IMG/VR virus record: IMGVR_UViG_3300045391_001060
Span: 3,605 to 67,604 of that record
Direction: 5' to 3' (one strand)
From: a virus
Lineage: Duplodnaviria > Caudoviricetes
DNA: 64,000 nt
Positions 1-64,000 of this stretch are shown one piece after another. The first letter of the stretch is position 1. Every line of letters begins with the position of its first letter. The translations under genes and the position numbers were made by a program. The notes beneath the pieces were generated by a model. That model did not search any database. It was not told the origin of the DNA and saw only the letters and a list, made by a program, of their open reading frames with translations.

Positions 1-1
1 C

Positions 2-715
2 GATCAACGTATCGCGCAGGCGAAGGGAATCATCAAGAAGGCAGAGACCGTCATCGCGGATGCCATCACCAACCAGAAGGGAGACGAGGCGGCCGAGGCC
101 ACCCGTATCCGCGACGAGTGGAGAGACCATCTCAAGGACCTGGAAACCTCGCGGGTCTCGATGGACGAGGAGGATAAGGAGGGCAAGGAGCACAAGCCAC
201 CGCCTGCCAATCCCCGCGTCGTCGCCCAGGCCCAGAAGTGGCACCAGAAGAACTCCTGGTACGATTTCCAAAACCGTGACCTGGACTCGAAGGTCGTCAG
301 TCTCATCGACCAGCAGGTAGCCCAAGAAGGCTACGATCCGATGACCGAGGAGTACTGGGACGAGGTCACGAAGCGCGCCAAGGCGCTCATTCCGCATCGT
401 TTCAAGGTCAAGAAGAAAGCCAAGGACGACACCGACGACGAAGACGAGGATGTCGAGGATGTCGCCGACGACGAGGATGAAGAGGACGAGAAGCCGAAAC
501 CCAAGAAGGGCGGCAAGCCGAAACCCAAGACTGGTGGACCCCGGTTCCGAACCGGCGGCCCAGGGCGGGATCTCGGCTCGAACGAAGTGCACCTGAGTCG
601 CGAGCGAATCGCCGCGCTCAAGGAAGCCGGTGTCTGGGACGATCCCAAGCTCAGAAACAAGTACTTGCAGAAGTACAAAGAGTGGGACGACCAGCACCCC
701 GATTTGGTTAACTAA
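2..715 (+). CDS. Capsid scaffolding protein, 5'-truncated
   Basis: Frame +2 is open from base 2 into the 161..715 ORF; charged helical sequence with acidic tract and short basic C-terminal helix, upstream of the capsid genes. Confidence 0.6.
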   Translation, partial: DQRIAQAKGIIKKAETVIADAITNQKGDEAAEATRIRDEWRDHLKDLETSRVSMDEEDKEGKEHKPPPANPRVVAQAQKWHQKNSWYDFQNRDLDSKVVSLIDQQVAQEGYDPMTEEYWDEVTKRAKALIPHRFKVKKKAKDDTDDEDEDVEDVADDEDEEDEKPKPKKGGKPKPKTGGPRFRTGGPGRDLGSNEVHLSRERIAALKEAGVWDDPKLRNKYLQKYKEWDDQHPDLVN

Positions 716-745
716 GAACTAGATTCACTTTAGCAGGAGCCCACG

Positions 746-1315
746 ATGGCACGCAAGCTGAACGACGCGAGACTCGGTAGCAAAGCACGCAGGGATCGTC
801 GCTCTGACTCGATCAGGGCGGAGGATCGTCGCGAGCTGGACGATCAGGAGAGACTGAACGAGTTCCGCATGTCCATGTATACGTCGATCCTACCCAACCT
901 TCCAAAGATCAAGGGGTATCACGTCATTTGGCTGACCACGAAGCACCAGTCCGACACGATCCCGGCGCGGATGCGCATGGGCTACGAGCCCATCAAGCCT
1001 TCCGAGGTGCCTGGTTTCGAGTCGTTGTCGCTCAAGACGGGTGAGTACGCCGGCATGATCGGCGTCAACGAGATGTTGGCCTTCAAGTTGCCCCTGCATC
1101 TCTTTCAGATGTACATGAAAGAAGCTCACCACGACGCGCCTATCCAGGAGGAGGAAAAGCTCTCCGAGGCATACAACGCCGTGGAAGATCAAATGCGAGC
1201 TGGTGCCCACGGTCGGGCCGGTCGCCGCATCAAGGTCGAGCGGGAGGAAGGTGTCGAGGATATCATCCAGGACCTTCCAGCGCCCAAGTTCCGTAAGCTC
1301 TACGGCGAGCGCTGA
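746..1315 (+). CDS. Head-module protein of unknown function
   Basis: 189 aa, RBS (AGGAG) upstream, between scaffold and capsid genes. Confidence 0.55.
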   Translation: MARKLNDARLGSKARRDRRSDSIRAEDRRELDDQERLNEFRMSMYTSILPNLPKIKGYHVIWLTTKHQSDTIPARMRMGYEPIKPSEVPGFESLSLKTGEYAGMIGVNEMLAFKLPLHLFQMYMKEAHHDAPIQEEEKLSEAYNAVEDQMRAGAHGRAGRRIKVEREEGVEDIIQDLPAPKFRKLYGER

Positions 1316-1350
1316 AAGGACTCGTAACCTTCTCTCAAGGAGTCAGAACG

Positions 1351-1920
1351 ATGTCAAGCACGTTCACCCCGCAGGGTTTGGTTCCGGCGTATTCCCCGTT
1401 CGGCACGGTCCGTCCGGGTCCGCTGGGTCAGATTCAATCGGGGTACGCGACGAACATCTACCAGGGCTATCCGGTCACCATCGACGCGAACGGTTTCGTT
1501 ACCGCAGCGGCGGCGGGTGCTCGGGCCACGGGGGTGTTCCAGGGTGTCGAATACATCGACGCCGAGGGTCGGCCTCGCTATGCCAACCGTTGGTTGGCGT
1601 CAACGACGCTGTTTTCGAACACGGTCTCCCGGTGCTGGATCACCATGGACTTCTCGTACCAGTATCTGTACCAGATCCAAGCGAACGCCACTCTGACGAT
1701 CGCTGCGGTCGGGCAACAGTACGACTGGGCCGCGTTGTCCGGTAACTCGGTCACGGGACTCGCGTCGATGGGCTTGGACGTTGCTTCGGCAGCGGCCAAC
1801 GCCGGTCTACAGGTCGTCGGCCTGGTGCCGGGACCGGACAACGATTGGGGCGATACGTACCCGACCGTGCTCGTTCGGATCTCCGAGAACCAGTTCGTCG
1901 CCGACGTGGCCGGCTTCTAA
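1351..1920 (+). CDS. Putative capsid decoration/cement protein
   Basis: 189 aa, small-residue-rich and beta-type, immediately before the major capsid gene; RBS AAGGAG. Confidence 0.5.
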   Translation: MSSTFTPQGLVPAYSPFGTVRPGPLGQIQSGYATNIYQGYPVTIDANGFVTAAAAGARATGVFQGVEYIDAEGRPRYANRWLASTTLFSNTVSRCWITMDFSYQYLYQIQANATLTIAAVGQQYDWAALSGNSVTGLASMGLDVASAAANAGLQVVGLVPGPDNDWGDTYPTVLVRISENQFVADVAGF

Positions 1921-1944
1921 TCAACCTGAAGGAGGCAGAAAACC

Positions 1945-2862
1945 ATGGCAAACCCCATGCGCAGTACCGACTTCAGGTCGATCGTCGAGCCGATCCTGAA
2001 CGAGGTTTTCGATGGTATCTACGACCAGCGATCCGACGAGTGGACGCAGGTGTGCAAGGAGCGGAAAGGCATTCCGCGCGCGTATCACGAGGAGCCGGTT
2101 CTGTACGGCTTCAACGCCGCGCCCGAAGTGCCCGACGGCAACCCGATCACCTACGGCCAGGGCGGCGAGCTGTTCCGTCAGCGGTACCTGTACAAGGTCT
2201 TCGGCTTGGCGTTCGCGCTCACGAGGGTCCTTGTCGAGGACGGAGATCACATCTCCATCGGCAAGATCTTCTCCGAGCATCTCGCTCAGTCGATGATCGA
2301 AACCAAGGAGACGCTGGTCGCGCAGATCTTCAACCGCGCGTTCAACGCTTCCTACCCTGGCGGTGATGGCGTTTCGATGAACAGCGCGTCGCATCCGATT
2401 GCGGCGGGCACGTTCTCGAATCTCCTGACGACCCCGGCGGCCCTCTCGCAGACCTCGGCCGAGCAGATGTTGATCCAGATCCGAAGCGCCGTCGACAACA
2501 ACGGCAAGAAGATCCGGCTCAACCCGGTGAAGTTTATCGTCAGTCCCAGCAACATGTTCCAAGCGGAGGTGATCGTTCGATCTGTGCTGCGCACCGGCGC
2601 TGCCAACAACGACCTCAACCCGATCAAGTCCATGGGCCTGCTGTCGCAGGGCGTCGCGGTTCTCAGCCGCGTCACCTCGACCACGGCCTGGTGGATCCAG
2701 AACGGGAACGTCCAGCGGGGCGTGCAGCTCATGATGCGCAGGACCCTCCAGAAGGCGATGGAGGGAGACTTCGAGACCGACAGCATGCGGTACAAGTCCA
2801 CCGAGCGGTATATTCCGGGCTGGACCGATCCGCGCGACAACTGGGGGACTCCGGGCCTCTAG
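1945..2862 (+). CDS. Major capsid protein
   Basis: 305 aa HK97-like pattern (YKVFGLAFALTR, LFNRAF-like QIFNRAF, GDFETDSMRYKSTERY), strong RBS GGAGG, followed by a terminator. Confidence 0.85.
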   Translation: MANPMRSTDFRSIVEPILNEVFDGIYDQRSDEWTQVCKERKGIPRAYHEEPVLYGFNAAPEVPDGNPITYGQGGELFRQRYLYKVFGLAFALTRVLVEDGDHISIGKIFSEHLAQSMIETKETLVAQIFNRAFNASYPGGDGVSMNSASHPIAAGTFSNLLTTPAALSQTSAEQMLIQIRSAVDNNGKKIRLNPVKFIVSPSNMFQAEVIVRSVLRTGAANNDLNPIKSMGLLSQGVAVLSRVTSTTAWWIQNGNVQRGVQLMMRRTLQKAMEGDFETDSMRYKSTERYIPGWTDPRDNWGTPGL

Positions 2863-2897
2863 GTCAGCAACAAGTATCTTCTGTGTGGTAAAAACTT

Positions 2898-2934
2898 CCG
2901 GCCCTGGGACGTGAAACCGGGGCCGGTTTTTCTT
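2898..2934 (+). terminator. Rho-independent terminator after the capsid gene
   Basis: ccggccct...ggggccgg stem followed by tttttctt. Confidence 0.75.
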
Positions 2935-2956
2935 CAAACGCGAACTGGAGAATCAC

Positions 2957-3718
2957 ATGCCTCTCAATAGCCTTTCAGTCACTCGTTTTCCGAACGGTGT
3001 CGTCAACCAAGCCGAGAACAGCATTTTCGGCGGCGCACTACCGTTCCCGGTCAATCTCGGTTATCATCAATTCAACGACGAGTTCTTCGAGTTCACCGCC
3101 GCGCAATGGACGGTGACGGAGACGCAGGCGGGCGCCACGCAGGCCATCGCGAACCCCGGCAACGGTGGTATCATCGCGCTGGTCAACACGGCGGCCGACG
3201 ACGATCTCAACGCGATCCAACGGGTCGCGGCTGGCATTACCGGCGAAGCCTGGTTACTCGATCCGGCCAAGAAGTTCTGGGCCCGGTTCGTCATCGGCGT
3301 CAGCGAGGACACCCAGGTGGACTTCATCGCCGGTCTTCAGATCACCGACACGACGCCGCTCGCCGTTTCGGATGGGTTCTTCTTCCGCAAGTCGGACGGC
3401 AGCACCACGATCAATCTCGTGGCCTGCAAGAACGCCACCGAGGCCACACTCGCGGTCGGGACGGCGCTCGTCGGGACGCTTCCGGCTTCTGGACTGCTCA
3501 CCAACGCCATGACCCTGGACTTCTTCTGGGACGGTCAGGGCGTGACGGACGGTCGGCTCTACGGCGCGCTGAACAACGTGGTCGCGGGTTACATGAACCC
3601 CGGCTCCGCCAGCTTCTGCGACGACGAGGCGCTGACTCTGTCCTTCGCGGTTCAGAATGGTGACGCGAACGCTCGGTCCATGTGGATCGACCGGGCGCTC
3701 CTGATCCAAGAGATGTAA
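2957..3718 (+). CDS. Virion structural protein, beta-sandwich type
   Basis: 253 aa, A/G/T-rich, in the structural operon, RBS GGAG. Confidence 0.5.
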   Translation: MPLNSLSVTRFPNGVVNQAENSIFGGALPFPVNLGYHQFNDEFFEFTAAQWTVTETQAGATQAIANPGNGGIIALVNTAADDDLNAIQRVAAGITGEAWLLDPAKKFWARFVIGVSEDTQVDFIAGLQITDTTPLAVSDGFFFRKSDGSTTINLVACKNATEATLAVGTALVGTLPASGLLTNAMTLDFFWDGQGVTDGRLYGALNNVVAGYMNPGSASFCDDEALTLSFAVQNGDANARSMWIDRALLIQEM

Positions 3719-3723
3719 TCACC

Positions 3724-3747
3724 GTGGGCGGCCTTCGGGCCGCCTAC
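3724..3747 (+). terminator. UUCG-tetraloop hairpin (terminator or RNA stabiliser)
   Basis: gtgggcggcc-ttcg-ggccgcctac; no clear U tract. Confidence 0.45.
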
Positions 3748-3764
3748 CTCTCCGGAGGACAGAA

Positions 3765-4454
3765 ATGCGTCCAATTTATCGAACGTACACGGCTGTCACC
3801 GACGCCGACGGTATCTCGCTAGACCAAGCGATCGCCGGCGGTGGAGCCGCGTTGACCATGACCGGCGCACTAGTCGTCGGCGGGGTAGCGACATTCACGA
3901 CCCCCCACCAGATCCAGTTCACTCCGGGTGCCGGCGACGATCTGACGGGAATCAACTTCACTCTCACAGGCACGGATCTCCACGGGAACGTCCAGAGCGA
4001 GGTCATCGCAGGGCCGAACGCCGTCGTCGCCAACTCGACCAAGTACTACCTCACCGTTACGTCGATCACGGCAGACGTTGCGGGTGGCGCGGGAGAGACG
4101 GTCTCGGTCGGCGTCAACGGAGTTACTCAGGGCGAGCCGATCCCACTCGATCAGTACGTCCCGAACTTCAACGTCATGCTCGCAGCTATCCTGAAGTCGG
4201 GCGCGGCGACTTTCACGGCTCAGTACACGTTTGACGACGTGTTCCTGAAGTACGCCCCGGCCAATACGAACTACCCTGGCCAACCGGCGGGCGATCCGAG
4301 TACCATCACCTGGTGGAACGACGCCGATATCACAGCGGCAGTTGCCAGCTCGAAAGGTAGCTTGGTGAACCCCGTCAAGGCAGTTCGTCTCAATACGGCG
4401 GCCGGTAGCGCGGGCGTCGTCGAATTTCAAGTCATCCAGCAGGGGACACAGTAA
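3765..4454 (+). CDS. Virion structural protein
   Basis: 229 aa, T/A/G-rich, RBS GGAGG. Confidence 0.5.
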
Positions 4455-5275
4455 TGAGCATTCGAACGAAACTCGGCGCGACACTGCTCGCGTCCGGTCT
4501 GATTGCACTCGCCTGGCTGGGCAGCTCGCTCGGCCAGAATGGCGGCGGCCCCGAAGGCGGGAACAGGGGCGGCAACCTTCCGACGAACGTCCAGGGAGAC
4601 ATTTTCTACTCGTCGGCCGCCAACACGATCGCCACCCTGAACAAGAACACGACGGCGACTCGGTACCTGACCAATACAGGCTCGAGTAACAATCCGGCGT
4701 GGGGTCAGGTCAACCTCGCGAACGGTGTAACGGGCAACCTCCCGGTCACCAACCTGAACTCTGGTACGAGCGCGTCCAGCTCGACGTTCTGGAGAGGCGA
4801 CGGCACCTGGGCGGCTCCTTCCAGCTCGTTTACGTCCACGACGGTGATGAAGACCGCCACGACGACGAGAAACAACAACACCGTCTCCGATGACCCAGAC
4901 CTGACTATCGCGAGCGTCGCCGCCGGGAACTACATGGTGGAGGGGGTACTGAAGATTGCCTCCGACGCCACGGCCGGCATGCGGGCGAGCATCCGAAGCG
5001 GCGGCACCGAGAGCAATAACCCGTTCGTCCAGATGCTCTGTATCCAGGGTGGTACAACCACGATCGGGCAGAATAACGCGGCTTTCCTATCCGACAGCAC
5101 GGTCAGCCTCGCCGGAGTTCTCAACACGACGAATGACAGTTACTGTCACTTCTCGGGCGTCTGGACCCTAACCGGCAGCGGTACGGTCGCGCTTCAATGG
5201 GCGCAGACGACGACCAACGCCCCGACGAACACGAAGGTGTACGCCGGTTCCTGGATCCGAATCAGCAGCTTCTAA
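4454..5275 (+). CDS. Fibre/spike-like protein with N-terminal signal peptide
   Basis: MSIRTK + hydrophobic core + SLG|Q; fibre-type segment [30 protein letters not shown]; beta-rich C-terminal domain. Confidence 0.55.
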
Positions 5276-5285
5276 GGAGATCAAT

Positions 5286-5906
5286 ATGCCAGGACCCAGA
5301 TACGTCAAGGACTTCGAGTATCCCAGCTCCTTCGGGTTCACGGGCTCGGCCAGTGACCGAAGTACGGTCATGGTGCGGCCGCACGAGCGTGCGAAGCCTC
5401 AGCGGTTCGCGCGCGGCGGGAAGGTCCGCAAAGCCGAAGGCGGGATCATCGACAAGCTGAAGAGCGTCCTCGGTGGTCAGTTTACCCAGAAGGAGGCCGA
5501 TGCGGTTCGCGACAAGGAGCTGGCACAGGCTCCTCCTCCGCAGAATCCTCCCAAAAAGGACACGATCCAGGTGAATCCCAAGGGGAGCACCGTCGACACG
5601 CTCAAGAACCAGCGCGACCGGCAGATGAAGGAGCTGGGTCTGAGGAAGGGCGGACGAGTCAAACACAAAATGAAGACCAAGGTCTTCCATGGGGCTCGCT
5701 TCCCGGCCGGTGACTTCGACTCGGACGGCGACGCGAATGGCGACTCCGACTCAGACGGGATGCGTCGGGGCGGAAAGGTCAAGCGCGCCATGGGCGGCCC
5801 GGTCAAGGCGTCCAAGGGCGGCATGCGGAAGATCGCCAAAGAGGTCGTCAAGGAGCACGTGAACTATCCGGCTCCGAAAGGCCACAAGGGCCTAAAGGGC
5901 TGCTAA
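5286..5906 (+). CDS. Basic late protein with six x-x-x-GG motifs
   Basis: FARGGKV, KAEGGII, LRKGGRV, MRRGGKV, RAMGGPV, ASKGGMR; RBS AAGGAG. Confidence 0.6.
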   Translation: MPGPRYVKDFEYPSSFGFTGSASDRSTVMVRPHERAKPQRFARGGKVRKAEGGIIDKLKSVLGGQFTQKEADAVRDKELAQAPPPQNPPKKDTIQVNPKGSTVDTLKNQRDRQMKELGLRKGGRVKHKMKTKVFHGARFPAGDFDSDGDANGDSDSDGMRRGGKVKRAMGGPVKASKGGMRKIAKEVVKEHVNYPAPKGHKGLKGC

Positions 5907-5983
5907 TCGACCTCAGGTAAGCGGCATCCACTTAATTCTGGTCGGCTGTACGAAGTAGACCGAATGTTTCAGGAGAGACAAAC

Positions 5984-7042
5984 GTGGCTACTTCGGGGAC
6001 TGTCGGGACTACCCGCTTCAACACGCGGAAGATGATTGACAACGCCTACGGGCGTTGCAAGATCCTTCGCGAGAAGATCACCTCCGAACGGATCGAGGTT
6101 GCAAACGACCTCTTGTTCCTGCGCTTGTCGGCGATGGCGAACAGGGGGATTCCTCTTTGGTGCATCCAGAAAACGATCCTGCCAATCTACCTGGCCGAGT
6201 ATTCGGTGCCGACGCCTATTGGGACCGTCGAGGTCCTCGACTTGAATCTCCGTCGGACCATGCGACCGTCAGGTACCGCTTCCTCGTCCAGCGGCACTGC
6301 GGCGAATGCGTTCGACGGAGATTTTTCGACCGCGTGCACGCAGGTGGTACCGAACGGCTGGATCCAGCTCCAGTACGACTCGGCGACCGCCATACCAATG
6401 TTCGGTATCTTGCCGAACGCTTCGGGTACCTGGAGCTATACGATTCAGGTCTCGGACGACGGTATCGCGTTCACGACGATCTATACGGCTACGGATCAAG
6501 CCGTGGTCGCGGGCGAGTGGCAGTGGTTCGATGTCGAGGGCGTCGAGGAGCACGCCTACTACCGTCTGCAAGCCGGGGCGACGACTACTCTGAACGTCAC
6601 CGAGCTGGTCTTCGCGAACACGCCGACCGAGGTGAATCTCGCTCCGCTGAACCGGGACGACTACTCGAGCCTGCCAAACAAGTTCCTCCAGAGCCAGCCG
6701 TCGCAGTACTGGTTCGATCGACAGAGGGAGCAGCCGATCATTACTCTCTGGCCGACGCCGAACGAGCAGTCGAGGCTCTGGAACCTCGTCGGGTACCTTC
6801 ACCGGCAGATCGAGGACGTAGGGACGATGGTGCAGGAGATCGAGCTACGCCAGAGCGACTATCTGGCCGTTATGGCTCGCCTCGCCGCAGATCTAGCTCT
6901 CGCCGATCCGGAAGTAACGGACCCCAACCTGATTACCTTGATCCTAAATCAGGCAGATACAGAGGGCAGAGACATGTGGGATGGCGAGAGCGACGATTCG
7001 CCGACGACGATCACACCTAACATAAGGCCATATACATCATGA
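5984..7042 (+). CDS. Head-tail adaptor with inserted discoidin/galactose-binding-like domain
   Basis: Helical adaptor-type termini (MATSGT...IDNAYGRC; PSQYWFDR) flanking AANAFDGDFST...WIQLQY...YYRL. Confidence 0.55.
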   Translation: MATSGTVGTTRFNTRKMIDNAYGRCKILREKITSERIEVANDLLFLRLSAMANRGIPLWCIQKTILPIYLAEYSVPTPIGTVEVLDLNLRRTMRPSGTASSSSGTAANAFDGDFSTACTQVVPNGWIQLQYDSATAIPMFGILPNASGTWSYTIQVSDDGIAFTTIYTATDQAVVAGEWQWFDVEGVEEHAYYRLQAGATTTLNVTELVFANTPTEVNLAPLNRDDYSSLPNKFLQSQPSQYWFDRQREQPIITLWPTPNEQSRLWNLVGYLHRQIEDVGTMVQEIELRQSDYLAVMARLAADLALADPEVTDPNLITLILNQADTEGRDMWDGESDDSPTTITPNIRPYTS

Positions 7043-7260
7043 GCAATCAGAACACCTGTATGAACTGTCGATGGGGTATTCGCCCCGCGTCCGATCCGAG
7101 CGCTCCTCTGGAGTGCCGGTTCTCTCCTCCTGTTCCGGCGATCATCGTCACACCGGGAACTGGAGCCAAGTTACCCAAGGCCGTCTGGGCCATCGTAGAC
7201 GATGACGATTGGTGCGCGAGTTGGAACAAACGAACGGAGCCGGGTTTCAACCACCCGTAA
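7039..7260 (+). CDS. Small Cys-rich protein
   Basis: CMNC...ECRFSPP...DDWC; ATGA overlap with the upstream stop. Confidence 0.5.
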   Translation: MSNQNTCMNCRWGIRPASDPSAPLECRFSPPVPAIIVTPGTGAKLPKAVWAIVDDDDWCASWNKRTEPGFNHP

Positions 7261-7263
7261 GCC

Positions 7264-7593
7264 ATGAGTGAGTGGTTAGACCCTAGCGGCCACGCAAACT
7301 TCGGTATCGGTCTCTGTGACCGATGCCACGAGAAGTTTCCGCTTGACCAGTTGCATCCCGACCCGAACTCACCGGGTCTTCGAGTCTGTCTGGCTGACCT
7401 AGATGTACTCGATCCCTACCGGCTGCCCGCTCGGCAGACGGAGAATATCGCCCTGCCCTTCACGCGACCAGACGAGCCTCTGGACGGTGGGAACGACGAC
7501 ACCGGCTTCGCGATCGCCACCAACACGCCCTTTACGATCATCGTGACCAGCGGCGGGGCCGCCATCGCCGTCTCAGGGGAGCCGACACAATGA
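7264..7593 (+). CDS. Small CxxC-containing tail-module protein
   Basis: GLCDRCHEKFPL...LRVC...RPD. Confidence 0.5.
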   Translation: MSEWLDPSGHANFGIGLCDRCHEKFPLDQLHPDPNSPGLRVCLADLDVLDPYRLPARQTENIALPFTRPDEPLDGGNDDTGFAIATNTPFTIIVTSGGAAIAVSGEPTQ

Positions 7594-8060
7594 CAGCAGT
7601 ATCCATACTCGACCTGGTAACGATCCCGCAGCTAGGCGCGGCCGATCCTCTCGACGGGACGGAAAAGGTCGTTGTGGATCAGGTAGGGGTCACGAAGCGG
7701 ACCACGACGGCAGATATTGCCGCCTTGGTCGGGGGAGGGGCATTAGCCTTTACCGCCAAACGCGCCGTGGCCGTATTGGCCGGTAATACAGATAACTGGG
7801 CTCCGGATCTCACCGACGTAGTAAGGCTCGAGTTGACGGCCGCCGGATCGGCAACCATCACCGGCCTGGCGGGTGGCACCGACGGGAGATATTTGATCGT
7901 TACAAACGTCGCAGCCAACGACATTACGCTGCTGGTGGAGAACGCTGGTTCATCAGCCGCGAATCGCTTCGCAGCGAATGGAGACATCATCCTGGATCAA
8001 GGCTGGAGTGCGACGTTCCTTTACAGTGCCGCTGCAGCCCGCTGGACTCGCGTCGGATAG
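7590..8060 (+). CDS. Short fibre-type protein
   Basis: Fibre-anchor-like N-terminus (PLDGTEKVVVDQVGVTKRTTTADIA) and beta-rich tip. Confidence 0.5.
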   Translation: MTAVSILDLVTIPQLGAADPLDGTEKVVVDQVGVTKRTTTADIAALVGGGALAFTAKRAVAVLAGNTDNWAPDLTDVVRLELTAAGSATITGLAGGTDGRYLIVTNVAANDITLLVENAGSSAANRFAANGDIILDQGWSATFLYSAAAARWTRVG

Positions 8061-8069
8061 GAGGACGCT

Positions 8070-9788
8070 ATGCTGAAGAAACTACAATACTTGCTTCTCG
8101 GGTTCGGGATCGCCATCGGTCTCGACTGGGCCTGGGCACAGACCCCGACCATCTTCAATAATATTCAGGTCAATCAGCAGAGCGATCTGAGGGGGAACGT
8201 TCTCAATTCGACGGGAACGCTTACCCTCGCCGATACCGTGTCCGTAACGGGGAAATTGAGCACGGCAGCTTCGGCACTTGGAGGAGCCGGACTCAATCTC
8301 CCGGCCGGTACCGCACCCACGTCTCCCGTGGACGGGGATGTTTGGACTACCACCGCCGGTCTATTCGCCCGAATCAATGGAGGTACCGTTGGCCCTTTCT
8401 CTGCGGGTGGGAGTCCCGGCGGGATGGATACCTACGTCCAATTCAACGACAGCGGAGCCTTCGGTGGTGATGCCGGGCTTGTGTATGCCAAGGCGTCGCA
8501 GATCCTCCAGATCACTAACCTGAATATCGCGCGATCCGGACTATCCTTTCTAACCCTGAACAACACAGGCGCGTCGGCCAACCAGAAGAAAACCGTCTTC
8601 CACACCGAGAACGGCTTCGCGGGATTCTGTCAACTGTCCGATGCAGAGAGCGATCCGAGTGTGGTTTGCGACGTGGGCCACGCCTCTCGATCCCCGTTCA
8701 GTTGGACCAATACCGGAACCAATATCGACTTCACGCTGATGTACGGCGACGGGGTGGATATCGAGAGCTTGTCCGGGGGTCTGACCTTCGATAGCGGCGG
8801 GACGAACATCGCGCTGTCTTCAAACGGCGAGCTGGATCTCGTCGCCAGCACATTCATCAGCACGGGGAACAGCCTGCTGAAGACGAGGGCGAGCAATGCC
8901 ATTCAGGGGGCCGGACTCAATCTCCCCCATGGCACCGCTCCGGGTACGCCGAGTAACGGTGATCTCTGGACAACGACGGCCGGTCTGTTTGCTCGTATCA
9001 ATGGCGCTACGGTCGGGCCTTATGGTGCGGGAAGTTCGCCTGGCGGATCGAACACGCAGGTTCAATTCAACGATAGCTCGGCGTTCGGTGGAGACGCCGG
9101 GCTCACGTACGACAAGGCAACTGACAAGCTGACGGTCGCTGGCGCGGTCATCGCCGGAGTCGGTACGGTTAACGACGCCAGTTTCCAGTTCTCCGGTGAC
9201 GCTAATACCGGAATGTTCAATCTCGGAGCCGATCACCTCGCGCTGACTGCTGGTGGCTTCTCTTACGTGGACATTACCGGCGCGTCTTCGAGGGTGGATC
9301 TGATCGCGAATACAAGTGCATCGCAGATCAGACTCCAGGCTCCGTCCACCGTCACCATCTGGGCAGCGACGTTGAACGGCGGAACTTCCGGCAACGTCGA
9401 CATGACTCCGGAATCTGGGTCTTTCACAGTCAACTACGACACCGGCTGCACGACCACTCCGAGTCAAACCGTGACTTGGAAGAGACAGGGGAACGTCGTG
9501 ACGATGTCCGGAACGGCGGACTTCACTTGTACGAATGACGCCGTGGCCTTCCAGGATACCTCCAACCCCATGCCGACTTCGATCCGACCGGCTGGAAACC
9601 GATTCGTCTACGGGGTGCCCGTCAATCGGAACTCGGTTCTAACAAACAACTCGTGTTTCGAGGTTTTCACGACGGGGACCTTTAGCATTCGCCCGGTTAC
9701 AGCAGCGGCCGATCTAAATTGTAACGGCTCGTTTGGTTCTTCTGGCACGGCTGGACTTCCGTCATGGACGATAGCATATCCCTTGTAG
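8070..9788 (+). CDS. Tail-fibre-like protein with signal peptide and internal duplication
   Basis: MLKK + hydrophobic core + AWA|Q; two copies of a roughly 70 aa unit containing QVQFNDSxAFGGDAGL. Confidence 0.6.
   Translation: MLKKLQYLLLGFGIAIGLDWAWAQTPTIFNNIQVNQQSDLRGNVLNSTGTLTLADTVSVTGKLSTAASALGGAGLNLPAGTAPTSPVDGDVWTTTAGLFARINGGTVGPFSAGGSPGGMDTYVQFNDSGAFGGDAGLVYAKASQILQITNLNIARSGLSFLTLNNTGASANQKKTVFHTENGFAGFCQLSDAESDPSVVCDVGHASRSPFSWTNTGTNIDFTLMYGDGVDIESLSGGLTFDSGGTNIALSSNGELDLVASTFISTGNSLLKTRASNAIQGAGLNLPHGTAPGTPSNGDLWTTTAGLFARINGATVGPYGAGSSPGGSNTQVQFNDSSAFGGDAGLTYDKATDKLTVAGAVIAGVGTVNDASFQFSGDANTGMFNLGADHLALTAGGFSYVDITGASSRVDLIANTSASQIRLQAPSTVTIWAATLNGGTSGNVDMTPESGSFTVNYDTGCTTTPSQTVTWKRQGNVVTMSGTADFTCTNDAVAFQDTSNPMPTSIRPAGNRFVYGVPVNRNSVLTNNSCFEVFTTGTFSIRPVTAAADLNCNGSFGSSGTAGLPSWTIAYPL
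8286..9120 (+). repeat. Diverged direct repeat of about 210 bp (8286-8495 and 8910-9120)
   Basis: Both copies start gccggactcaatctccc and encode GLNLP...WTTTAGLFARING...QFNDS.AFGGDAGL. Confidence 0.85.
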
Positions 9789-9814
9789 AGTTTAAGAGCA
9801 CAAAGTGGGGAGAC

Positions 9815-10246
9815 ATGGAAGCGGATTGGACGTTCAAGGATCTAGTTCTGGGCGCAGTAGGGGTCGTAGTCGGCCTCATCGCCTGGTTTGGTCGTCGTGA
9901 TGTCCGTCGCTTCGACGACGGCTTGGATCGTATCGCGGCCCTGGAACGCACGATCGTAACACGAGAGGAGCTGGAGAGGCGGCTAGAGAAAATGGAACAG
10001 GAATTGGAGAAGCGTCTTGAGAAGATGGAGAAGGGGCTCCTAGGCATGCACAAGGAGAATACCAACTTCCTGACTCGGATCGACTCCAAGATTGAGTCCT
10101 ATGAGAAGCGTCGGGCGAGGACCGAGCATTCGATCCGTGACATGGCAGGGGCTTTGAACTTGAAGGTGATTCTCGTAGGCCAGAAACTCGGCATCGACCT
10201 TCCGTCAAGCCCGGTGCTTCCAGCCCTGGATGAGGACGAAACCTAA
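9815..10246 (+). CDS. Holin-like single-TM plus coiled-coil protein
   Basis: Start moved to ATG 9815 (RBS GGGGAG); TM LVLGAVGVVVGLIAWF then RR; tandem ELE(R/K)RLEKME; abuts the endolysin. Confidence 0.5.
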   Translation: MEADWTFKDLVLGAVGVVVGLIAWFGRRDVRRFDDGLDRIAALERTIVTREELERRLEKMEQELEKRLEKMEKGLLGMHKENTNFLTRIDSKIESYEKRRARTEHSIRDMAGALNLKVILVGQKLGIDLPSSPVLPALDEDET

Positions 10247-10653
10247 TGCCGTCCTTCTCGCCTCTGAGTCTCTCTCGTCTCCGGACGGCGGACCAGAGAC
10301 TACAGAATGTGTTTGTAGAGGCTATAAAACAAAAGGACATCACGATCTTGGTCGGTGCTCGGAATCAGGAGGAGCAGCACGAAGCGTTCATCACTGGGAA
10401 GTCGCAGCTCGATTGGCCGAACTCCAAGCATAACGCTTCGCCTTCTCTTGCGGTAGACTTCGCACCGTATTTCCCGCAGGTGAAGATCGACTGGAAAGAT
10501 ATACCGGCCTTCGCTCTACTCGCCGGATACCTCATCCGGATAGGGGAAGAGCAAGGGGTCAAGTTACGGTGGGGTGGGGACTGGTCCTTAGACGGTCGCA
10601 CGAGAGATGAGAACTTCAAAGATCTGGATCACATCGAAATAGTGGAGGGCTAG
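10246..10653 (+). CDS. Endolysin, peptidase M15 type (L-Ala-D-Glu peptidase-like)
   Basis: SKHN...SLAVD...WGGDW...DLDHIE zinc-peptidase motifs. Confidence 0.85.
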   Translation: MPSFSPLSLSRLRTADQRLQNVFVEAIKQKDITILVGARNQEEQHEAFITGKSQLDWPNSKHNASPSLAVDFAPYFPQVKIDWKDIPAFALLAGYLIRIGEEQGVKLRWGGDWSLDGRTRDENFKDLDHIEIVEG

Positions 10654-10654
10654 C

Positions 10655-10972
10655 ATGAAAATCTTTCAAGAACTTCGGATGCTCCTCAAGGCGCGAGCTT
10701 GGCTCAGGAGCACACAGCTACAGGCGGGAGGTGCGGTCGTAATCCTCGGCGCGGTTCAGACATGGCTCTCGACTAAGGATGGTATCGACTTTGTTATGCT
10801 CATCGCGACATTCGTGCACCTGATGCCCGCGACCCTCGGAGGTCTCCTGATGGCCCTGGTCGGCGTCGTGCTCTGGATTCTTCGAGCCAAGAACGAGTGG
10901 AGTTTGAGCGACAAGGTTAATGGCGTCGATAAGATGCCTTCCTCTGGCCCGGCGACGCCTCCAACTCCATGA
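10655..10972 (+). CDS. Holin-like multi-TM protein
   Basis: 2-3 hydrophobic helices, directly after the endolysin. Confidence 0.55.
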   Translation: MKIFQELRMLLKARAWLRSTQLQAGGAVVILGAVQTWLSTKDGIDFVMLIATFVHLMPATLGGLLMALVGVVLWILRAKNEWSLSDKVNGVDKMPSSGPATPPTP

Positions 10973-11229
10973 ACTGGACCGTCCCCTGGGCCATGTTCAT
11001 CTGGGCGTTCCTGATCGCCGCTATGCTCCTGTTCGAGTTCTACACGCTCAAGTGGAACAAGTCACATCCGGGGAAACGGGCGAATCTGAGTGCCTACGTC
11101 AGCGCATTCTTCCAAGCGGGGAACCGTCGGCTACGCTTCAAAGGCGGCCCGGCGATTCTGATTGCTACATTCGTGTTCTTCACCGGCCATTTCCTCGGCT
11201 GGTGGGACGATCTGAGGAATCTACTTTAA
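10969..11229 (+). CDS. Small membrane protein in the lysis cassette
   Basis: Two hydrophobic segments, ATGA overlap. Confidence 0.5.
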   Translation: MNWTVPWAMFIWAFLIAAMLLFEFYTLKWNKSHPGKRANLSAYVSAFFQAGNRRLRFKGGPAILIATFVFFTGHFLGWWDDLRNLL

Positions 11230-11241
11230 CAAGGAGAAACT

Positions 11242-11622
11242 ATGGACAAGCTCGAAACAGCGTTACATCAAGTCGGGACCATGCTCGATAGCCCAGCTCT
11301 GGGCGGAGGCAGCAATCTCGGGATCGCGCGCGGCTCGAAGATCCTTCACTGGCTCGCAGATGCGGTCGGTGCGGATGAGGAGGCGGTCGATCAGCTGGTG
11401 GAGGACATCGCCGTGATCGCGGCTAACCACGGCAATCCCCCGAAGGGTCTCTGGGAGGCGATGGTTCAGCGAGCCGCCGAAGTCGTGAAGGTCGTCAAGG
11501 ACGGCGAGAAGGTGGTCGAGAGCGTCAAGGTCAATCGGAAGAAGGGCAAGCAGGCTCCGGCTCCGGCGGCCGATCCGAAGAAGGACACTTCGGGCGAGCA
11601 GAAGCTCGATCCGCAGCCGTAA
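11242..11622 (+). CDS. Hypothetical protein
   Basis: 126 aa, RBS AAGGAG. Confidence 0.5.
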   Translation: MDKLETALHQVGTMLDSPALGGGSNLGIARGSKILHWLADAVGADEEAVDQLVEDIAVIAANHGNPPKGLWEAMVQRAAEVVKVVKDGEKVVESVKVNRKKGKQAPAPAADPKKDTSGEQKLDPQP

Positions 11623-11637
11623 CCACGGGAGACCGAC

Positions 11638-12288
11638 ATGTCGGTGTCAATGACGTATGCCTCGCTCCTCACGGACCTCCGCTCGTACATCGAGCGGGGT
11701 GGGTCTCTCGACACGCAGGTCTTCGACCAGCTGCCGACGCTCATCAACAACACGGAGCGAGATCTGGCCACGAAGTTCCGAATCCTCGGGACAAAGAACG
11801 TCGTGACCGATACGATGTCGGCCGGTGTCTCGGTTTACCAGAAGCCCAATAGGTGGCGGTCCACGACCTCGATCAACTTCGGGGTCGGGACCCCACCCAA
11901 TCAGGAACGGACTCCGATGTTTCCGCGCCAGTACGAGTACCTGCGGGCTCTCTGGCCGAACACCGAGTTGACCGATGTTCCGGGGTTCTACGCGGACTAC
12001 GACCAGAATCATTGGTTGTTCGCTCCGACGCCGGATCAGGACTACCCTTTCGAGGTTATCTACTGGCAGCTCCTGCCTCTCCTCGACGACACGAACCAGA
12101 CGAACTTCTGGACCGACTACGCCCCACAGGCGTTGCTCTACGGTACGCTGCTCTATTGCACACCGTACCTGAAGAACGACGAGCGGATTCCAACCTGGCA
12201 GGCTTTCTACCAGGACCAGCTCCAGTCCCTCAGTGGCCAAGACCTACTCCGGATCGCCGACAACCTTCCGGTTCGTAAGGAGACCTAG
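11638..12288 (+). CDS. Tail adaptor / tubular protein A-like
   Basis: MTYASLLTDLRSYIER...P.FYADY...PTPD...QALLYG pattern. Confidence 0.6.
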   Translation: MSVSMTYASLLTDLRSYIERGGSLDTQVFDQLPTLINNTERDLATKFRILGTKNVVTDTMSAGVSVYQKPNRWRSTTSINFGVGTPPNQERTPMFPRQYEYLRALWPNTELTDVPGFYADYDQNHWLFAPTPDQDYPFEVIYWQLLPLLDDTNQTNFWTDYAPQALLYGTLLYCTPYLKNDERIPTWQAFYQDQLQSLSGQDLLRIADNLPVRKET

Positions 12289-12290
12289 GA

Positions 12291-13850
12291 ATGTCCTACA
12301 CAGACGTTTTCGGCGGCCAGACCATTTTCCCGGCCCAGCTGACCCTCCTCAAGCTGACGCTGACGGCGAATCTTACGCTGGCGTGGCCGGTGGAGCAAGC
12401 GCTGCCCGGTGATTCGGTTTTCGCCGACATCATCCAAGTCACACCCAATGCGGGCCTAGCACTCACGATGCCAGACGCTCGACAGGCGACGCAGGGTCAA
12501 TCTACCCTGATTAATAATGTCGGCGCGAATACCCTCTCGATCAAGGACAATGCCGGTAACGTCATCGGCTCGGTTGCGTCTGGAGAGGTCTGGCAGTTCT
12601 ATCTCGACAGCAATACTACCCAGGCGGGGGTCTGGAGGACCTTCCAATTCGGCACAGGCGCTTCGTCCGCCGTCGCGGCCGCGCTAGCCGGGGCGGGCCT
12701 TAAAGCGATCACAACGACACTTAACGTCAAGGTCGCGCCGACGGTCACGAACGTCACGCCAATCAACGTGGTCGATGCGGATCGAGCCAAGGCGTTCGTC
12801 TGGAACGGCGGCGTGGGAGCCCTCAACCTGCCAGATCCGGCGACGGTGGGGGCCGACTGGTTCGTTTACATTCGGAACGCCGGCACGGGAAACCTCACGG
12901 TTACTCCGGCGGCGGGGCTGATCGACGGCGCGGCCTCCAAAACCTTCCAGGCCACCGAGTCGGCTCTGGTTATAACCGACGGTACGGACTATTACCTGAT
13001 CGGGTTTTCGGCCACTACGTCTGGTGTCTTCGATCATGTTTCAATCAACGTCGGCGGCGCGGCGGGAGACTACACCCTTTCAGGCGGTGAGCTTAACCGA
13101 ATCACTTACGAGTTTACGGGCGTTCTGACCGGGAATCGGAACGTCGTCGTTCCCACGTCGGCGCAGCAATACTGGGTCGCAAACAACACGACCGGCGCCT
13201 TCACGCTCACAGTAAAGACGAACGCGGGCACGGGCGTAGCTATCCCCCAAGGTTACGCAGCCATCGTCTACTGCGACGGAATCAACGTCGTCGCGGCGAA
13301 CGGGGACCCCCTGACGGCAATTGCTCCGATTGCGCTGGGAGGTACCGGAGCCGCTACAGCGGCGGCCGCTCGGACCAATCTCGGCGTCGCGATCAGTGCC
13401 GCGACCGTCTGCAAGAGTGCGGATCAATCGGTCGCGGACAACGTCGAGACGACCATGGCTTGGGCCTCGGAGACGACGGACCAAGGCGGCTGGCACGATA
13501 ACGCGGTCAACAACTCGAGACTTACTGTTCCGTCCGGAATCACTTTCGCGCGGTTCTGGGGTCAACTCGATGTCCTGTTCGACAACGCGGGCAACCCGTA
13601 CACCGGAGTCCTGCTGAAGATCAAGAAGAACGGCGCGACCACCATTCGCCAGATGGATTTCACGATCTCGTTGACCTCGACTGGCGGCGTCGAGTTCTGC
13701 TACTCGATAGATACCGGATGGCTCTCCGTCACGGCCGGTGACTACTTCGAGATGACGTTCATCGCGGACGGCTCGGCCGGTATCGGCAGCACGGTTCGCG
13801 CCGGTGCCGGTATCCAATCCTACTTCGCGTGCGAGGGCAGGGCGAGCTAA
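12291..13850 (+). CDS. Tail protein with C-terminal C1q-like/receptor-binding domain
   Basis: 519 aa, T/A/G-rich; C-terminal NNSRLTVPSG...QL. Confidence 0.55.
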   Translation: MSYTDVFGGQTIFPAQLTLLKLTLTANLTLAWPVEQALPGDSVFADIIQVTPNAGLALTMPDARQATQGQSTLINNVGANTLSIKDNAGNVIGSVASGEVWQFYLDSNTTQAGVWRTFQFGTGASSAVAAALAGAGLKAITTTLNVKVAPTVTNVTPINVVDADRAKAFVWNGGVGALNLPDPATVGADWFVYIRNAGTGNLTVTPAAGLIDGAASKTFQATESALVITDGTDYYLIGFSATTSGVFDHVSINVGGAAGDYTLSGGELNRITYEFTGVLTGNRNVVVPTSAQQYWVANNTTGAFTLTVKTNAGTGVAIPQGYAAIVYCDGINVVAANGDPLTAIAPIALGGTGAATAAAARTNLGVAISAATVCKSADQSVADNVETTMAWASETTDQGGWHDNAVNNSRLTVPSGITFARFWGQLDVLFDNAGNPYTGVLLKIKKNGATTIRQMDFTISLTSTGGVEFCYSIDTGWLSVTAGDYFEMTFIADGSAGIGSTVRAGAGIQSYFACEGRAS

Positions 13851-15355
13851 TGCTACAGCCAATCAAGATTCTCTCGAAGCCGGGTTGCCAGAGGGATGGC
13901 ACTCGGTTCGAGCGTGACTACTACAACGACGTTCAGTGGTGTCGTTTCCAGCGCGGTAAGCCTAGGAAGATCGGCGGGACGCTCGCGACGGTCGTCAACC
14001 TGCCAGAGAAGGTCTACGGGATCAACTCATTCTCGGCGAACGCTTCCCAGTATGTTCACGTCGGTAGCGAGAGTCAGTTCCAGCAGAGAGTCTTCAACGC
14101 GGCGGGCTCGCTTACGGCCACAAACGACCGGACTCCAGCCGGTCTAGTCGCCGACCCGAACAACATCTGGCAGACTGAGGTGATTTTCAACGTCGGTCTG
14201 GGAACGGTGATCGTCGCTCATGCTGCGCCGAATATGGATATCTCGTCTCAGACCGACACCGACATTTTCTACGGCGTAGTTACGGCTGCAGGTCTTCTCG
14301 TTGTCTCGGGGCAGGACCCGGTTAGCGGCGGCATCCTACAGGTTGGTAACTATCTCGTGAGCTTCGGGACGGACGGCCTGGTTCAGTGGAGTGATCCGAA
14401 CGACGTCACCACAGCGACTCTGGCCTCCGCGAACCCGACGGGCCAGAAGATCATCTGCGGGAAGCGCATTCGGGGTGCAGGAGTTCCGGCCGCGCTCCTC
14501 TGGTCACTCGACTCGTTACTCCAAATGACCTTTAACGATCCCGCGACGAATCTCTGGAACTTCGATACGCTCACCGACGACACCTCCATCCTGTCAAGTC
14601 GGGGCGTGATCGAATATGACGGCGTGTTCTACTGGCCGGGCGTGGACCGCTTTCTGATGTACAATGGCGTCGTTCGTGAGATACCGAACGACATGAACAT
14701 TAACTACTTCTTCGATGGCCTGAACTTCGCGCAGAGGCAGAAGGTCTTCGCGTTCAAGGTGCCGCGCTTCGGAGAGATCTGGTGGTGCTACCCGCGCGGC
14801 TCAGCGACGGAGTGCACGCACGCGATCATCTATAACGTCCGGAGCGGTTTCTGGTACGATACGCAGCTGCCGGACCAAGGGAGAACAGACGGGCTTTACC
14901 CGAAGGTTTTCAATAAGCCTCTACTCACTGGAGCGGAGCAGACAGTGGACGGGTACGACCTCTGGCAACATGAGACCGGGACGAATAGGGTACGGAATGG
15001 GGATACTCAGCCCATCCCCTCCCACTTCGAGACCCATGAGTTCTCTTTGATCGGCGCGGACCAGGGGGCGCAGAACAAGGCGCTGCGGATCGAGCGAACG
15101 GAGCCAGACTTCGTGCAGACGGGAGATCTAACGGTAACGGTCAGGGGCCGCGCCAACGCGAGGGCTACGGTGCTTGATGGCACCTCGGTAACGTTCCCTG
15201 ACACGGCGACCGACGCACAGGACCAGACGGTTCCGCTGAAGGACACTTACCGCCTGCTGAGCCTGAAGTTCGAGTCGAACGAAGTGGACGGAGACTATCA
15301 GCTCGGCGAGACGCTAGGCCATATCGAGCCGTCGGACGGGAGAATCACGCAGTGA
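13850..15355 (+). CDS. Tail nozzle / stabilisation protein (P22 gp10 or T7 tubular B-like)
   Basis: Start at ATG 13850 overlapping the upstream TAA; beta-propeller-like, YDGVFYWPG, FGEIWWCYP; sits just before the ejection genes. Confidence 0.65.
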   Translation: MLQPIKILSKPGCQRDGTRFERDYYNDVQWCRFQRGKPRKIGGTLATVVNLPEKVYGINSFSANASQYVHVGSESQFQQRVFNAAGSLTATNDRTPAGLVADPNNIWQTEVIFNVGLGTVIVAHAAPNMDISSQTDTDIFYGVVTAAGLLVVSGQDPVSGGILQVGNYLVSFGTDGLVQWSDPNDVTTATLASANPTGQKIICGKRIRGAGVPAALLWSLDSLLQMTFNDPATNLWNFDTLTDDTSILSSRGVIEYDGVFYWPGVDRFLMYNGVVREIPNDMNINYFFDGLNFAQRQKVFAFKVPRFGEIWWCYPRGSATECTHAIIYNVRSGFWYDTQLPDQGRTDGLYPKVFNKPLLTGAEQTVDGYDLWQHETGTNRVRNGDTQPIPSHFETHEFSLIGADQGAQNKALRIERTEPDFVQTGDLTVTVRGRANARATVLDGTSVTFPDTATDAQDQTVPLKDTYRLLSLKFESNEVDGDYQLGETLGHIEPSDGRITQ

Positions 15356-15582
15356 TCGTCTTCACGAACAACATCAGCGCCCGCGAGTGGTTCGACCAAA
15401 CCGCGGGCTTATTTGCACACGTGATTCCTCCGATGAAACTCGAAGCGGAGGAGAAGTGGAAGGACTGGGCGGTTCATGCTCGTCTCTTTCAGCCGCAGGT
15501 TCCCGATCCGTTCCAGTATGAAGACTGGAAGAGTTGGGCCGATCGTTTTAACCAAGTGATGTATCTGGTGAAACAAAGATGA
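15352..15582 (+). CDS. Small Trp-rich hypothetical protein
   Basis: 76 aa, translationally coupled on both sides. Confidence 0.55.
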   Translation: MIVFTNNISAREWFDQTAGLFAHVIPPMKLEAEEKWKDWAVHARLFQPQVPDPFQYEDWKSWADRFNQVMYLVKQR

Positions 15583-17645
15583 CCGACTATCAAGGCGCTT
15601 TGGATCAGGTTCGGCAGGACCCTTGGGCGGCCTACGCGGGCTGGGGGCCGGCGAATCAATCGCAGGCTTCCAGGGACCTGATCGCCGCACAGAACGCAGG
15701 TAAGACGGGACCGTACCCCGGCTATACTTACGATCCTGCGTCGAGGCAGTGGATGCACGATACGACCGGACAGCCAATGGTTGATGGCTCGGGGAAACCG
15801 TACAAACCCGGCCAGCTCAACGAGAACGGCCAGGATGTGACCTACGTCCAGGACGCCCAGCACGAGATGAACGCTTTCAAGCGTAAGGGGCTCACGGGTC
15901 TCGGCCTGGCGCTCGCTGGAGGCGTCACCGGCGGCCTACTCTCAGCGGCAGGAGCGGCCGGTAGTGCCGGGAACATCGCGTCGGACTCCGAGAGTTTCCT
16001 GGGCGCTCCAGCGACGGCTGTAGCGGGCGAATCGACCTTCCTGCCAGAGGCAAGCGGCGCGCTCTCAACTCTCGGCGGGGGAGCAGATGCACTAGCCGCT
16101 GAGGCAGGAGTCGCAGCCGGAACCCCGCTCACCTCCGCATTACCGATTGCCGGTGACGTTGCAGAGTTCGGCGTCGGTCCTGGAGTAGCCAATACCGGAT
16201 GGCTCGGCGGCTTGAAGGGAGCGATCATGAATCCGGACGGCTCGGTCAACTGGGGCAAGGCACTCTCGACGTTCGGAGACGCCGCTAACCCTCAGCAAGG
16301 GCAGCAGTCGGATGCCGGAACACTCTCGAACCTCGCGGGTATCTTCACGAACAGCGCGGGGACCCCGGCCTGGGGCAAGATCGCGGGCGCTAGCCTAGGC
16401 GCGCTCGCCGGGCTCTATGCCAACTCGAAGGCGAACAAGCAAGCTTCGATGCCGCCCCTACCGGCGTCGATGACACAGCCGCTGATACCTCTCGATTTCC
16501 AGCGGACGGTGAATAGGCCGACTCAGGACCTTCGCCATTACGGCGAGAGCCCGGCCGGTGAGTTCAAGTTCTTCGATGACAAGCTAGTCCCCGGACACGC
16601 CGGGGGAGGAGACGTTCGTGGGCCTGGTAGTGGGCGGGACGATAAGATTGACGCTCTACTCAGCGACGGCGAGTACGTCATGGACGCAGAGACTGTCGCC
16701 ATGCTCGGCGACGGTTCTCTGGACGAGGGTGCGCGACGGCTGGACCAAATGCGAGCGAACCTTCGCAAGCATAAGGGCGCAGCCCTGGCGAAAGGAAAGT
16801 TCAGTCCGGATGCAAAGGCCCCCGAGGCATATCTGCCCAGTGGTGCGCGCAAGGCCGAGGGAGGCGAGGTCAGCGAGAATCCACAGCTCGGCGTGACGGA
16901 TCTGCCGCCGCCTAACTCGAACCGTCCCGCGCCGCTCCCGAATGCTGAGGGAACTTACGCCGACGACGTTGGCTCAGTGCTACGATCTCGCTTGGCACTC
17001 GAGAAGCTCAAACAGGTGATCGGCTCACAGATCACCGAACGCGAGGCTCAGGCTTTTGCTAAGCGAGCCAGGGGCGGCCGCATTCGGCCGATACTGCGCC
17101 CCGCGCGTCCGCCGGTAGCGTCGCTGCCGTTGCCGCCGAGCAACCTCGAACGGCTGTCGACAGTTCTCGATAAGTCACAGCCTCTGGATCTCTCAAAACT
17201 ATCACCCGAGGACTTGGAAAAGTATCGGGCCTGGCTCAACGGAATCCTGAATACCCCGCCGACACAGAAGGCGAAGGGTGGAGACGTGGATCTGAGAGTG
17301 ATTCGCGGGGGTATCCCGAAACCTACTCTGGAAGAGCGAGCGATGAAGCTCGACCAGATCAAGCGCATGATCGAGGCGTACTCGCAGGCGCAAGATGCGG
17401 CCGCGCAGGAGAGAAAGCGGCTAGGGATTACGGAGGGGACCGATCCGTACAACCAGCAGCCCAAGCCGAAGCTCGAGCTGGTCAAGGCGCGGGGTGGTCT
17501 AGTCGAAGCCCAGGCGCGGGTAGCCGCGATCCAGGGCAAGATCAAGAAGGCAGAGGGCGGGCCGGTAAAGGAACTGACAGAGTTCGCCGACAAGCTCGAA
17601 AATGCGTTGGAACGTGGAGACACCGATCTAGCGGTGGGAGAATAG
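15579..17645 (+). CDS. Internal virion (ejection) protein
   Basis: G/A-rich hydrophobic segments; GGDVRGPGSGRDDKIDALLSDGEYV module; six GG motifs. Confidence 0.6.
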   Translation: MTDYQGALDQVRQDPWAAYAGWGPANQSQASRDLIAAQNAGKTGPYPGYTYDPASRQWMHDTTGQPMVDGSGKPYKPGQLNENGQDVTYVQDAQHEMNAFKRKGLTGLGLALAGGVTGGLLSAAGAAGSAGNIASDSESFLGAPATAVAGESTFLPEASGALSTLGGGADALAAEAGVAAGTPLTSALPIAGDVAEFGVGPGVANTGWLGGLKGAIMNPDGSVNWGKALSTFGDAANPQQGQQSDAGTLSNLAGIFTNSAGTPAWGKIAGASLGALAGLYANSKANKQASMPPLPASMTQPLIPLDFQRTVNRPTQDLRHYGESPAGEFKFFDDKLVPGHAGGGDVRGPGSGRDDKIDALLSDGEYVMDAETVAMLGDGSLDEGARRLDQMRANLRKHKGAALAKGKFSPDAKAPEAYLPSGARKAEGGEVSENPQLGVTDLPPPNSNRPAPLPNAEGTYADDVGSVLRSRLALEKLKQVIGSQITEREAQAFAKRARGGRIRPILRPARPPVASLPLPPSNLERLSTVLDKSQPLDLSKLSPEDLEKYRAWLNGILNTPPTQKAKGGDVDLRVIRGGIPKPTLEERAMKLDQIKRMIEAYSQAQDAAAQERKRLGITEGTDPYNQQPKPKLELVKARGGLVEAQARVAAIQGKIKKAEGGPVKELTEFADKLENALERGDTDLAVGE

Positions 17646-17646
17646 C

Positions 17647-18717
17647 ATGAGCCTACTCAGTTTCCTTTTTGGTGGTAAGCCGGCACCGGCCGCCAACTCC
17701 TATACGTCGGGGGCAAACACCCTTCCGACGTGGCTGTCCGATTACAGCCGAGGAGTTCTCTCGCAGGCGAATGCGGTCGGCCAGACACCGTACCAACCCT
17801 ATCCCGGTCAGCGGATCGCCGGTCTCAACGAAGACCAGACCGCGGGCATGGATCTGGTACGCGGGACGGTCAATCAAGGGCCGAACGTAATCCAAGGAGC
17901 AATCAACGCTCCAGGCGCTCTCCAGACGGCCGCACCGTACATGGCGACGGCGGGACAGCAGTGGCCCGACCAAGTGTCGAGGTACATGAACCCCTACATG
18001 GAGAACGTCACAAGTCGAGCTGCACAGCTCACGGATCGGGCGCTCAACGAGAAGCTGCTGCCTAGCCTAGCTCGGACGTTCGGCGGCGCGGGTGGCCAGG
18101 ACGTGCGGTCGTCGGCATATCTACGTGAGGCCGATCGGGGTACGCGGGATCTGGCTGAGGGCCTTCAGGCGCAGAATCTCGCGGCTCTCGCCCAGGGCTA
18201 CACCGACTCCGCGAACATCTTTAACCAAGATGCGTCGAGAGCTGGAAACCTCTCGGCCGTCGCCGGGCAGCTGGCGAATACGGATAAGACCACGCAGGGG
18301 AATCTCGGCACGGCTCTTCAGTCGGCGCAGCTCCGAGGCGCGGGCGCGCTCGGTACCGTCGGCGATACGATCCAGAAGCAGGAACAGTCGAACCTGGATA
18401 CGGCTTACCAGGACTTTCTCGCTCAGCGGGATTACCCGAAGACGCAGCTCAGCTGGATGGCGGGTCTACCGAACCAGCTACCGTCCGATCAGGCGGTCAC
18501 GCGGGCGACGAGTGCGCCGGGAACGAGCTTCCAGCCGTCGGGTCTCGCGCAGCTCGGATCTCTGGCCACGGGCGTCGGCGGGCTACTCTCGCTCTTCAAG
18601 GGTCAGAACATGAACACAGGCGACGGAAGCATCGACCCCCGTGCTTATATGAAGAAAGGTGGTCGGACTCGTCGGTATGCACGCGGTGGTAACCTGAGGT
18701 ATGCTTATGCGGCGTAG
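17647..18717 (+). CDS. Internal virion (DNA transfer) protein
   Basis: Q/A-rich, YQPYPGQRIAG...YMNPY pattern typical of podovirus ejection proteins. Confidence 0.65.
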   Translation: MSLLSFLFGGKPAPAANSYTSGANTLPTWLSDYSRGVLSQANAVGQTPYQPYPGQRIAGLNEDQTAGMDLVRGTVNQGPNVIQGAINAPGALQTAAPYMATAGQQWPDQVSRYMNPYMENVTSRAAQLTDRALNEKLLPSLARTFGGAGGQDVRSSAYLREADRGTRDLAEGLQAQNLAALAQGYTDSANIFNQDASRAGNLSAVAGQLANTDKTTQGNLGTALQSAQLRGAGALGTVGDTIQKQEQSNLDTAYQDFLAQRDYPKTQLSWMAGLPNQLPSDQAVTRATSAPGTSFQPSGLAQLGSLATGVGGLLSLFKGQNMNTGDGSIDPRAYMKKGGRTRRYARGGNLRYAYAA

Positions 18718-21556
18718 ATATCAAGAAGGCGGCGAGGCGGACATCGGGGACGACACCGACACGAGCGGTGGCGCTCTCGGCGTCTTGGGGCAAACGGCGG
18801 ACCCCATGACGATTCTGCTGTCGCAGATTACGCAGAACATGACCTCGACTCCCGAGGCCCAGAACTACGCGAGGCAGATCCTCCAAGGTATCCTCGACAG
18901 CCAGGGGAGAGATGTCGGCGACACGCCCGTCCTCCAAAAGCTACGAGGTCAGCAGGAGGACTACCGCAAGGCTTTGGAAACCGCTCGGCGGCGGCTCGTA
19001 GCACAGCACTACAACACCGGGGACGCTCTACTGGCGGCCGCCGGGGCTCTGGGCCAGCCGACCAAGACCGGGGCGCTAGGCGAAACGGCGTCGAACGTCT
19101 TCGAGGCCATTCGCAAACCCCTGGCCGAGAAAGGAGCGTTCGAGCGTGCTCGCGACGCGGGCCTAACCGGCATCGACCTGGAAGAGGCGGGCCTACAGAC
19201 CCCGGAGCTGAATGCCGAGCTGGCGTTGGAGAAAATCCGACAGACGCTCAGCGGGCGTCTGGCCGAGTACTCGCTCAAGGAGCTGGGAAAGCAGACGGGC
19301 CAGGGTAATGTCAAGTCGGTCAATCCGGAAGTCGAAGCGGCAAAGGCACTGGACCGGGATTATGTCAAGGAGCACAACGAGTTCATCGGCGGCGGTTCGG
19401 CGCAGGCGGCTCAGGGTCTCTCGACGCTCAAGTTCGCTTACGACCAGCTGTCGAAGCCCGGACACAGCGACACTCTTTCCGGCCCCTACGTCGGGACCGT
19501 CGAGTCCATTCCATACATCGGTCGAGGTATCCAGGACATCGTCTGGCCCGAGGGCTCCGACGTTCGGAACATGATCGAGCAGACGGTTCAGCGTTCTCTG
19601 CGGCCGATCCTAGGCGCGCAGTTCACGGAGCGCGAGGGAACGAACCTGCTCAATCGAGTTTTCAACCCGCGCCTGGAGGAGTGGCGTAACGCTCGTCGCC
19701 TCAACTATCTCGTCACACAGATGGAGGAGGCGTACAAGAACAAGGTCGCGATGGCCGACTGGTTCAACACGCACCACACGCTCTACGGGTTTAAGGGCAA
19801 GACCACTTACGACATAAACGATTTCTATGTTCCAGAGAACATCGGTCGGGGAAAGGACAGGGCGCATCCCGACGCGGGCGGTGGAGACGACGATTTGTCC
19901 CCGGCGGCCAAGGCGTCGCTCGGCGCGGACCCGACTTTGTTCTTGGATGAGAGCGAGAGACAGCGGTACCACAACGCCCAGCGCCATGCGAAAGGCGGCC
20001 GGGTGCGTCGCCGTTTCCAAGAGGGCGGCCCCGTCATGGACAACCCGGACCCTCAGGAAGACTCCAGTTTCCTGGATAGCCTGGCCTCAACTTGGAAACA
20101 GAGCCCGGCCTCTCTCCTGGTTGACGCGGGTGTCGGTGGAACGGCGGGACTCGGAGCCGAGGCGATGCTCACGGCGCTCGCCCGGCAGATCGACCGGAAG
20201 GGCAACGCCGAGCGTCTGGTGATGAAGGCGGCGACTCGCGGTGCCAAGAACCCGGTCCAGGAGGCGAACACGATCGCGAGCGACGTCAAGCGGGCGAACC
20301 GCCTGGGCGTTCCGATGCAGCTGCTCGACGTAGACAAGCCCGGTCTTCAGGCGTTGACCGAGCGAGCGATCGCCACCGGCGGCGAGGACGCAGATACCGC
20401 CCTGGACGCGCTTCGCGCAAAGGTCGAAGGATCGCGCGAGCGCACGAACGCGCAGATCAATAAGGGGATGAAGCCCTATCCGGCATACGACTACAGCAAG
20501 CAGCTCCAGAAGAACCTGCAGACCAAGGCCGAGCCGATTTTCCAGCAAGCCTACGCGAAGGCACCGGGCCTACCGCAGGATCAGATGCTGAACGAGATCA
20601 TCGACACCCCGGAAGGCCAGAAGGCTCTTCAGTGGGCGATGCGGTTCTATCTCAACGTCCCCGGTCGAAAGATCGGCAAGGAGAATCCGGTCAGCGGTCT
20701 GGTCCAGAAGCCGTCGCTGGAGTTCTACGATTACATCCGCAAGGGCTTCGACACGCTCATCGACCAGGAGGAACGCGGCAAGGAGGACGGGACCGAGTTC
20801 AGCAACACCGTTCTGCGGCCGCTCCGGAAGATGTTCACCGACCGGCTCGACGCTATGGCCCCGCCCGAGTACAAGGCGGCCCGGCAGCAATACGCTGGCG
20901 ACCTCGAGGTCAAGGACGCTCTGAAGTGGGGTATGAAGTTCGACAAGCTCAATCCGGACGAGATCGCAGACACGGTCAGCAAGATGTCGTTCTACGAGAA
21001 GAACGCGGCTAAGACCGGCGTAGCCCAGCGTCTGTACGACCTGATGGACAAGTCGTCGTCGCAGAACTTCAACGCGGCTCAGAGGATCGCGGGATCACCG
21101 GCCCTGATGAAACAACTGGAGCCCCTCTTCGACAAGCCGAGTGAGTTCGCCAACTTCCAGGAGGCTCTCAGGCAGGAAGCTGAGATGTTCCGGACGGGCC
21201 GAAGTCTCGTGGATCGCGGAGAGAACATCCGGCTGACGACCGAGAAGGAGCGTCAGACGCCGCTCGAGTACGCAGCCAAGCGAGCCGCTGGCTTCCGGTT
21301 CTCCATCTCGCCGCTCGGTTGGTTCCTCCGTATCATGCGCGACCGGCCCGCGATGACTCAGGCGGAATCCTCCCGAGTTCTGGAGATCCTGCAGAGGAAC
21401 GATCCAAAGGAGATGGACGCCTTCGCGCGCTCCGCACCGCGCCTACTCCGCAGCCGAGTTCCGAGGGCAGCGGGCGTAGCGGCAATTGGCGCGGGTCTCA
21501 AGACTCTCTTCGGCCACGACCCTGAGCCCGAGGAGCCGGAGCCCGCCACGCCATGA
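18701..21556 (+). CDS. Large internal virion (ejection) protein
   Basis: 951 aa, helical, located in the ejection cluster, three GG motifs. Confidence 0.6.
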   Translation: MLMRRRYQEGGEADIGDDTDTSGGALGVLGQTADPMTILLSQITQNMTSTPEAQNYARQILQGILDSQGRDVGDTPVLQKLRGQQEDYRKALETARRRLVAQHYNTGDALLAAAGALGQPTKTGALGETASNVFEAIRKPLAEKGAFERARDAGLTGIDLEEAGLQTPELNAELALEKIRQTLSGRLAEYSLKELGKQTGQGNVKSVNPEVEAAKALDRDYVKEHNEFIGGGSAQAAQGLSTLKFAYDQLSKPGHSDTLSGPYVGTVESIPYIGRGIQDIVWPEGSDVRNMIEQTVQRSLRPILGAQFTEREGTNLLNRVFNPRLEEWRNARRLNYLVTQMEEAYKNKVAMADWFNTHHTLYGFKGKTTYDINDFYVPENIGRGKDRAHPDAGGGDDDLSPAAKASLGADPTLFLDESERQRYHNAQRHAKGGRVRRRFQEGGPVMDNPDPQEDSSFLDSLASTWKQSPASLLVDAGVGGTAGLGAEAMLTALARQIDRKGNAERLVMKAATRGAKNPVQEANTIASDVKRANRLGVPMQLLDVDKPGLQALTERAIATGGEDADTALDALRAKVEGSRERTNAQINKGMKPYPAYDYSKQLQKNLQTKAEPIFQQAYAKAPGLPQDQMLNEIIDTPEGQKALQWAMRFYLNVPGRKIGKENPVSGLVQKPSLEFYDYIRKGFDTLIDQEERGKEDGTEFSNTVLRPLRKMFTDRLDAMAPPEYKAARQQYAGDLEVKDALKWGMKFDKLNPDEIADTVSKMSFYEKNAAKTGVAQRLYDLMDKSSSQNFNAAQRIAGSPALMKQLEPLFDKPSEFANFQEALRQEAEMFRTGRSLVDRGENIRLTTEKERQTPLEYAAKRAAGFRFSISPLGWFLRIMRDRPAMTQAESSRVLEILQRNDPKEMDAFARSAPRLLRSRVPRAAGVAAIGAGLKTLFGHDPEPEEPEPATP

Positions 21557-24500
21557 GCGAAGCACTAGATGAGCTGAAGGCTTGGGCCGACCGTCTAGGT
21601 CGGTTCTTGCCTGGAATGGGCGGCCCCTCGACCGAGGACATCAGCCGGATGTCTCCCGAGGAGTACGCGCAGTATCAGCAAGACCTCGCGGGAGCAAAGG
21701 CACGTGGTCCCGTGAAGGTTCGTCGGCTGGCGGGAAACATCCTCAAGTCTTACCAGTCGGTTAATCCGGATACCGGCGAGGTTGAGTTCTTCGCCAAAGA
21801 TCCGATGCACATGACTCGGCCCGAGATCGCGGACGAGCTGATCGCTATACCGGCTTGGCTCGGCGAGGCACTCGGCTACGACATGTCGAACTGGCCGCAG
21901 TCTCAGCAAGCGGTTGAGAATACCAAAGCGGTCGAGACCTTCATGCGGGATCGCCTGGACTATCCGCCGCCGTCGAGCACCGAGGATTATATGCTGGACG
22001 CGGCCGGGTCGATGCTCGGCCAGTTGCCTGTGCCGGAAGGTTCGTTCGCCAAGCTCAAGGCCCCGTTCCGGATCGCCGGTGAGAAAGCCCGCGCGGCTCT
22101 CGGCCCCGTCGTTGGTAGAGCGGCTCAGGCCACGACTCTGGTTCCTCGTGCGGGGATCGAGTTCTTCAGCCCGATGGTAGAACCATCCCTGTACAACTAC
22201 GCGAGCGGTACTGGGTTCGGTACGGGTCTGTCCTACATGCGCGATGAGGACCTGGACGAGTTCGACTCGCTGAAGTGGAAGCTCGAGCACGGAGAGGTCG
22301 ATCCGGACGAGGCTATCAAGCGGCTCACCGAGATAATGACTCGGATCGGCGGTCCTCAGCAGCAGCCCGAGGTGGACAACTCGATCCCTCCGGTTCACAT
22401 CCCTGGTCATGCCAAGGGCGGGAGGATCAAACTCGGGGCACTTCGTGACGTCACTAAGGAGTACAACGAGTCCTTTGCTCCGCAGAAGGGCATGTTCTCT
22501 ACGCTGCGCAAACTAATCGAGGGTGCGCCTTTCGAGGAGGCTCCGACCGCTGAGTGGCAGAACTACCTCAAGCCAGGCCGCATGTTCACTCGCGAGGGCG
22601 TTCAGTTCCCGCTCAAAAAGGAGGAGCTGGATTATACCATCGCGCCGTCTCTGACACCCGATCCTGAGCCGCACATCTATCCTCAGCCCCGGACCAAGGC
22701 GGACCTTCTCTTCGACCTGGAGCTGTCTCGCCCGAGGTTCGGGCTGACTGTAGGCGACTCGGATCTTTCCGAGGGGCGCGGGCTAGACCAAGCTGCCTCG
22801 AAAGGCCAGTTTGATGAGAAGTATGCGGAGATCCAGAAGAAACTGGACGATCTGTATGATCGCTCGCAACCGAAAAAAGAGCAGAGGTTCAAGCTAGAGG
22901 CCGCTCACTACGGACCCAGCCGAGACGAGGAGTGGCAGTTCGGTAGCCGTCTCTCGCATACGTCGCCAGGATCGACTTACCAGGAGTCGATCACCCGGAT
23001 GCCCGAAGTCCTGAACTACGGGAATCATTTCGACCCCGATACGCTGTCCTGGGCTCGTACTAGCTCGCACCAGCTGCCGAGCGGCGAGAAGATGCGGCTG
23101 GTCGAGGAGATCCAGTCGGACCTTCACCAGAGAGCCGCGCAGCCCGCCCCTACGTCGGTCCTCGATCTGTCAAACGAGGAGCAGAGGGAATACGCTGATC
23201 TGGCCGCCGCCGAAATCTCGCATCGACACGGATATACGGACGAGTCAAAGTTTACGCCAGAGCAAGCGGCCCGCTTCGCTGAATTGCAAGCTAAGCTGAA
23301 GGCAATTGCCGGGCGTCGAGGTTACTTCACTCCGGAGATGTCGAAAGAGCACAAGGCTCTCGCCAAGGAGCGTGAGAGTGCCTACGAAGACACCATGGGG
23401 GCATTGACCGACGACGAGTACGCCCAATACCGAAAGATACGCGACAAAGCCAACGAGATGGCGGCGACCGGCTATTGGACGGATGACAACGACACGTTGA
23501 TCTCCTCCGATGACTATACCGTCCTGAAGGAGCGCTCTCGTCTCGAACACGAAGCGGACAAGCTAGAGAGGCTGTCTCTGGAGCGTCGCGGTTGGACCCC
23601 TGACAAGGAGGAGAGACTGAGCGCTCTCGGCCGCCGTATGACCGGCTCGCCCGACGCGCCGTTCAAAGATCCGGCCGACTACGCGCGGCTAGAGCTAAAG
23701 AAGCAACTGCTGAACGCCGCGAACAACGATGAAGACTATGTCGCCATGGTCACCGGCAAAGACCAGCGAGAGCGTTACGGCATGCACGAGGACTCCGACT
23801 CGGAGGACAGCGGCATGTCGTATATGTACGATACCATCTATCCGTCGGAGATGAAGAAGCTCGCGAAGCAGTACGGCGCGGAGATCACGCAGATCACGGC
23901 CCCGATGAACGTGACTGAGAAGGACGTGCGCGGCGAGACCATGCGGACCCTTGGACTCGAGAACGGCGATGACGTCCAGAATTTTCTATACAAGCCTGAG
24001 TTCATTCCGAGACCAGGGAGAGTAAAAGAGACGGCCATACCGGCTCAGTTCGACGACGAGGCTGCGGCCCGGATCATGGCCGATCTTCTCGACAGCCCCT
24101 GGATCCAGCGGAACGCAAAGCGCTCGTGGGAGCTGGCGAATGAGGATCTGATCAACATCATGGATGGCCGGTGGAAAGGAAATCCCGATCTGGCCTACCA
24201 TGTCGCCGGGCAGATCCGCGATCTAGTCGATCTCCAGCTCGCGCATGAGGAGTCGCGAGTCGTTCAGGACAAGACCTTCCCCGCGATCAAGCTCACTCCT
24301 GAGATCCGCGAGAAGATCAAGAAGGCGGGTGTATCGCTCTGGACGGTCGGTGCCGGTGCGACGATGCTGAACTCGGGACAGGACGAGCAGCCGGAGCCGC
24401 AGAAGTACGCCAAGGGCGGCCGAATCAAGCCGCCTAGCCTGATGGAACTTCGCAAGTCGATCGAGGGTATGTTCCGCGAGGCTCCCGAGCTGACGGGCTC

Positions 24501-26742
24501 GGGCAAGGAGATGGTTCCCGTCGAGCCGTCGGCGGATCTCCCGCCCGCCACTACCGATATCACACCGACGCTCGAAGACCTGAAACAGATGGCTGGCGAG
24601 GCCGCGCCTGCTCCAAAACCCCCGGAGCCGACGCAGATCACGGATATGCCGCTGAGTCGGCGGACGTTCCTGAAAAGCGCCGCTAGGGGCGCGGCCTCCT
24701 TGATGAGCCCGGTTAAACTGAATCTTGAGTCGCTTCTGGATCCAGTTACGAGTAGCCTAGAGCTTTCTAAGCTAGGAGAAAGTACTGTGACTGAGAAACC
24801 GGATCTGATGGGATTTATCGCGCGGCTGAATGATCGTGAAGGATACGAGCGGTCGGCTTGGGGCATTACACCGAAGCACGCCAGAGACGCGCTCAGGAAT
24901 GCTTTGTCCGACGGCGATCCCGACTACGATCCCAGTGGGACAATTACGGAGTTTGGCATCGACTATCGCCGTGCCCCTCTGAACGAACTCGGCGATACTC
25001 AGGAAGGCGACGACCATCTCGAGCGTGTGCTGTCTGAGTTCCGGGGGCTGTCCGATCGCATTCGGGATGGTCATTACACATTCCCGCTTCGTCCCCAGGA
25101 CGTTCCCAAGATTCTCGACCCAGAGTATCACCCCGAGGGCGCGAAGTATGAGAAAGAGCGCGCCGAGCGTCTGCTCCAGGAGTATGCTACCGAATCGGGA
25201 CAGCCGGTAGAGCAAGCCCGGAAGACGCTTCAGGATCGTCTGCAGAGCGAGGTGGAAAACCGGATTCCCGCCAGTCGTTCCGAGTTTGAGGGCATCCTCG
25301 CCGACATTACGCAAGAGGCGGACGACGCGAACTGGGAGGGAGCACACGAGACTCTCAAGAGGATTCCTGGTAGTGAGGGGGTCCAGGCAAAACTTCGAGA
25401 GTTCCAGCAGGCCCTCGATCAGGCCGTCGCGGAGACAGACAAGATCGCGCCTCCACAAACGGCAGAGTGGTGGGAAGCAAACAAGAAATTTGAGGCTCCT
25501 ATCATGGAAAAGGCCATCGCCTGGGAAGACGAGCTAGAGAAGCTCGCCGGGGAATATGGCTATCGTCGATGGTTGCCTAACGAGGTTCGGCCGCGCTTCG
25601 AGGATTGGGATTTCCTCCACGACTTCCATCCGGTGCAAATGAAATCGCAGTCCATGGCGATCGACCCCGAGGAGCTGGAAGGCTTCTTGCGACAGTCGGC
25701 CTCCGACTATGCCGAGACTTCGGGTTACTGGTGGGCAACGAATCTCCGTGATTCGCTCGAGGGTGGTGATACCGATCACGGTTGGCCGCACGAGGAGGGC
25801 TTTGGTTCGATCAAACCGAAATTCGAGCAGATGATGAAGGAGAACGGTACTTGGCAGGACGAGGATGGGACTATCCATTTCGATCCCGAGGGGGCCAAGA
25901 GAATCGAGGACGAGAGTAATCGGATCTCCGAGTGGCTCGACATGTCGGATCTCGTCAAGATTCATCGCAAGAGACTGGGCGAGGTCGATCCCTGGGAGCA
26001 CTACGATCTTGGCGGCGACGACGATGTCGACTACCACGGCGGCTACGTTACCAACATGCTCGACGCCCTCCACGCTTTTCACAATTACAAGCAGACCGGC
26101 GACTGGCCCCGAGTATCTCAGGAGTACAAAGACTGGGCCAGAAAGACTGGGCGGCTTATGGAGGACTGGGACGTTTACCGAACCGGCGATCCCGAGAATG
26201 GCCCTGGCGGTCCTCGTATCGCCAAGCTCTTGACTCCGGCCGAGAGGAAGGAGGTCCACGATCTTCTTCAGAGCGAGGACTCGGAGGAGCTGGACAACAT
26301 GGCAGCTCGCGATCCCGAGAGTATTCCGCCTCAGTTCCGACCGGATGCAGTCCGGAAACGCCTCAAGGAGATTTATCAGGGGTTACAGGATCGAGTGCTC
26401 GGCCCCAAGCCCGAGGGTGGTCCGCCGCCCACTGAGTCTTTTAAGTGGCCCGAGACTGACCCAACCGAGAAGAAGTTGAATCGGCTAAACTCCTGGCTAC
26501 ACCAGCAGGATAACTGGCCGGACTCGATTAAGGTCAAGGATATTCAGCAGGAGATGGGAGGCGGACCCATTCCGTCCGAGGTGAAGAGGTTGCGGAATGA
26601 GTTTCGGAACTTCCGCGACGCGCACATGGGTCCGCTCAAGCCAGGAAAGAGCTGGGAGCAGATCCGCGAGCACGAGAACCGGATACAGCAAGACTTCTAT
26701 GACGAAGTAATGAAATGGATCGGAGAGAAAAATGCCGAGTAA
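21553..26742 (+). CDS. Giant multi-module internal virion protein
   Basis: 1729 aa; two (H/Y)AKGGRIK motifs, an EEIQSD domain and an internal SRRTFLK. Confidence 0.6.
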   Translation: MSEALDELKAWADRLGRFLPGMGGPSTEDISRMSPEEYAQYQQDLAGAKARGPVKVRRLAGNILKSYQSVNPDTGEVEFFAKDPMHMTRPEIADELIAIPAWLGEALGYDMSNWPQSQQAVENTKAVETFMRDRLDYPPPSSTEDYMLDAAGSMLGQLPVPEGSFAKLKAPFRIAGEKARAALGPVVGRAAQATTLVPRAGIEFFSPMVEPSLYNYASGTGFGTGLSYMRDEDLDEFDSLKWKLEHGEVDPDEAIKRLTEIMTRIGGPQQQPEVDNSIPPVHIPGHAKGGRIKLGALRDVTKEYNESFAPQKGMFSTLRKLIEGAPFEEAPTAEWQNYLKPGRMFTREGVQFPLKKEELDYTIAPSLTPDPEPHIYPQPRTKADLLFDLELSRPRFGLTVGDSDLSEGRGLDQAASKGQFDEKYAEIQKKLDDLYDRSQPKKEQRFKLEAAHYGPSRDEEWQFGSRLSHTSPGSTYQESITRMPEVLNYGNHFDPDTLSWARTSSHQLPSGEKMRLVEEIQSDLHQRAAQPAPTSVLDLSNEEQREYADLAAAEISHRHGYTDESKFTPEQAARFAELQAKLKAIAGRRGYFTPEMSKEHKALAKERESAYEDTMGALTDDEYAQYRKIRDKANEMAATGYWTDDNDTLISSDDYTVLKERSRLEHEADKLERLSLERRGWTPDKEERLSALGRRMTGSPDAPFKDPADYARLELKKQLLNAANNDEDYVAMVTGKDQRERYGMHEDSDSEDSGMSYMYDTIYPSEMKKLAKQYGAEITQITAPMNVTEKDVRGETMRTLGLENGDDVQNFLYKPEFIPRPGRVKETAIPAQFDDEAAARIMADLLDSPWIQRNAKRSWELANEDLINIMDGRWKGNPDLAYHVAGQIRDLVDLQLAHEESRVVQDKTFPAIKLTPEIREKIKKAGVSLWTVGAGATMLNSGQDEQPEPQKYAKGGRIKPPSLMELRKSIEGMFREAPELTGSGKEMVPVEPSADLPPATTDITPTLEDLKQMAGEAAPAPKPPEPTQITDMPLSRRTFLKSAARGAASLMSPVKLNLESLLDPVTSSLELSKLGESTVTEKPDLMGFIARLNDREGYERSAWGITPKHARDALRNALSDGDPDYDPSGTITEFGIDYRRAPLNELGDTQEGDDHLERVLSEFRGLSDRIRDGHYTFPLRPQDVPKILDPEYHPEGAKYEKERAERLLQEYATESGQPVEQARKTLQDRLQSEVENRIPASRSEFEGILADITQEADDANWEGAHETLKRIPGSEGVQAKLREFQQALDQAVAETDKIAPPQTAEWWEANKKFEAPIMEKAIAWEDELEKLAGEYGYRRWLPNEVRPRFEDWDFLHDFHPVQMKSQSMAIDPEELEGFLRQSASDYAETSGYWWATNLRDSLEGGDTDHGWPHEEGFGSIKPKFEQMMKENGTWQDEDGTIHFDPEGAKRIEDESNRISEWLDMSDLVKIHRKRLGEVDPWEHYDLGGDDDVDYHGGYVTNMLDALHAFHNYKQTGDWPRVSQEYKDWARKTGRLMEDWDVYRTGDPENGPGGPRIAKLLTPAERKEVHDLLQSEDSEELDNMAARDPESIPPQFRPDAVRKRLKEIYQGLQDRVLGPKPEGGPPPTESFKWPETDPTEKKLNRLNSWLHQQDNWPDSIKVKDIQQEMGGGPIPSEVKRLRNEFRNFRDAHMGPLKPGKSWEQIREHENRIQQDFYDEVMKWIGEKNAE

Positions 26743-27193
26743 ATCCAAGGCACAAGCAAGACTCATGGCCGCCGTCGCGCACGGCTGGAAGCCGGATCGG
26801 ATCAAGGGTCCGCCGGTCAAGGTCGCCAAGGAGTTCAACGCAGCGGATACGGGCAAGAAGATCCGCCGTGCCTCTGGGGGACCCGTTAGGAACCCGTTGG
26901 AGACCGGGCCTACGTCTCCACGGGGGGCTCTCGGCAGCCTAGGCGCTACGGCTAAGGTCGGCGACCTAGGGGGCGCGACGCGACCTAGGGGCGGCCTAGC
27001 GAAGCGGCCGGGCGCTAAAGGAGCGCGGCCGGGCTCGGCGTTGTCGGGTAGACCGCTACCCCGTCCCGCCCCGACCGGCAACGTGCGCCCTAGGCCCGGT
27101 CGCGGGGCCAATCCCTTGCTCGCGACGTCAGGGATGCCCGCCTTCGAGGCGTCCGACCGTCTGGAGTCCCTACGGAAGAGAGTAAAGCCCTGA
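26732..27193 (+). CDS. Small basic late protein with low-complexity tail
   Basis: MPSKSKAQARLMAAVAHG...VAKEF N-terminus, RASGGPV, then G/R/P-rich tail. Confidence 0.55.
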   Translation: MPSKSKAQARLMAAVAHGWKPDRIKGPPVKVAKEFNAADTGKKIRRASGGPVRNPLETGPTSPRGALGSLGATAKVGDLGGATRPRGGLAKRPGAKGARPGSALSGRPLPRPAPTGNVRPRPGRGANPLLATSGMPAFEASDRLESLRKRVKP

Positions 27194-27215
27194 GTCTCGG
27201 CTCCAGGGCCTACTC

Positions 27216-27398
27216 CTATGGACGGTAGAGTGCCTGGACCCAGGTGTACTCTATAGCAGGGCCGATATACTTCCAGGCGAAGACCGGCCCCCCACAGGGT
27301 AACCACTTAATGGTGGAGTTGGGAGCCTCCACGATATCTCGGACCCGATTCTCCAGCGCCTCCCAGGTCGGGGCGTCCACGATTTGATAGCTGGTCAT
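27216..27398 (-). CDS. Hypothetical protein
   Basis: 60 aa, coupled to the upstream ORF. Confidence 0.45.
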   Translation of the reverse strand: MTSYQIVDAPTWEALENRVRDIVEAPNSTIKWLPCGGPVFAWKYIGPAIEYTWVQALYRP

Positions 27399-27607
27399 CG
27401 TACTGGTCCTAGGTGCGGATCGGGTGGAGGGAACTTCGCGACCTCGTGAGCTACCCCTCGAGCATACCCGTGCGTAAAGGCGTGCTTGAGTTGTGAGTGA
27501 ATAACCCCGAGCTTCTCAGGCGACATAGCTCCCGTCGCTCTCACGATAGCCGCGATAGGCTGCGCCTGGTTAGCCCACTGCTGGAAGGCTAGGTCAATCT
27601 CTTCCAT
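27395..27607 (-). CDS. Hypothetical protein
   Basis: 70 aa, RBS GGAGG. Confidence 0.5.
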   Translation of the reverse strand: MEEIDLAFQQWANQAQPIAAIVRATGAMSPEKLGVIHSQLKHAFTHGYARGVAHEVAKFPPPDPHLGPVR

Positions 27608-27809
27608 CGTCCTCCCCCTTTTGCCCTAGCCCGCCCCCTCCCAGGCTTCCGAGCCCCTGGTCATAGCGGTGATGGATAGGATCGGAAGAGGGCGCGTGGT
27701 GGGATACGCCTCTCGGCTGTTTACGCTCCCACTCTTCCGGCGGGGGCATACGAGACTTCTCGGGGCCGCCGACTTGGATCCCGAAGAAGTTGAGGAACCA
27801 CTTAAACAT
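27594..27809 (-). CDS. Hypothetical protein
   Basis: 71 aa, RBS AGGAGG. Confidence 0.45.
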   Translation of the reverse strand: MFKWFLNFFGIQVGGPEKSRMPPPEEWERKQPRGVSHHAPSSDPIHHRYDQGLGSLGGGGLGQKGEDDGRD

Positions 27810-27827
27810 ACAACCTCCTGAGAAAGT

Positions 27828-27845
27828 GGGGCCGTCCTTGGCCCC
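27828..27845 (-). terminator. Hairpin, near-identical to the one at 28475
   Basis: ggggcc-gtcctt-ggcccc just downstream of 27854..28447. Confidence 0.5.
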
Positions 27846-27853
27846 TCCTCCCC

Positions 27854-28447
27854 CTAGACGAATGCCTTGCGGAGAACCTCTTTCTCCAGCTCCGTTAGAT
27901 CCCAGACCGCGCCGACGGCATAGAGGTCACCGATCAGCGGGATCAGGATAGCCGGATCGCCGAGCGGTACCGGAACCGGCTGCCAATCGGCCTCCCAGAG
28001 CACGAGGCAGAACTTGTACTGCTCGGCTACGGCTCGCGCCTCGGCCGGGACGATTGGAGCCTGCGCAGTAAAGCGCGGGCCGTTCACTCCCATCTCCCAA
28101 CGCGATGGGACGACCTTCTCCCAGTTCCCCGTCGCGAAGACCATGTTCTTGCCCGCGCCCCGGTACTGAACCTCGTGAGCCTTCGACGGCGTGATCGCGA
28201 GCTTGGGGACGGCGGTGACTTGTTGCTTCCGGCGTCGGCCGATAGGCCACTCCGACTCGAACATCTCCCGGTAGGAGATTTCCACCGGCAGGTCGCCCGC
28301 CATTTTGTGGAATCCCCCGGCTTCGAGAACCTTGCTGAGAGAAACGACCTGGAACTTGGCCTCGATTGCCCTCTTGGCGTCGGGCGTCGAGACGAGTCGG
28401 CCGAGAGCCCGAACCTCGTCGGGTGCGAGTGCGCTTTCTAATTGCAT
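27854..28447 (-). CDS. Phage protein of unknown function
   Basis: LWEADW...DPAIL...GDLYAVGAVWDLTELE; RBS AGGAG. Confidence 0.6.
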   Translation of the reverse strand: MQLESALAPDEVRALGRLVSTPDAKRAIEAKFQVVSLSKVLEAGGFHKMAGDLPVEISYREMFESEWPIGRRRKQQVTAVPKLAITPSKAHEVQYRGAGKNMVFATGNWEKVVPSRWEMGVNGPRFTAQAPIVPAEARAVAEQYKFCLVLWEADWQPVPVPLGDPAILIPLIGDLYAVGAVWDLTELEKEVLRKAFV

Positions 28448-28465
28448 TTCTGTCTCCTGTTAGTG

Positions 28466-28491
28466 GTTAAAAACGGGCCGTCCGTGGCCCC
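28466..28491 (-). terminator. Rho-independent terminator
   Basis: Minus strand ggggccacggacggccc followed by gtttttaa. Confidence 0.6.
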
Positions 28492-28506
28492 AGAGTTTCC
28501 TCCCCG

Positions 28507-28902
28507 TCAAACCTGGACGAGACCTCCCGCGTCCATCAGCCTCGCGACGAGCCCGGTAGCTCTCCCCTTCAGCCCCAGAGCTTGCTGGACGACCCTCGTG
28601 GCCTCACCCTTCTGGAAGTCGTCCTTCCCGAAGTGCTTTTCGAGCGCCTTCTGCGCCTCGATAGCTCGCGGCGGAACGTGACGCGAGAGCGGTGCCAGCT
28701 TCACGGTCATCTTCGAGGACCGACGCTTGCTGTGCTTCGTCCGCTTCGGGCTAGTGGACTGCCTTCGTACCGGGGAGGGCCGTGGGCGGTCCTCGTCTGG
28801 AACTACTGTTAGTCCCCCGAGTTTGAGATCGAGAACGGTTAGCTGAGCGACTAACCCCTCCAGCTGTGCGATGTTTTGAACCAAGACGCTTACCTTTATC
28901 AC
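28507..28902 (-). CDS. Basic hypothetical protein, possible DNA-binding C-terminus
   Basis: 131 aa; helical C-terminus ATGLVARLMDAGGL. Confidence 0.45.
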   Translation of the reverse strand: MIKVSVLVQNIAQLEGLVAQLTVLDLKLGGLTVVPDEDRPRPSPVRRQSTSPKRTKHSKRRSSKMTVKLAPLSRHVPPRAIEAQKALEKHFGKDDFQKGEATRVVQQALGLKGRATGLVARLMDAGGLVQV

Positions 28903-29146
28903 GGGCTGTCTCCTTGAGATGTTGGAACTCTACTTCGCGTCCGAGAACGGCGACGACCCGCTGGGAGTAGAGACTCAAGTTCCCCAGCCTGCGGTTCATC
29001 CAGTCCTCGTCCTTATTCAGGGAGATACTACACATGCTACTCCGACAGGGGTCGCAGAGATGTCTTTCCCCGAATCCTGGTCGTCCGCATTCCATCCGGC
29101 ACGGGCCGGTGGACTGCCTGACGTATTTTCTCTTTTTTCTTGCCAT
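28751..29146 (-). CDS. Cys-containing hypothetical protein
   Basis: CRMEC...CDPC, RBS AGGAGG; the 3' end overlaps the next ORF by about 150 nt, so the end is uncertain. Confidence 0.4.
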   Translation of the reverse strand: MARKKRKYVRQSTGPCRMECGRPGFGERHLCDPCRSSMCSISLNKDEDWMNRRLGNLSLYSQRVVAVLGREVEFQHLKETARDKGKRLGSKHRTAGGVSRSANRSRSQTRGTNSSSRRGPPTALPGTKAVH

Positions 29147-29679
29147 TACTTCCCTCCTTTCTTGAGTTTCTTCAGGGCGGCCCTAACAGTCTTCTCGTCG
29201 GTGTAGGGCGCATTGAGTCCCTGGCCTCGGAGGTAACGTCGGAGCTTTGGAGTCGGCAGCTTCCATTCGGCCGCGAGAGCTATTATCAGCTCAGCTCCGG
29301 CGGTCTTCAGGGGTGCCTTCTCGGGTCTGGTTGCTAGCTTGCGCTGCTTGGGAGCTACGGGAAGCGCAACCTTCTTCCCGTTGAGCGAGCGGATCAAGGC
29401 GCGAGCCTCGGGCGTGATGAACTTGCCCGTTTCGAGAATCCGCTTGACGAACTTCGCCGGTGGATAGGGGATACCTAGAGCCTGCCCCATCACATCGGGT
29501 ACGATCCGACTTTTTTCCACTACGTCGATCGGTAGATCGACTGTCCCGATCTCGGCCTCCTTGATGACAACGCAGTGGGCCTTCTTCTCGCCTCGAAAGC
29601 AAAGGGCGGCCTTATTCCCTGCCCACCCGTGCTTCGAGGATCTGTCCGTCGGGATGAACCGGACGAGCATGTTTTCCAT
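29146..29679 (-). CDS. Basic protein with HTH-like C-terminus
   Basis: ELIIALAAEWKLPTPKLRRYLR. Confidence 0.5.
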   Translation of the reverse strand: MENMLVRFIPTDRSSKHGWAGNKAALCFRGEKKAHCVVIKEAEIGTVDLPIDVVEKSRIVPDVMGQALGIPYPPAKFVKRILETGKFITPEARALIRSLNGKKVALPVAPKQRKLATRPEKAPLKTAGAELIIALAAEWKLPTPKLRRYLRGQGLNAPYTDEKTVRAALKKLKKGGK

Positions 29680-29686
29680 TTAATGC

Positions 29687-29902
29687 TCATCCGTTCTTGT
29701 TCACCGCCTTCGGCTCCTTCCGGATCGCGTGCGCTAGCGCCTGCACGTCCGGATCTTCCCGCCGTCGTTCCAAGTTATTCAGCTCGACCTCGATCGTGTC
29801 GATCGAAGCCTCGTCTGAGAGTAACGCTGGTACGATCTCCCTGAGCGCCTTTGTGTGCTTTCGCATCTTCGCGATTCGGCGCTTGAACTCTTTCTCTGAC
29901 AT
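29687..29902 (-). CDS. Hypothetical coiled-coil protein
   Basis: 71 aa, RBS GGAG, just downstream of a promoter-like motif. Confidence 0.5.
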   Translation of the reverse strand: MSEKEFKRRIAKMRKHTKALREIVPALLSDEASIDTIEVELNNLERRREDPDVQALAHAIRKEPKAVNKNG

Positions 29903-29950
29903 CTTACGTCTCCTTCACAGCGCGCAGGAACGTCCCGCGCGGACGACCTT

Positions 29951-29961
29951 AGTATAGCGCG
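29951..29961 (-). promoter_or_regulatory. Promoter-like motif CGCGCTATACT (copy 1)
   Basis: Exact 11-mer also at 46468 and 57231; contains the -10-like TATACT; intergenic. Confidence 0.6.
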
Positions 29962-29987
29962 TCCGCCGCCGTCATTTTGTACATTTT

Positions 29988-30353
29988 TCAGCTACTGGGG
30001 TAGGAGTATTCAGGCGTTCCGTCGGCCGCGAGGAGAGTGAGTAGCACTCCGACCTTCACCAGATCGCGTTGGATCTCGGACTCAGAGGGGTTCTGTGTGT
30101 CCATGTTGTCCACGAGTTTCGTGCTGATCTCGCCGAGAGCGTGAAAAATCTTCTCAAGCAAGTGATCCTGTGGCCCCCGCCATTGCGACAGCTCGAGCCA
30201 GACCTGGGATAGGTACTTGCCCTGCTCAGAAGTTAGACGGGCGTGGGCTCGGTCGCTCGGTTCGGCGCAGACACACAACGAAACGGTTCTACCGCATTCG
30301 GTGCACCTTTCCACTAGGCGCGGATCGAGATACATGCAGGGTCGGGTGGTCAT
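29988..30353 (-). CDS. Hypothetical protein, possibly a degenerate MazG-like helical domain with N-terminal Cys cluster
   Basis: CTEC...CVC; QWRGPQDH...LGE...DLVKVG. Confidence 0.35.
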   Translation of the reverse strand: MTTRPCMYLDPRLVERCTECGRTVSLCVCAEPSDRAHARLTSEQGKYLSQVWLELSQWRGPQDHLLEKIFHALGEISTKLVDNMDTQNPSESEIQRDLVKVGVLLTLLAADGTPEYSYPSS

Positions 30354-30774
30354 GGGGTGTCTCCAGTAGCTGTTTGAGTTTCTTGAGGGACGGCGCGGGG
30401 TCGGTCATGTCGATCGCCAGTTTCGAGAGAAACTGCAGACGGGTAAGCGTTGCACCATTAAACGAGCTGTAGTACTTGCCGGGGATAAACAGAATCAGTT
30501 TCCCGATCCGGGGGACGATCCAAACCGTTCCACCGTAGAGTACATGCTCGCCGATCCAGCGGATCTGGCTCTTGTGGAGGCCGACATCGGGATTGGGAAA
30601 CGGAATCTTGGCGTTCTTCGAGCGGGCGTCCTTCAGCTCGATCCAACCTGTACAACCAGGGACCCGGTAATGAACGTCAGGGGTACCTGGCCCAACCTCA
30701 CCGTTCTCGACGCGGGTGTATTGCCCGCGCGGGCAGTAAGGCTTGAGCCAGGTCCAGAGGTTGGTCTCGGCCAA
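30289..30774 (-). CDS. VRR-NUC / Holliday-junction-resolvase-like PD-(D/E)xK nuclease
   Basis: RVEN...GTPDV...GWIELK. Confidence 0.75.
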   Translation of the reverse strand: MAETNLWTWLKPYCPRGQYTRVENGEVGPGTPDVHYRVPGCTGWIELKDARSKNAKIPFPNPDVGLHKSQIRWIGEHVLYGGTVWIVPRIGKLILFIPGKYYSSFNGATLTRLQFLSKLAIDMTDPAPSLKKLKQLLETPHDHPTLHVSRSAPSGKVHRMR

Positions 30775-30778
30775 CGAA

Positions 30779-31150
30779 CTAGGGCAGGACGACGACCTGA
30801 GACGCCGATCCGGCGCTGGGAGCGGCCGGGAGGTTGGCGTCTACGTGAAGAGTCACCGTCGGTAGAACCAGAATTGACTTCTGGCCGAACGTATCGAACC
30901 ACTCGACTGCGACCGTGTAGTGGTCTCCATCGACGCCGCTGAGCTGGCCGGTGTCGACGACTGTCTCCGCCATCTGCTGATCCGGGGACGGGGTGTACGC
31001 GCCGAGCGTACCGGGACCGTTCCACTTGATTCGCCAGTGGTCGAGCGGGGCCTGGCTTCCGGACGGAACGGGATGGACGACCTTGACTTGGATCTTCATA
31101 CCTGGTAACACCTTTGTGGTTGCGGAACCTACGGATGGGGGCGAGGGCAT
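30779..31150 (-). CDS. Small beta-sandwich (Ig/FN3-like) protein
   Basis: WRIKW...YTVAVEW strand pattern; RBS AGGAGG. Confidence 0.4.
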   Translation of the reverse strand: MPSPPSVGSATTKVLPGMKIQVKVVHPVPSGSQAPLDHWRIKWNGPGTLGAYTPSPDQQMAETVVDTGQLSGVDGDHYTVAVEWFDTFGQKSILVLPTVTLHVDANLPAAPSAGSASQVVVLP

Positions 31151-31158
31151 GGAACCTC

Positions 31159-31347
31159 CTAGCGAATCCTCCCGAAGTGGAAATCAATACCGGGAACGAC
31201 CGCTTGGAGGACCCAGAGAACAAGAATCAGGCAGACGACCGCGACGATGACTTTCTTGACCGTCGCGTCCATCGGGATCAGGGTGGTTACAAGCCAGAGG
31301 ACGAAACCGACCACCGCCAGAACGATGATTAACGAGATCAGGTCCAT
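31159..31347 (-). CDS. Two-TM small membrane protein (resembles the Thivi_2564 family)
   Basis: LISLIIVLAVVGFVLWLV..LIPM...VKKVI..VV..ILVLWVL. Confidence 0.65.
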   Translation of the reverse strand: MDLISLIIVLAVVGFVLWLVTTLIPMDATVKKVIVAVVCLILVLWVLQAVVPGIDFHFGRIR

Positions 31348-31454
31348 GATCTTCTCCTTGGTTGAAAGGGGTCCCGGCTATCACGGGCGGTTTCCCGGCT
31401 TGATTTGCACATGCTCGGACGGTGGGATTCGAGACACCGTCGTCGCAACGCGGA

Positions 31455-31925
31455 CTAGAGACCGAGTGCCTTGCGAGCGTCCTTGAGGGCCTTGGAACCC
31501 TCCTTCCAACGCCAGCGCCCGCCCTCCGGCTTCTCCAGATCGGAGTCGCGGAGCTTGACACGAGCCGACTGGGGCTCGATCTCGGCTTCCGACGCCAGAT
31601 CCTGGAGAGTCACGAAGCCCTCGTCATCGTCGCCGTTCGACTTGGACTTCTTGGCCGACTTGGCCGCCTTGCCCTTGGCGGGCTTGGCTGCCTTCTTGCC
31701 CTTCGACTTGGACTTCGGGGCCGGAGCCTCGTCCTCGTCCTCGTCACCCTCGTCTTCCGCCTCGTCCACCTCTTCGTCGAGATCCTCGTCCTCTTCGTCA
31801 TCGACCTGAGGGGCTGCTTTCTTGGCCATCTTCTTTCTCCTTTTCTTCGCACTTACAACTCTCGGTTCAGGCAGCGGCTTTTTGAGCTCGTCCTTTATGG
31901 CTTCGAGTACCTTTGAGATTTTCAC
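31455..31925 (-). CDS. Acidic/basic low-complexity protein with C-terminal ARVKLR...RW domain
   Basis: Alternative start at 31829; VTLQDLA...PQSARVKLR...GRWRW; paralogous to 53923 and 58690. Confidence 0.6.
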   Translation of the reverse strand: MKISKVLEAIKDELKKPLPEPRVVSAKKRRKKMAKKAAPQVDDEEDEDLDEEVDEAEDEGDEDEDEAPAPKSKSKGKKAAKPAKGKAAKSAKKSKSNGDDDEGFVTLQDLASEAEIEPQSARVKLRDSDLEKPEGGRWRWKEGSKALKDARKALGL

Positions 31926-33309
31926 GCTTTCTTCTCCGTCGGCGGTATCTGTCGATTACCAGGCGGGTGAGATTCTTCTTTCGCTTAACGGCCTGGTATA
32001 TTTGCTCGTCTACGCTCTCGTTCGCCATCAGGTAGATGTACTCTACAACCTTGCTCTTGAACGAGAGAACCCGAAACTTAGCCTGCTCGTGGGCGATATT
32101 ACTATGGTTCCAGCTATACATGATAAACGTCTTGGCCTTAGCGAGATCCACCGCCTCGCCGGACTTTACCTGCATCACTATCGCGTCGGTATCGAAGGTG
32201 CCGTCGAAGTACTCTTGGCCGTCCAGTCTCTTCCACGACCTACCGAGCCGTTCGAGCTGACGCCCGATAATGTCAACTTCGTGGGTATACTGAACACAGA
32301 CGACAAACTTCTTGCCTTTGGGAAACCGTTTTACGACCTTGACCAATTCTAATAGCTTTTCCCGTCCAACAGGAATGATTGTTTTGAAAAATTTCGGTTT
32401 TCCCCTAGGAGTAAGTACGGGGAGCCCGTCCCGGTTAAAGACCTGTTCCTTGTGGATCAGGAAGCCGCCGGTGAGTTGTTGGAGCTTCGACACCAACGTG
32501 ACTACGAGCGGCGTGCTGACTTTCTTGCGGTTCACCTCGCTCTCTAGCTCCGTTTCTAGCTCGTTGTAGACCCTCCGGGTATCCGCCTTAAGGTCGAACC
32601 GGACAACGCGCCTCTTGACGAGGTACGGTCGGCGGCCGGATAGCTTCTGCGCCTCCTTTAGAGTTACACGATAGCTGTACTTCCCGATGATCCGCGAGAG
32701 CCGCTTGGTGTTGCGGTATCCTGTGATGACTTTATAGAACCGCTGTTGCTTCTCGTTCTTCTTGGTATCGAACTTCAGATACTCGTCTGAGAACTCGTCC
32801 CAGGTATCGCCGAGCGCGCCCGGCTGGACGAAATCCATGATGGCCCAGGAGTCCTCGAACACCTTATCAACGGGCGTGCCCGTAAGCAACAACCTGTACT
32901 CCGAGACCTTGCCGACGCTCCTGAGCATCTGCGATTGCATCGAGCCCCGGCCTTTGATCCGGTGGCCCTCGTCTACGACGATCATAACGGTCTGGTCGGC
33001 CCAGGTCTCTCGAAATCGTTTGCGCCACCAGCGACGATCTTTCGGGGATCGACACATGGCTTCGTAGTGAACGATAGCCTTCTGGCACGGCCAGTCGAAG
33101 CGCAGATGCTCTTTCATCTGCTCTCTCCAGACGCGAATGGCTTTCTTCGGGCAAACGATTACGAGAACATCGGGCTTGCGAGCGTCGGCGACCGATAGGG
33201 CTATCAGGCACTTGCCGACCCTCTGCTCGGGAAGTAAAGCGAAGCCCGGATGAGCCAGTGCTCGGGTCCGGGCTTCAACTTGATCAGGACGAAGAGTCGT
33301 CAGGATCAC
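31867..33309 (-). CDS. SNF2-family helicase
   Basis: EQRVGKC, VDEGH, LTGTP, SKLQQL motifs. Confidence 0.8.
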   Translation of the reverse strand: MILTTLRPDQVEARTRALAHPGFALLPEQRVGKCLIALSVADARKPDVLVIVCPKKAIRVWREQMKEHLRFDWPCQKAIVHYEAMCRSPKDRRWWRKRFRETWADQTVMIVVDEGHRIKGRGSMQSQMLRSVGKVSEYRLLLTGTPVDKVFEDSWAIMDFVQPGALGDTWDEFSDEYLKFDTKKNEKQQRFYKVITGYRNTKRLSRIIGKYSYRVTLKEAQKLSGRRPYLVKRRVVRFDLKADTRRVYNELETELESEVNRKKVSTPLVVTLVSKLQQLTGGFLIHKEQVFNRDGLPVLTPRGKPKFFKTIIPVGREKLLELVKVVKRFPKGKKFVVCVQYTHEVDIIGRQLERLGRSWKRLDGQEYFDGTFDTDAIVMQVKSGEAVDLAKAKTFIMYSWNHSNIAHEQAKFRVLSFKSKVVEYIYLMANESVDEQIYQAVKRKKNLTRLVIDRYRRRRRKRENLKGTRSHKGRAQKAAA

Positions 33310-33312
33310 GGA

Positions 33313-34227
33313 TCAGACGAGTGCGATCTCGTCCTCTTCCAGCTCCCACTCGACGCCCTTGGCGTCTTCGACGAAGATGGTGTCGCCGTCGATCGACGTA
33401 ATCACGCCCTTCTTGGCGCGACCCTTGTCGTCCTCGAACGCCACCTTCACTCCGGCGCGGAGCTTGGACTTGGTCTTCTTGGAGGTTTTCTTCTTGGACT
33501 TGGGAGCTTCGTCCTCGTCATCCTCGTCGTCTTCCTCCTCGTCATCCTCATCCTCTTCCTCGTCGTCTGACTCCTCTTCTTCGTCATCATCATCGGAGTC
33601 ATCGTCGTCGTCCTCGTCCTCCTCTTCTTCATCGTCGTCGTCCTTGACGGGACGCTTCTTGGAGGCGGCCTTCTTGCTCTTCTTGGGTGGCTCGTCCTCT
33701 TCTTCGTCTTCGTCCTCGTCTTCGTCCTCTTCTTCATCCTCCTCTTCGTCTTCGTCCTCTTCATCGTCCTCGTCATCGTCATCCGACTCCGTGTCGTCAT
33801 CGGACACCTCGCCAGACGGCAGATACGCGGTGATCTTCGGGCGATCCTTGCCCTCGTACTCCTCGTTGGTGACTTCCACGTCGAACTCGAGGTCCACCAG
33901 GTCGTCCTCGGAGATCGTCATGTCGTCCTCTGGCACTTCGACCCCGGCCGCTTCGAGCAGACTCCGGAGCTTCCAGAGAGCATTCGGCGTCGTGACCAGG
34001 TGGTCGAAGATTGTCGCCTTCAGCTTACCCCGAGTGACTTCGAGTTTCAACGTGAACATCTCGTTCCCGTTGGACGACTCCCCCAGCTCGGCTTCGACCA
34101 CGCGAGCGTGTGCCGGGCCGTCGGGCATCGTTCGCCCGCCGGACTCCACGTCCTTCATACTGACGGTGACCGAGCCTGACTTCTTTTTCTTCTTGCCCTT
34201 AACGGGCTTTGCGGAGCTTCTTGCCAT
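33313..34227 (-). CDS. ssDNA-binding-like protein (DUF669 type) with long acidic tract and C-terminal SH3/KOW-like domain
   Basis: ESSNGNEM...LWKL...EEYEGKDRPKI; about 100 aa rich in D/E; next to the AAA ATPase. Confidence 0.65.
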   Translation of the reverse strand: MARSSAKPVKGKKKKKSGSVTVSMKDVESGGRTMPDGPAHARVVEAELGESSNGNEMFTLKLEVTRGKLKATIFDHLVTTPNALWKLRSLLEAAGVEVPEDDMTISEDDLVDLEFDVEVTNEEYEGKDRPKITAYLPSGEVSDDDTESDDDDEDDEEDEDEEEDEEEDEDEDEDEEEDEPPKKSKKAASKKRPVKDDDDEEEEDEDDDDDSDDDDEEEESDDEEEDEDDEEEDDEDDEDEAPKSKKKTSKKTKSKLRAGVKVAFEDDKGRAKKGVITSIDGDTIFVEDAKGVEWELEEDEIALV

Positions 34228-35077
34228 TTACTTTCTCCTTCTTTGCAACGTTGCTTTTGATGATCTCACCGGACTCAATGGCCACTAGTTTCCGGTAAGA
34301 GGGATCGACGATGAACTCTGGCAGCCTTCCGGCGTCCGGAGGTCGTCGAATCTTGGTTACGTAATTCGGGTGAGGCCCGATACGCATAGCATACTCGATC
34401 CGGCGCTCGGGCTTCTTGCCCATGGTCTTTTTCTTCTCTCTGATGATCCGGATAAAGGTATGCCCGATGATGTCGCAGGCTCCATCGACGTAGGAGCCGA
34501 CGCTGGGTAGGACACGCGCCGAGACCGAGGGGTCGATCTCGTTGTCCTCGTTGTCCCCTTCGCCACCGAACTCGCGCAGGTGGGCAAGGAAGACCACGTT
34601 ATACAGGTCGATAAGCTCGCGGTAGTTACCGAGCCAGGTCTTCATATCACCCGAGAGTTTACCCCACTTCTTGAACCCCTGGAACGGTTCGTCCTCGTCC
34701 ATCCGGAAGTGCTCTCGGACGGCTTTCATGCACAGATCCTGAAGACCTGTGATCTGGTCAAGAACGATCGTCTTGAAGTCCTGCCCGTCTCGGAGCCACC
34801 AGTACAGCTCGATGAAGTCGTCCCAGGTCCGAACCTGTGCGACCTTTACGTCCTTCATCTTCCTGACCGTCTTCAGGCCCTTCTCGTTGTTGATGTCGAG
34901 GAAGAGGATCGGGCCGGGAAACGTCGAGGCTGTCTTGGTCTTTCCCGTTCCGGCCTTCCCGTAGAACATCGCGACATGGTTCTCCTGGAGGTCGGCGACG
35001 CTCTGGATACCGGCGACCACAGCGGGGATCTTGACCCGCTTCGCGCGCTGTTTGAATTTACTCGAAATCTTCGCCAT
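34199..35077 (-). CDS. AAA_24 / Sak4-like recombination ATPase
   Basis: YGKAGTGKT, VLDQIT, FLAH motifs. Confidence 0.8.
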   Translation of the reverse strand: MAKISSKFKQRAKRVKIPAVVAGIQSVADLQENHVAMFYGKAGTGKTKTASTFPGPILFLDINNEKGLKTVRKMKDVKVAQVRTWDDFIELYWWLRDGQDFKTIVLDQITGLQDLCMKAVREHFRMDEDEPFQGFKKWGKLSGDMKTWLGNYRELIDLYNVVFLAHLREFGGEGDNEDNEIDPSVSARVLPSVGSYVDGACDIIGHTFIRIIREKKKTMGKKPERRIEYAMRIGPHPNYVTKIRRPPDAGRLPEFIVDPSYRKLVAIESGEIIKSNVAKKEKVNGKKLRKAR

Positions 35078-36062
35078 TCTTGGAATCTCCTTGGAAGTCT
35101 TCTACCGTGTAATCGCGCTTCCTCACGAAGTCCGCGTCCAGCCCACGAACCTCGGCCTCACAGACAGTCCGATAGTCGCAGGTCTTGCAATTGAATCCAC
35201 TCATGTGCCGGGGAGCGATCTTCTCCTTGCTGAGCGCCTTGAAGATAACCGCGTCGGCTCGCGCGTCCTCCACGACCGTCTGGATCATGCGCTTGGACGG
35301 AGCCGGGAGAGACACGCGCTCAAAGAAAGTGCGCTCCTTGCCTTCCAGGTGTTTGAGGAACGCTCGATAGGGCTTCTCTCGTAGCCCGTTGTCCTGGATT
35401 GCCTGGCGATAGGTATGTGCGTCGGTGTCGATGTTCGCGCGCTTCGATAGCTCGCCGTTTTTCAGAAGGGCCGGGACCGTCGGCGCTTTCATCCGACCGT
35501 AGTCCCAGATGATGCCATCGAGCTGGTCACCCCTCGGGTGCGTCTGGTTCCAGTTCCAGAAGTAAAGCACCGTCTGGATATCCGAGAACCTTTCTTCGGG
35601 GCCGGGCATGACCTTGTGGAACTTGTGATCCATGAGGAACCGGCGGCCAGACTTGTCCTCTACGATCTTGTCGAGCTTCGAGAGCAGGCGGATGTCGGGC
35701 GTCAGGTCGGCGATGATCGCGATCTCGCTCGCGATGTACTTGAGGTTATCGTGCCGATAGCGGCGCAGGTAGCCCTCGAAGATCCGCTCGCAGGTAAGCG
35801 GTACGTCACCGAACTCCTCCTGCTCTTCCCTGAAGAGCCTCTTCCACTCCTTCTTGACTCGTCGCAGGACCTTCCACGGATCGAGGTAGTAGCCGTCGTA
35901 CAGCTTCGCCTTGATGTAGGCGTCGAGCATCTCGTGGAGGATCGTCCCGACGAACGCGGGGCGGCTCGGCCGCTTGCGGCGTAGATGCTCACGGTACCGA
36001 TAATGATGTGCCCTCGGGCACTTCCGGTAGAGCTTGATCTCGCTGTACGAAACGCTTGGCAT
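35058..36062 (-). CDS. Cas4/RecB-like PD-(D/E)xK exonuclease
   Basis: SYS...CPR, GTILHE, KLDKI...LMDHK, C-terminal CxxCxxxxxC. Confidence 0.8.
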   Translation of the reverse strand: MPSVSYSEIKLYRKCPRAHHYRYREHLRRKRPSRPAFVGTILHEMLDAYIKAKLYDGYYLDPWKVLRRVKKEWKRLFREEQEEFGDVPLTCERIFEGYLRRYRHDNLKYIASEIAIIADLTPDIRLLSKLDKIVEDKSGRRFLMDHKFHKVMPGPEERFSDIQTVLYFWNWNQTHPRGDQLDGIIWDYGRMKAPTVPALLKNGELSKRANIDTDAHTYRQAIQDNGLREKPYRAFLKHLEGKERTFFERVSLPAPSKRMIQTVVEDARADAVIFKALSKEKIAPRHMSGFNCKTCDYRTVCEAEVRGLDADFVRKRDYTVEDFQGDSKNGEDFE

Positions 36063-36087
36063 AATTGTTCTCCTGGGATTGCGAAGT

Positions 36088-38634
36088 CTACGCCGCTTTG
36101 CGTTCTTCTGGAATGACGTATTTCACGTTGCCCTTTTTGCCCCACGGGCCGATCTCGACCTCACCCTCCATCGGGATGTCGAGCTTGATCTTGAACACCT
36201 TCAGGAGCCTGGGCGTCCGGATGATCCTGATAACCTGGGGAAGAACGTCGTCGTCGCAACCGTCGCGGACGATCATAAGCAGCGCGTCGTGGTGTTCACC
36301 GACGAGCTTTAGCTTTGTGCGGTCGATTGTCTCGTGGATCTCTACGAGAACTGCGGCCTTCCAGTCCCCGATTGTGCCTTGGACCGGGCTGTTGATCGCC
36401 TGGCGTTCGGCCTCCATTCTTTTTCCCTTGTCGCCAGCGTAGATCCCCGGCAAGCGGCGTCTCCTCCCGAACATGTTCCTCACGAAGCCGTTCGCGTGCA
36501 CCAGCCTCTTCTGTCTGTCGTGCCACTTTGGCAATTCGCTGTATAGCTGAAAGTAGCCCTCGCGGCAGGCGTGGGCCTCGTCCCATGTCGGTTCCCATCC
36601 GTACTTCTCCTTGGCCGTCTGGATGAACTTTTTCTCGTACATCCCATAGACGTAGCCGAAGTTGATCGCCTTTGCTTTCTTGCGGCCTTCCTTCCAGCCG
36701 TCCCAGATCTCGATGGCCTTATCGTGGCCTACGTCGAGCAGCTTCTCGCAGGCGTCGAAGATCCGGAGCCTCTCACCTGTGAGCTTATAGGCGGTGTCGA
36801 TTACGCGGTCGGCATAGTCGCCGCTGATATATCCGGCCGCGATAGCGAACATGAGAGTTCGCCAGTGGATGTCGATGTTCTCCAGGAAGCACTTCCGCAT
36901 CTCCAGGTCGCGGGAGATCTGCGCGATGATCCTTAGCTCCGCTTGCGAGATGTCCGCTTGGACGAAGTGCCAGCCGGGGGGAGCGATGACCAGATTTCTA
37001 ACCGAGCCATCCCTGGGTATTGAATGTATCCGAGAAGAATACCGTCCGGTAACGGTTCCATGCACTTTGTAGGAGATAAACAAGGTTTCTCCAACCATAC
37101 GCTTACGAAAGCCTTCGACGTAGGTGGAATGGAACTTCGTGACTTCCCGGTACTTGAGGAGTTTGTCGACAAGTGGATGTTTCCCCTTGAGGTCTATGAG
37201 CGCCGTTTCAGATGTAGAAGGCGCGCCTTTGGCCGTGAAGGTTGTGCACTTGATTCCGAGGTCGTCGTAGAGGACGACTCCGACTTGCTTCGGAGCGCTC
37301 CACTTAACGACGCGCCCAGCCATCTCGTTAAGCTCCGCGTTGAGCGAGATAGCCTGCGCTCTAAGATCGAGAGCAAGCGTATCCATTTCTTGAACGTTGA
37401 TAGTCTTGCCCTGAAGTTCAATGTCCTCCATTGCCCGCACCGCAGGCATAACAAGACTATAGAACAGCCGCTCGAGTTCAGGTTCTCTACGGAGACTGGC
37501 TCGAAATACTGTCCGCAGACGCAGCGTATATCCGCAGTCACGCGCATTATACTGGTAGAGCTTGAAAGGATCGACATTGCCTTTCTTCTCCGCTGTCGTT
37601 AGATCGTACTCGGGAACGTCGAGGTACTGCCTGGACATGGACTTAAGGTCATGATCCTCGTTCTCGTCGAGCACGTGACTCGCGAGCATCGTATCGAAAG
37701 TGATCTTAAATCGACGCTTCGTGTACGTCTGGAGCCAGAGGTTATCGAACTTGCCGTTCTGAGCTACGCCGTGTTTCTGGTCCGCCTTCGCGATCCCGGC
37801 GAGCATTCGGATCAGGAACTCAAGAGCATTTCCACGACTCCACGGCGAGCCTCGGTAGTAGTGGAGCTTCTTTGGGTCCTTTCTCCAGGGGTACCAGCCC
37901 GGTACCATATTCGGGATTACCCAGGTCTTGCCGGGGAGCCCGATCCCGACGCAGTTTATTCGACCGAGCTTGTCATGCGGAAAAAGGCTGGTTGTTTCAA
38001 GGTCGAATGAGAAAGACGTAGCCGCACGGAACTCCCGTAGGAACTTATGAAGGTTTCCACGACGAACGATCGACCAAGGCACCTCGGTGCTTTTAACCTC
38101 ACCGCGTAGCGTCCGCGCAAGCCGGGCGATGTCCGCCTTAAAAGCGGGCTCGATCCCCGGATCGTAGAGCATGGCGGCGGGGTGATAAGAAACATAGCCG
38201 CGATACTTCTTGGATGGATCTTCGATGATCGTGCCGTGATGCTGCGAAACCTTGGCCTTCCCCTTAAACAGAGCCTTTGTCGGAGTCGCTCCAAGAGATA
38301 CAACGATTTCAGGCTTGACGCGGTCGATCTCGTAATCCAGGTACTCTCGACACGCTTTGATCTCGGCCGCCGTGGGCTTACGATTATCGGGTGGTCTACA
38401 GCGAACCGTGTTGGTGATAAAGACCTTGGTGAGGTCATTGGCGGCGAGTTCCGCGCGAAGTCGCTTTCCCGAAGCACCCTGAAAAGGTTTTCCTGTCTTC
38501 TCCTCCTCGCGACCTGGAGCTTCACCCACGACCATGATTCGCGCATCTCTCGGTCCCTCCCCGGCGACGCAGACAGTCCCGCTCGTAGTCTTATGGAGCG
38601 GGCACTTCTGACAGTGTGGATTCAGCGACGGCAC
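36088..38634 (-). CDS. polA: Family A DNA polymerase with N-terminal family-4 uracil-DNA glycosylase domain and 3'-5' exonuclease
   Basis: CxxC...GEAPG...CRPP...HPAA (UDG); FDLETT, NGKFD, YNARD (exonuclease); DISQAELR, KAINFG.VYG, HDAL (polymerase). Confidence 0.92.
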   Translation of the reverse strand: MPSLNPHCQKCPLHKTTSGTVCVAGEGPRDARIMVVGEAPGREEEKTGKPFQGASGKRLRAELAANDLTKVFITNTVRCRPPDNRKPTAAEIKACREYLDYEIDRVKPEIVVSLGATPTKALFKGKAKVSQHHGTIIEDPSKKYRGYVSYHPAAMLYDPGIEPAFKADIARLARTLRGEVKSTEVPWSIVRRGNLHKFLREFRAATSFSFDLETTSLFPHDKLGRINCVGIGLPGKTWVIPNMVPGWYPWRKDPKKLHYYRGSPWSRGNALEFLIRMLAGIAKADQKHGVAQNGKFDNLWLQTYTKRRFKITFDTMLASHVLDENEDHDLKSMSRQYLDVPEYDLTTAEKKGNVDPFKLYQYNARDCGYTLRLRTVFRASLRREPELERLFYSLVMPAVRAMEDIELQGKTINVQEMDTLALDLRAQAISLNAELNEMAGRVVKWSAPKQVGVVLYDDLGIKCTTFTAKGAPSTSETALIDLKGKHPLVDKLLKYREVTKFHSTYVEGFRKRMVGETLFISYKVHGTVTGRYSSRIHSIPRDGSVRNLVIAPPGWHFVQADISQAELRIIAQISRDLEMRKCFLENIDIHWRTLMFAIAAGYISGDYADRVIDTAYKLTGERLRIFDACEKLLDVGHDKAIEIWDGWKEGRKKAKAINFGYVYGMYEKKFIQTAKEKYGWEPTWDEAHACREGYFQLYSELPKWHDRQKRLVHANGFVRNMFGRRRRLPGIYAGDKGKRMEAERQAINSPVQGTIGDWKAAVLVEIHETIDRTKLKLVGEHHDALLMIVRDGCDDDVLPQVIRIIRTPRLLKVFKIKLDIPMEGEVEIGPWGKKGNVKYVIPEERKAA

Positions 38635-39101
38635 TAGAGCGTCCGACGCTTCTGATCGAACTTCGCCATCGCCTCTTGGATATCAGCTGTCCATCGGACG
38701 ACCGTGACCCCGCTCTGCTGCAAGAGAGCTATCGGCGAGATATCTCGGTACTCCTCGGCGTAGAACACCTGAATGATCCCGGCGTTGATGAGTAGCTTCG
38801 CGCACTCCCTACATGGTGAGGCGGTGGTATAGAGCGCGGCGTCCTTGGTTCGGATTCCGTGTCGAGACGCAAAGGCTACCGCGTTGGCCTCGGCATGGAT
38901 AGTGTCGAGGCAGGGATTCGTCGGGTTACAGTTGGTCGGCGTACAGTGCGGTATCCCCGCAGGAGCGCCGTTGTAGCCGGTAGAGAGTACCCGACCGTCG
39001 TAGGCTAGCACCGCGCCCACCTGCCGACGTAGGCACGTCGAGCGCTGCCGAACGACGAGCGCCATCTCCATGAGCATTTCTTCTCGGCTGATCCGGGTCA
39101 T
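38634..39101 (-). CDS. dCMP deaminase-family protein
   Basis: RSTCLRRQVGAV, GYNG, HAEANA, PCRECAK. Confidence 0.9.
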   Translation of the reverse strand: MTRISREEMLMEMALVVRQRSTCLRRQVGAVLAYDGRVLSTGYNGAPAGIPHCTPTNCNPTNPCLDTIHAEANAVAFASRHGIRTKDAALYTTASPCRECAKLLINAGIIQVFYAEEYRDISPIALLQQSGVTVVRWTADIQEAMAKFDQKRRTL

Positions 39102-39943
39102 ACGGCTACCCTCGCGTACATGGTATTCCAGTCGTTGACGAAGCAGTGCATCGAGACGCAGTGAAACGTGAACAGCCCGAGCTGAACAGATTTCCAGTCG
39201 ATCCAGTAGCCCGGTCCCGCGTTCACGGCGAGTAGCCCCAGCTCTTCCTGCTTCTTCCGCAGCTGATCCAGGAGCCAGTAGGTCAGACGTGTCGAGAGAT
39301 ATAGGTCATCCCGAAAGTGCCGAACGAAGTCGCACGACCGGATGAAGTAGGACGTGTGGAGATATCCGTTGCGGAGAATCCAGTGGTAGCCCAGGCTACA
39401 CGGTACGCGCTCGCCATGGACAACGCCGGTGTCCTCCGGGAACCAGACAGGAAAATACGCTTGTCGGGTAAGCGGATCTCCCAGGAGATGATCGATGACA
39501 TCGTTGAGGTCCCCGTATCGGTAGCGAATCCCTAGGTGCGGTAGATCGTCTCCGGTCAGCATCTGACCCGCGCGTTTCGGCCAGTAGCGTTCCATGTACG
39601 TATGCGAGAAGGCTTCGCCCTCGGTTCGGAACTTATCGGCCGAGAGAGCCCAGGGCCAGTTCCTCCACTGGACGCCAGGGTTCAGCGGCTTTCCGCCGAC
39701 ACGTTCGAGAAAGTGATCCTCGGCCCAGGGTAGGTTCGGCATGATATCCCGCTGTAGGGCCGGGATGTCCTCGTTCCCAAGTTTGACCTGGAAGGAGTGA
39801 TTGAGGATCTCCTTCATCCGCATTTCTGGCTTTGTCGAAACGTCGGTCGATTGCCAGCGGGTCCCGCGAACCTCGTAGGCCGAAGTCCGCATGAGTTCGC
39901 TCGTCCACTCGACGGCCTTGGCAAAGCTCGGTAGTATTCTCAC
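39098..39943 (-). CDS. Thymidylate-synthase-fold enzyme 1 (dCMP-type specificity residue)
   Basis: Start moved to GTG 39943 (RBS GGAGGA, GTGA overlap); TRQA, VPC, RSCDFVRHFRDD, SMH motifs. Confidence 0.8.
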   Translation of the reverse strand: MRILPSFAKAVEWTSELMRTSAYEVRGTRWQSTDVSTKPEMRMKEILNHSFQVKLGNEDIPALQRDIMPNLPWAEDHFLERVGGKPLNPGVQWRNWPWALSADKFRTEGEAFSHTYMERYWPKRAGQMLTGDDLPHLGIRYRYGDLNDVIDHLLGDPLTRQAYFPVWFPEDTGVVHGERVPCSLGYHWILRNGYLHTSYFIRSCDFVRHFRDDLYLSTRLTYWLLDQLRKKQEELGLLAVNAGPGYWIDWKSVQLGLFTFHCVSMHCFVNDWNTMYARVAV

Positions 39944-40323
39944 CCTCGTCCTCCCGGTACCTGGATCAGAGACTTCTCGATCTTCTCGAACAAGAAAGCG
40001 ATCCCCTGTGGCGTCCGTACCGTCGCGCGAAATTGGTAGGCGTCGGGAACGAGATGGCCGGGGATCGCGACGATGAATTCCCTCGGCTGCATCTCCCCCA
40101 GCTCCCACTGACGTGCGTTGCCATCCTTATCATACTTGTCCTTGGCTAGGACGTAGATATGCAACGACTCGTCGGGCGGCTGTGCCCCAAGATGAAGTAC
40201 CTGCCCGTTAGCCGGAAGGTGCGCGATTACTCGCTGGAAGCCTTCGGGGGTGGTGACTTCTTGGCCGAGGAGAGGACAGCGAAAGAGGCGTCGAGCTGGA
40301 CCGATTTTGATGGGCTTATCCAC
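39940..40323 (-). CDS. Hypothetical protein
   Basis: 127 aa between kinase 2 and TS1; start uncertain. Confidence 0.5.
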   Translation of the reverse strand: MDKPIKIGPARRLFRCPLLGQEVTTPEGFQRVIAHLPANGQVLHLGAQPPDESLHIYVLAKDKYDKDGNARQWELGEMQPREFIVAIPGHLVPDAYQFRATVRTPQGIAFLFEKIEKSLIQVPGGRG

Positions 40324-40673
40324 TGTAGTAATTCCTCACTTAGAGCGATCACCTGTTTTCCCATGGTCTGCTGTCCGAGCTTCACGAGATTGTTCTGTGG
40401 CTCGCGGAGCAGAATGAACTTGTCGAACGGCGGATCGACCGTCGGATGCATAGCCATCCACTTCCGGACGGCGCGCGGTACGACCACGCCTTCGATGATC
40501 CAGTCGCCCGGCCGGTCGAACCACTCGGCGACCCGGCGGCTGTACTCGCTCCACTCCAGGTTCTCTGGGAGTAGGCTATCGGTCTGCCAGAGCGGAATAC
40601 CAAAAACCGCCGAGAGGATCGAGCCGACCGTGCTCTTGCCGCTCTGCGGCGGCCCGGTGATTACGATCCTCAT
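40227..40673 (-). CDS. P-loop nucleotide kinase-like protein 2
   Basis: Start at ATG 40673; RIVITGPPQSGKST, WIIEGV; 3' end overlaps the next ORF. Confidence 0.65.
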   Translation of the reverse strand: MRIVITGPPQSGKSTVGSILSAVFGIPLWQTDSLLPENLEWSEYSRRVAEWFDRPGDWIIEGVVVPRAVRKWMAMHPTVDPPFDKFILLREPQNNLVKLGQQTMGKQVIALSEELLQWISPSKSVQLDASFAVLSSAKKSPPPKASSE

Positions 40674-41617
40674 GGCTCGAAGTCGGACAGAAGGCTGTAG
40701 GATCGTAGAAACCCAGCTGCTCTCGCGTGCCCGCCCCCGCCGTACTGAACGGCGATCTCCGATACGTCCACGCCACCCGGCTCGGAGCGTAGCGAGAACT
40801 GCCGTCCATTCGGTGTGTCGTAGTACGTGGCCGCGAACGGCTGCTTGTACGGATCGTTGGGGTCGGCGGATTTGCGCCCCTCGAAGTTCCGCGAGCAGAG
40901 GATATGTCCTGCGTCGGAGGTCATGGTGTACGGCAGGTTCGCGACCGGGACGAGATATCCGCCGAGGCGCATCGGTCGAGTGGAAACGAGGATCAGCTCC
41001 TCGATATCTTTGAAGTGCTTCCGCTCGATTGCAATTCCTCCGTCGATCATCAGATTCCGGGGGTTCGGATGCTCGAATCCCTCGATCAACGAATCCCAAA
41101 CCTCGAAGTCATACGGATAGGAGAACAGACACGCTTGGATCTCTCGCGTGTTCGGAAGCTTGAACTTCCAGAGGTCCCGGTCCTCGACGTGGTCGATGAG
41201 TTTCGGTCGCGGTTCGCCGGGATTGAAGAAGTCCCAGGTAAGACCGGCACCGGAGCGATTCATGTCGAATTCCAGCATGACCCTGGAGAATGGATCTCCG
41301 TAGCGAACCATGCTCTCCCAATCGGTTCGGCTAAATCCCCAAACGTGCTTGACGTCGTTCATGTCGATTGCCGCCGACTTGTGGTGATCGAGCACCATAA
41401 TCGACTTCGCCTTCTTGGCTAGCTCGAGCATGATCTCCTTCTTGTAACAGAAGTCCACGAAGATGACGTCCCGGTCGGTGACGTCGGGCGGCGGGCGCTG
41501 GTAGACGCCGGGATAGAAGTCCACCGCGTCTGCGCCGAGCGCGCGGCGAACGACCCACGCGGCGGTGAATCCGTCCGCGCAGTTCCCGTGGTAGATGCAG
41601 AGAATTAACGGATTCAT
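40670..41617 (-). CDS. DHH/DHHA1 phosphoesterase
   Basis: YHGNCADG, DF, LDHH, EDRDLW, GGGHARAAGF. Confidence 0.85.
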   Translation of the reverse strand: MNPLILCIYHGNCADGFTAAWVVRRALGADAVDFYPGVYQRPPPDVTDRDVIFVDFCYKKEIMLELAKKAKSIMVLDHHKSAAIDMNDVKHVWGFSRTDWESMVRYGDPFSRVMLEFDMNRSGAGLTWDFFNPGEPRPKLIDHVEDRDLWKFKLPNTREIQACLFSYPYDFEVWDSLIEGFEHPNPRNLMIDGGIAIERKHFKDIEELILVSTRPMRLGGYLVPVANLPYTMTSDAGHILCSRNFEGRKSADPNDPYKQPFAATYYDTPNGRQFSLRSEPGGVDVSEIAVQYGGGGHARAAGFLRSYSLLSDFEP

Positions 41618-41955
41618 TTGTGGTTCCTCTCCAATCCCCTGAAGGCAGAGGGGACGGCTTTCGGGTTAGGGAAGAAGTGCTTCGCGTTCATCTGGGCCCA
41701 CTGAATCTCGCGCTTGGTCGAAAACCCGATGTACTTCGTCTCATCGGAAATCAGGACCACGGCGTCGGACTCCAGGATCTTCCGAAGATGCACGAGGTCG
41801 AGAATGATCTTCTCTGCCTCCGTGACTTCGTTCGGCTCTCCGTCGCTGGAGATGAACGCCACCGAGTAGACGATGTGTCCCTCCGCCGTGAGCTTCCGGT
41901 TAGCCTCGTGGTAGAGGTCTTTGAAACGGGTCGATCCGATCAGACAGAGCTTCAT
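41614..41955 (-). CDS. Nucleoside 2-deoxyribosyltransferase-like / DUF4406-like Rossmann protein
   Basis: KLCLIGSTRF...H.RKI.ESDAVVLI...YIGFST.REI..A. Confidence 0.6.
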   Translation of the reverse strand: MKLCLIGSTRFKDLYHEANRKLTAEGHIVYSVAFISSDGEPNEVTEAEKIILDLVHLRKILESDAVVLISDETKYIGFSTKREIQWAQMNAKHFFPNPKAVPSAFRGLERNHK

Positions 41956-42103
41956 TTTCTTTCTCCTTCTTGATTAGGTCATGGTCGAACTTATCAGGGT
42001 CGAAGAACATGAGCGGGCGCTCAGAGGAATACATGCTACGGAAGTTGACAGTAACGGACTTCCGCCTAGTCTTCCTCGACCGCTTTTTTGCGGCGCGTGA
42101 CAT
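41900..42103 (-). CDS. Possible small basic protein
   Basis: 67 aa filling the gap between TS2 and the NDT-like gene, with overlaps at both ends. Confidence 0.3.
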   Translation of the reverse strand: MSRAAKKRSRKTRRKSVTVNFRSMYSSERPLMFFDPDKFDHDLIKKEKENEALSDRIDPFQRPLPRG

Positions 42104-42860
42104 AGGTATCTCGCTGGTGGTGGAGCTTCGGCAAATCGTACCCGAGTTTGCGGTACAACGGGTCGATCAATTTCACGAGCTGCTTCGGCTCGCCGCGCTC
42201 CCAATTAAGCCGGTGCATGACCTGCTCGGGAGAGAACGGGAACCACTGATCCTCGGTATACGATGAGCGGAGGAGCCAGCGAAGTCCACGCTTGAAGAAG
42301 TCCCGGTCGGTGTCGTAGACGAACTTGACGAAATCCTCCGGGTCCCAGTACTGAAGCAGGACGGGAAGGTACACGCCGCTGAGGTGGATATTCGCGAACC
42401 GGAACTTGACGATGTCCGGCTCGAGACCCAGCTCCTTAAAGACCCAGTTCAGGAGGACGATGTCGGCGTGGAACTTGAAGATCGCTTCAGTAGAACGGTA
42501 GTGAATCTCCGCGACTTCCAGTTGGGGGCGCCGCATTCGTGAAACTACTAAAGACAATAAGCACCACCCCTGAGACCGTGAATTCTTTTGCTGTCCACGA
42601 AACGATAGGGCTACAGAGGTCATATGGTGGCCCCTGCCCCGCGCGCGTCGATCGAGGATGGACTTGACCCGCTCGAACTCCTCCGGATTGATGTAGTTCT
42701 TCCGGAGCTGTCCGTCCTTGTTGGCTTTGTAGCCAATATCGTCGTAGGACAGATTCGGGAGTTTCTTCTGTTCCCATGTGAATCCATTGAATAGCTTGTA
42801 GAGACCACCCCTGAACGTCGGCTCCTCGCGGACGAGACGCCGAATGAGACGGAGCATCAT
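42066..42860 (-). CDS. Divergent thymidylate-synthase-fold protein 2
   Basis: GWCLLSLVV...HYRSTEAIFKFHAD...NIH aligns with the TS motifs PCH...QRSCDVFLGLPFN...DTH. Confidence 0.55.
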   Translation of the reverse strand: MMLRLIRRLVREEPTFRGGLYKLFNGFTWEQKKLPNLSYDDIGYKANKDGQLRKNYINPEEFERVKSILDRRARGRGHHMTSVALSFRGQQKNSRSQGWCLLSLVVSRMRRPQLEVAEIHYRSTEAIFKFHADIVLLNWVFKELGLEPDIVKFRFANIHLSGVYLPVLLQYWDPEDFVKFVYDTDRDFFKRGLRWLLRSSYTEDQWFPFSPEQVMHRLNWERGEPKQLVKLIDPLYRKLGYDLPKLHHQRDTYVTRRKKAVEED

Positions 42861-42861
42861 G

Positions 42862-43467
42862 TCAAACCCCCGATGCGATGCGTTTGTAATTGATTACTTC
42901 TTTCCGCATGAACTGTTCGTAGAGATCCTCGGAGTTGAGCCCGGCGGTACGGACTAGCGCCCCGAACCAATAGAACATGCCACGGACTCGATGAGTGAAC
43001 TGCTCCTCGTCGCGCTCGACCCGACACGTCTGTTTCCAGGGTTTGTTCTTCAGCATCTCGGCGACCTGCAGAGTCGCGAGGATCATAAACCGTGCGTTGG
43101 TCTCCTCGTCGGGGAAGACAAACGAGTCGTCCTTCGACGCCTGGACGACGATATCGAGCCGGTCTCCCCAGCGCAGATCCTCCTGGATGAGCGTCGCGTC
43201 GTATCCGGCCAGCAGGGCGAACTCGATCAGGAAGTGGAGAACGTCGGCCAGCTCCTCGGGCCGCTCGGCCGGAGTCGCGCCTAGGAACTCCGACAGTTCG
43301 AGATTGATCCAGTGGAGACCTTTGTGCAACTCGACGCAGCCCTCTCGGGTCTTCCAGTCGGCGTGTTCTACCGCGTCGCGGTGGATCATGCCTAGCTCGA
43401 ACTGGACTGTTCGGAAGGCGGACGAGGACTTGGCCTTGCTCTCGAAGATCTTGGCGAGACGATCCAT
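42862..43467 (-). CDS. All-alpha NTP pyrophosphatase (dimeric dUTPase/dCTPase/MazG superfamily)
   Basis: ELSE...EELADVLHF; KPWK...K...NYKRIASG. Confidence 0.7.
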   Translation of the reverse strand: MDRLAKIFESKAKSSSAFRTVQFELGMIHRDAVEHADWKTREGCVELHKGLHWINLELSEFLGATPAERPEELADVLHFLIEFALLAGYDATLIQEDLRWGDRLDIVVQASKDDSFVFPDEETNARFMILATLQVAEMLKNKPWKQTCRVERDEEQFTHRVRGMFYWFGALVRTAGLNSEDLYEQFMRKEVINYKRIASGV

Positions 43468-44000
43468 TACAGTCTCCTATGATCCCAGAACTCCCTTACC
43501 AGCTGGATGGCGTTCGTGCTTTGGGGATCGTTCTGGTAGTTGTAGAAATGAAAGGGAATCCCGGCGTCGCCTAAGTGCATGAAGAAAGCGTCATAGGCGA
43601 GGATGAGCGAGCCGAAGTGCTCGTGCACTCCTTTCATCTGTTCCTCTTTCTGGACGCCCTCCTCGAGCCAGGCCACCGGCGGACGGCAGTAGATCAGAAG
43701 GATCGCCCGGCCCCGGAAGGCGGCGATGACTTCCTCGATCGTCCAGGGGGATGGCCCCTCTTGACGGACTACTGGACGATAGATGTGTTCTGATATAATC
43801 GGGTGGCGATCGGCGATGACGTTGAGGCCGGTCACCGACTGGTATCGCAACCACTGATTCATCCAGTCGATCGTCTCGATGTCGCCGGGTGGGCCCGATC
43901 TCTTTATCAGGAGAGTGGGTCGGCCGGTACCCTTAAGCAGCTTCTGGGCAAGAGTCGATTTACCAGACCCATCGGGTCCTTCGAGAACTACCAACGGCAT
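43467..44000 (-). CDS. dNMP (thymidylate-like) kinase 1
   Basis: Start at ATG 44000 (RBS GGAG); VLEGPDGSGKST, DRHPIISEHIY, LIYCRP. Confidence 0.8.
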   Translation of the reverse strand: MPLVVLEGPDGSGKSTLAQKLLKGTGRPTLLIKRSGPPGDIETIDWMNQWLRYQSVTGLNVIADRHPIISEHIYRPVVRQEGPSPWTIEEVIAAFRGRAILLIYCRPPVAWLEEGVQKEEQMKGVHEHFGSLILAYDAFFMHLGDAGIPFHFYNYQNDPQSTNAIQLVREFWDHRRL

Positions 44001-44160
44001 GTGTCTGTCTCCGCAAGTTTTTTTGATTAGCGCACCGGAGTAAGATACGCCTTCGCTGCGGCGGTTGGAAAGTGAATGTTCACCGCCACGAAAAAGAAAG
44101 GGCGAGGTTGTAGCCTCGCCCAAATCAGAATCGACATAACCGTGTACGGAGATAGACGGC

Positions 44161-46263
44161 GTGAAGAATAGCGCAAAAGTTCGCGGACGTAAACTGGACA
44201 GTGTAGCGGCAGCGCGGGATTGGTTAGAGTTGGGGATTCGCCCCGTTCCGCTCCGTCCCGCCTCTAAGATACCCTCTGGAGGGAAGGGGTGGAACTCTCT
44301 GCGGGTCAGTGAAAAAACTGTCGCGCAGTTCTTTAAGCAAGGCGACAACCTCGGCGGCCTCTGGGGAGAACCCAGTAACTGGATCGTTGATATCGACCTC
44401 GACTGGGACGAAGCCGCGCACTTCGCGCAACACTATCTACCAGAGACCTTTACATACGGTCGGCTCAGTCGTCCCAGTTCACACTTTCTCTACCGCTGTA
44501 AAGGTGCCGTCTCGAGTTCCAAGGTAATTGACAAGACTAAGGTCATCGAGATTCGCTCCACCGGCTCACAGTCGGTTCTCCCGCCGTCGCTTCACCCTGA
44601 CAATGAACGCTACGAGATCAACGACTCCCACCCGTTCACGACTCTAACCAAAGCCGAGCTGGAACGGCTCGTCGGCCACGTCGCGGCCGCAGCGGTGTTA
44701 CTTCGGAACTTCCCGACCGAGGGCGGCCGTCACGACTTTATCCACTCTCTGACCGGCGCTCTGATGTGGAGCGGTTGGAAAGAGGACGAGACAGTCAAGT
44801 TTATGGAAGCCTTCCTCGCCTGCATTAGCGAGGACGACGACGAGCCGGGAGATCGGAAGCTCACCGTCACGAATACAATCGAGCATTTCAAGAAGGGCGA
44901 CCGGATTGCCGGCTGGAGAATCCTCTCCACGTTCGTGCCACCCGAAGTGGTGAAGGTCGCTCGCGAGTGGCTAACTCCGCCGAAGAACTACCAGACGCCA
45001 CCTAAGCTGGTGGCCGGGGAAGTCACAGTCACGATCCCGCCGATCGACAAGGCACTGGTTGACGCACCGGGTATGGTAGGCGAGATCGCTCGGTGGTCTG
45101 CCAAAAAGTCCTACCTTCTGCAGCCGTCGTTCGATCTAGCCGTCGGTCTGATGTGCACGGCTCTCGCCTCGGGTAACAAGTACATCGTTCAAGGTTGGGC
45201 AACCCCGCTTCAACCATACTTTATGCTCCTGGCTCCGACGGCTGCGGGTAAGGGATCGGCTCTCGACTGCGTGTACGAGTTTGCCGCGAAGATTAAGATG
45301 GGTAGCGCGGTATTCCAAGGGTTCCAATCCTACTACGCCTTGCTCGATAAGCTCAGCGAGCCACCGGCTATGGCGTGCTGGCTCTGGGACGAAGCGGCAA
45401 GGCGTTTGAAGGCGACGAAGAACGCAGCCTCGTTCGACTACCAGATCATCACATGGCTCCTCGCGCTCTACGGTCGTGCGAATACGCACGTACCTGCGTT
45501 TCCCGGACGCAAGACAGAGATCCCCGCGCTAGACCGGCCGTGGCTCGGGCTCCTGGCGGCCGCTCAACCGGCGCAGCTAATCGAATCGGTGACGGTGTCC
45601 GACCTCGCTATGGGCTTGCTTAATCGGTTCATCCTATTCGATTCTGGCGACGGCGCACCGAAAGCGAACACCGGCCGAAGCGACGTGTTCCCGTCCTCGA
45701 TTATGAAGACTGCTAAGGAGATGATGGAGTTCGAGCCGAAGCATTTCCCTCAGGAGATCATCTTCGAGGATGGTCCGACCTATGCTATGTTTACGGACTT
45801 CGATGAAGAGGCGCGGAGGCATGCGTCGAGTGAGGGCGAGAACGAGATCTGGGGCCGGGCTAATCAGAATTCACTCATCGTCGCGGGGATCGCGGCAGTC
45901 GGAGTGAATCCTCGTAAGCCTGTCATCTCAGCGGAGATTGCCGACTGGGCGATAAACTTGATCCGCTGGAGTATCTCCTGCTGGACAGCTCGAATCGGGG
46001 AGAGCACCGCACGTACCTTCCGCGAGCGCGAGTCCAAGACAGTCGAACGCTATATCAGGAATCCCCAGAAGTACGCTCACCGCGCCTCGCCCAAGCACCG
46101 CGACTTCCTCAAGCGCGGCCTAATGCCCTTCGTCGTTCTCCAGAAACTCTGCCGCCATCTACAAGCGCGGGAGTTCTCAGAGATTCTTGACCAGTTAGTC
46201 GAGGCACAGCTAGTTGGAGCTGGAGAAGAGAACGACGTGGAATGTTACTGGGCTCTCCAGTAG
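44161..46263 (+). CDS. Bifunctional primase-polymerase fused to a P-loop helicase-like domain
   Basis: N-terminal DIDLD, SHFLY, SVLPPSLHP (Prim-Pol); APTAAGKG and WDEA (Walker A and B). Confidence 0.8.
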   Translation: MKNSAKVRGRKLDSVAAARDWLELGIRPVPLRPASKIPSGGKGWNSLRVSEKTVAQFFKQGDNLGGLWGEPSNWIVDIDLDWDEAAHFAQHYLPETFTYGRLSRPSSHFLYRCKGAVSSSKVIDKTKVIEIRSTGSQSVLPPSLHPDNERYEINDSHPFTTLTKAELERLVGHVAAAAVLLRNFPTEGGRHDFIHSLTGALMWSGWKEDETVKFMEAFLACISEDDDEPGDRKLTVTNTIEHFKKGDRIAGWRILSTFVPPEVVKVAREWLTPPKNYQTPPKLVAGEVTVTIPPIDKALVDAPGMVGEIARWSAKKSYLLQPSFDLAVGLMCTALASGNKYIVQGWATPLQPYFMLLAPTAAGKGSALDCVYEFAAKIKMGSAVFQGFQSYYALLDKLSEPPAMACWLWDEAARRLKATKNAASFDYQIITWLLALYGRANTHVPAFPGRKTEIPALDRPWLGLLAAAQPAQLIESVTVSDLAMGLLNRFILFDSGDGAPKANTGRSDVFPSSIMKTAKEMMEFEPKHFPQEIIFEDGPTYAMFTDFDEEARRHASSEGENEIWGRANQNSLIVAGIAAVGVNPRKPVISAEIADWAINLIRWSISCWTARIGESTARTFRERESKTVERYIRNPQKYAHRASPKHRDFLKRGLMPFVVLQKLCRHLQAREFSEILDQLVEAQLVGAGEENDVECYWALQ

Positions 46264-46467
46264 ATGGGGTGAGGTAGGGAGTTGAACCCTTCTTTCGCGA
46301 TCACAGCGCGACGTGCTATCCGGTACACTATCCTCACCACAATAAAGAAGCGGGGCCAGTCTCCCCGCTTCCGCTCATGGGACGCATTCGACTTGTGGGT
46401 TTTACTTCATCGAGATCCTCCCAACGAAATGACGAGGTCCTATTCAAACCACGAACTGTGCGACGGA

Positions 46468-46478
46468 AGTATAGCGCG
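46468..46478 (-). promoter_or_regulatory. CGCGCTATACT motif (copy 2)
   Basis: Exact copy, oriented antisense into the 3' end of the primase gene. Confidence 0.45.
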
Positions 46479-46713
46479 GCGTCGAAACAACCGGAATATA
46501 CCAGTTTTTCCATACTGATTTATACCGCGCTAGCCTACGCCGTTCGAGCGATCTCCGGACCCTATACCCTACCGGCCCTAACCCGAACGCGAGCCTATAT
46601 CGAATCGTAGAGGCTCGGCGGCCTAGGCGCGGCGCGGCGTCTAGCCTAGCTCGGCCGCCCCGACCGGAACCCTTGACTTGGTACGCGGGATCGCGGGCGA
46701 TCCACAAAGTTGA

Positions 46714-46731
46714 GGCCGCCCGAAGGCGGCC
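46714..46731 (-). terminator. UUCG-loop terminator closing the early (-) operon
   Basis: Minus strand ggccgcc-ttcg-ggcggcc followed by tcaactttgt. Confidence 0.6.
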
Positions 46732-46831
46732 CCACTCCCAGTACGGTTAACGCTATGGCCGTACCAGTTCCGGACTCCGTGCCGACAACGTCCGCTCGTG
46801 AGAGCTGGAGACTGCTAGCCCTTACGGCGGA

Positions 46832-47044
46832 TCACTCCTCTGGATACTTGTAGACGTTGAGACCGAAGACGAACTCGTTGCCTTCGTGGTCCAACGCCTT
46901 CGTGTTCCCGTTCGATGTCGCGATCGTCAGAGTCTTGCCCGACTTCGACTTGCCGTTCGTCTCCTTGAGATCGACGGTGATCGTGAGCTTCCCGTCCTTG
47001 CTGACATCGTACTTGACGTTCTTACCAACCGATTTCGTAGCCAT
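46832..47044 (-). CDS. Small basic beta-rich protein
   Basis: LTITVDL...SKSGKT..IATSNGN...GLNVY; RBS AGGAG. Confidence 0.65.
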   Translation of the reverse strand: MATKSVGKNVKYDVSKDGKLTITVDLKETNGKSKSGKTLTIATSNGNTKALDHEGNEFVFGLNVYKYPEE

Positions 47045-47060
47045 GATCAGAGTCTCCTAG

Positions 47061-47540
47061 TTATTGTTTCCGAGCCGAACTCCGGCCCGTCCCTATCTTA
47101 CTCGAACGTTGCTGCCACGCGATAGTCCTTCTTTCATACGTATTGAACTCTCCGTTCGCCCAACACGCCTTGCCGAAGCCCCGCTTGCGCTCCGTCGGGT
47201 ATAAGACTCGGTTGCAGATAGCGCACTTCACGTCGCCCTTAGTAGCAGCGGCCACCGCCTGGACGACCTCGACGGTGCGCTCTATGATCGCTTGTATTGA
47301 CTCGATGTCCTTGTCAGTGGCCTTTCCCACCGACCTGAAGATCCCGCTGGCCGTGACCTCGCCGAGATAGACCTTGCCCCTGGTAACGTAGAGCCTCCCG
47401 TTGGAGGGCGCGAGCCCTATCCGGTATCCGCCTACGGTAAGGGCCGGCAACCGCGTCCCCGCACGCCGGATTAAGCGCAGGCTATCCATTAGGGGGCGAG
47501 CGCGGAACCGATATATGCGACGAGCGGTCATTGTTACCAA
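47061..47540 (-). CDS. DUF6011-like Zn-finger protein
   Basis: CAICNRVL...GFGKAC. Confidence 0.55.
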   Translation of the reverse strand: MVTMTARRIYRFRARPLMDSLRLIRRAGTRLPALTVGGYRIGLAPSNGRLYVTRGKVYLGEVTASGIFRSVGKATDKDIESIQAIIERTVEVVQAVAAATKGDVKCAICNRVLYPTERKRGFGKACWANGEFNTYERRTIAWQQRSSKIGTGRSSARKQ

Positions 47541-47788
47541 GCCTCGCAGTGGGCGCGGTCAGTCTCATCACAGTTGCAGGTTAGACACGGAGCGCCTCGA
47601 CTTCGGATCAACGCCGCCTCGGCCGGTGCGTACTTGTGCGCGTTCTTCTCACGCTCGCCCGCGCGGAGCTGGTAGGCTTCGTGAACGGCTCGAGCCATCT
47701 TCATTACTGTCTCGAAGCCGTGCGACTGGCTACCTCCGCCGATCTGCGTGAGGAAAGCGGCGTCCTCGTCTGAGATTCTCATCTTCAT
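47534..47788 (-). CDS. Hypothetical protein (RHH-like N-terminus, Cys-rich tail)
   Basis: MKMRISDEDAAFL; CLTCNC...HC. Confidence 0.45.
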   Translation of the reverse strand: MKMRISDEDAAFLTQIGGGSQSHGFETVMKMARAVHEAYQLRAGEREKNAHKYAPAEAALIRSRGAPCLTCNCDETDRAHCEAW

Positions 47789-48009
47789 GGCTGTACTGCC
47801 TTTCGAATGGCGTCGAGGTCAACGCCTCGCTCGCGTAGCCATTCCACGTCGTCGGCCGGAGGCTCTTCACCCCGCTCCCAGTAGCCCTGAACCCAGGCGA
47901 TCTGGTTCTGGATAACGAGCTGGCGTAGGTCGTCCACGTCCGCCTCGGTGAGACCCTCGCGCTTCATTATCCGCTTGCGTTCGAGGTCGATGAGGTTGTC
48001 CTTGCTCAT
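47785..48009 (-). CDS. Hypothetical protein
   Basis: Start moved to ATG 48009 (MSKDNLID). Confidence 0.5.
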   Translation of the reverse strand: MSKDNLIDLERKRIMKREGLTEADVDDLRQLVIQNQIAWVQGYWERGEEPPADDVEWLRERGVDLDAIRKAVQP

Positions 48010-48010
48010 G

Positions 48011-48496
48011 TTAGTACTCGTTCGGCCAGGAGATCTGGGTCGGGTCGTCCAGCTCCTCGAACTCCAGGGACGATGTATCATCGAGCCCGTCTTTGATCGT
48101 CTCCAGCTCGGAGATCGCGTCGTCGCACTCGCTGCAGAAGCCCTCGGCGTTCTGCCCCATGTCCGCGCCTTGCCACTGCTCTGGCATGTTATCGTACTTC
48201 TCCTGGGAGGCATCGCGTGCCTCGGTAAGTGCCTGGATCGCGTCGTCTACCTCGGCGGCGAGGCTCGCGCGATCCTCCTTCCATTTCTCCTCGGTCCAGT
48301 CGATGTCGTTGACGATCTCCTGGGCCCGGCGGAGCGCACCGTAGTCCGCTCGCTGCGTGAGCTGAGATGGTTTCGGTGGCGTCTTCGACATGACCTTTCG
48401 GCCGCGATAGAACTTCCACGAGTAGTACACCTCGCCCTTCTTGATCCCTTGGGCGGGGTAGTTCTTGCCAGCGGTCTTTCTTGTTACTCTCGGCAT
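48011..48496 (-). CDS. Hypothetical protein with acidic helical C-terminus
   Basis: GIKKGEVYYSWKF...PKPSQLT; RBS AGGAG. Confidence 0.6.
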   Translation of the reverse strand: MPRVTRKTAGKNYPAQGIKKGEVYYSWKFYRGRKVMSKTPPKPSQLTQRADYGALRRAQEIVNDIDWTEEKWKEDRASLAAEVDDAIQALTEARDASQEKYDNMPEQWQGADMGQNAEGFCSECDDAISELETIKDGLDDTSSLEFEELDDPTQISWPNEY

Positions 48497-48524
48497 TGCA
48501 GTCTCCTGTACGTTAGCGTTTGTG

Positions 48525-48746
48525 TTATGGTCTCCAGAGGACGAGCAGATCGTGGTCTGTTCCCGTCGGCTCCTCGGTCGAGCGCGCGTCGGGATTCGAG
48601 CAGAGGATCACCTCGCGATGAGTCCCCTTGTATACCCCGCCGACGGGGTAATGCTCATACGGCCCGGCCTCTAGCTGGTCTCCGATTCTGACCTCGTCCT
48701 CGGGGTTTCGATCCCGAAGCACCTCGATTAGCTCTGCCACTCTCAT
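48525..48746 (-). CDS. Hypothetical protein
   Basis: MRVAELIEVLR..NPEDEV.I, a common small-phage-ORF start. Confidence 0.5.
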   Translation of the reverse strand: MRVAELIEVLRDRNPEDEVRIGDQLEAGPYEHYPVGGVYKGTHREVILCSNPDARSTEEPTGTDHDLLVLWRP

Positions 48747-48990
48747 AACCTGCGTACTCCAGTTGTTGCTGTTTCATCTTCTCGATCTCTCGGCGGTGAG
48801 CCCTCGTGTAACTCTTCGCTGAGACGTTCCAGACGACGAGCTTCCCGAACATCCACGTCTCTACGAATCGCTTCACGTCCTCGACGGCGCACTCGAATTC
48901 CACCTCGAGTTCCAGCTGGTGGTTTAGATCGCGGAAAACCACCTTAACCGGCTCCGTCGGAAAACGTATTTTAACTCGGCGTCCGGGCAT
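48655..48990 (-). CDS. Hypothetical protein
   Basis: RBS GGAGG; 3' overlap with the next ORF. Confidence 0.4.
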   Translation of the reverse strand: MPGRRVKIRFPTEPVKVVFRDLNHQLELEVEFECAVEDVKRFVETWMFGKLVVWNVSAKSYTRAHRREIEKMKQQQLEYAGYESGRANRGASGSKPRGRGQNRRPARGRAV

Positions 48991-49061
48991 AATACCTCCA
49001 GAGAAGCCATAGGCCGAGACCGATAAGCGCGAAGCCGACGATGAATCTTTCCGGTGTCATG

Positions 49062-49415
49062 TTAGTGTCCCTTCTTACTTGGTTCGCCCCTGAAATCCGT
49101 CTTCTGGAAGTCCGTGTCAATCTCGTCTTCAATCGGCCGGACTAGGCAGGAAACCATCGCCCCGACCATGACCGAAAGAACCACGTCTCGGGGTATTTCT
49201 CCCTCTGGCAGGAGGGCGTACATGGCGGCTGAGAGGATATCCGCCGTCTGCGCCAGAGCCGCCCCCATCTCGCCGGGGTCCCTGGTATGGAACCCCTGGA
49301 TCTCGACGCGAATCCCCTCACCGCCGATGTAGATGACGCGAAACAACTCGATCTTCGAGCCGGGCGCGACCGGGACGCGGGCTGCCGTAACGTCTTTGCC
49401 TTCCTTGTTCTTCAT
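49062..49415 (-). CDS. Hypothetical protein
   Basis: RBS GGAGG before ATG 49415. Confidence 0.5.
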   Translation of the reverse strand: MKNKEGKDVTAARVPVAPGSKIELFRVIYIGGEGIRVEIQGFHTRDPGEMGAALAQTADILSAAMYALLPEGEIPRDVVLSVMVGAMVSCLVRPIEDEIDTDFQKTDFRGEPSKKGH

Positions 49416-49417
49416 GG

Positions 49418-49852
49418 CTACCTCCACTTGTCCGAGATGCGCTCGACTTCGTAGCCCTCGTCCATCTCGCGAGCGTACATCTCCTCGTCCTGGAGATTAA
49501 GCATGATCTCGATGTCGAACAGCTTCTGCCGTCCGATCCGGCCGAGCTGGACTTCGCGCGGGAGAACGAGGCGGAAGATACCGTGGGTCAACCCGTCCGG
49601 TTTCCAGGTCCAGTCGGGCTGGTCGGCCGACGTTCGGATCGTATCGAGCTGCGTGTCGATGATCCGGTGTCCGTCCGAGTAGCACTTCGGGTCGCCGAAG
49701 GCATGGCAGATCGGACACTCCTCGCATTTGCAATCGACCTCGCTATCGCAGAGGCAGACCTCGCAGATGTATGGACCGTTCTGGTTGTACGGAGCATTGG
49801 GGTCCGTCGCCGCGCCCGGTGGATAGCTCCACCCGAATATCCCGCTTCTCAT
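49418..49852 (-). CDS. Cys-rich hypothetical protein
   Basis: Start at ATG 49852; GWSYPPG...CEVC.C....C.CEECPIC. Confidence 0.55.
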   Translation of the reverse strand: MRSGIFGWSYPPGAATDPNAPYNQNGPYICEVCLCDSEVDCKCEECPICHAFGDPKCYSDGHRIIDTQLDTIRTSADQPDWTWKPDGLTHGIFRLVLPREVQLGRIGRQKLFDIEIMLNLQDEEMYAREMDEGYEVERISDKWR

Positions 49853-50001
49853 GACTGCGCCCTCCCGGTTGCGAAGTGAGCGACGAGGAAACCCCCGCCG
49901 ATGATTAGAAGCATGAGTCCCGTCGTCACGCGGGGGAAGAACCAGAAGCCAACCCCCCAGAGCGCGAGCACGACGAGAGAGATTCCGATTAGCCATCTCA
50001 T
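49849..50001 (-). CDS. Small two-TM membrane protein
   Basis: Start at ATG 50001; MRWLIGISLVVLALWG...LMLLIIGGGFL. Confidence 0.5.
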   Translation of the reverse strand: MRWLIGISLVVLALWGVGFWFFPRVTTGLMLLIIGGGFLVAHFATGRAQS

Positions 50002-50351
50002 GACGGCTCTTCCACGTCGAGGATGTGATACCCGGCGTCGCGGATCTCGTCGGCGACCCGATCCATAACGTCGGCGTTCCACTCCTTCGCGTTCAGGTGG
50101 TGGATGATCCGCTGGACCAGACCGGAGTCCTTGTCCTTGTGCCGGCGAATTACCTTGTCGACGGCGGCCTCGATGGCCTCCATCTTCTGGTAGGACTTGA
50201 ACGTCTGGAGGACGCTCACTTCGTCGTCCTCGCCGTCCCAGACCTCCTCCCAGAGAATGAGTCGGTTGATCTCCTCCGTGAGGATGATCACGACCTTCTG
50301 CCCCGTGTTACGGTTGTCCTCGATCGTTCTGCTATACAGTACCCTTTCCAT
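49998..50351 (-). CDS. Hypothetical protein
   Basis: 117 aa, RBS AAGGAG. Confidence 0.5.
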   Translation of the reverse strand: MERVLYSRTIEDNRNTGQKVVIILTEEINRLILWEEVWDGEDDEVSVLQTFKSYQKMEAIEAAVDKVIRRHKDKDSGLVQRIIHHLNAKEWNADVMDRVADEIRDAGYHILDVEEPS

Positions 50352-50384
50352 TGCAGTCTCCTTTTGTGCGGGAGCGACCCGAGT

Positions 50385-50600
50385 TTAGGTTATCGTTACT
50401 TCCCAGCCCTCATCCTCGCAGAAGGCGAGTGCCGTTTTTGTGTCGAGGACTTCGTGGACCTCGGGCGTGATATTCCCCACGACCTTTTTCACGACATACT
50501 CGACGGGCCAGCGCGACGACTGCGCTGCCTTGATCTCGTCCTCGGACATTTTATCCATCGACTTAATCTTCTGTTCGAGATACAGCTTCTTTTTAGCCAT
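50385..50600 (-). CDS. Hypothetical protein
   Basis: RBS AGGAGG/GGAG. Confidence 0.5.
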   Translation of the reverse strand: MAKKKLYLEQKIKSMDKMSEDEIKAAQSSRWPVEYVVKKVVGNITPEVHEVLDTKTALAFCEDEGWEVTIT

Positions 50601-50862
50601 CCAACTCCTCCTGGGTGACCGGCCGACCCTGCTTGTCGACGATGTCGAACCCCATTCGCTTGAGGTACGCAGCCGCCTCCTTCTCCGACATGATCTTCTC
50701 GTTCAGCTCCTGCCAGAAGAGAAGCTCGGCCTGCTTGCCCGTCTGCTTCGCCGTCCACTCCTGGACCTGGGTGATTAGCCCGACCAGGGCCTGCTGCTCA
50801 TGCTCCGTGAGCTCGACGGTCTTGACGATCTTCGTGGGCTCGGGTTGTTTCTTTTTAGCCAT
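50593..50862 (-). CDS. Hypothetical protein
   Basis: Start moved to ATG 50862 (MAKKKQPEP). Confidence 0.5.
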   Translation of the reverse strand: MAKKKQPEPTKIVKTVELTEHEQQALVGLITQVQEWTAKQTGKQAELLFWQELNEKIMSEKEAAAYLKRMGFDIVDKQGRPVTQEELDG

Positions 50863-50864
50863 GG

Positions 50865-51095
50865 CTACAACCTCACCGGCTGTTCGAAGCAGAGACGGTA
50901 GTTGAACTGTTCGAGCTTGAAGCTCGTGACGTTCCGCTTCTCTGCCTCTTCGTCCTTGACGTACACCTCCACGAGGAGTTTCACCCGAGGATCGCGGTCC
51001 TCGATGACCCTGTTCACCTCGCACCCGTAGAGGCGGGCGTGCGGGATGTCAACCCGCCGCCCCCTCTGTAGTCGCTTTGCCGTTCGCAGATCCAT
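50865..51095 (-). CDS. Hypothetical SH3-like protein
   Basis: AKRLQRGRRV... pattern, RBS GGAGG. Confidence 0.45.
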   Translation of the reverse strand: MDLRTAKRLQRGRRVDIPHARLYGCEVNRVIEDRDPRVKLLVEVYVKDEEAEKRNVTSFKLEQFNYRLCFEQPVRL

Positions 51096-51097
51096 GG

Positions 51098-51307
51098 CTA
51101 CTTGACCTCCTCGACCTTCTGGATCTGCTCCGGGTGAAGGTACGCTGTCCCGAAGTCCGGCTTCTGTTCCCTCCCACTGAAGATGAACTGGTCTTCTGTG
51201 ACCCCGATCAGCTTCGCCTGGACGGTCCTGGTCCGAGTCCTTGCTCCTGTCGGGAGATAGGTCACTCGGTAGACCTTCCCCATTATCATCTCGTGCTTAC
51301 GACTCAT
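51098..51307 (-). CDS. Hypothetical SH3-like protein
   Basis: GKVYRVTY...AKLIG; RBS AAGGAG. Confidence 0.5.
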   Translation of the reverse strand: MSRKHEMIMGKVYRVTYLPTGARTRTRTVQAKLIGVTEDQFIFSGREQKPDFGTAYLHPEQIQKVEEVK

Positions 51308-51347
51308 CGCGGTCTCCTTTCAAACCGGGCGCGTCGCCCGTAGGAGT

Positions 51348-51357
51348 ATTATACGCC
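51348..51357 (-). promoter_or_regulatory. -10-like element GGCGTATAAT
   Basis: Intergenic, upstream of 51098..51307; variant of the CGCGCTATACT motif. Confidence 0.4.
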
Positions 51358-51374
51358 TCCTTGACGTGGTGTTT

Positions 51375-51851
51375 TTACCCGTTTTCACGGATCTTTCTAA
51401 ACTGTAAGAGTTCGTTTTCACGGACCTTAAAGGACTGGAGTCGTGCGATGAACTCTTTGATCTCCTTGCGGACGGTAGCGACTGACCGATCCGAGCCGTC
51501 GTAGAAGATGTTCGTGACTCCCCACTTCGCCAGCTCTCGGAGCGCCCAGCTAGATGTCTCGCCGTATGGAACGAAGAAGTCCTGGACATCGCTCCCGAAG
51601 TTCTCGTCCACCTCCCACTCACCATACTCATCCTTGAAAAAGGTGAGCTTGAGACCTCGACGACGGAACCACGGAGTCATACCGGCATGACCAGCGGCGC
51701 AGGCTACGGTTCCGCAATGGGTTTTCGTTCCCCACGTATCCATCTGGAAGTGCTTGCGTTTTTCGTGGGGTGGGAGATCCTTGAGGACCTTGTCTACTCT
51801 CTCCCAGCGCTCGATGACATCGTCGATTGTTTTTGGTGTGTTAACTTCCAC
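51375..51851 (-). CDS. CGTxxCxAG-motif protein, paralog A
   Basis: IERWE.V..VL..L.PH...HF.M..WG.KT.CGTV.CAAG. Confidence 0.6.
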   Translation of the reverse strand: MEVNTPKTIDDVIERWERVDKVLKDLPPHEKRKHFQMDTWGTKTHCGTVACAAGHAGMTPWFRRRGLKLTFFKDEYGEWEVDENFGSDVQDFFVPYGETSSWALRELAKWGVTNIFYDGSDRSVATVRKEIKEFIARLQSFKVRENELLQFRKIRENG

Positions 51852-51853
51852 GG

Positions 51854-52351
51854 CTATTCCTCCTCCGAGAACTCACGAAACTGTTTCAGGAAGTAGTCGA
51901 TCTCGTCGATGACCTGGCCAACCGGGCGACGAGTCCCGTTGTATAGCGTCTCGTCGCACGCGAGGCGAGCGAGCCGGGCTAGGTCTCCGGTCTGGTAAGG
52001 GACGAAGAAGTCCCAGACCATATCACCGAAGTGATAGCCGACTCCTGCAGAAGGAACAAGCTGGCCGAATGGACTCATCTCCGCCTTGAACTTCCTCTCC
52101 TGGAACCAGGGGTCGAGCGAGCAGAGCCCGGCCGCGCAGCCGACGGTACCGCACTCCGTCTTCCGGCCCCAGTCGGCCATGTCGAAATGCTCTGCAGCGT
52201 CGTGCGGGCTTAGGCTGGTAAGAACACGACGCACGTTCTCCCAGCGTTCGATCAGCTCAGCCTTCGTCTTCGGGACTTCCGGCTTGTCTTTCAGGGGTAT
52301 CATAGACACGTTCAGTCTCCTTCTGTACTCGTAGTGGGGGCCGTTGTTCAT
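51854..52351 (-). CDS. CGTxxCxAG-motif protein, paralog B
   Basis: Same motifs as the adjacent ORF. Confidence 0.6.
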   Translation of the reverse strand: MNNGPHYEYRRRLNVSMIPLKDKPEVPKTKAELIERWENVRRVLTSLSPHDAAEHFDMADWGRKTECGTVGCAAGLCSLDPWFQERKFKAEMSPFGQLVPSAGVGYHFGDMVWDFFVPYQTGDLARLARLACDETLYNGTRRPVGQVIDEIDYFLKQFREFSEEE

Positions 52352-52923
52352 TGGAGGGGCGGAACTCCACGCATTTTCTTCTCCGCCATCGTCGCCCGGC
52401 GCTTGGCGTTGGTAGCTGCGCGCTTCTCCTTTTCGGCGTTGATCGTGGTTATGAGGAACTCGATGTCCTCATCCAGCCTCTTGTTCCAGATCGACTGGTC
52501 GGCTCGGTCCTCCTCGGGGACAGCGGGCCGTTTCGACCGGAACGCAGAAAGTGCTTGTCTGAGCTTCTTCTCGAATGTATCCCCCAGCGCGGTACCGAGA
52601 AGGCGGGGTAACATCTTCAGCGCCCATTCCTTACGCGCGTCGTCGGAGTTAAAACCGTCGTTGCGTTCGACGACTGCATCACGCAGGGTCTTCGATACGC
52701 AGGATACATGGTCGTATTCACCGAGCGCCTTGCTAGGGGGATCGTACTTCTCCACGAGAACTTGGTCTAGCGTGACCTTGCCCTCGGCGATCTTCACCGC
52801 CAGGAAAAGGGCGGACATGATACACGCCTCCTTGTGCGCATAGTATCCGACGCCCTGGACGAACTTCCACTCGCCCAGGAAGGACAGGTCAACCGGCGTT
52901 AGTTTCATTTTCTTCTTGCTCAT
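52348..52923 (-). CDS. Phage protein of unknown function
   Basis: EACIMSA...DH.SCVS..LR...ND. Confidence 0.55.
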   Translation of the reverse strand: MSKKKMKLTPVDLSFLGEWKFVQGVGYYAHKEACIMSALFLAVKIAEGKVTLDQVLVEKYDPPSKALGEYDHVSCVSKTLRDAVVERNDGFNSDDARKEWALKMLPRLLGTALGDTFEKKLRQALSAFRSKRPAVPEEDRADQSIWNKRLDEDIEFLITTINAEKEKRAATNAKRRATMAEKKMRGVPPLQ

Positions 52924-53293
52924 CTTCAGTCTCCTGTTTATGGTACTCACAGAACTCGCGCATCCCCATTACGTTCCCCGGATCTTCGGCCGCCGCCTGG
53001 AGGCGCTGTAGGTTGCGGTCTCGAAAGAGCTTGGCGCTCTTATTGGCACAGACCAGAGAACCCGTACAGACCTTGTACTTGTTCGAGTTCTTCTGGTTAG
53101 TAATCGTCATGTGGCAGACGAATCCAGCCTCGCTGAACGCCTGCCGTATGATCTCCTCTGGATTAGGCCAGGGGCCGAGATAGCCCCTCATCGAGTTGCG
53201 TTTGAACGGACACTCTCGGCAAGGCGCGGGCGTCGCAGCCCGCTCGGCGTTGGCCCGTACTCCCTTGGCGGCCCTATGGTAAGCCTCCTTCAT
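52889..53293 (-). CDS. Cys/His metal-binding protein (DUF6283-like)
   Basis: PCRECPFK...FVCH...CTGS. Confidence 0.55.
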   Translation of the reverse strand: MKEAYHRAAKGVRANAERAATPAPCRECPFKRNSMRGYLGPWPNPEEIIRQAFSEAGFVCHMTITNQKNSNKYKVCTGSLVCANKSAKLFRDRNLQRLQAAAEDPGNVMGMREFCEYHKQETEDEQEENETNAG

Positions 53294-53562
53294 ACGATCT
53301 CCACCTCGTATAGATCGAACGTCCCATCGACATCGGCCTTTGGCCGCCCCATAAACTTGCGGTCTCCACCGCGCTGAGTTACCTCCGCGAACTCAACGCC
53401 GTAGTCGCTCAGCTCGTCCTTGCCCCAGATATCGGTCAGGATAACCGAGCACTGGCGCTTGGCCTTGTCGAGCTTCTTGTAGATCGTCAGACACAGCTGA
53501 TCCTCGACGTGAGCCTCCTTCGCGTCGGGATCAGCCCGGAAGATTACCATCCACCCCTTCAT
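53290..53562 (-). CDS. Hypothetical protein
   Basis: 90 aa, coupled. Confidence 0.5.
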   Translation of the reverse strand: MKGWMVIFRADPDAKEAHVEDQLCLTIYKKLDKAKRQCSVILTDIWGKDELSDYGVEFAEVTQRGGDRKFMGRPKADVDGTFDLYEVEIV

Positions 53563-53565
53563 TCG

Positions 53566-53784
53566 CTACCCCCTTGCCGCCCTCTCAGCGAAGTCGGCCG
53601 CTGCGTGTTCGATCTGCCGGTAGTAATGGCCGTGGACTGTGGTATTCAGTTTCTTCTGATCCCACTGCCAGACGACGAACTCGTCACGGCCGCCTGTGTT
53701 ATTGAACGCGAGGATGTACTTGCCTCGGGCGTCGATAACTATTGCCCCGTTGGGCAGATTCGTTCCAAACTTCGGCGTATCCAT
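53566..53784 (-). CDS. Hypothetical protein
   Basis: LPNGAIVI...EFVVW...GHY; RBS AAGGAG; preceded by a TATACT element at 53830. Confidence 0.55.
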   Translation of the reverse strand: MDTPKFGTNLPNGAIVIDARGKYILAFNNTGGRDEFVVWQWDQKKLNTTVHGHYYRQIEHAAADFAERAARG

Positions 53785-53861
53785 TGTCAGTCTCCTTCGT
53801 TTAACCGCGCGTAGCGTTCGCGCTCCGCTAGTATACGTCCACTGACGTTCGTGGCGTTACG

Positions 53862-53899
53862 ACAAAAGACAAAAAGAGACCGCCCATGTGGGCGGCCTC
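53862..53899 (-). terminator. Rho-independent terminator
   Basis: Minus strand gaggccgccc-acat-gggcggtctc followed by tttttgtctttt. Confidence 0.75.
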
Positions 53900-53922
53900 G
53901 TGAGTTGCGCTGAGACTGAGAG

Positions 53923-54462
53923 CTACGACGCGAGAGCCTGACGGATCTCCTTGGCCTGAGCCGGAGTGAACTCCCAGCGCTGGCTGTGATCGTGGAAGTC
54001 GATCTCGCCTTTCGCGATCAGCCGACGGAGCTTCACCCGCGTCGCTTTGGGATCGAGGTCCAGCTGCTCGCAGAGCCTCTTCAGAGGGATCAGCTTCCCG
54101 TCGCTGACCGCGTTGGCCTTGAGGCCAGCCGTCTTCTTCTTGGACGGCGCTGCCTGGACCGTCTTCTTCTTCGAGACTGCCTTCTCGAGCTGCCTGATCC
54201 CCGATGAACGGGCTGCGATCTCCTTCAGTCTATGTACTTTCTTCGCCATGGTCCTTCTCCGTTTGGTTATGGTACGCTTGCCCTTCTCTCTTTCCTTGGC
54301 GAGGGCTTCGGCCAAGTTCCCGCCGTAATGCGGGCGATCCGATCCTAGTCCTGGGTGCCTTCTGATCTTCTTGACTCCCTGGGCCAGAGCGGATACGGTA
54401 GCCTCGTCCGGACGGAAAGCCCAACCGAGCGAAGCATCTGCCTTTGGTCTCACAGTTTCCAT
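53923..54462 (-). CDS. Lys-rich protein with C-terminal (A/T)RVKLR...RW domain
   Basis: Second RBS-backed start at 54249; IPLKRLC...PKATRVKLRR...QRWEF; own promoter-like element (54488) and terminator. Confidence 0.65.
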   Translation of the reverse strand: METVRPKADASLGWAFRPDEATVSALAQGVKKIRRHPGLGSDRPHYGGNLAEALAKEREKGKRTITKRRRTMAKKVHRLKEIAARSSGIRQLEKAVSKKKTVQAAPSKKKTAGLKANAVSDGKLIPLKRLCEQLDLDPKATRVKLRRLIAKGEIDFHDHSQRWEFTPAQAKEIRQALAS

Positions 54463-54562
54463 TTAGCGTTCTCCCTAGACGAAGGATAGTATACCAGCAT
54501 TACCCCAACCAACGTATAACAATTTTCATATAGGGGATTTACCCGATCTTGGTTTTGAGGGG

Positions 54563-55036
54563 CTATATGGCCTTGTATTCGGGGTCGGTGTAGATGATGT
54601 TGTAGATGTAGGCGTCGCTGACGTTGTACTCAGCAGCAACCCGCTTGACCCAGCCCCTCTCGATGCGGACCTTCCCCATTTTCGCTTGCTTGTAGCGTCG
54701 GCGGATCTCGGCCTTTGACTCATCGTTCATCAGTGGTGGTCGGCCGCCGGTTCGCGGGACGGCGATAATCGGACCAGGCCCTGCGTCTTTGATCTCCTTT
54801 ATGACTGAGTCCACCTGTGCGTCGGTGAGGACGACTGGCTTTGACAGATCCCCGTTCCTCAAACGCGCCTCGTGAACTGCGAGCGCATCGTCCTTGGTAC
54901 GCATGGGAATGATGTGAGGTACCGCCGCCTCGACTGCGGCCTTGGCAAAGTCATCCAGTAGGCGCAGAAACTCGTCCCCACTCATGGTCGCCCGATTAAC
55001 CGCGATTCTGAGCCTGATTGCTTCTAGCCGCGTCAT
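54563..55036 (-). CDS. Protein with C-terminal HTH
   Basis: KRVAAEYNVSDAYIYNII. Confidence 0.6.
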   Translation of the reverse strand: MTRLEAIRLRIAVNRATMSGDEFLRLLDDFAKAAVEAAVPHIIPMRTKDDALAVHEARLRNGDLSKPVVLTDAQVDSVIKEIKDAGPGPIIAVPRTGGRPPLMNDESKAEIRRRYKQAKMGKVRIERGWVKRVAAEYNVSDAYIYNIIYTDPEYKAI

Positions 55037-55313
55037 CCGTCATCTCCATTAGCATTTTATTGAGTGCTGTAGTTACCGCCTTGCTGAAGTTCCCTCCCCC
55101 AATCCACCTTTCGGCTTGGAGCTTCAACTCGGGCCTTATCGAGATACACGCCACGACAACCTTGCGTCCTGGCATACGAGTACCCTGTTTGTTCCGTTTC
55201 TTGCGCTTCGCAGTACGCTTAGGGCTCGGCGGCTTCTTACCTCCGAACCGTCTCCACTCCTCACGCTCTGCGGGAGTAAAGCGCCGAACGTTGCTCAGAT
55301 CGGGTTTCGGCAT
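54996..55313 (-). CDS. Basic protein with RHH-like segment
   Basis: ACISIRPELK...NFSKAV. Confidence 0.5.
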   Translation of the reverse strand: MPKPDLSNVRRFTPAEREEWRRFGGKKPPSPKRTAKRKKRNKQGTRMPGRKVVVACISIRPELKLQAERWIGGGNFSKAVTTALNKMLMEMTDDAARSNQAQNRG

Positions 55314-55685
55314 TTATCTTACTCCATTGATTAGGTCCATCGGTACACGCGCGTGCGGATCGAATATCTTGATCCCTTTGTACCTGAAGAACTCGAGTGC
55401 TTCGTGTTTCTCGAGACCAATCAGCGCGTTCATTACGTCGCGCAGAATCTGTTCCTCGCTCTCGTGTCGAATGATATGCTGCGAGGTAATCATAACGGTC
55501 GAGCTATGGTCGTCCGTGTTCATGACTGTCGCCTGGACTTGCAGGATGAAAAAGTCTCTCTCGAAATGCGCCCAGCCCAGACTGATGGTCGGCTTGTACT
55601 GAATCGCGTTTAACACTCGCACGGCCTCGACCCATGTCATGGACGGCCTAAGCATTCGCTTCAGTTGTTGAAACGGCCAGATCAT
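55314..55685 (-). CDS. Hypothetical protein
   Basis: EKHEALEFFRYKG..IFDPH pattern. Confidence 0.55.
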   Translation of the reverse strand: MIWPFQQLKRMLRPSMTWVEAVRVLNAIQYKPTISLGWAHFERDFFILQVQATVMNTDDHSSTVMITSQHIIRHESEEQILRDVMNALIGLEKHEALEFFRYKGIKIFDPHARVPMDLINGVR

Positions 55686-55876
55686 TGTTTCTCCAATACC
55701 ATAATTGAAATCTGGAACTCGTGTAGAGCTTCATCCGACTCGGCTATCGCTTTATAGCCCTTCTCCCGCATTAGCTCCATAAAGTTTTCGATGCAGAAGG
55801 TCAGCGACGCTTTCGCGCCTGCCGTGGCTGAATAAAGAGTCTTACCCTCGCTGGTTATCTTTACTATGACCTTCAT
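55682..55876 (-). CDS. Hypothetical protein
   Basis: 64 aa, coupled. Confidence 0.45.
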   Translation of the reverse strand: MKVIVKITSEGKTLYSATAGAKASLTFCIENFMELMREKGYKAIAESDEALHEFQISIMVLEKQ

Positions 55877-56073
55877 TCTTCCATCCTCCGCAGGTATCGA
55901 ATGTGGAACAGTAGCCGTTCTTGAGCTAGCTTGAACTCGGCCTCGATCATGTCGAATGCGTCTGGATCTCCTCCGCCTTTCATCTCGTCCGCGCGTGCCG
56001 CTTGCTCGAATGCGGCTATCAGATCGTACAAGGTCTCCCAGTCGTCCTTCTTCTTGGCTTTCTTTCTGCTCAT
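55873..56073 (-). CDS. Hypothetical protein
   Basis: 66 aa, coupled. Confidence 0.5.
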   Translation of the reverse strand: MSRKKAKKKDDWETLYDLIAAFEQAARADEMKGGGDPDAFDMIEAEFKLAQERLLFHIRYLRRMEE

Positions 56074-56258
56074 GTTTCCTCCGGAATCTTAACTACAGCT
56101 CGTCCTAGGGGCGCTCGCACGTAGCGAATCGTTACAGGGTTGACTCCTCGCTTCTTGCGGCGCATGTCGTTGAGCTTCTCGGCTGCCTCAGCACTCTTGA
56201 ATACGCCGACGTGTAGCCCGTCCTCGAACGTCAGGAATAGTGTATCTGGTATGTTCAT
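56070..56258 (-). CDS. Hypothetical protein
   Basis: 62 aa, coupled. Confidence 0.45.
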   Translation of the reverse strand: MNIPDTLFLTFEDGLHVGVFKSAEAAEKLNDMRRKKRGVNPVTIRYVRAPLGRAVVKIPEET

Positions 56259-56710
56259 TTCCTCTCCTTGTAGTTCTTGATTACGATGGTCTGGCCTGGC
56301 TTACCGAGCTTGCGTGCGTACTTCGCTGTCCAGCAGCCTCCTGATTTAACGTGGTCGCTCGTCCCGCAGTGATAGCAGAGCTTGAAGCGCATACCTTTAT
56401 AACCTCGCGGGAGCTTATCGACGGTTATACAGATCACGCGCTCTGCGTACTCGGCGATCTGGATGTTCCGGGCCTTGTAGTAGGGCCAGCTACGCTTCTC
56501 GGGTGGGAACTCTTTCATGCGCATACCGATCTCGCGCTGTTCCATGGCCCAGATATCTACGCCGCCTAGATGGCAGTGTCCTGAGACGACTATCGTCGGG
56601 TGATACCTCTGATACAGGTCGTGGATAAGTTGAATCGCGCGGGCCGCGCCGAGGTCCGTGAACTTGGCTTCCTCTGCGCCTACAATAGCTAGCTTGAATC
56701 CGTGTCTCAT
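56255..56710 (-). CDS. SLOG-superfamily (YspA/DUF2493-like) nucleotide-binding protein
   Basis: LAIVG...VVSG...GVDIWA...ARNIQIAEYA...GG.WT..YA..LGK. Confidence 0.6.
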   Translation of the reverse strand: MRHGFKLAIVGAEEAKFTDLGAARAIQLIHDLYQRYHPTIVVSGHCHLGGVDIWAMEQREIGMRMKEFPPEKRSWPYYKARNIQIAEYAERVICITVDKLPRGYKGMRFKLCYHCGTSDHVKSGGCWTAKYARKLGKPGQTIVIKNYKERK

Positions 56711-57213
56711 GCTGCGTCCTCCGGTATACGCCAGTCGGGCCTCTTAATGAATCTACGCCAGAGCTTCTGGACTTTAGGCTCGCGGAAGAACTCCATTACC
56801 ATGCATAATCCATTCCCTTCTCCCTTGCTGCCGCTAAAGTCTGGCTTGGCTGCCGCATACCACAATAAAAGCCGATCTCGCCCGAATACGTTGTACGTGA
56901 TAGGACTGCGCTTGTACGGCGGCCGAGGTTTCTGGATGTCGTACTTCGTGACGATTGCCCGTGTACGCTTGCGCGGATTCGGGATTAGATATGATTCTGT
57001 TTCGCGAATATGCTTGCTCTTTATTAGCTGGCTCACGAGCATATTCGGATATAGCCCGAAGTGCGCGGCGAGAACCGTCTTGAGCATTATACCTGCCGCG
57101 AGAATAGCACGCTCGTCCTCGGTTTCCCCAAGACCCTCGAATTCCTTGGCACGATTGATGACTGCTAAAAGGTTAACTCTCGACAGCTCTGAACTTGGTA
57201 GTGTTTTCTTCAT
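56707..57213 (-). CDS. First early-type gene, unknown function
   Basis: 168 aa directly behind the promoter motif at 57231; RBS GGAGG. Confidence 0.55.
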   Translation of the reverse strand: MKKTLPSSELSRVNLLAVINRAKEFEGLGETEDERAILAAGIMLKTVLAAHFGLYPNMLVSQLIKSKHIRETESYLIPNPRKRTRAIVTKYDIQKPRPPYKRSPITYNVFGRDRLLLWYAAAKPDFSGSKGEGNGLCMVMEFFREPKVQKLWRRFIKRPDWRIPEDAA

Positions 57214-57230
57214 TTTTACCTCCGGACGCT

Positions 57231-57241
57231 AGTATAGCGCG
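57231..57241 (-). promoter_or_regulatory. CGCGCTATACT motif (copy 3)
   Basis: Exact copy; TTAATA lies 17 bp upstream of TATACT. Confidence 0.65.
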
Positions 57242-57570
57242 GGTTGCTCGGTTTATTAACAATCTAGGTGAATTGTGCGTAAGTTACTGAAGCGGCGGGG
57301 AATTGTGATTGAATGACTGTGTTAATAGCTCTACTTTAGTAGAAAAGTACTATAAGCGTGATACTATAGTTTACTTGATATATATATTAACTCAGGTCAA
57401 CCATCTTATAAAACCTCGTAATAGATCGGTTTTTCGAGCCATTTTGTATTAACGCAGCCAGTGTGTCCATACCCGTCCTATAGAGAGGGAGTGGGGAGAG
57501 TCACGTATTAACCTGCTTTACAGGACTGATCTACTCGGAGTATGATAGGCCATCTTTGATTGGGAGGTAG
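57242..57570. other. AT-rich intergenic divergence region (candidate genome end, packaging site or origin)
   Basis: Visibly the lowest-GC stretch (gatatatatattaac); separates the leftward early genes from terS. Confidence 0.55.
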
Positions 57571-57572
57571 TC

Positions 57573-58151
57573 ATGGCGAAGAGGATCAAACCAAAGCAGA
57601 AGAACAAGAACAAAAAATCTGTCCACGCACCGAGAAATGGCGCACCTAGAGCACTACGAAACACACCTGCTTTGGTACCAGATACCATATTCTGGCCAGA
57701 TCGTGTGGATCATATCAAGGCGATTGCACTGCGGGGATACAGCGATGCAGAGATGGCAGCCGTTCTCGGCGTCTCAGAACAACTCCTGGATAGCTGGAAA
57801 GCGTACTATCCAAATTTCGCGAAGGCTATCGACGAGGGAAGAACCCACGCTGATGCACAAGTGGTTGCAGCTCTGCACGCCAATGCGATTGGCTACGAGC
57901 GCGATGTAGACGAGGTAGTGCGCACACGCAAGGGTGCTCAGGTCGTGACAGTCTCCAAATACTACCCTGGGGATACCAGCGCGCAGAAGTTCTGGCTGCA
58001 GAATCGACAGAAAGAACACTGGAATGCCGCACAGAACGTCGCGATAGGCGGCCGTGGCAAGGATCATCCCATACACATCGACCAGGAAACCAAGGCCATG
58101 GTTATCCATTCCATACTCAACCTGATAACTCCGCGCCCGGATAACGCCTGA
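57573..58151 (+). CDS. terS: Terminase small subunit
   Basis: HTH AEMAAVLGVS...W...YP.F..AI..GR..AD..V..AL...AIGY; FWLQNR. Confidence 0.8.
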   Translation: MAKRIKPKQKNKNKKSVHAPRNGAPRALRNTPALVPDTIFWPDRVDHIKAIALRGYSDAEMAAVLGVSEQLLDSWKAYYPNFAKAIDEGRTHADAQVVAALHANAIGYERDVDEVVRTRKGAQVVTVSKYYPGDTSAQKFWLQNRQKEHWNAAQNVAIGGRGKDHPIHIDQETKAMVIHSILNLITPRPDNA

Positions 58152-58231
58152 AACTATTTCCATTCAGCCGCTTCCTTCAGTAACCATTCAGGCGATACGC
58201 TATCCTCGTACCCTAAACCGTAGGAGGATAT

Positions 58232-58423
58232 ATGGGTCGTGGCAATACTTACTTTCGTGATTCGGAGATCTCGGCACTGCTCGCTGCTGTGGACGCGATG
58301 CTCGATGGTCTGCCAACCGGGGATAACGTGCCAGAAGTGGATCGTGCAGACGCTACACGCGATCGTGCAGAGTACGAACTGCTCCGCGTGAAACTAGAAC
58401 GGCTGCAGGCCACCGGTTTGTGA
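58232..58423 (+). CDS. Hypothetical protein
   Basis: 63 aa, RBS AGGAGG. Confidence 0.5.
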   Translation: MGRGNTYFRDSEISALLAAVDAMLDGLPTGDNVPEVDRADATRDRAEYELLRVKLERLQATGL

Positions 58424-58689
58424 TGCCATAACACAGGCGCGGAGTTCGCGCGGGCTGCGCGCGCACGCGCTTTCGAGCACACCACGCACCACATACCTCG
58501 TCGTTCGAGGTAGATCCTTCCGGAAGCGGGAGGAAAATAATTGGTTCGTTAAATCGACTACCGTTCGTCGGAAAGTACTTGTTATTGTTAAATCGGTCCC
58601 CTATCGCGCGTCGGATCGGCGACGATACTCCTACGCCGTTCGATACCGAGCGGCGCGCGATCCGAGGCGCTAACCTCGCGGAGACGAAA

Positions 58690-58941
58690 GTGAAATCGAA
58701 GAAAGGTAAGACGACGAAGGCCCGCGCGAGCGGAACGAAGGCCAAGCCGGAGGCGCGAATCCCGCTTAAGAAGATCTGCGGGGATCTCGGTTGGGAACCG
58801 AAGGCCGCGCGCGTCAAGCTCCGTCGCGCGTGGAGGCGCGAAGGCGAGGACAACGTTTCGTTCCATACGAAAGGCGCGCGGTGGGACCTTACCCCGCGCG
58901 AGGCGAAAGAGGTTCGCGAGATTCTCGGAACCCACGCCTAG
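58690..58941 (+). CDS. Lys-rich protein with ARVKLR...RW domain
   Basis: Start at GTG 58690 (RBS GGAG); IPLKKIC...PKAARVKLRR...ARWDL. Confidence 0.65.
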   Translation: MKSKKGKTTKARASGTKAKPEARIPLKKICGDLGWEPKAARVKLRRAWRREGEDNVSFHTKGARWDLTPREAKEVREILGTHA

Positions 58942-58960
58942 GATATTCCCAAGGACGGGA

Positions 58961-58990
58961 GAGAGGGCGGCGCAAGCCGCTCTCTTTTTG
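58961..58990 (+). terminator. Rho-independent terminator
   Basis: gagagggcggc-gcaa-gccgctctc followed by tttttg. Confidence 0.7.
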
Positions 58991-59229
58991 TGTGCGACCT
59001 TGCCGTGGTTGCGATGCTCCCGTGATGGGGAATATTGCTTGCCCGGGAAACACTCCACCCCCTTGGCAGGCAAAAGTGGCGTACCACCCTGTGCGCACCT
59101 CCGTCACACGGCCATATGATTCTTGAAAACATCTCGAACCACCCTTCTCCCCCTATACTACTCTATAGGGGAGAATGCGACAAGATCGACAAAGGGTGGT
59201 ACGCTACTCCCCGAAATCGGAGACCAACC

Positions 59230-60012
59230 ATGAGAGATCTGGCAATTTCCCTGCTCGCGGCTCTTTTCCTCCTCTCGTCTAAGGCCAAAGCGGACGAATC
59301 CCACGTAATTACGTGGACTCCCCCAATACAGATGACCGACGGCAGCTTATTCACGGCGTACCCGACCACGATCGACAGTACCCGACTGCAGTGCTTTAAT
59401 CCCCCGAACGGCCAACTGTTCGATCAAACGATCCCGGCCCCCACAACGAGCTATCAAGCCCTTTTCCCCTCCAGCCCCAACATCAACTGTCACGCTAGTG
59501 TCAGCATGCAGTGCAAGGCTCAGCTCACGAACGCCGAGGGCACGTGGACGTTCGATCCGAACAACAACAAAGTCATACTCATCAACGGCACCTCCAATAA
59601 CGGCGGCCAGGGCTCGTCTCTCAGCCTCACCCAAACTGGAAAGATGTACGCCGTAGGCACCGACGGGAACTGGTGGATCCATACCCCCGCTACCGGCTGG
59701 GTCCAGACAAGTGTTCCTACGGAGCCTCTGGCGGCTAACCTCCTGAATACCGACGTCACCCACCAATGTGCGAGCGACCCGTCCTCACCCGACCTGGTAT
59801 TCAAGGTTCCGTTCATGACCACGACTGATGCGCGGATCTTCTCCATGAAGCAGACGCTGAACTCGATCACGTTCACTCAGGTGGGGACGGCTCCTCTGCA
59901 GACTACCTGCGACTACACGCAGAAGGTACTGGATAAGTACGTCGTCGCGAGAGACAAGGTCACTTGGCTGGGTAACGTCAAACCACAGGTGGTATTTGGC
60001 CTATGCAATTAG
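59230..60012 (+). CDS. Secreted FN3-like beta-rich protein
   Basis: Start at ATG 59230; signal peptide MRDLAISLLAALFLLSSKAKA|D; ITWTPP...TDGS. Confidence 0.6.
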   Translation: MRDLAISLLAALFLLSSKAKADESHVITWTPPIQMTDGSLFTAYPTTIDSTRLQCFNPPNGQLFDQTIPAPTTSYQALFPSSPNINCHASVSMQCKAQLTNAEGTWTFDPNNNKVILINGTSNNGGQGSSLSLTQTGKMYAVGTDGNWWIHTPATGWVQTSVPTEPLAANLLNTDVTHQCASDPSSPDLVFKVPFMTTTDARIFSMKQTLNSITFTQVGTAPLQTTCDYTQKVLDKYVVARDKVTWLGNVKPQVVFGLCN

Positions 60013-60443
60013 ACGTCATCGCCCTGATTCTTTTCGTTGTCCTCGGCGTCTACTTCCTCTTTATCAGGAAGCGGCGGCCGACCCGTCCACTTTCTTTCAC
60101 TGCAACAGTTACAAGGAGCACTAACGGTATGAGTAACGTAACACTTTCTTGGACGCCGCCGACCCCGGCAGCGGATCAACGCGCGCTGAAGGGCACGCAG
60201 TTGTTCGTTCGGATCAAGGGCGCAACCGCGTTCGATCCTCTGGCGTTCGTCGCAGCGGATCAACCGCCGACGCTCATCGACGAGAACGTGGACGACGGCG
60301 ACTGGGAGTATCAGGCGGTGACCGTCGACAACGCGGATAAGCAGTCCGCACCGGCGTTCGCCTCGGTCACGGTATCGAGCGCGCCTCCGCAGACGCTGAG
60401 GGACCCGAGCCCTCCGACGGGCTTCACGGCGGTGCAGAGCTAG
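60003..60443 (+). CDS. FN3-domain protein with possible N-terminal membrane anchor
   Basis: VTLSWTPP...YQAVTVD; TM at residues 5-21; second RBS-backed ATG at 60129. Confidence 0.6.
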   Translation: MQLDVIALILFVVLGVYFLFIRKRRPTRPLSFTATVTRSTNGMSNVTLSWTPPTPAADQRALKGTQLFVRIKGATAFDPLAFVAADQPPTLIDENVDDGDWEYQAVTVDNADKQSAPAFASVTVSSAPPQTLRDPSPPTGFTAVQS

Positions 60444-60628
60444 CCCAACTGACATGGCTAACAGACGGCCCCCCGGAAACAGGAACAGACGAGAGGGGGC
60501 CGTTTCCCTCGAAGAGTATCTGAGTTGGCCGGATGCTAAGCAGGCAGAGTTCCTAATTCACCTGTTGCAGCAGCCAAATGGTTGGTTTCATTACTACACG
60601 TACAGTAAGAACAATCAAGGAGATCGAA

Positions 60629-61414
60629 ATGGATATGGGAAATGGTCCGAAGGCAGACAAGGCAGCGGAGAAGGTGGACGAGGAGATGGGGTCTCTGTTG
60701 GCGTGGACGGGCGCGCACTTCGAGCAAGAGGACGGCGCCACTGCCCGGCAAACCCAGGAAGGCTTGCCCTATTACACGGTCAGGCTGGCGGCGCGCAAGG
60801 ACGGCAGGGCGTGGGGGATCCATCTGATCCACGCGTTCCAGGAGGTCCTGGAGGGGCTGCGGTCGGCAGGGGCGAGGAAGATCATCTGGAGGACTCGGCC
60901 GTACCTGGCGGAGGACGACCAGATGCATTACATTCGCGCCCGTCTGGTGACCCTGGACGACCTGGGGAACGCGGTCCTGACGCCGCACGCGGTGAAGGAG
61001 AATCAGCCGACGCCGGAGATCCCGTACCCCGAGCAGCTGCAGGAGATGCCGCCCCTGGGTTACGATTTCTTGGGCCCCCGTGAGGAGGCCGTCGTCCTCT
61101 GCGCCATGATCGCTTACCAGGTGACCAAGGCGCTGAACGACTCGCGGGGAGAGTTCACTCTATCCTGGGATCAAAGCCGGGCCAGCACGGTCGCCGGGGT
61201 CATGGCGATCCTGGATAACCCGAATCTGACTCCCGAGCAGAGTCACGCGAGCTGGATGGAGTACAAGCGCGCGGACGGCTGGCAGCTCGGGCCGACGAAG
61301 GACCCGGCCGCCAAGACTCACCCGCTCTTGGTTCCCTACGACATGCTTCCCGATGACCAGAAGGTGAAGGACGCGATCTTCGGGGCCATCGTCCGCACGT
61401 TCTTTGGCATATGA
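60629..61414 (+). CDS. RyR-domain-containing protein
   Basis: Start at ATG 60629; HASWM..KRADGWQLG..KD...KTHP.LVPYD.LP..QK.KD. Confidence 0.7.
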   Translation: MDMGNGPKADKAAEKVDEEMGSLLAWTGAHFEQEDGATARQTQEGLPYYTVRLAARKDGRAWGIHLIHAFQEVLEGLRSAGARKIIWRTRPYLAEDDQMHYIRARLVTLDDLGNAVLTPHAVKENQPTPEIPYPEQLQEMPPLGYDFLGPREEAVVLCAMIAYQVTKALNDSRGEFTLSWDQSRASTVAGVMAILDNPNLTPEQSHASWMEYKRADGWQLGPTKDPAAKTHPLLVPYDMLPDDQKVKDAIFGAIVRTFFGI

Positions 61415-61599
61415 GCGGCATTCGTCTTAATTACGCGATCGCGCGTGAAGTAGGGATCACTCCATACACGAACTTTGGGGTGTACTATCCTCAGCCGAGG
61501 TATCATGCCCAGATGCTTCTGGTACCGAGTAACCAGATGCTGAAACCCATCCTCAAGGACTACTTCGCCAAGTCGAAATGGAATCCCGCTCGACCGTAG
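61411..61599 (+). CDS. Hypothetical protein
   Basis: 62 aa, coupled. Confidence 0.4.
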   Translation: MSGIRLNYAIAREVGITPYTNFGVYYPQPRYHAQMLLVPSNQMLKPILKDYFAKSKWNPARP

Positions 61600-63194
61600 T
61601 CAACTTCTCCTCAGTCTATGAGCGGGCTCCGTTAAACTACAACGCCCCGCTCATAGATGCGCTGACGCCGGAACAAGCGAAGGAGTTCAAGAAGTACTCG
61701 GACACACTCGCTTCGTTCACCGAGGAGGAGTTGCTATTCCTCCGGTGGAGGATGCAGTGGAAGGCGATGGCGCGGGTCAAGCAGCTGCCCCCGCGCGAGT
61801 TCGCCGAGTTCGAGAAACAGATTTGGATGTGTCGCTCCGGTCGAGGCTGGGGCAAGACGCTGGTCGGATCCAACTGGCTGGGGATGGAAGCGGCGGCGTT
61901 CCCGAGCCAGTACTATGTAGTTGCGCCGACGAAGGATGACGTTCGCTATGTCTGCTTCGAGGGACCCACAGGACTTTACTCCGTCATACCCCCGAAACTC
62001 ATCGTCGACAAGAACCTTGCTCTACCAAGTATCACCCTGTGGAACGGTAGTAAGATCCGAGGTTTTGCAGGAGACACCCCAGAGCGCCTTAGAGGCCCTC
62101 AGGCAGCGGCTGGATGGCTTGACGAGATAGCTAGCTGGCTGTATCCTCAGGAAGCCTGGGACAACATCATGTTCGGCCTCCGCCTGGGTCCGCACCCGCG
62201 TCTGTTGGTTACCGGCACGCCTAAGCCCAGCCCATTCATTCGCGATCTCGTTGCGAATAAGGAGGTCATAAACGTAGTAGGCTCGACCTACGAGAACAAA
62301 GCTAACCTGCCCAAGATGTTCTTCATGTCGGTCGCCAAGTACGAGGGTACGAAGGTTGGTCGGCAGGAGTTACACGGGGAGGTTCTGGATCCAGAAGAAG
62401 AGGGATTTGTCAAGCGGTCGGAGTGGCGAGTCTGGCCAGCCGATCGTCCTTTGCCGAGGTTCGAGTACATCATACTCAGCCTCGATACCGCGTTCACGGA
62501 GAAGACGCACGACAAGAAAAAGCAGACTCGGGACCCAACGGCCTGTACTGTTTGGGGCCTTTTCGATAGGCCGGTCGCCAAACCCAACGGGCGAAAGAAA
62601 ACCGAGAAGCATATCATGTTGCTCGACGGTTGGGAAGACTGGCTGACTTTGCCACAGCTTATACGGAGAACCAAGAAGGCGAGACGGATACGGTATGGGA
62701 AGACAATCCATGATCCCCTGCTACGTCCGAAGATCGTCCCCATGGGGCAGAGGCCGGGTCCACAGGGTAAGAAGATAGATACCATCCTCATAGAGGAGAA
62801 GGGGAGTGGTATCTCCCTCATGCAAGCGCTCGCAGTGGAAGGTATCCTCGCCGAAGGCTATAATCCGCGCCGTCAAGACAAACTACAGCGGCTTCACTAC
62901 ATCTCTCCGCTGTGGGCGCACGGTCGGGTTTGGGCCGTCGAGAGCGAGAAGCGTAAGGGAGAATTCAAGCAGTGGGCAGAGCCGGTTGTTTCGCAGATCT
63001 GTACGTACACGGGGCCTGGCTCCGTGAAGCACGACGATCTGTTGGATACCACGACGCAGGCTCTGCGTCTTTTCATGGATAACTTCATTGGACCGCTCAC
63101 TGAAGACGAATCCCCTGACGAAGACGATGCGGCACGTCGTGCTCCGCGAGAGGACGATGATCCCCGCTCGAACCGGAACCCCTATGACACCTGA
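61578..63194 (+). CDS. terL: Terminase large subunit
   Basis: GRGWGKT, LRGPQ, WLDE, TGTP, SLDTA, IEEKGSG, HDDLLD. Confidence 0.92.
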   Translation: MESRSTVVNFSSVYERAPLNYNAPLIDALTPEQAKEFKKYSDTLASFTEEELLFLRWRMQWKAMARVKQLPPREFAEFEKQIWMCRSGRGWGKTLVGSNWLGMEAAAFPSQYYVVAPTKDDVRYVCFEGPTGLYSVIPPKLIVDKNLALPSITLWNGSKIRGFAGDTPERLRGPQAAAGWLDEIASWLYPQEAWDNIMFGLRLGPHPRLLVTGTPKPSPFIRDLVANKEVINVVGSTYENKANLPKMFFMSVAKYEGTKVGRQELHGEVLDPEEEGFVKRSEWRVWPADRPLPRFEYIILSLDTAFTEKTHDKKKQTRDPTACTVWGLFDRPVAKPNGRKKTEKHIMLLDGWEDWLTLPQLIRRTKKARRIRYGKTIHDPLLRPKIVPMGQRPGPQGKKIDTILIEEKGSGISLMQALAVEGILAEGYNPRRQDKLQRLHYISPLWAHGRVWAVESEKRKGEFKQWAEPVVSQICTYTGPGSVKHDDLLDTTTQALRLFMDNFIGPLTEDESPDEDDAARRAPREDDDPRSNRNPYDT

Positions 63195-63378
63195 CACGGT
63201 GAACGTCGAGTACACCTGTCACTATTGCGAAGCCAAGGGCCGCATTATGAAGGTTCCAACTCGTCCCGAGAACCAACCTGCACCCGAGTGGATCAACGGG
63301 GTTCTTGCACCGATTGTTCTAAAGGATCACGCGGACTTCAATTGTCCGTCGGATTGCTTCGATCTGAAGATCACTTAA
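63184..63378 (+). CDS. Small Zn-binding protein
   Basis: YTCHYC...H...C...C. Confidence 0.45.
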   Translation: MTPDTVNVEYTCHYCEAKGRIMKVPTRPENQPAPEWINGVLAPIVLKDHADFNCPSDCFDLKIT

Positions 63379-63387
63379 GGAGTTGAC

Positions 63388-64000
63388 ATGGTCGACCAGC
63401 TTAATCCCGATGCCGACCCCGACCGCGACGCTGGCACAGAGCCGGATGCGGACATCGACGATTCGAACATCGAGATGCAGGATGACGGGAGCGCGATCAT
63501 CACGCTGCACGCCGAGGAATCGGAGATCAGCGACGAGGAGGACTTCTACTCCAACATCGTCGACCAGTTCGAGGAGAACATGCTCGAAACGATGGGCATG
63601 CGACTCATCCAGGCCGTCGAGCGAGACAAGAAGGCTCGCAAGAAACGAGACGAGCAGTACGAGGAAGCGATCAAGCGCACGGGTCTCGGCAAAGAGGCCC
63701 CAGGCGGCGCGCAGTTCGAGGGGGCTTCGAGGGCGGTCCACCCGATGCTGCTCGAGGCCGCCTTGGACTTCGAGGCCCGTGCGATCCGCGAGCTGATGCC
63801 GCCGAACGGCCCGGTCAAGATGTTCGTGCCAGGCAAGGACCCCGACCCGAACCGCCTGGAGAAAGCCGAACGCAAGAAGGAGTTCATGAATTGGCAGCTG
63901 GTGTACCAGATGCCCGAGTTCCGCTCCGAGCTGGAACAACTCCTCACGCAGCTGCCTCTTGGCGGCGCGATGTATATGCGGCTCGTTCCGGACTTCTCCA
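63388..64000 (+). CDS. Portal protein, 3'-truncated (absent from the ORF track)
   Basis: ATG 63388 with RBS AAGGAG, open to the window end; FEGASRAVHPMLLEA..DFEARAIREL.PPNGPVK...MNWQL. Confidence 0.8.
   Translation, partial: MVDQLNPDADPDRDAGTEPDADIDDSNIEMQDDGSAIITLHAEESEISDEEDFYSNIVDQFEENMLETMGMRLIQAVERDKKARKKRDEQYEEAIKRTGLGKEAPGGAQFEGASRAVHPMLLEAALDFEARAIRELMPPNGPVKMFVPGKDPDPNRLEKAERKKEFMNWQLVYQMPEFRSELEQLLTQLPLGGAMYMRLVPDFS

Follow-up and report, generated by a model that had tools for sequence, protein, structure and literature searches.

Why should a phage hold, beside the gene for its own DNA polymerase, two enzymes with the fold of thymidylate synthase (TS), here named TS1 and TS2? The question is raised by a 67.6-kb uncultured phage record with a CheckV completeness of 100%, of which a window of 64,000 nucleotides is considered here. 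A first-pass annotation had described a contiguous minus-strand operon of ten genes running from a dNMP kinase to DNA polymerase I (PolA), and open reading frames and family matches confirm it. The genes abut or overlap, so that translational coupling is plausible. They are listed here with two neighbours.

43467..44000, minus strand: Tmk-like dNMP kinase, which opens the cassette (phrog_761 'thymidylate kinase', 2.7e-15; PDB thymidylate kinases matched weakly)
42862..43467, minus strand: all-alpha NTP pyrophosphohydrolase of the dUTPase_2 / MazG-PRA-PH type (PF08761, 1.3e-6; phrog_12184, 2.8e-15)
42066..42860, minus strand: TS2, a diverged member of the TS fold from an uncharacterised phage family (conserved Cys100, Tyr121-Arg122-Ser-Thr124-Glu125 and Asp133)
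41614..41955, minus strand: small ORF, possibly DUF4406 / nucleoside 2-deoxyribosyltransferase (NDT)-like, an accessory insert (DUF4406, E=0.07)
40670..41617, minus strand: DHH/DHHA1 phosphoesterase, an accessory insert (phrog_4771, 5.6e-102)
40227..40673, minus strand: P-loop kinase-like small protein (kinase 2), an accessory insert (P-loop region only: AAA_18, adenylate and shikimate kinases)
39940..40323, minus strand: DUF7352 protein, an accessory insert (PF24043, 3.9e-5, under the gathering score), with an uncertain start, since the ORF and the end of kinase 2 overlap
39098..39892, minus strand: TS1, a cytosine-type TS-family enzyme (phrog_160, 1e-23; conserved Cys165, Arg185-Ser-Cys-Asp188 and Asp195-Asp196)
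38634..39101, minus strand: Zn-dependent deaminase of the dCMP family, whose gene overlaps the end of TS1 (PF00383, 7.5e-23; phrog_174, 6.5e-51)
36088..38634, minus strand: DNA polymerase I, which carries a family-4 UDG-like domain at its N-terminus as well as a 3'-5' exonuclease domain (PF03167, 1.5e-31; PF01612, 3.7e-14; PF00476, 4.4e-64)
35058..36062, minus strand: context, Cas4-like exonuclease of the PD-(D/E)XK type, on the downstream side of PolA (relatives have a PDDEXK_1 or Cas4 gene at this position)
44161..46263, plus strand: context, Prim-Pol/DUF3987 primase-helicase, divergent from the cassette (PF09250, 1.6e-12)

TS1 scores 17 bits against the Pfam TS family, under the Pfam threshold, and its best sequence match in the PDB is MilA (E=0.03, with the Asp aligned). 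Its active site, mapped by alignment on E. coli ThyA, T4 gp42 and the TS of phage Xp12, retains Cys146, Arg166, Ser167, Asp169 and His207 (ThyA numbering), together with the Trp-x-x-Trp and Asp169 folate contacts. Asn177 is replaced by Asp, His147 by Ser or Thr, and Gln165 by Ile; the Gln165 position is hydrophobic in T4 and Xp12 too, and that of His147 holds Thr in T4 and Pro in Xp12. The closing segment, some 50 C-terminal residues, is missing from TS1, and the C-terminus of gp42 is shortened as well. At the position of Leu143 there is an Arg, not the Asp or Glu that correlates with hydroxymethyl products, while Glu58 aligns with Asn in a region where the alignment is uncertain. Residues C165, R185, S186, C187, D195 and D196 are invariant in the family.

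TS2 has no match in Pfam. Its family forms 340 clusters at 50% identity, and K48, Y56, C100, Y121, R122 and D133 do not vary among 62 sequences whose identity falls as low as about 20%. Its best Foldseek match is T4 dCH. Among its conserved residues nothing was found that would correspond to the Trp pair binding folate. Its profile reaches the Muddy gp47 family with 95.9% probability, Cys, Arg and Asp being aligned, and Troje gp51 with 94%. The TS fold that had been proposed for both proteins is borne out, as are the nucleophilic Cys and the Asp at the ThyA Asn177 position, invariant in each family; the codon positions are exact (TS1: Cys165 at 39398-39400, Asp196 at 39305-39307; TS2: Cys100 at 42561-42563, Asp133 at 42462-42464), with the 20- and 22-residue spacings as claimed. 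TS1 and TS2 are distinct proteins of the TS fold, and both have a nucleophilic Cys, a phosphate-binding Arg and, at the site that selects cytosine over uracil, an Asp. Such an Asp marks TS homologues specific for dCMP, and contigs with modified cytosine are enriched in it (PMC8670742; PMC13326640). In these contigs dCMP deaminases lie at most 3 kb from TS, PRA-PH and DNA_pol_A genes (bioRxiv 10.1101/2024.12.05.627091), which is the arrangement in the present phage, where the deaminase translation has both its HAE and PCxxC motifs.

Other phages have the pair too: it recurs across IMG/VR loci and cultured phages as part of a widespread module. The core order, kinase, all-alpha pyrophosphatase, TS2, TS1, (deaminase), UDG-PolA, is found again in IMG/VR contigs, in the cultured phages PMBT14, Serbin, P744 and Strzyga and in MW202455, while Troje and Muddy have a diverged form of it. 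TS2 lies upstream of TS1 on the same strand in 58 of the 80 IMG/VR TS1 loci; conversely, TS1 follows TS2 in all 10 IMG/VR TS2 loci and in all four distant TS2 contigs, and TS2 was never met without TS1 among the loci examined. TS1 does occur without TS2: among the IMG/VR loci whose upstream flank is complete, at least 17 are of this kind, four with a C5 DNA methylase at the TS2 slot and about 13 in another context, eight of the latter with an NT5C nucleotidase adjoining TS1. The deaminase is present in 64 of the 80 related loci and missing in Strzyga, MW202455 and L005. In relatives the Tmk-like kinase keeps its slot, a PRA-PH gene takes that of the pyrophosphatase, and the UDG-exo-PolA fusion again comes after the cassette; the Cas4-like exonuclease has phmmer matches in 52 of the 80 loci, and the Prim-Pol/DUF3987 arrangement is likewise that of L005 and L006. 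One carrier holds ThyX inside the cassette, and in one distant relative PolA is directly followed by genes for a glycosyltransferase and a radical-SAM protein.

The four genes between TS2 and TS1, which had been counted as part of the locus, are accessory: only the two closest relatives have the complete set of four, and we infer that they are lineage-specific additions outside the core pathway. The DHH gene appears in 8 of the 80 related loci, at varying positions, and the small DUF4406-like ORF at the equal slot in 4, while DUF7352 and clear homologues of kinase 2 are confined to those two relatives. Two labels had been too generous. 'NDT-like' comes down to the DUF4406 match and to language-model neighbours at 0.86-0.89, a PDB search giving no match; of the 'second P-loop kinase' the P-loop stands, and the rest of the kinase identity is without support.

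How does the core compare with known systems? The proposed likeness of its kinase, pyrophosphatase, TS and polymerase logic to the T4 hydroxymethylcytosine pathway (gp56 dCTPase/dUTPase, gp42 dCMP hydroxymethylase, gp1 dNMP kinase, cd dCMP deaminase) is supported: common to both are an all-alpha NTP pyrophosphatase, an Asp-at-Asn177 TS homologue with shortened C-terminus, a dNMP kinase, a dCMP deaminase and the pre-replicative character. Unlike those of T4, the cassette genes stand together and adjoin a family-A polymerase, the kinase is Tmk-like rather than gp1-like, TS1 has Arg instead of Asp at the Leu143 position, and the phage has TS2 and no glucosyltransferase; its genome also avoids restriction sites, which T4 does not. 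The 5-methylcytosine system of Xp12 and PaMx74 combines a TS-homologue dCMP methylase with a 5mC-selective deaminase. Here too an Asp177-type TS homologue lies beside a dCMP-family deaminase, so that thymine nucleotides might be reached by deamination (bioRxiv 10.1101/2024.12.05.627091). However, the Xp12 TS is full length with its C-terminal segment and only about 26% identical to TS1 over 90 residues; Xp12 has DHFR two genes from TS, just past the deaminase, and no TS2, and its polymerase gene is some 5 kb away instead of adjoining. The 5-hydroxy-dCMP synthases (RB69 gp48, DLP3 gp80, HY126 AfhB), flavin-dependent TS homologues that act on dCMP without folate chemistry, resemble the cassette enzymes in their TS fold, but their diagnostic Asp169-to-Asn change (PMC13326640) is absent (Asp188 in TS1, Glu125 in TS2), and no arabinosyl or glycosyl transferase was found among 30 early-region ORFs scanned, as the annotation had said of glycosyltransferases. 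Finally, MilA (CMP 5-hydroxymethylase of the mildiomycin pathway) and MilB (NDT-family hmCMP hydrolase) recall the cassette by the MilA-TS1 match and the possible NDT/DUF4406-like gene; theirs is a bacterial antibiotic pathway acting on ribonucleotides, however, and the MilB parallel meets a weak assignment and an accessory gene (4/80 loci). The absence of an Asn-type ThyA is borne out by six-frame searches of the whole record, which found no ThyX, DHFR or C5 DNA methylase either, and no other DNA-level modifier was found in the phage. A search of the literature gave no published pathway with two Asp-type TS paralogs, as had been supposed, and no report of unusual DNA in cultured carriers.

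We tentatively favour, with somewhat less than an even chance, a putative pre-replicative module for cytosine C5 modification or pyrimidine remodelling, with an orphan second enzyme. TS1 would use folate to add a one-carbon group at C5 of dCMP, hydroxymethyl more likely than methyl because TS1, like T4 gp42, is without the hydride-transfer segment closing ThyA, and the phage is without DHFR; the Arg at the Leu143 position may speak against a hydroxymethyl product. The Tmk-like kinase would phosphorylate this product, the pyrophosphatase, with dCTP and dUTP as candidate substrates, would send these competitors back to the monophosphate pool, the cognate polymerase would incorporate the 5-substituted cytosine, probably only partly, and the deaminase would divert part of the pool toward the thymine/uracil side. 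TS2 would be a second, independent enzyme, probably attacking C6 of dCMP or of the TS1 product in a step so far undescribed for the TS fold. That the phage replaces C, as had been suggested, is not borne out: pooled observed/expected for 6-bp palindromes is 0.58, against 0.88 in Xp12 (all 5mC) and 0.96 in T4, with GAGCTC found 2 times for 36 expected and CCGCGG 2 for 33. It would seem, then, that ordinary restriction enzymes can attack the virion DNA, and so strong an avoidance of C-containing palindromes speaks against a replacement of cytosine that gives full protection.

Against the favoured module count the negative searches for a glycosyltransferase or other DNA-level modifier and for reports of unusual DNA in cultured carriers, as well as the Asn aligned, in that uncertain region, with Glu58; moreover, the Tmk-like kinase, dUTPase-like pyrophosphatase and dCMP deaminase also fit plain thymidylate supply. 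The main competitor, which we regard as rather unlikely, is a supply of thymidylate that bypasses dUMP and leaves DNA canonical: TS1 would make 5-methyl-dCMP from dCMP, the Zn deaminase would turn the 5-methylcytosine nucleotide into a thymine nucleotide, and kinase and pyrophosphatase would finish dTTP; TS2 might deaminate too, a covalent Cys-C6 adduct speeding hydrolytic deamination. A role in making dTTP suits all four annotated enzyme types, the phage has neither ThyA nor ThyX, palindrome avoidance suggests unprotected DNA, and carriers missing the Zn deaminase leave room for TS2 in that step. Phage deaminases converting 5mdCTP to dTTP have been demonstrated experimentally, and 5 of 7 deaminase-linked Asp177 TS homologues tested gave 5mdCMP (bioRxiv 10.1101/2024.12.05.627091). 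Yet the documented Xp12-type cases also have full 5mC-for-C replacement in DNA, TS1 is without the C-terminal segment and DHFR partner expected for a reductive methylase, the route would be redundant in the carrier with ThyX, and a TS-fold deaminase has no precedent. Ordinary synthesis, with TS1 a diverged dUMP-methylating ThyA and TS2 an unrelated accessory protein, is most improbable. The GenBank labels in PMBT14, Serbin, Muddy and Troje ('thymidylate synthase', 'thymidylate kinase', 'dUTPase', 'dCMP deaminase') would have it so, and palindrome avoidance is compatible with canonical DNA, but it collides with the invariant Asp, with the His147 and Gln165 changes common to dCMP enzymes, with the sub-threshold Pfam score and missing hydride-transfer segment of TS1, and with the cytosine-type residues of TS2, itself TS-fold.

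Could the two proteins be halves of one enzyme? TS-family enzymes are dimers whose active sites take Arg126'/Arg127' from the partner subunit. At these positions TS2 has no Arg and TS1 only one, in a Thr-Arg-Gln motif; the genes are always neighbours, and TS2 always comes with TS1. A TS1/TS2 heterodimer had been offered as an alternative; if obligate, it would be a ThyA-like dimer made asymmetric, its two subunits building one composite active site between them. Such an obligate pairing is unlikely because TS1 occurs without TS2; moreover, a purely structural partner would not need the invariant Cys/Arg/Asp/Tyr set of TS2, and in the present phage the two genes stand as much as 2.2 kb apart, with unrelated genes in between. 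We give it little chance.

The locus is best explained as one copy of a pyrimidine-nucleotide cassette that is linked to the replisome and widespread among tailed phages, and the TS2 family within it occurs in cultured phages too, such as Muddy and PMBT14.

The virus record from which the window was taken (bases 3605-67604) is a single sequence of 67,604 bp, with a CheckV completeness of 100%. Between 36088 and 44000 of the window, its minus strand carries a densely packed row of genes:

Genes of the row in window coordinates, in the order of transcription
43467-44000, - strand, Tmk-like kinase (phrog_761)
42862-43467, - strand, all-alpha NTP pyrophosphatase (PF08761 dUTPase_2; phrog_12184)
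42066-42860, - strand, TS2, the diverged thymidylate-synthase-fold protein (no Pfam match; phrog_34294, a function-unknown family)
41614-41955, - strand, 113-aa NDT-like ORF (faint DUF4406 signal only)
40670-41617, - strand, DHH phosphoesterase (phrog_4771, 6e-102)
40227-40673, - strand, 148-aa P-loop protein, kinase 2 (P-loop only)
39940-40323, - strand, DUF7352 protein (score under the gathering threshold)
39098-39892, - strand, TS1, the first thymidylate-synthase-fold protein (phrog_160, 1e-23; Pfam TS at 17 bits, under threshold)
38634-39101, - strand, dCMP-family deaminase (PF00383, phrog_174)
36088-38634, - strand, polymerase (family-4 UDG-like domain, 3'-5' exonuclease and family A polymerase)

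Our preferred reading, a tentative one at somewhat less than even confidence, is that the cassette made of the kinase, the pyrophosphatase, TS2, TS1, the deaminase and the UDG-PolA polymerase is a module for modification of cytosine at C5 before replication, with TS1 catalysing a folate-dependent step and TS2 acting as an uncharacterised second enzyme on a cytosine nucleotide. The first-pass annotation had described the locus in similar terms; what it observed was confirmed, while its interpretation stood in part only.

Past the polymerase the row is followed by genes for a Cas4-like nuclease, an AAA_24 protein and an SNF2 helicase, and a divergently transcribed Prim-Pol gene lies upstream of the cassette. 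The 160-bp intergenic region between this gene and the kinase, the first gene of the cassette, holds a GC-rich hairpin of 8 bp and, after it, a T-rich run (44100-44121, - strand). A scan of the operon for promoters and terminators gave nothing above chance, PADLOC found no meaningful match for six proteins of the cassette, and phage records searched by megablast with the locus gave no hit. The UDG-like domain at the N-terminus of the polymerase (listed at 36088-36600, the gene being read on the - strand from 38634) keeps the family-4 hallmarks, namely a GEAPG motif, an HPA motif and four cysteines with the spacing of an Fe-S cluster, so that it may be an active uracil glycosylase rather than a relic.

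Both central proteins belong to the thymidylate synthase superfamily, as had been proposed from the sequence at the outset. A model of TS2 built with 39 homologues reached a pLDDT of 91.5, and nearly all the matches listed by Foldseek for this model were members of the superfamily, with T4 dCMP hydroxymethylase, HY126 dCMP hydroxylase, MilA and ThyA at the top. The nucleophilic Cys on the central sheet and the Arg-Ser phosphate motif about 20 residues further on are present, and invariant, in the families of both proteins. A phmmer search of PDB sequences with TS2 gave no match, and in a profile-profile comparison of the two families the Arg-Ser...Asp motif alone aligned, with negligible probability: the sequence profiles are too far apart, and the kinship of TS1 and TS2 is visible through structure only. 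With respect to the ThyA family proper, for which the PF00303 gathering cutoff is 24.3 bits, TS1 (17.0 bits) and TS2 (no match) both fall outside. The residue of E. coli ThyA that selects dUMP, Asn177, is replaced by Asp in both (Asp196 in TS1, Asp133 in TS2), each invariant in its own family; this substitution, and the exact codons of the Cys and Asp residues, had been correctly placed in the first-pass annotation. Asp at position 177 is a mark of dCMP-specific enzymes (PMC13326640, PMC8670742).

When TS1 is aligned with E. coli ThyA, T4 gp42 and the Xp12 TS, an alignment that is uncertain in its N-terminal half, Arg126, Cys146, Arg166, Ser167, Cys168, Asp169, His207 and the Trp80/Trp83 pair of ThyA are kept. 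The changes are Arg127 to Gln, Leu143 to Arg, His147 to Ser/Thr, Gln165 to Ile, Gly173 to His, Asn177 to Asp and Tyr209 to Phe; position 147 is the second best at discriminating modified-cytosine contigs (PMC8670742). TS1 also stops about 12 residues past the His207 motif, where the E. coli enzyme runs for some 55 more, so that the last 50 residues or so are missing, among them the closing C-terminal segment that covers the folate for hydride transfer. All these features, kept, changed or missing, are invariant in 38 homologues. TS1 thus resembles T4 gp42 in its catalytic Cys, in the Asp at the Asn177 position (Asp179 of gp42) and in its missing C-terminus, to which one may add the lack of DHFR in the phage: a six-frame search of the genome found no ThyA (PF00303), ThyX, DHFR or C5 methylase, which also bears out the early remark that no Asn-type ThyA was to be seen. 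By analogy, the missing C-terminus and the absent DHFR would favour a hydroxymethyl product for TS1. Its invariant Arg162, however, occupies the Leu143 position, where the gp42 type has an acidic residue, and, as far as sequence can tell, this Arg is at odds with the published Asp/Glu rule for a hydroxymethyl product. Furthermore, Asn53 of TS1 aligns with Glu58, the general acid of the gp42 type (Glu58/Glu60), in the uncertain N-terminal part of the alignment. A dCMP methylase of the Xp12 type differs in another way, since the Xp12 TS retains the C-terminal tail that TS1 does not have. In Xp12, DHFR is encoded two genes off, just beyond the deaminase; host DHFR could substitute for it in the window phage.

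Two other chemistries were discarded. The signature of 5-hydroxy-dCMP synthase (RB69 gp48 / AfhB) is Asp169 changed to Asn (PMC13326640), and it is absent from both proteins, which have instead the nearly invariant Asp188 (TS1) and Glu125 (TS2). Hypermodification of thymidine, with an Asn-type dUMP hydroxymethylase, a 5-HMUDK and an aGPT-Pplase, was rejected, the two TS-fold proteins being of the Asp type; no ORF scanned matched the aGPT-Pplase family, and kinase 2 matched generic P-loop models only. No glycosyltransferase appeared among the 30 early-region ORFs scanned, in line with what had been noticed at first reading.

TS2 keeps Cys100, Tyr121-Arg122-Ser-Thr124-Glu125 and Asp133, and Lys48, Tyr56, Cys100, Tyr121, Arg122 and Asp133 are invariant in the 62 members of the family that were compared, some with as little as about 20% identity. 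At the position of ThyA 126/127 there is no Arg pair, and the conserved Trp pair is absent as well; TS2 has, for these reasons, presumably lost the ability to bind folate. In the literature searched (on PMBT14, P744, Muddy, HY126 and the modification of DNA in actinophages), no characterisation of this protein was found. It is conceivable, although we consider it rather less than probable, that TS2 founds a phage-wide, folate-independent family of the TS fold (Muddy gp47, and proteins of many Gordonia, Pseudomonas, Serratia and Yersinia phages) with a reaction on a cytosine nucleotide that is new to this fold, which would either convert the 5-substituted dCMP made by TS1 into a further, undescribed DNA base, or carry out a deamination by covalent catalysis that completes a new pathway from dCMP to dTMP. 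In several relatives (L113:9187-9828, with equivalents in loci L110-L117), a third, compact TS2-like ORF of about 190-215 aa, not found in the window, lies directly 3' of TS1 and retains the Cys as well as the Tyr-Arg-Ser-x-Glu...Asp motif.

The pair is widespread. Homologues of TS1 number over 4600 at E < 1e-10, and the TS2 profile recovers 340 clusters formed at 50% identity. Pseudomonas phage PMBT14, Yersinia phage P744 and the MAG MW202455 share the order kinase, PPase, TS2, TS1, (deaminase), UDG-PolA, Cas4, AAA_24; the same cassette order recurs on metagenomic contigs with distant TS2 members and in Brevundimonas phage Strzyga, where the 'hypothetical' gene ahead of TS1 matches TS2 at 99-100% probability. 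In Serratia phage Serbin, as in several more phages of Pseudomonas and Serratia, TS1 and TS2 are at most about 250 bp apart. The gene order of the cassette is also that of Mycobacterium phage Muddy and Gordonia phage Troje, where a hypothetical protein of about 300 aa takes the TS2 slot: against the TS2 profile, Troje gp51 gives a match at 94%, and the Muddy gp47 family (an alignment of 28 members) one at 95.9% (E=6e-9), with the Tyr, Cys, Arg and Asp aligned. On a contig whose distant TS2 homologue measures 418 aa (L118:10924-12538), a family-2 glycosyltransferase and a radical-SAM protein are encoded 3' of UDG-PolA, a possible extension of the cassette towards DNA hypermodification.

The interval between TS2 and TS1 varies in content, and in other phages it holds small ORFs or a homing endonuclease. 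Only the two closest relatives have the full set of NDT-like, DHH, kinase-2 and DUF7352 genes; two further loci have the NDT-like gene alone, in the same slot, and DHH is present in eight loci, at varying positions. Judged from these comparisons the four genes are accessory. Being rare in related loci, they were rejected as core members of the pathway; the NDT-like, DHH and second-kinase genes had initially been listed in the operon.

How far each TS-fold protein needs the other was assessed in 80 IMG/VR loci found with TS1. TS2 lies upstream on the same strand in 58 of them, a diverged TS2-like ORF in one, and the upstream sequence is missing in four. About 13 more show a different context, none with kinase, PPase, deaminase or PolA, and in eight of these an NT5C-type 5'-deoxynucleotidase gene follows TS1; the TS1-family genes of these loci (L082:6950-8309 and about 12 similar) stand at 44-50% identity, and two of the contigs measure 219 and 250 kb. 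In the remaining four, which have TS1 and deaminase but no TS2, the slot of TS2 is taken by a C5 cytosine DNA methylase:

Loci in which a C5 cytosine DNA methylase takes the slot of TS2
L028:5399-6655
L037:5842-6963
L041:3892-6054
L064:4864-6084

One of these methylases contains an intein, and an asparagine-synthase-like amidotransferase is encoded upstream in three of the four loci. There is no C5 methylase in the 58 TS2-positive loci, an exclusivity that we take as a lead only, since the four methylase loci may be one lineage. Conversely, TS1 is downstream in 10 of 10 IMG/VR loci found with TS2 (the locus search with a narrow TS2 alignment having returned only 11 loci) and in four of four distant TS2 contigs. 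TS2 thus depends on TS1 and not the reverse, which argues against an obligate TS1/TS2 heterodimer (a heterodimer being one of the options in the first-pass annotation) and favours an action of TS2 subsequent to, or alongside, that of TS1.

Published work bears on what the cassette may produce. MetaGPA found TS homologues with Asp177 and dCMP deaminases enriched in modified-cytosine contigs, where a deaminase lies less than 3 kb from TS, PRA-PH, DNA_pol_A and exonuclease domains (PMC8670742; bioRxiv 10.1101/2024.12.05.627091). The cassette shows the same clustering of deaminase, TS, PRA-PH and DNA_pol_A, unlike Xp12, whose polymerase gene is about 5 kb away. The chief rival to a modification module, which we regard as unlikely, is a route from dCMP through 5-methyl-dCMP to dTMP, with the DNA remaining canonical. 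Of seven deaminase-linked TS homologues that were tested, not necessarily members of the TS1 family, five make 5-methyl-dCMP, and one tested deaminase converts 5mdCTP to dTTP (bioRxiv 10.1101/2024.12.05.627091). In MW202455, a ThyX gene is inserted in the cassette between PPase and TS2 (L003:1839-2495); this phage, at any rate, does not then need the TS1/TS2 pair for ordinary thymidylate synthesis.

The composition of the genome is relevant to both readings. Palindromes of 6 bp are strongly avoided (window 1-64000), with a pooled observed/expected ratio (O/E) of 0.58 against 1.01 for non-palindromes, and 27% of them stand at O/E < 0.3. Nearly absent are GAGCTC (2 observed vs 36 expected), CCGCGG (2 vs 33), ATCGAT (1 vs 29) and ACCGGT (1 vs 27), and CCCGGG and CGTACG likewise; 4-bp palindromes show no avoidance.

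Pooled O/E of 6-mer palindromes
Window genome: 0.58
PMBT14: 0.71
Strzyga: 0.79
Muddy: 0.80
Xp12 (all 5mC): 0.88
T4 (glucosyl-hmC): 0.96

By these values, the carriers of the cassette act like phages exposed to type II restriction. In a complete replacement of dCTP in the manner of T4, canonical dCTP is kept out, so that the virion DNA contains no unmodified C and resists restriction broadly. The window phage has the PPase and the kinase that such a replacement would involve, yet its ratio, set against those of T4 and Xp12, speaks indirectly against full protection. The avoidance thus lowers, by indirect evidence, the likelihood of a complete, protective replacement of cytosine, and is compatible with partial modification or with a role in metabolism only. 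The literature searches on PMBT14, P744, Muddy, HY126 and the actinophages yielded no report on the DNA chemistry of a carrier phage.

The modifications of phage DNA bases decide the outcome of encounters with restriction, CRISPR and other defences, and they also bear on sequencing and phage therapy. The cassette is common, including in cultured phages such as the therapy phage Muddy, and its central enzymes are labelled 'thymidylate synthase' and 'hypothetical protein' in databases; because cultured carriers exist, experiments on TS1 and TS2 would be simple. If TS2 does found a family of its own, whichever its reaction, a large group of well-studied phages would have an unrecognised DNA base or an unrecognised thymidylate route. 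The product of the TS1/TS2 pair would be either a new modified base or the outcome of a new route to thymidylate, and in either case one of the best-studied enzyme folds would gain a new type of reaction.
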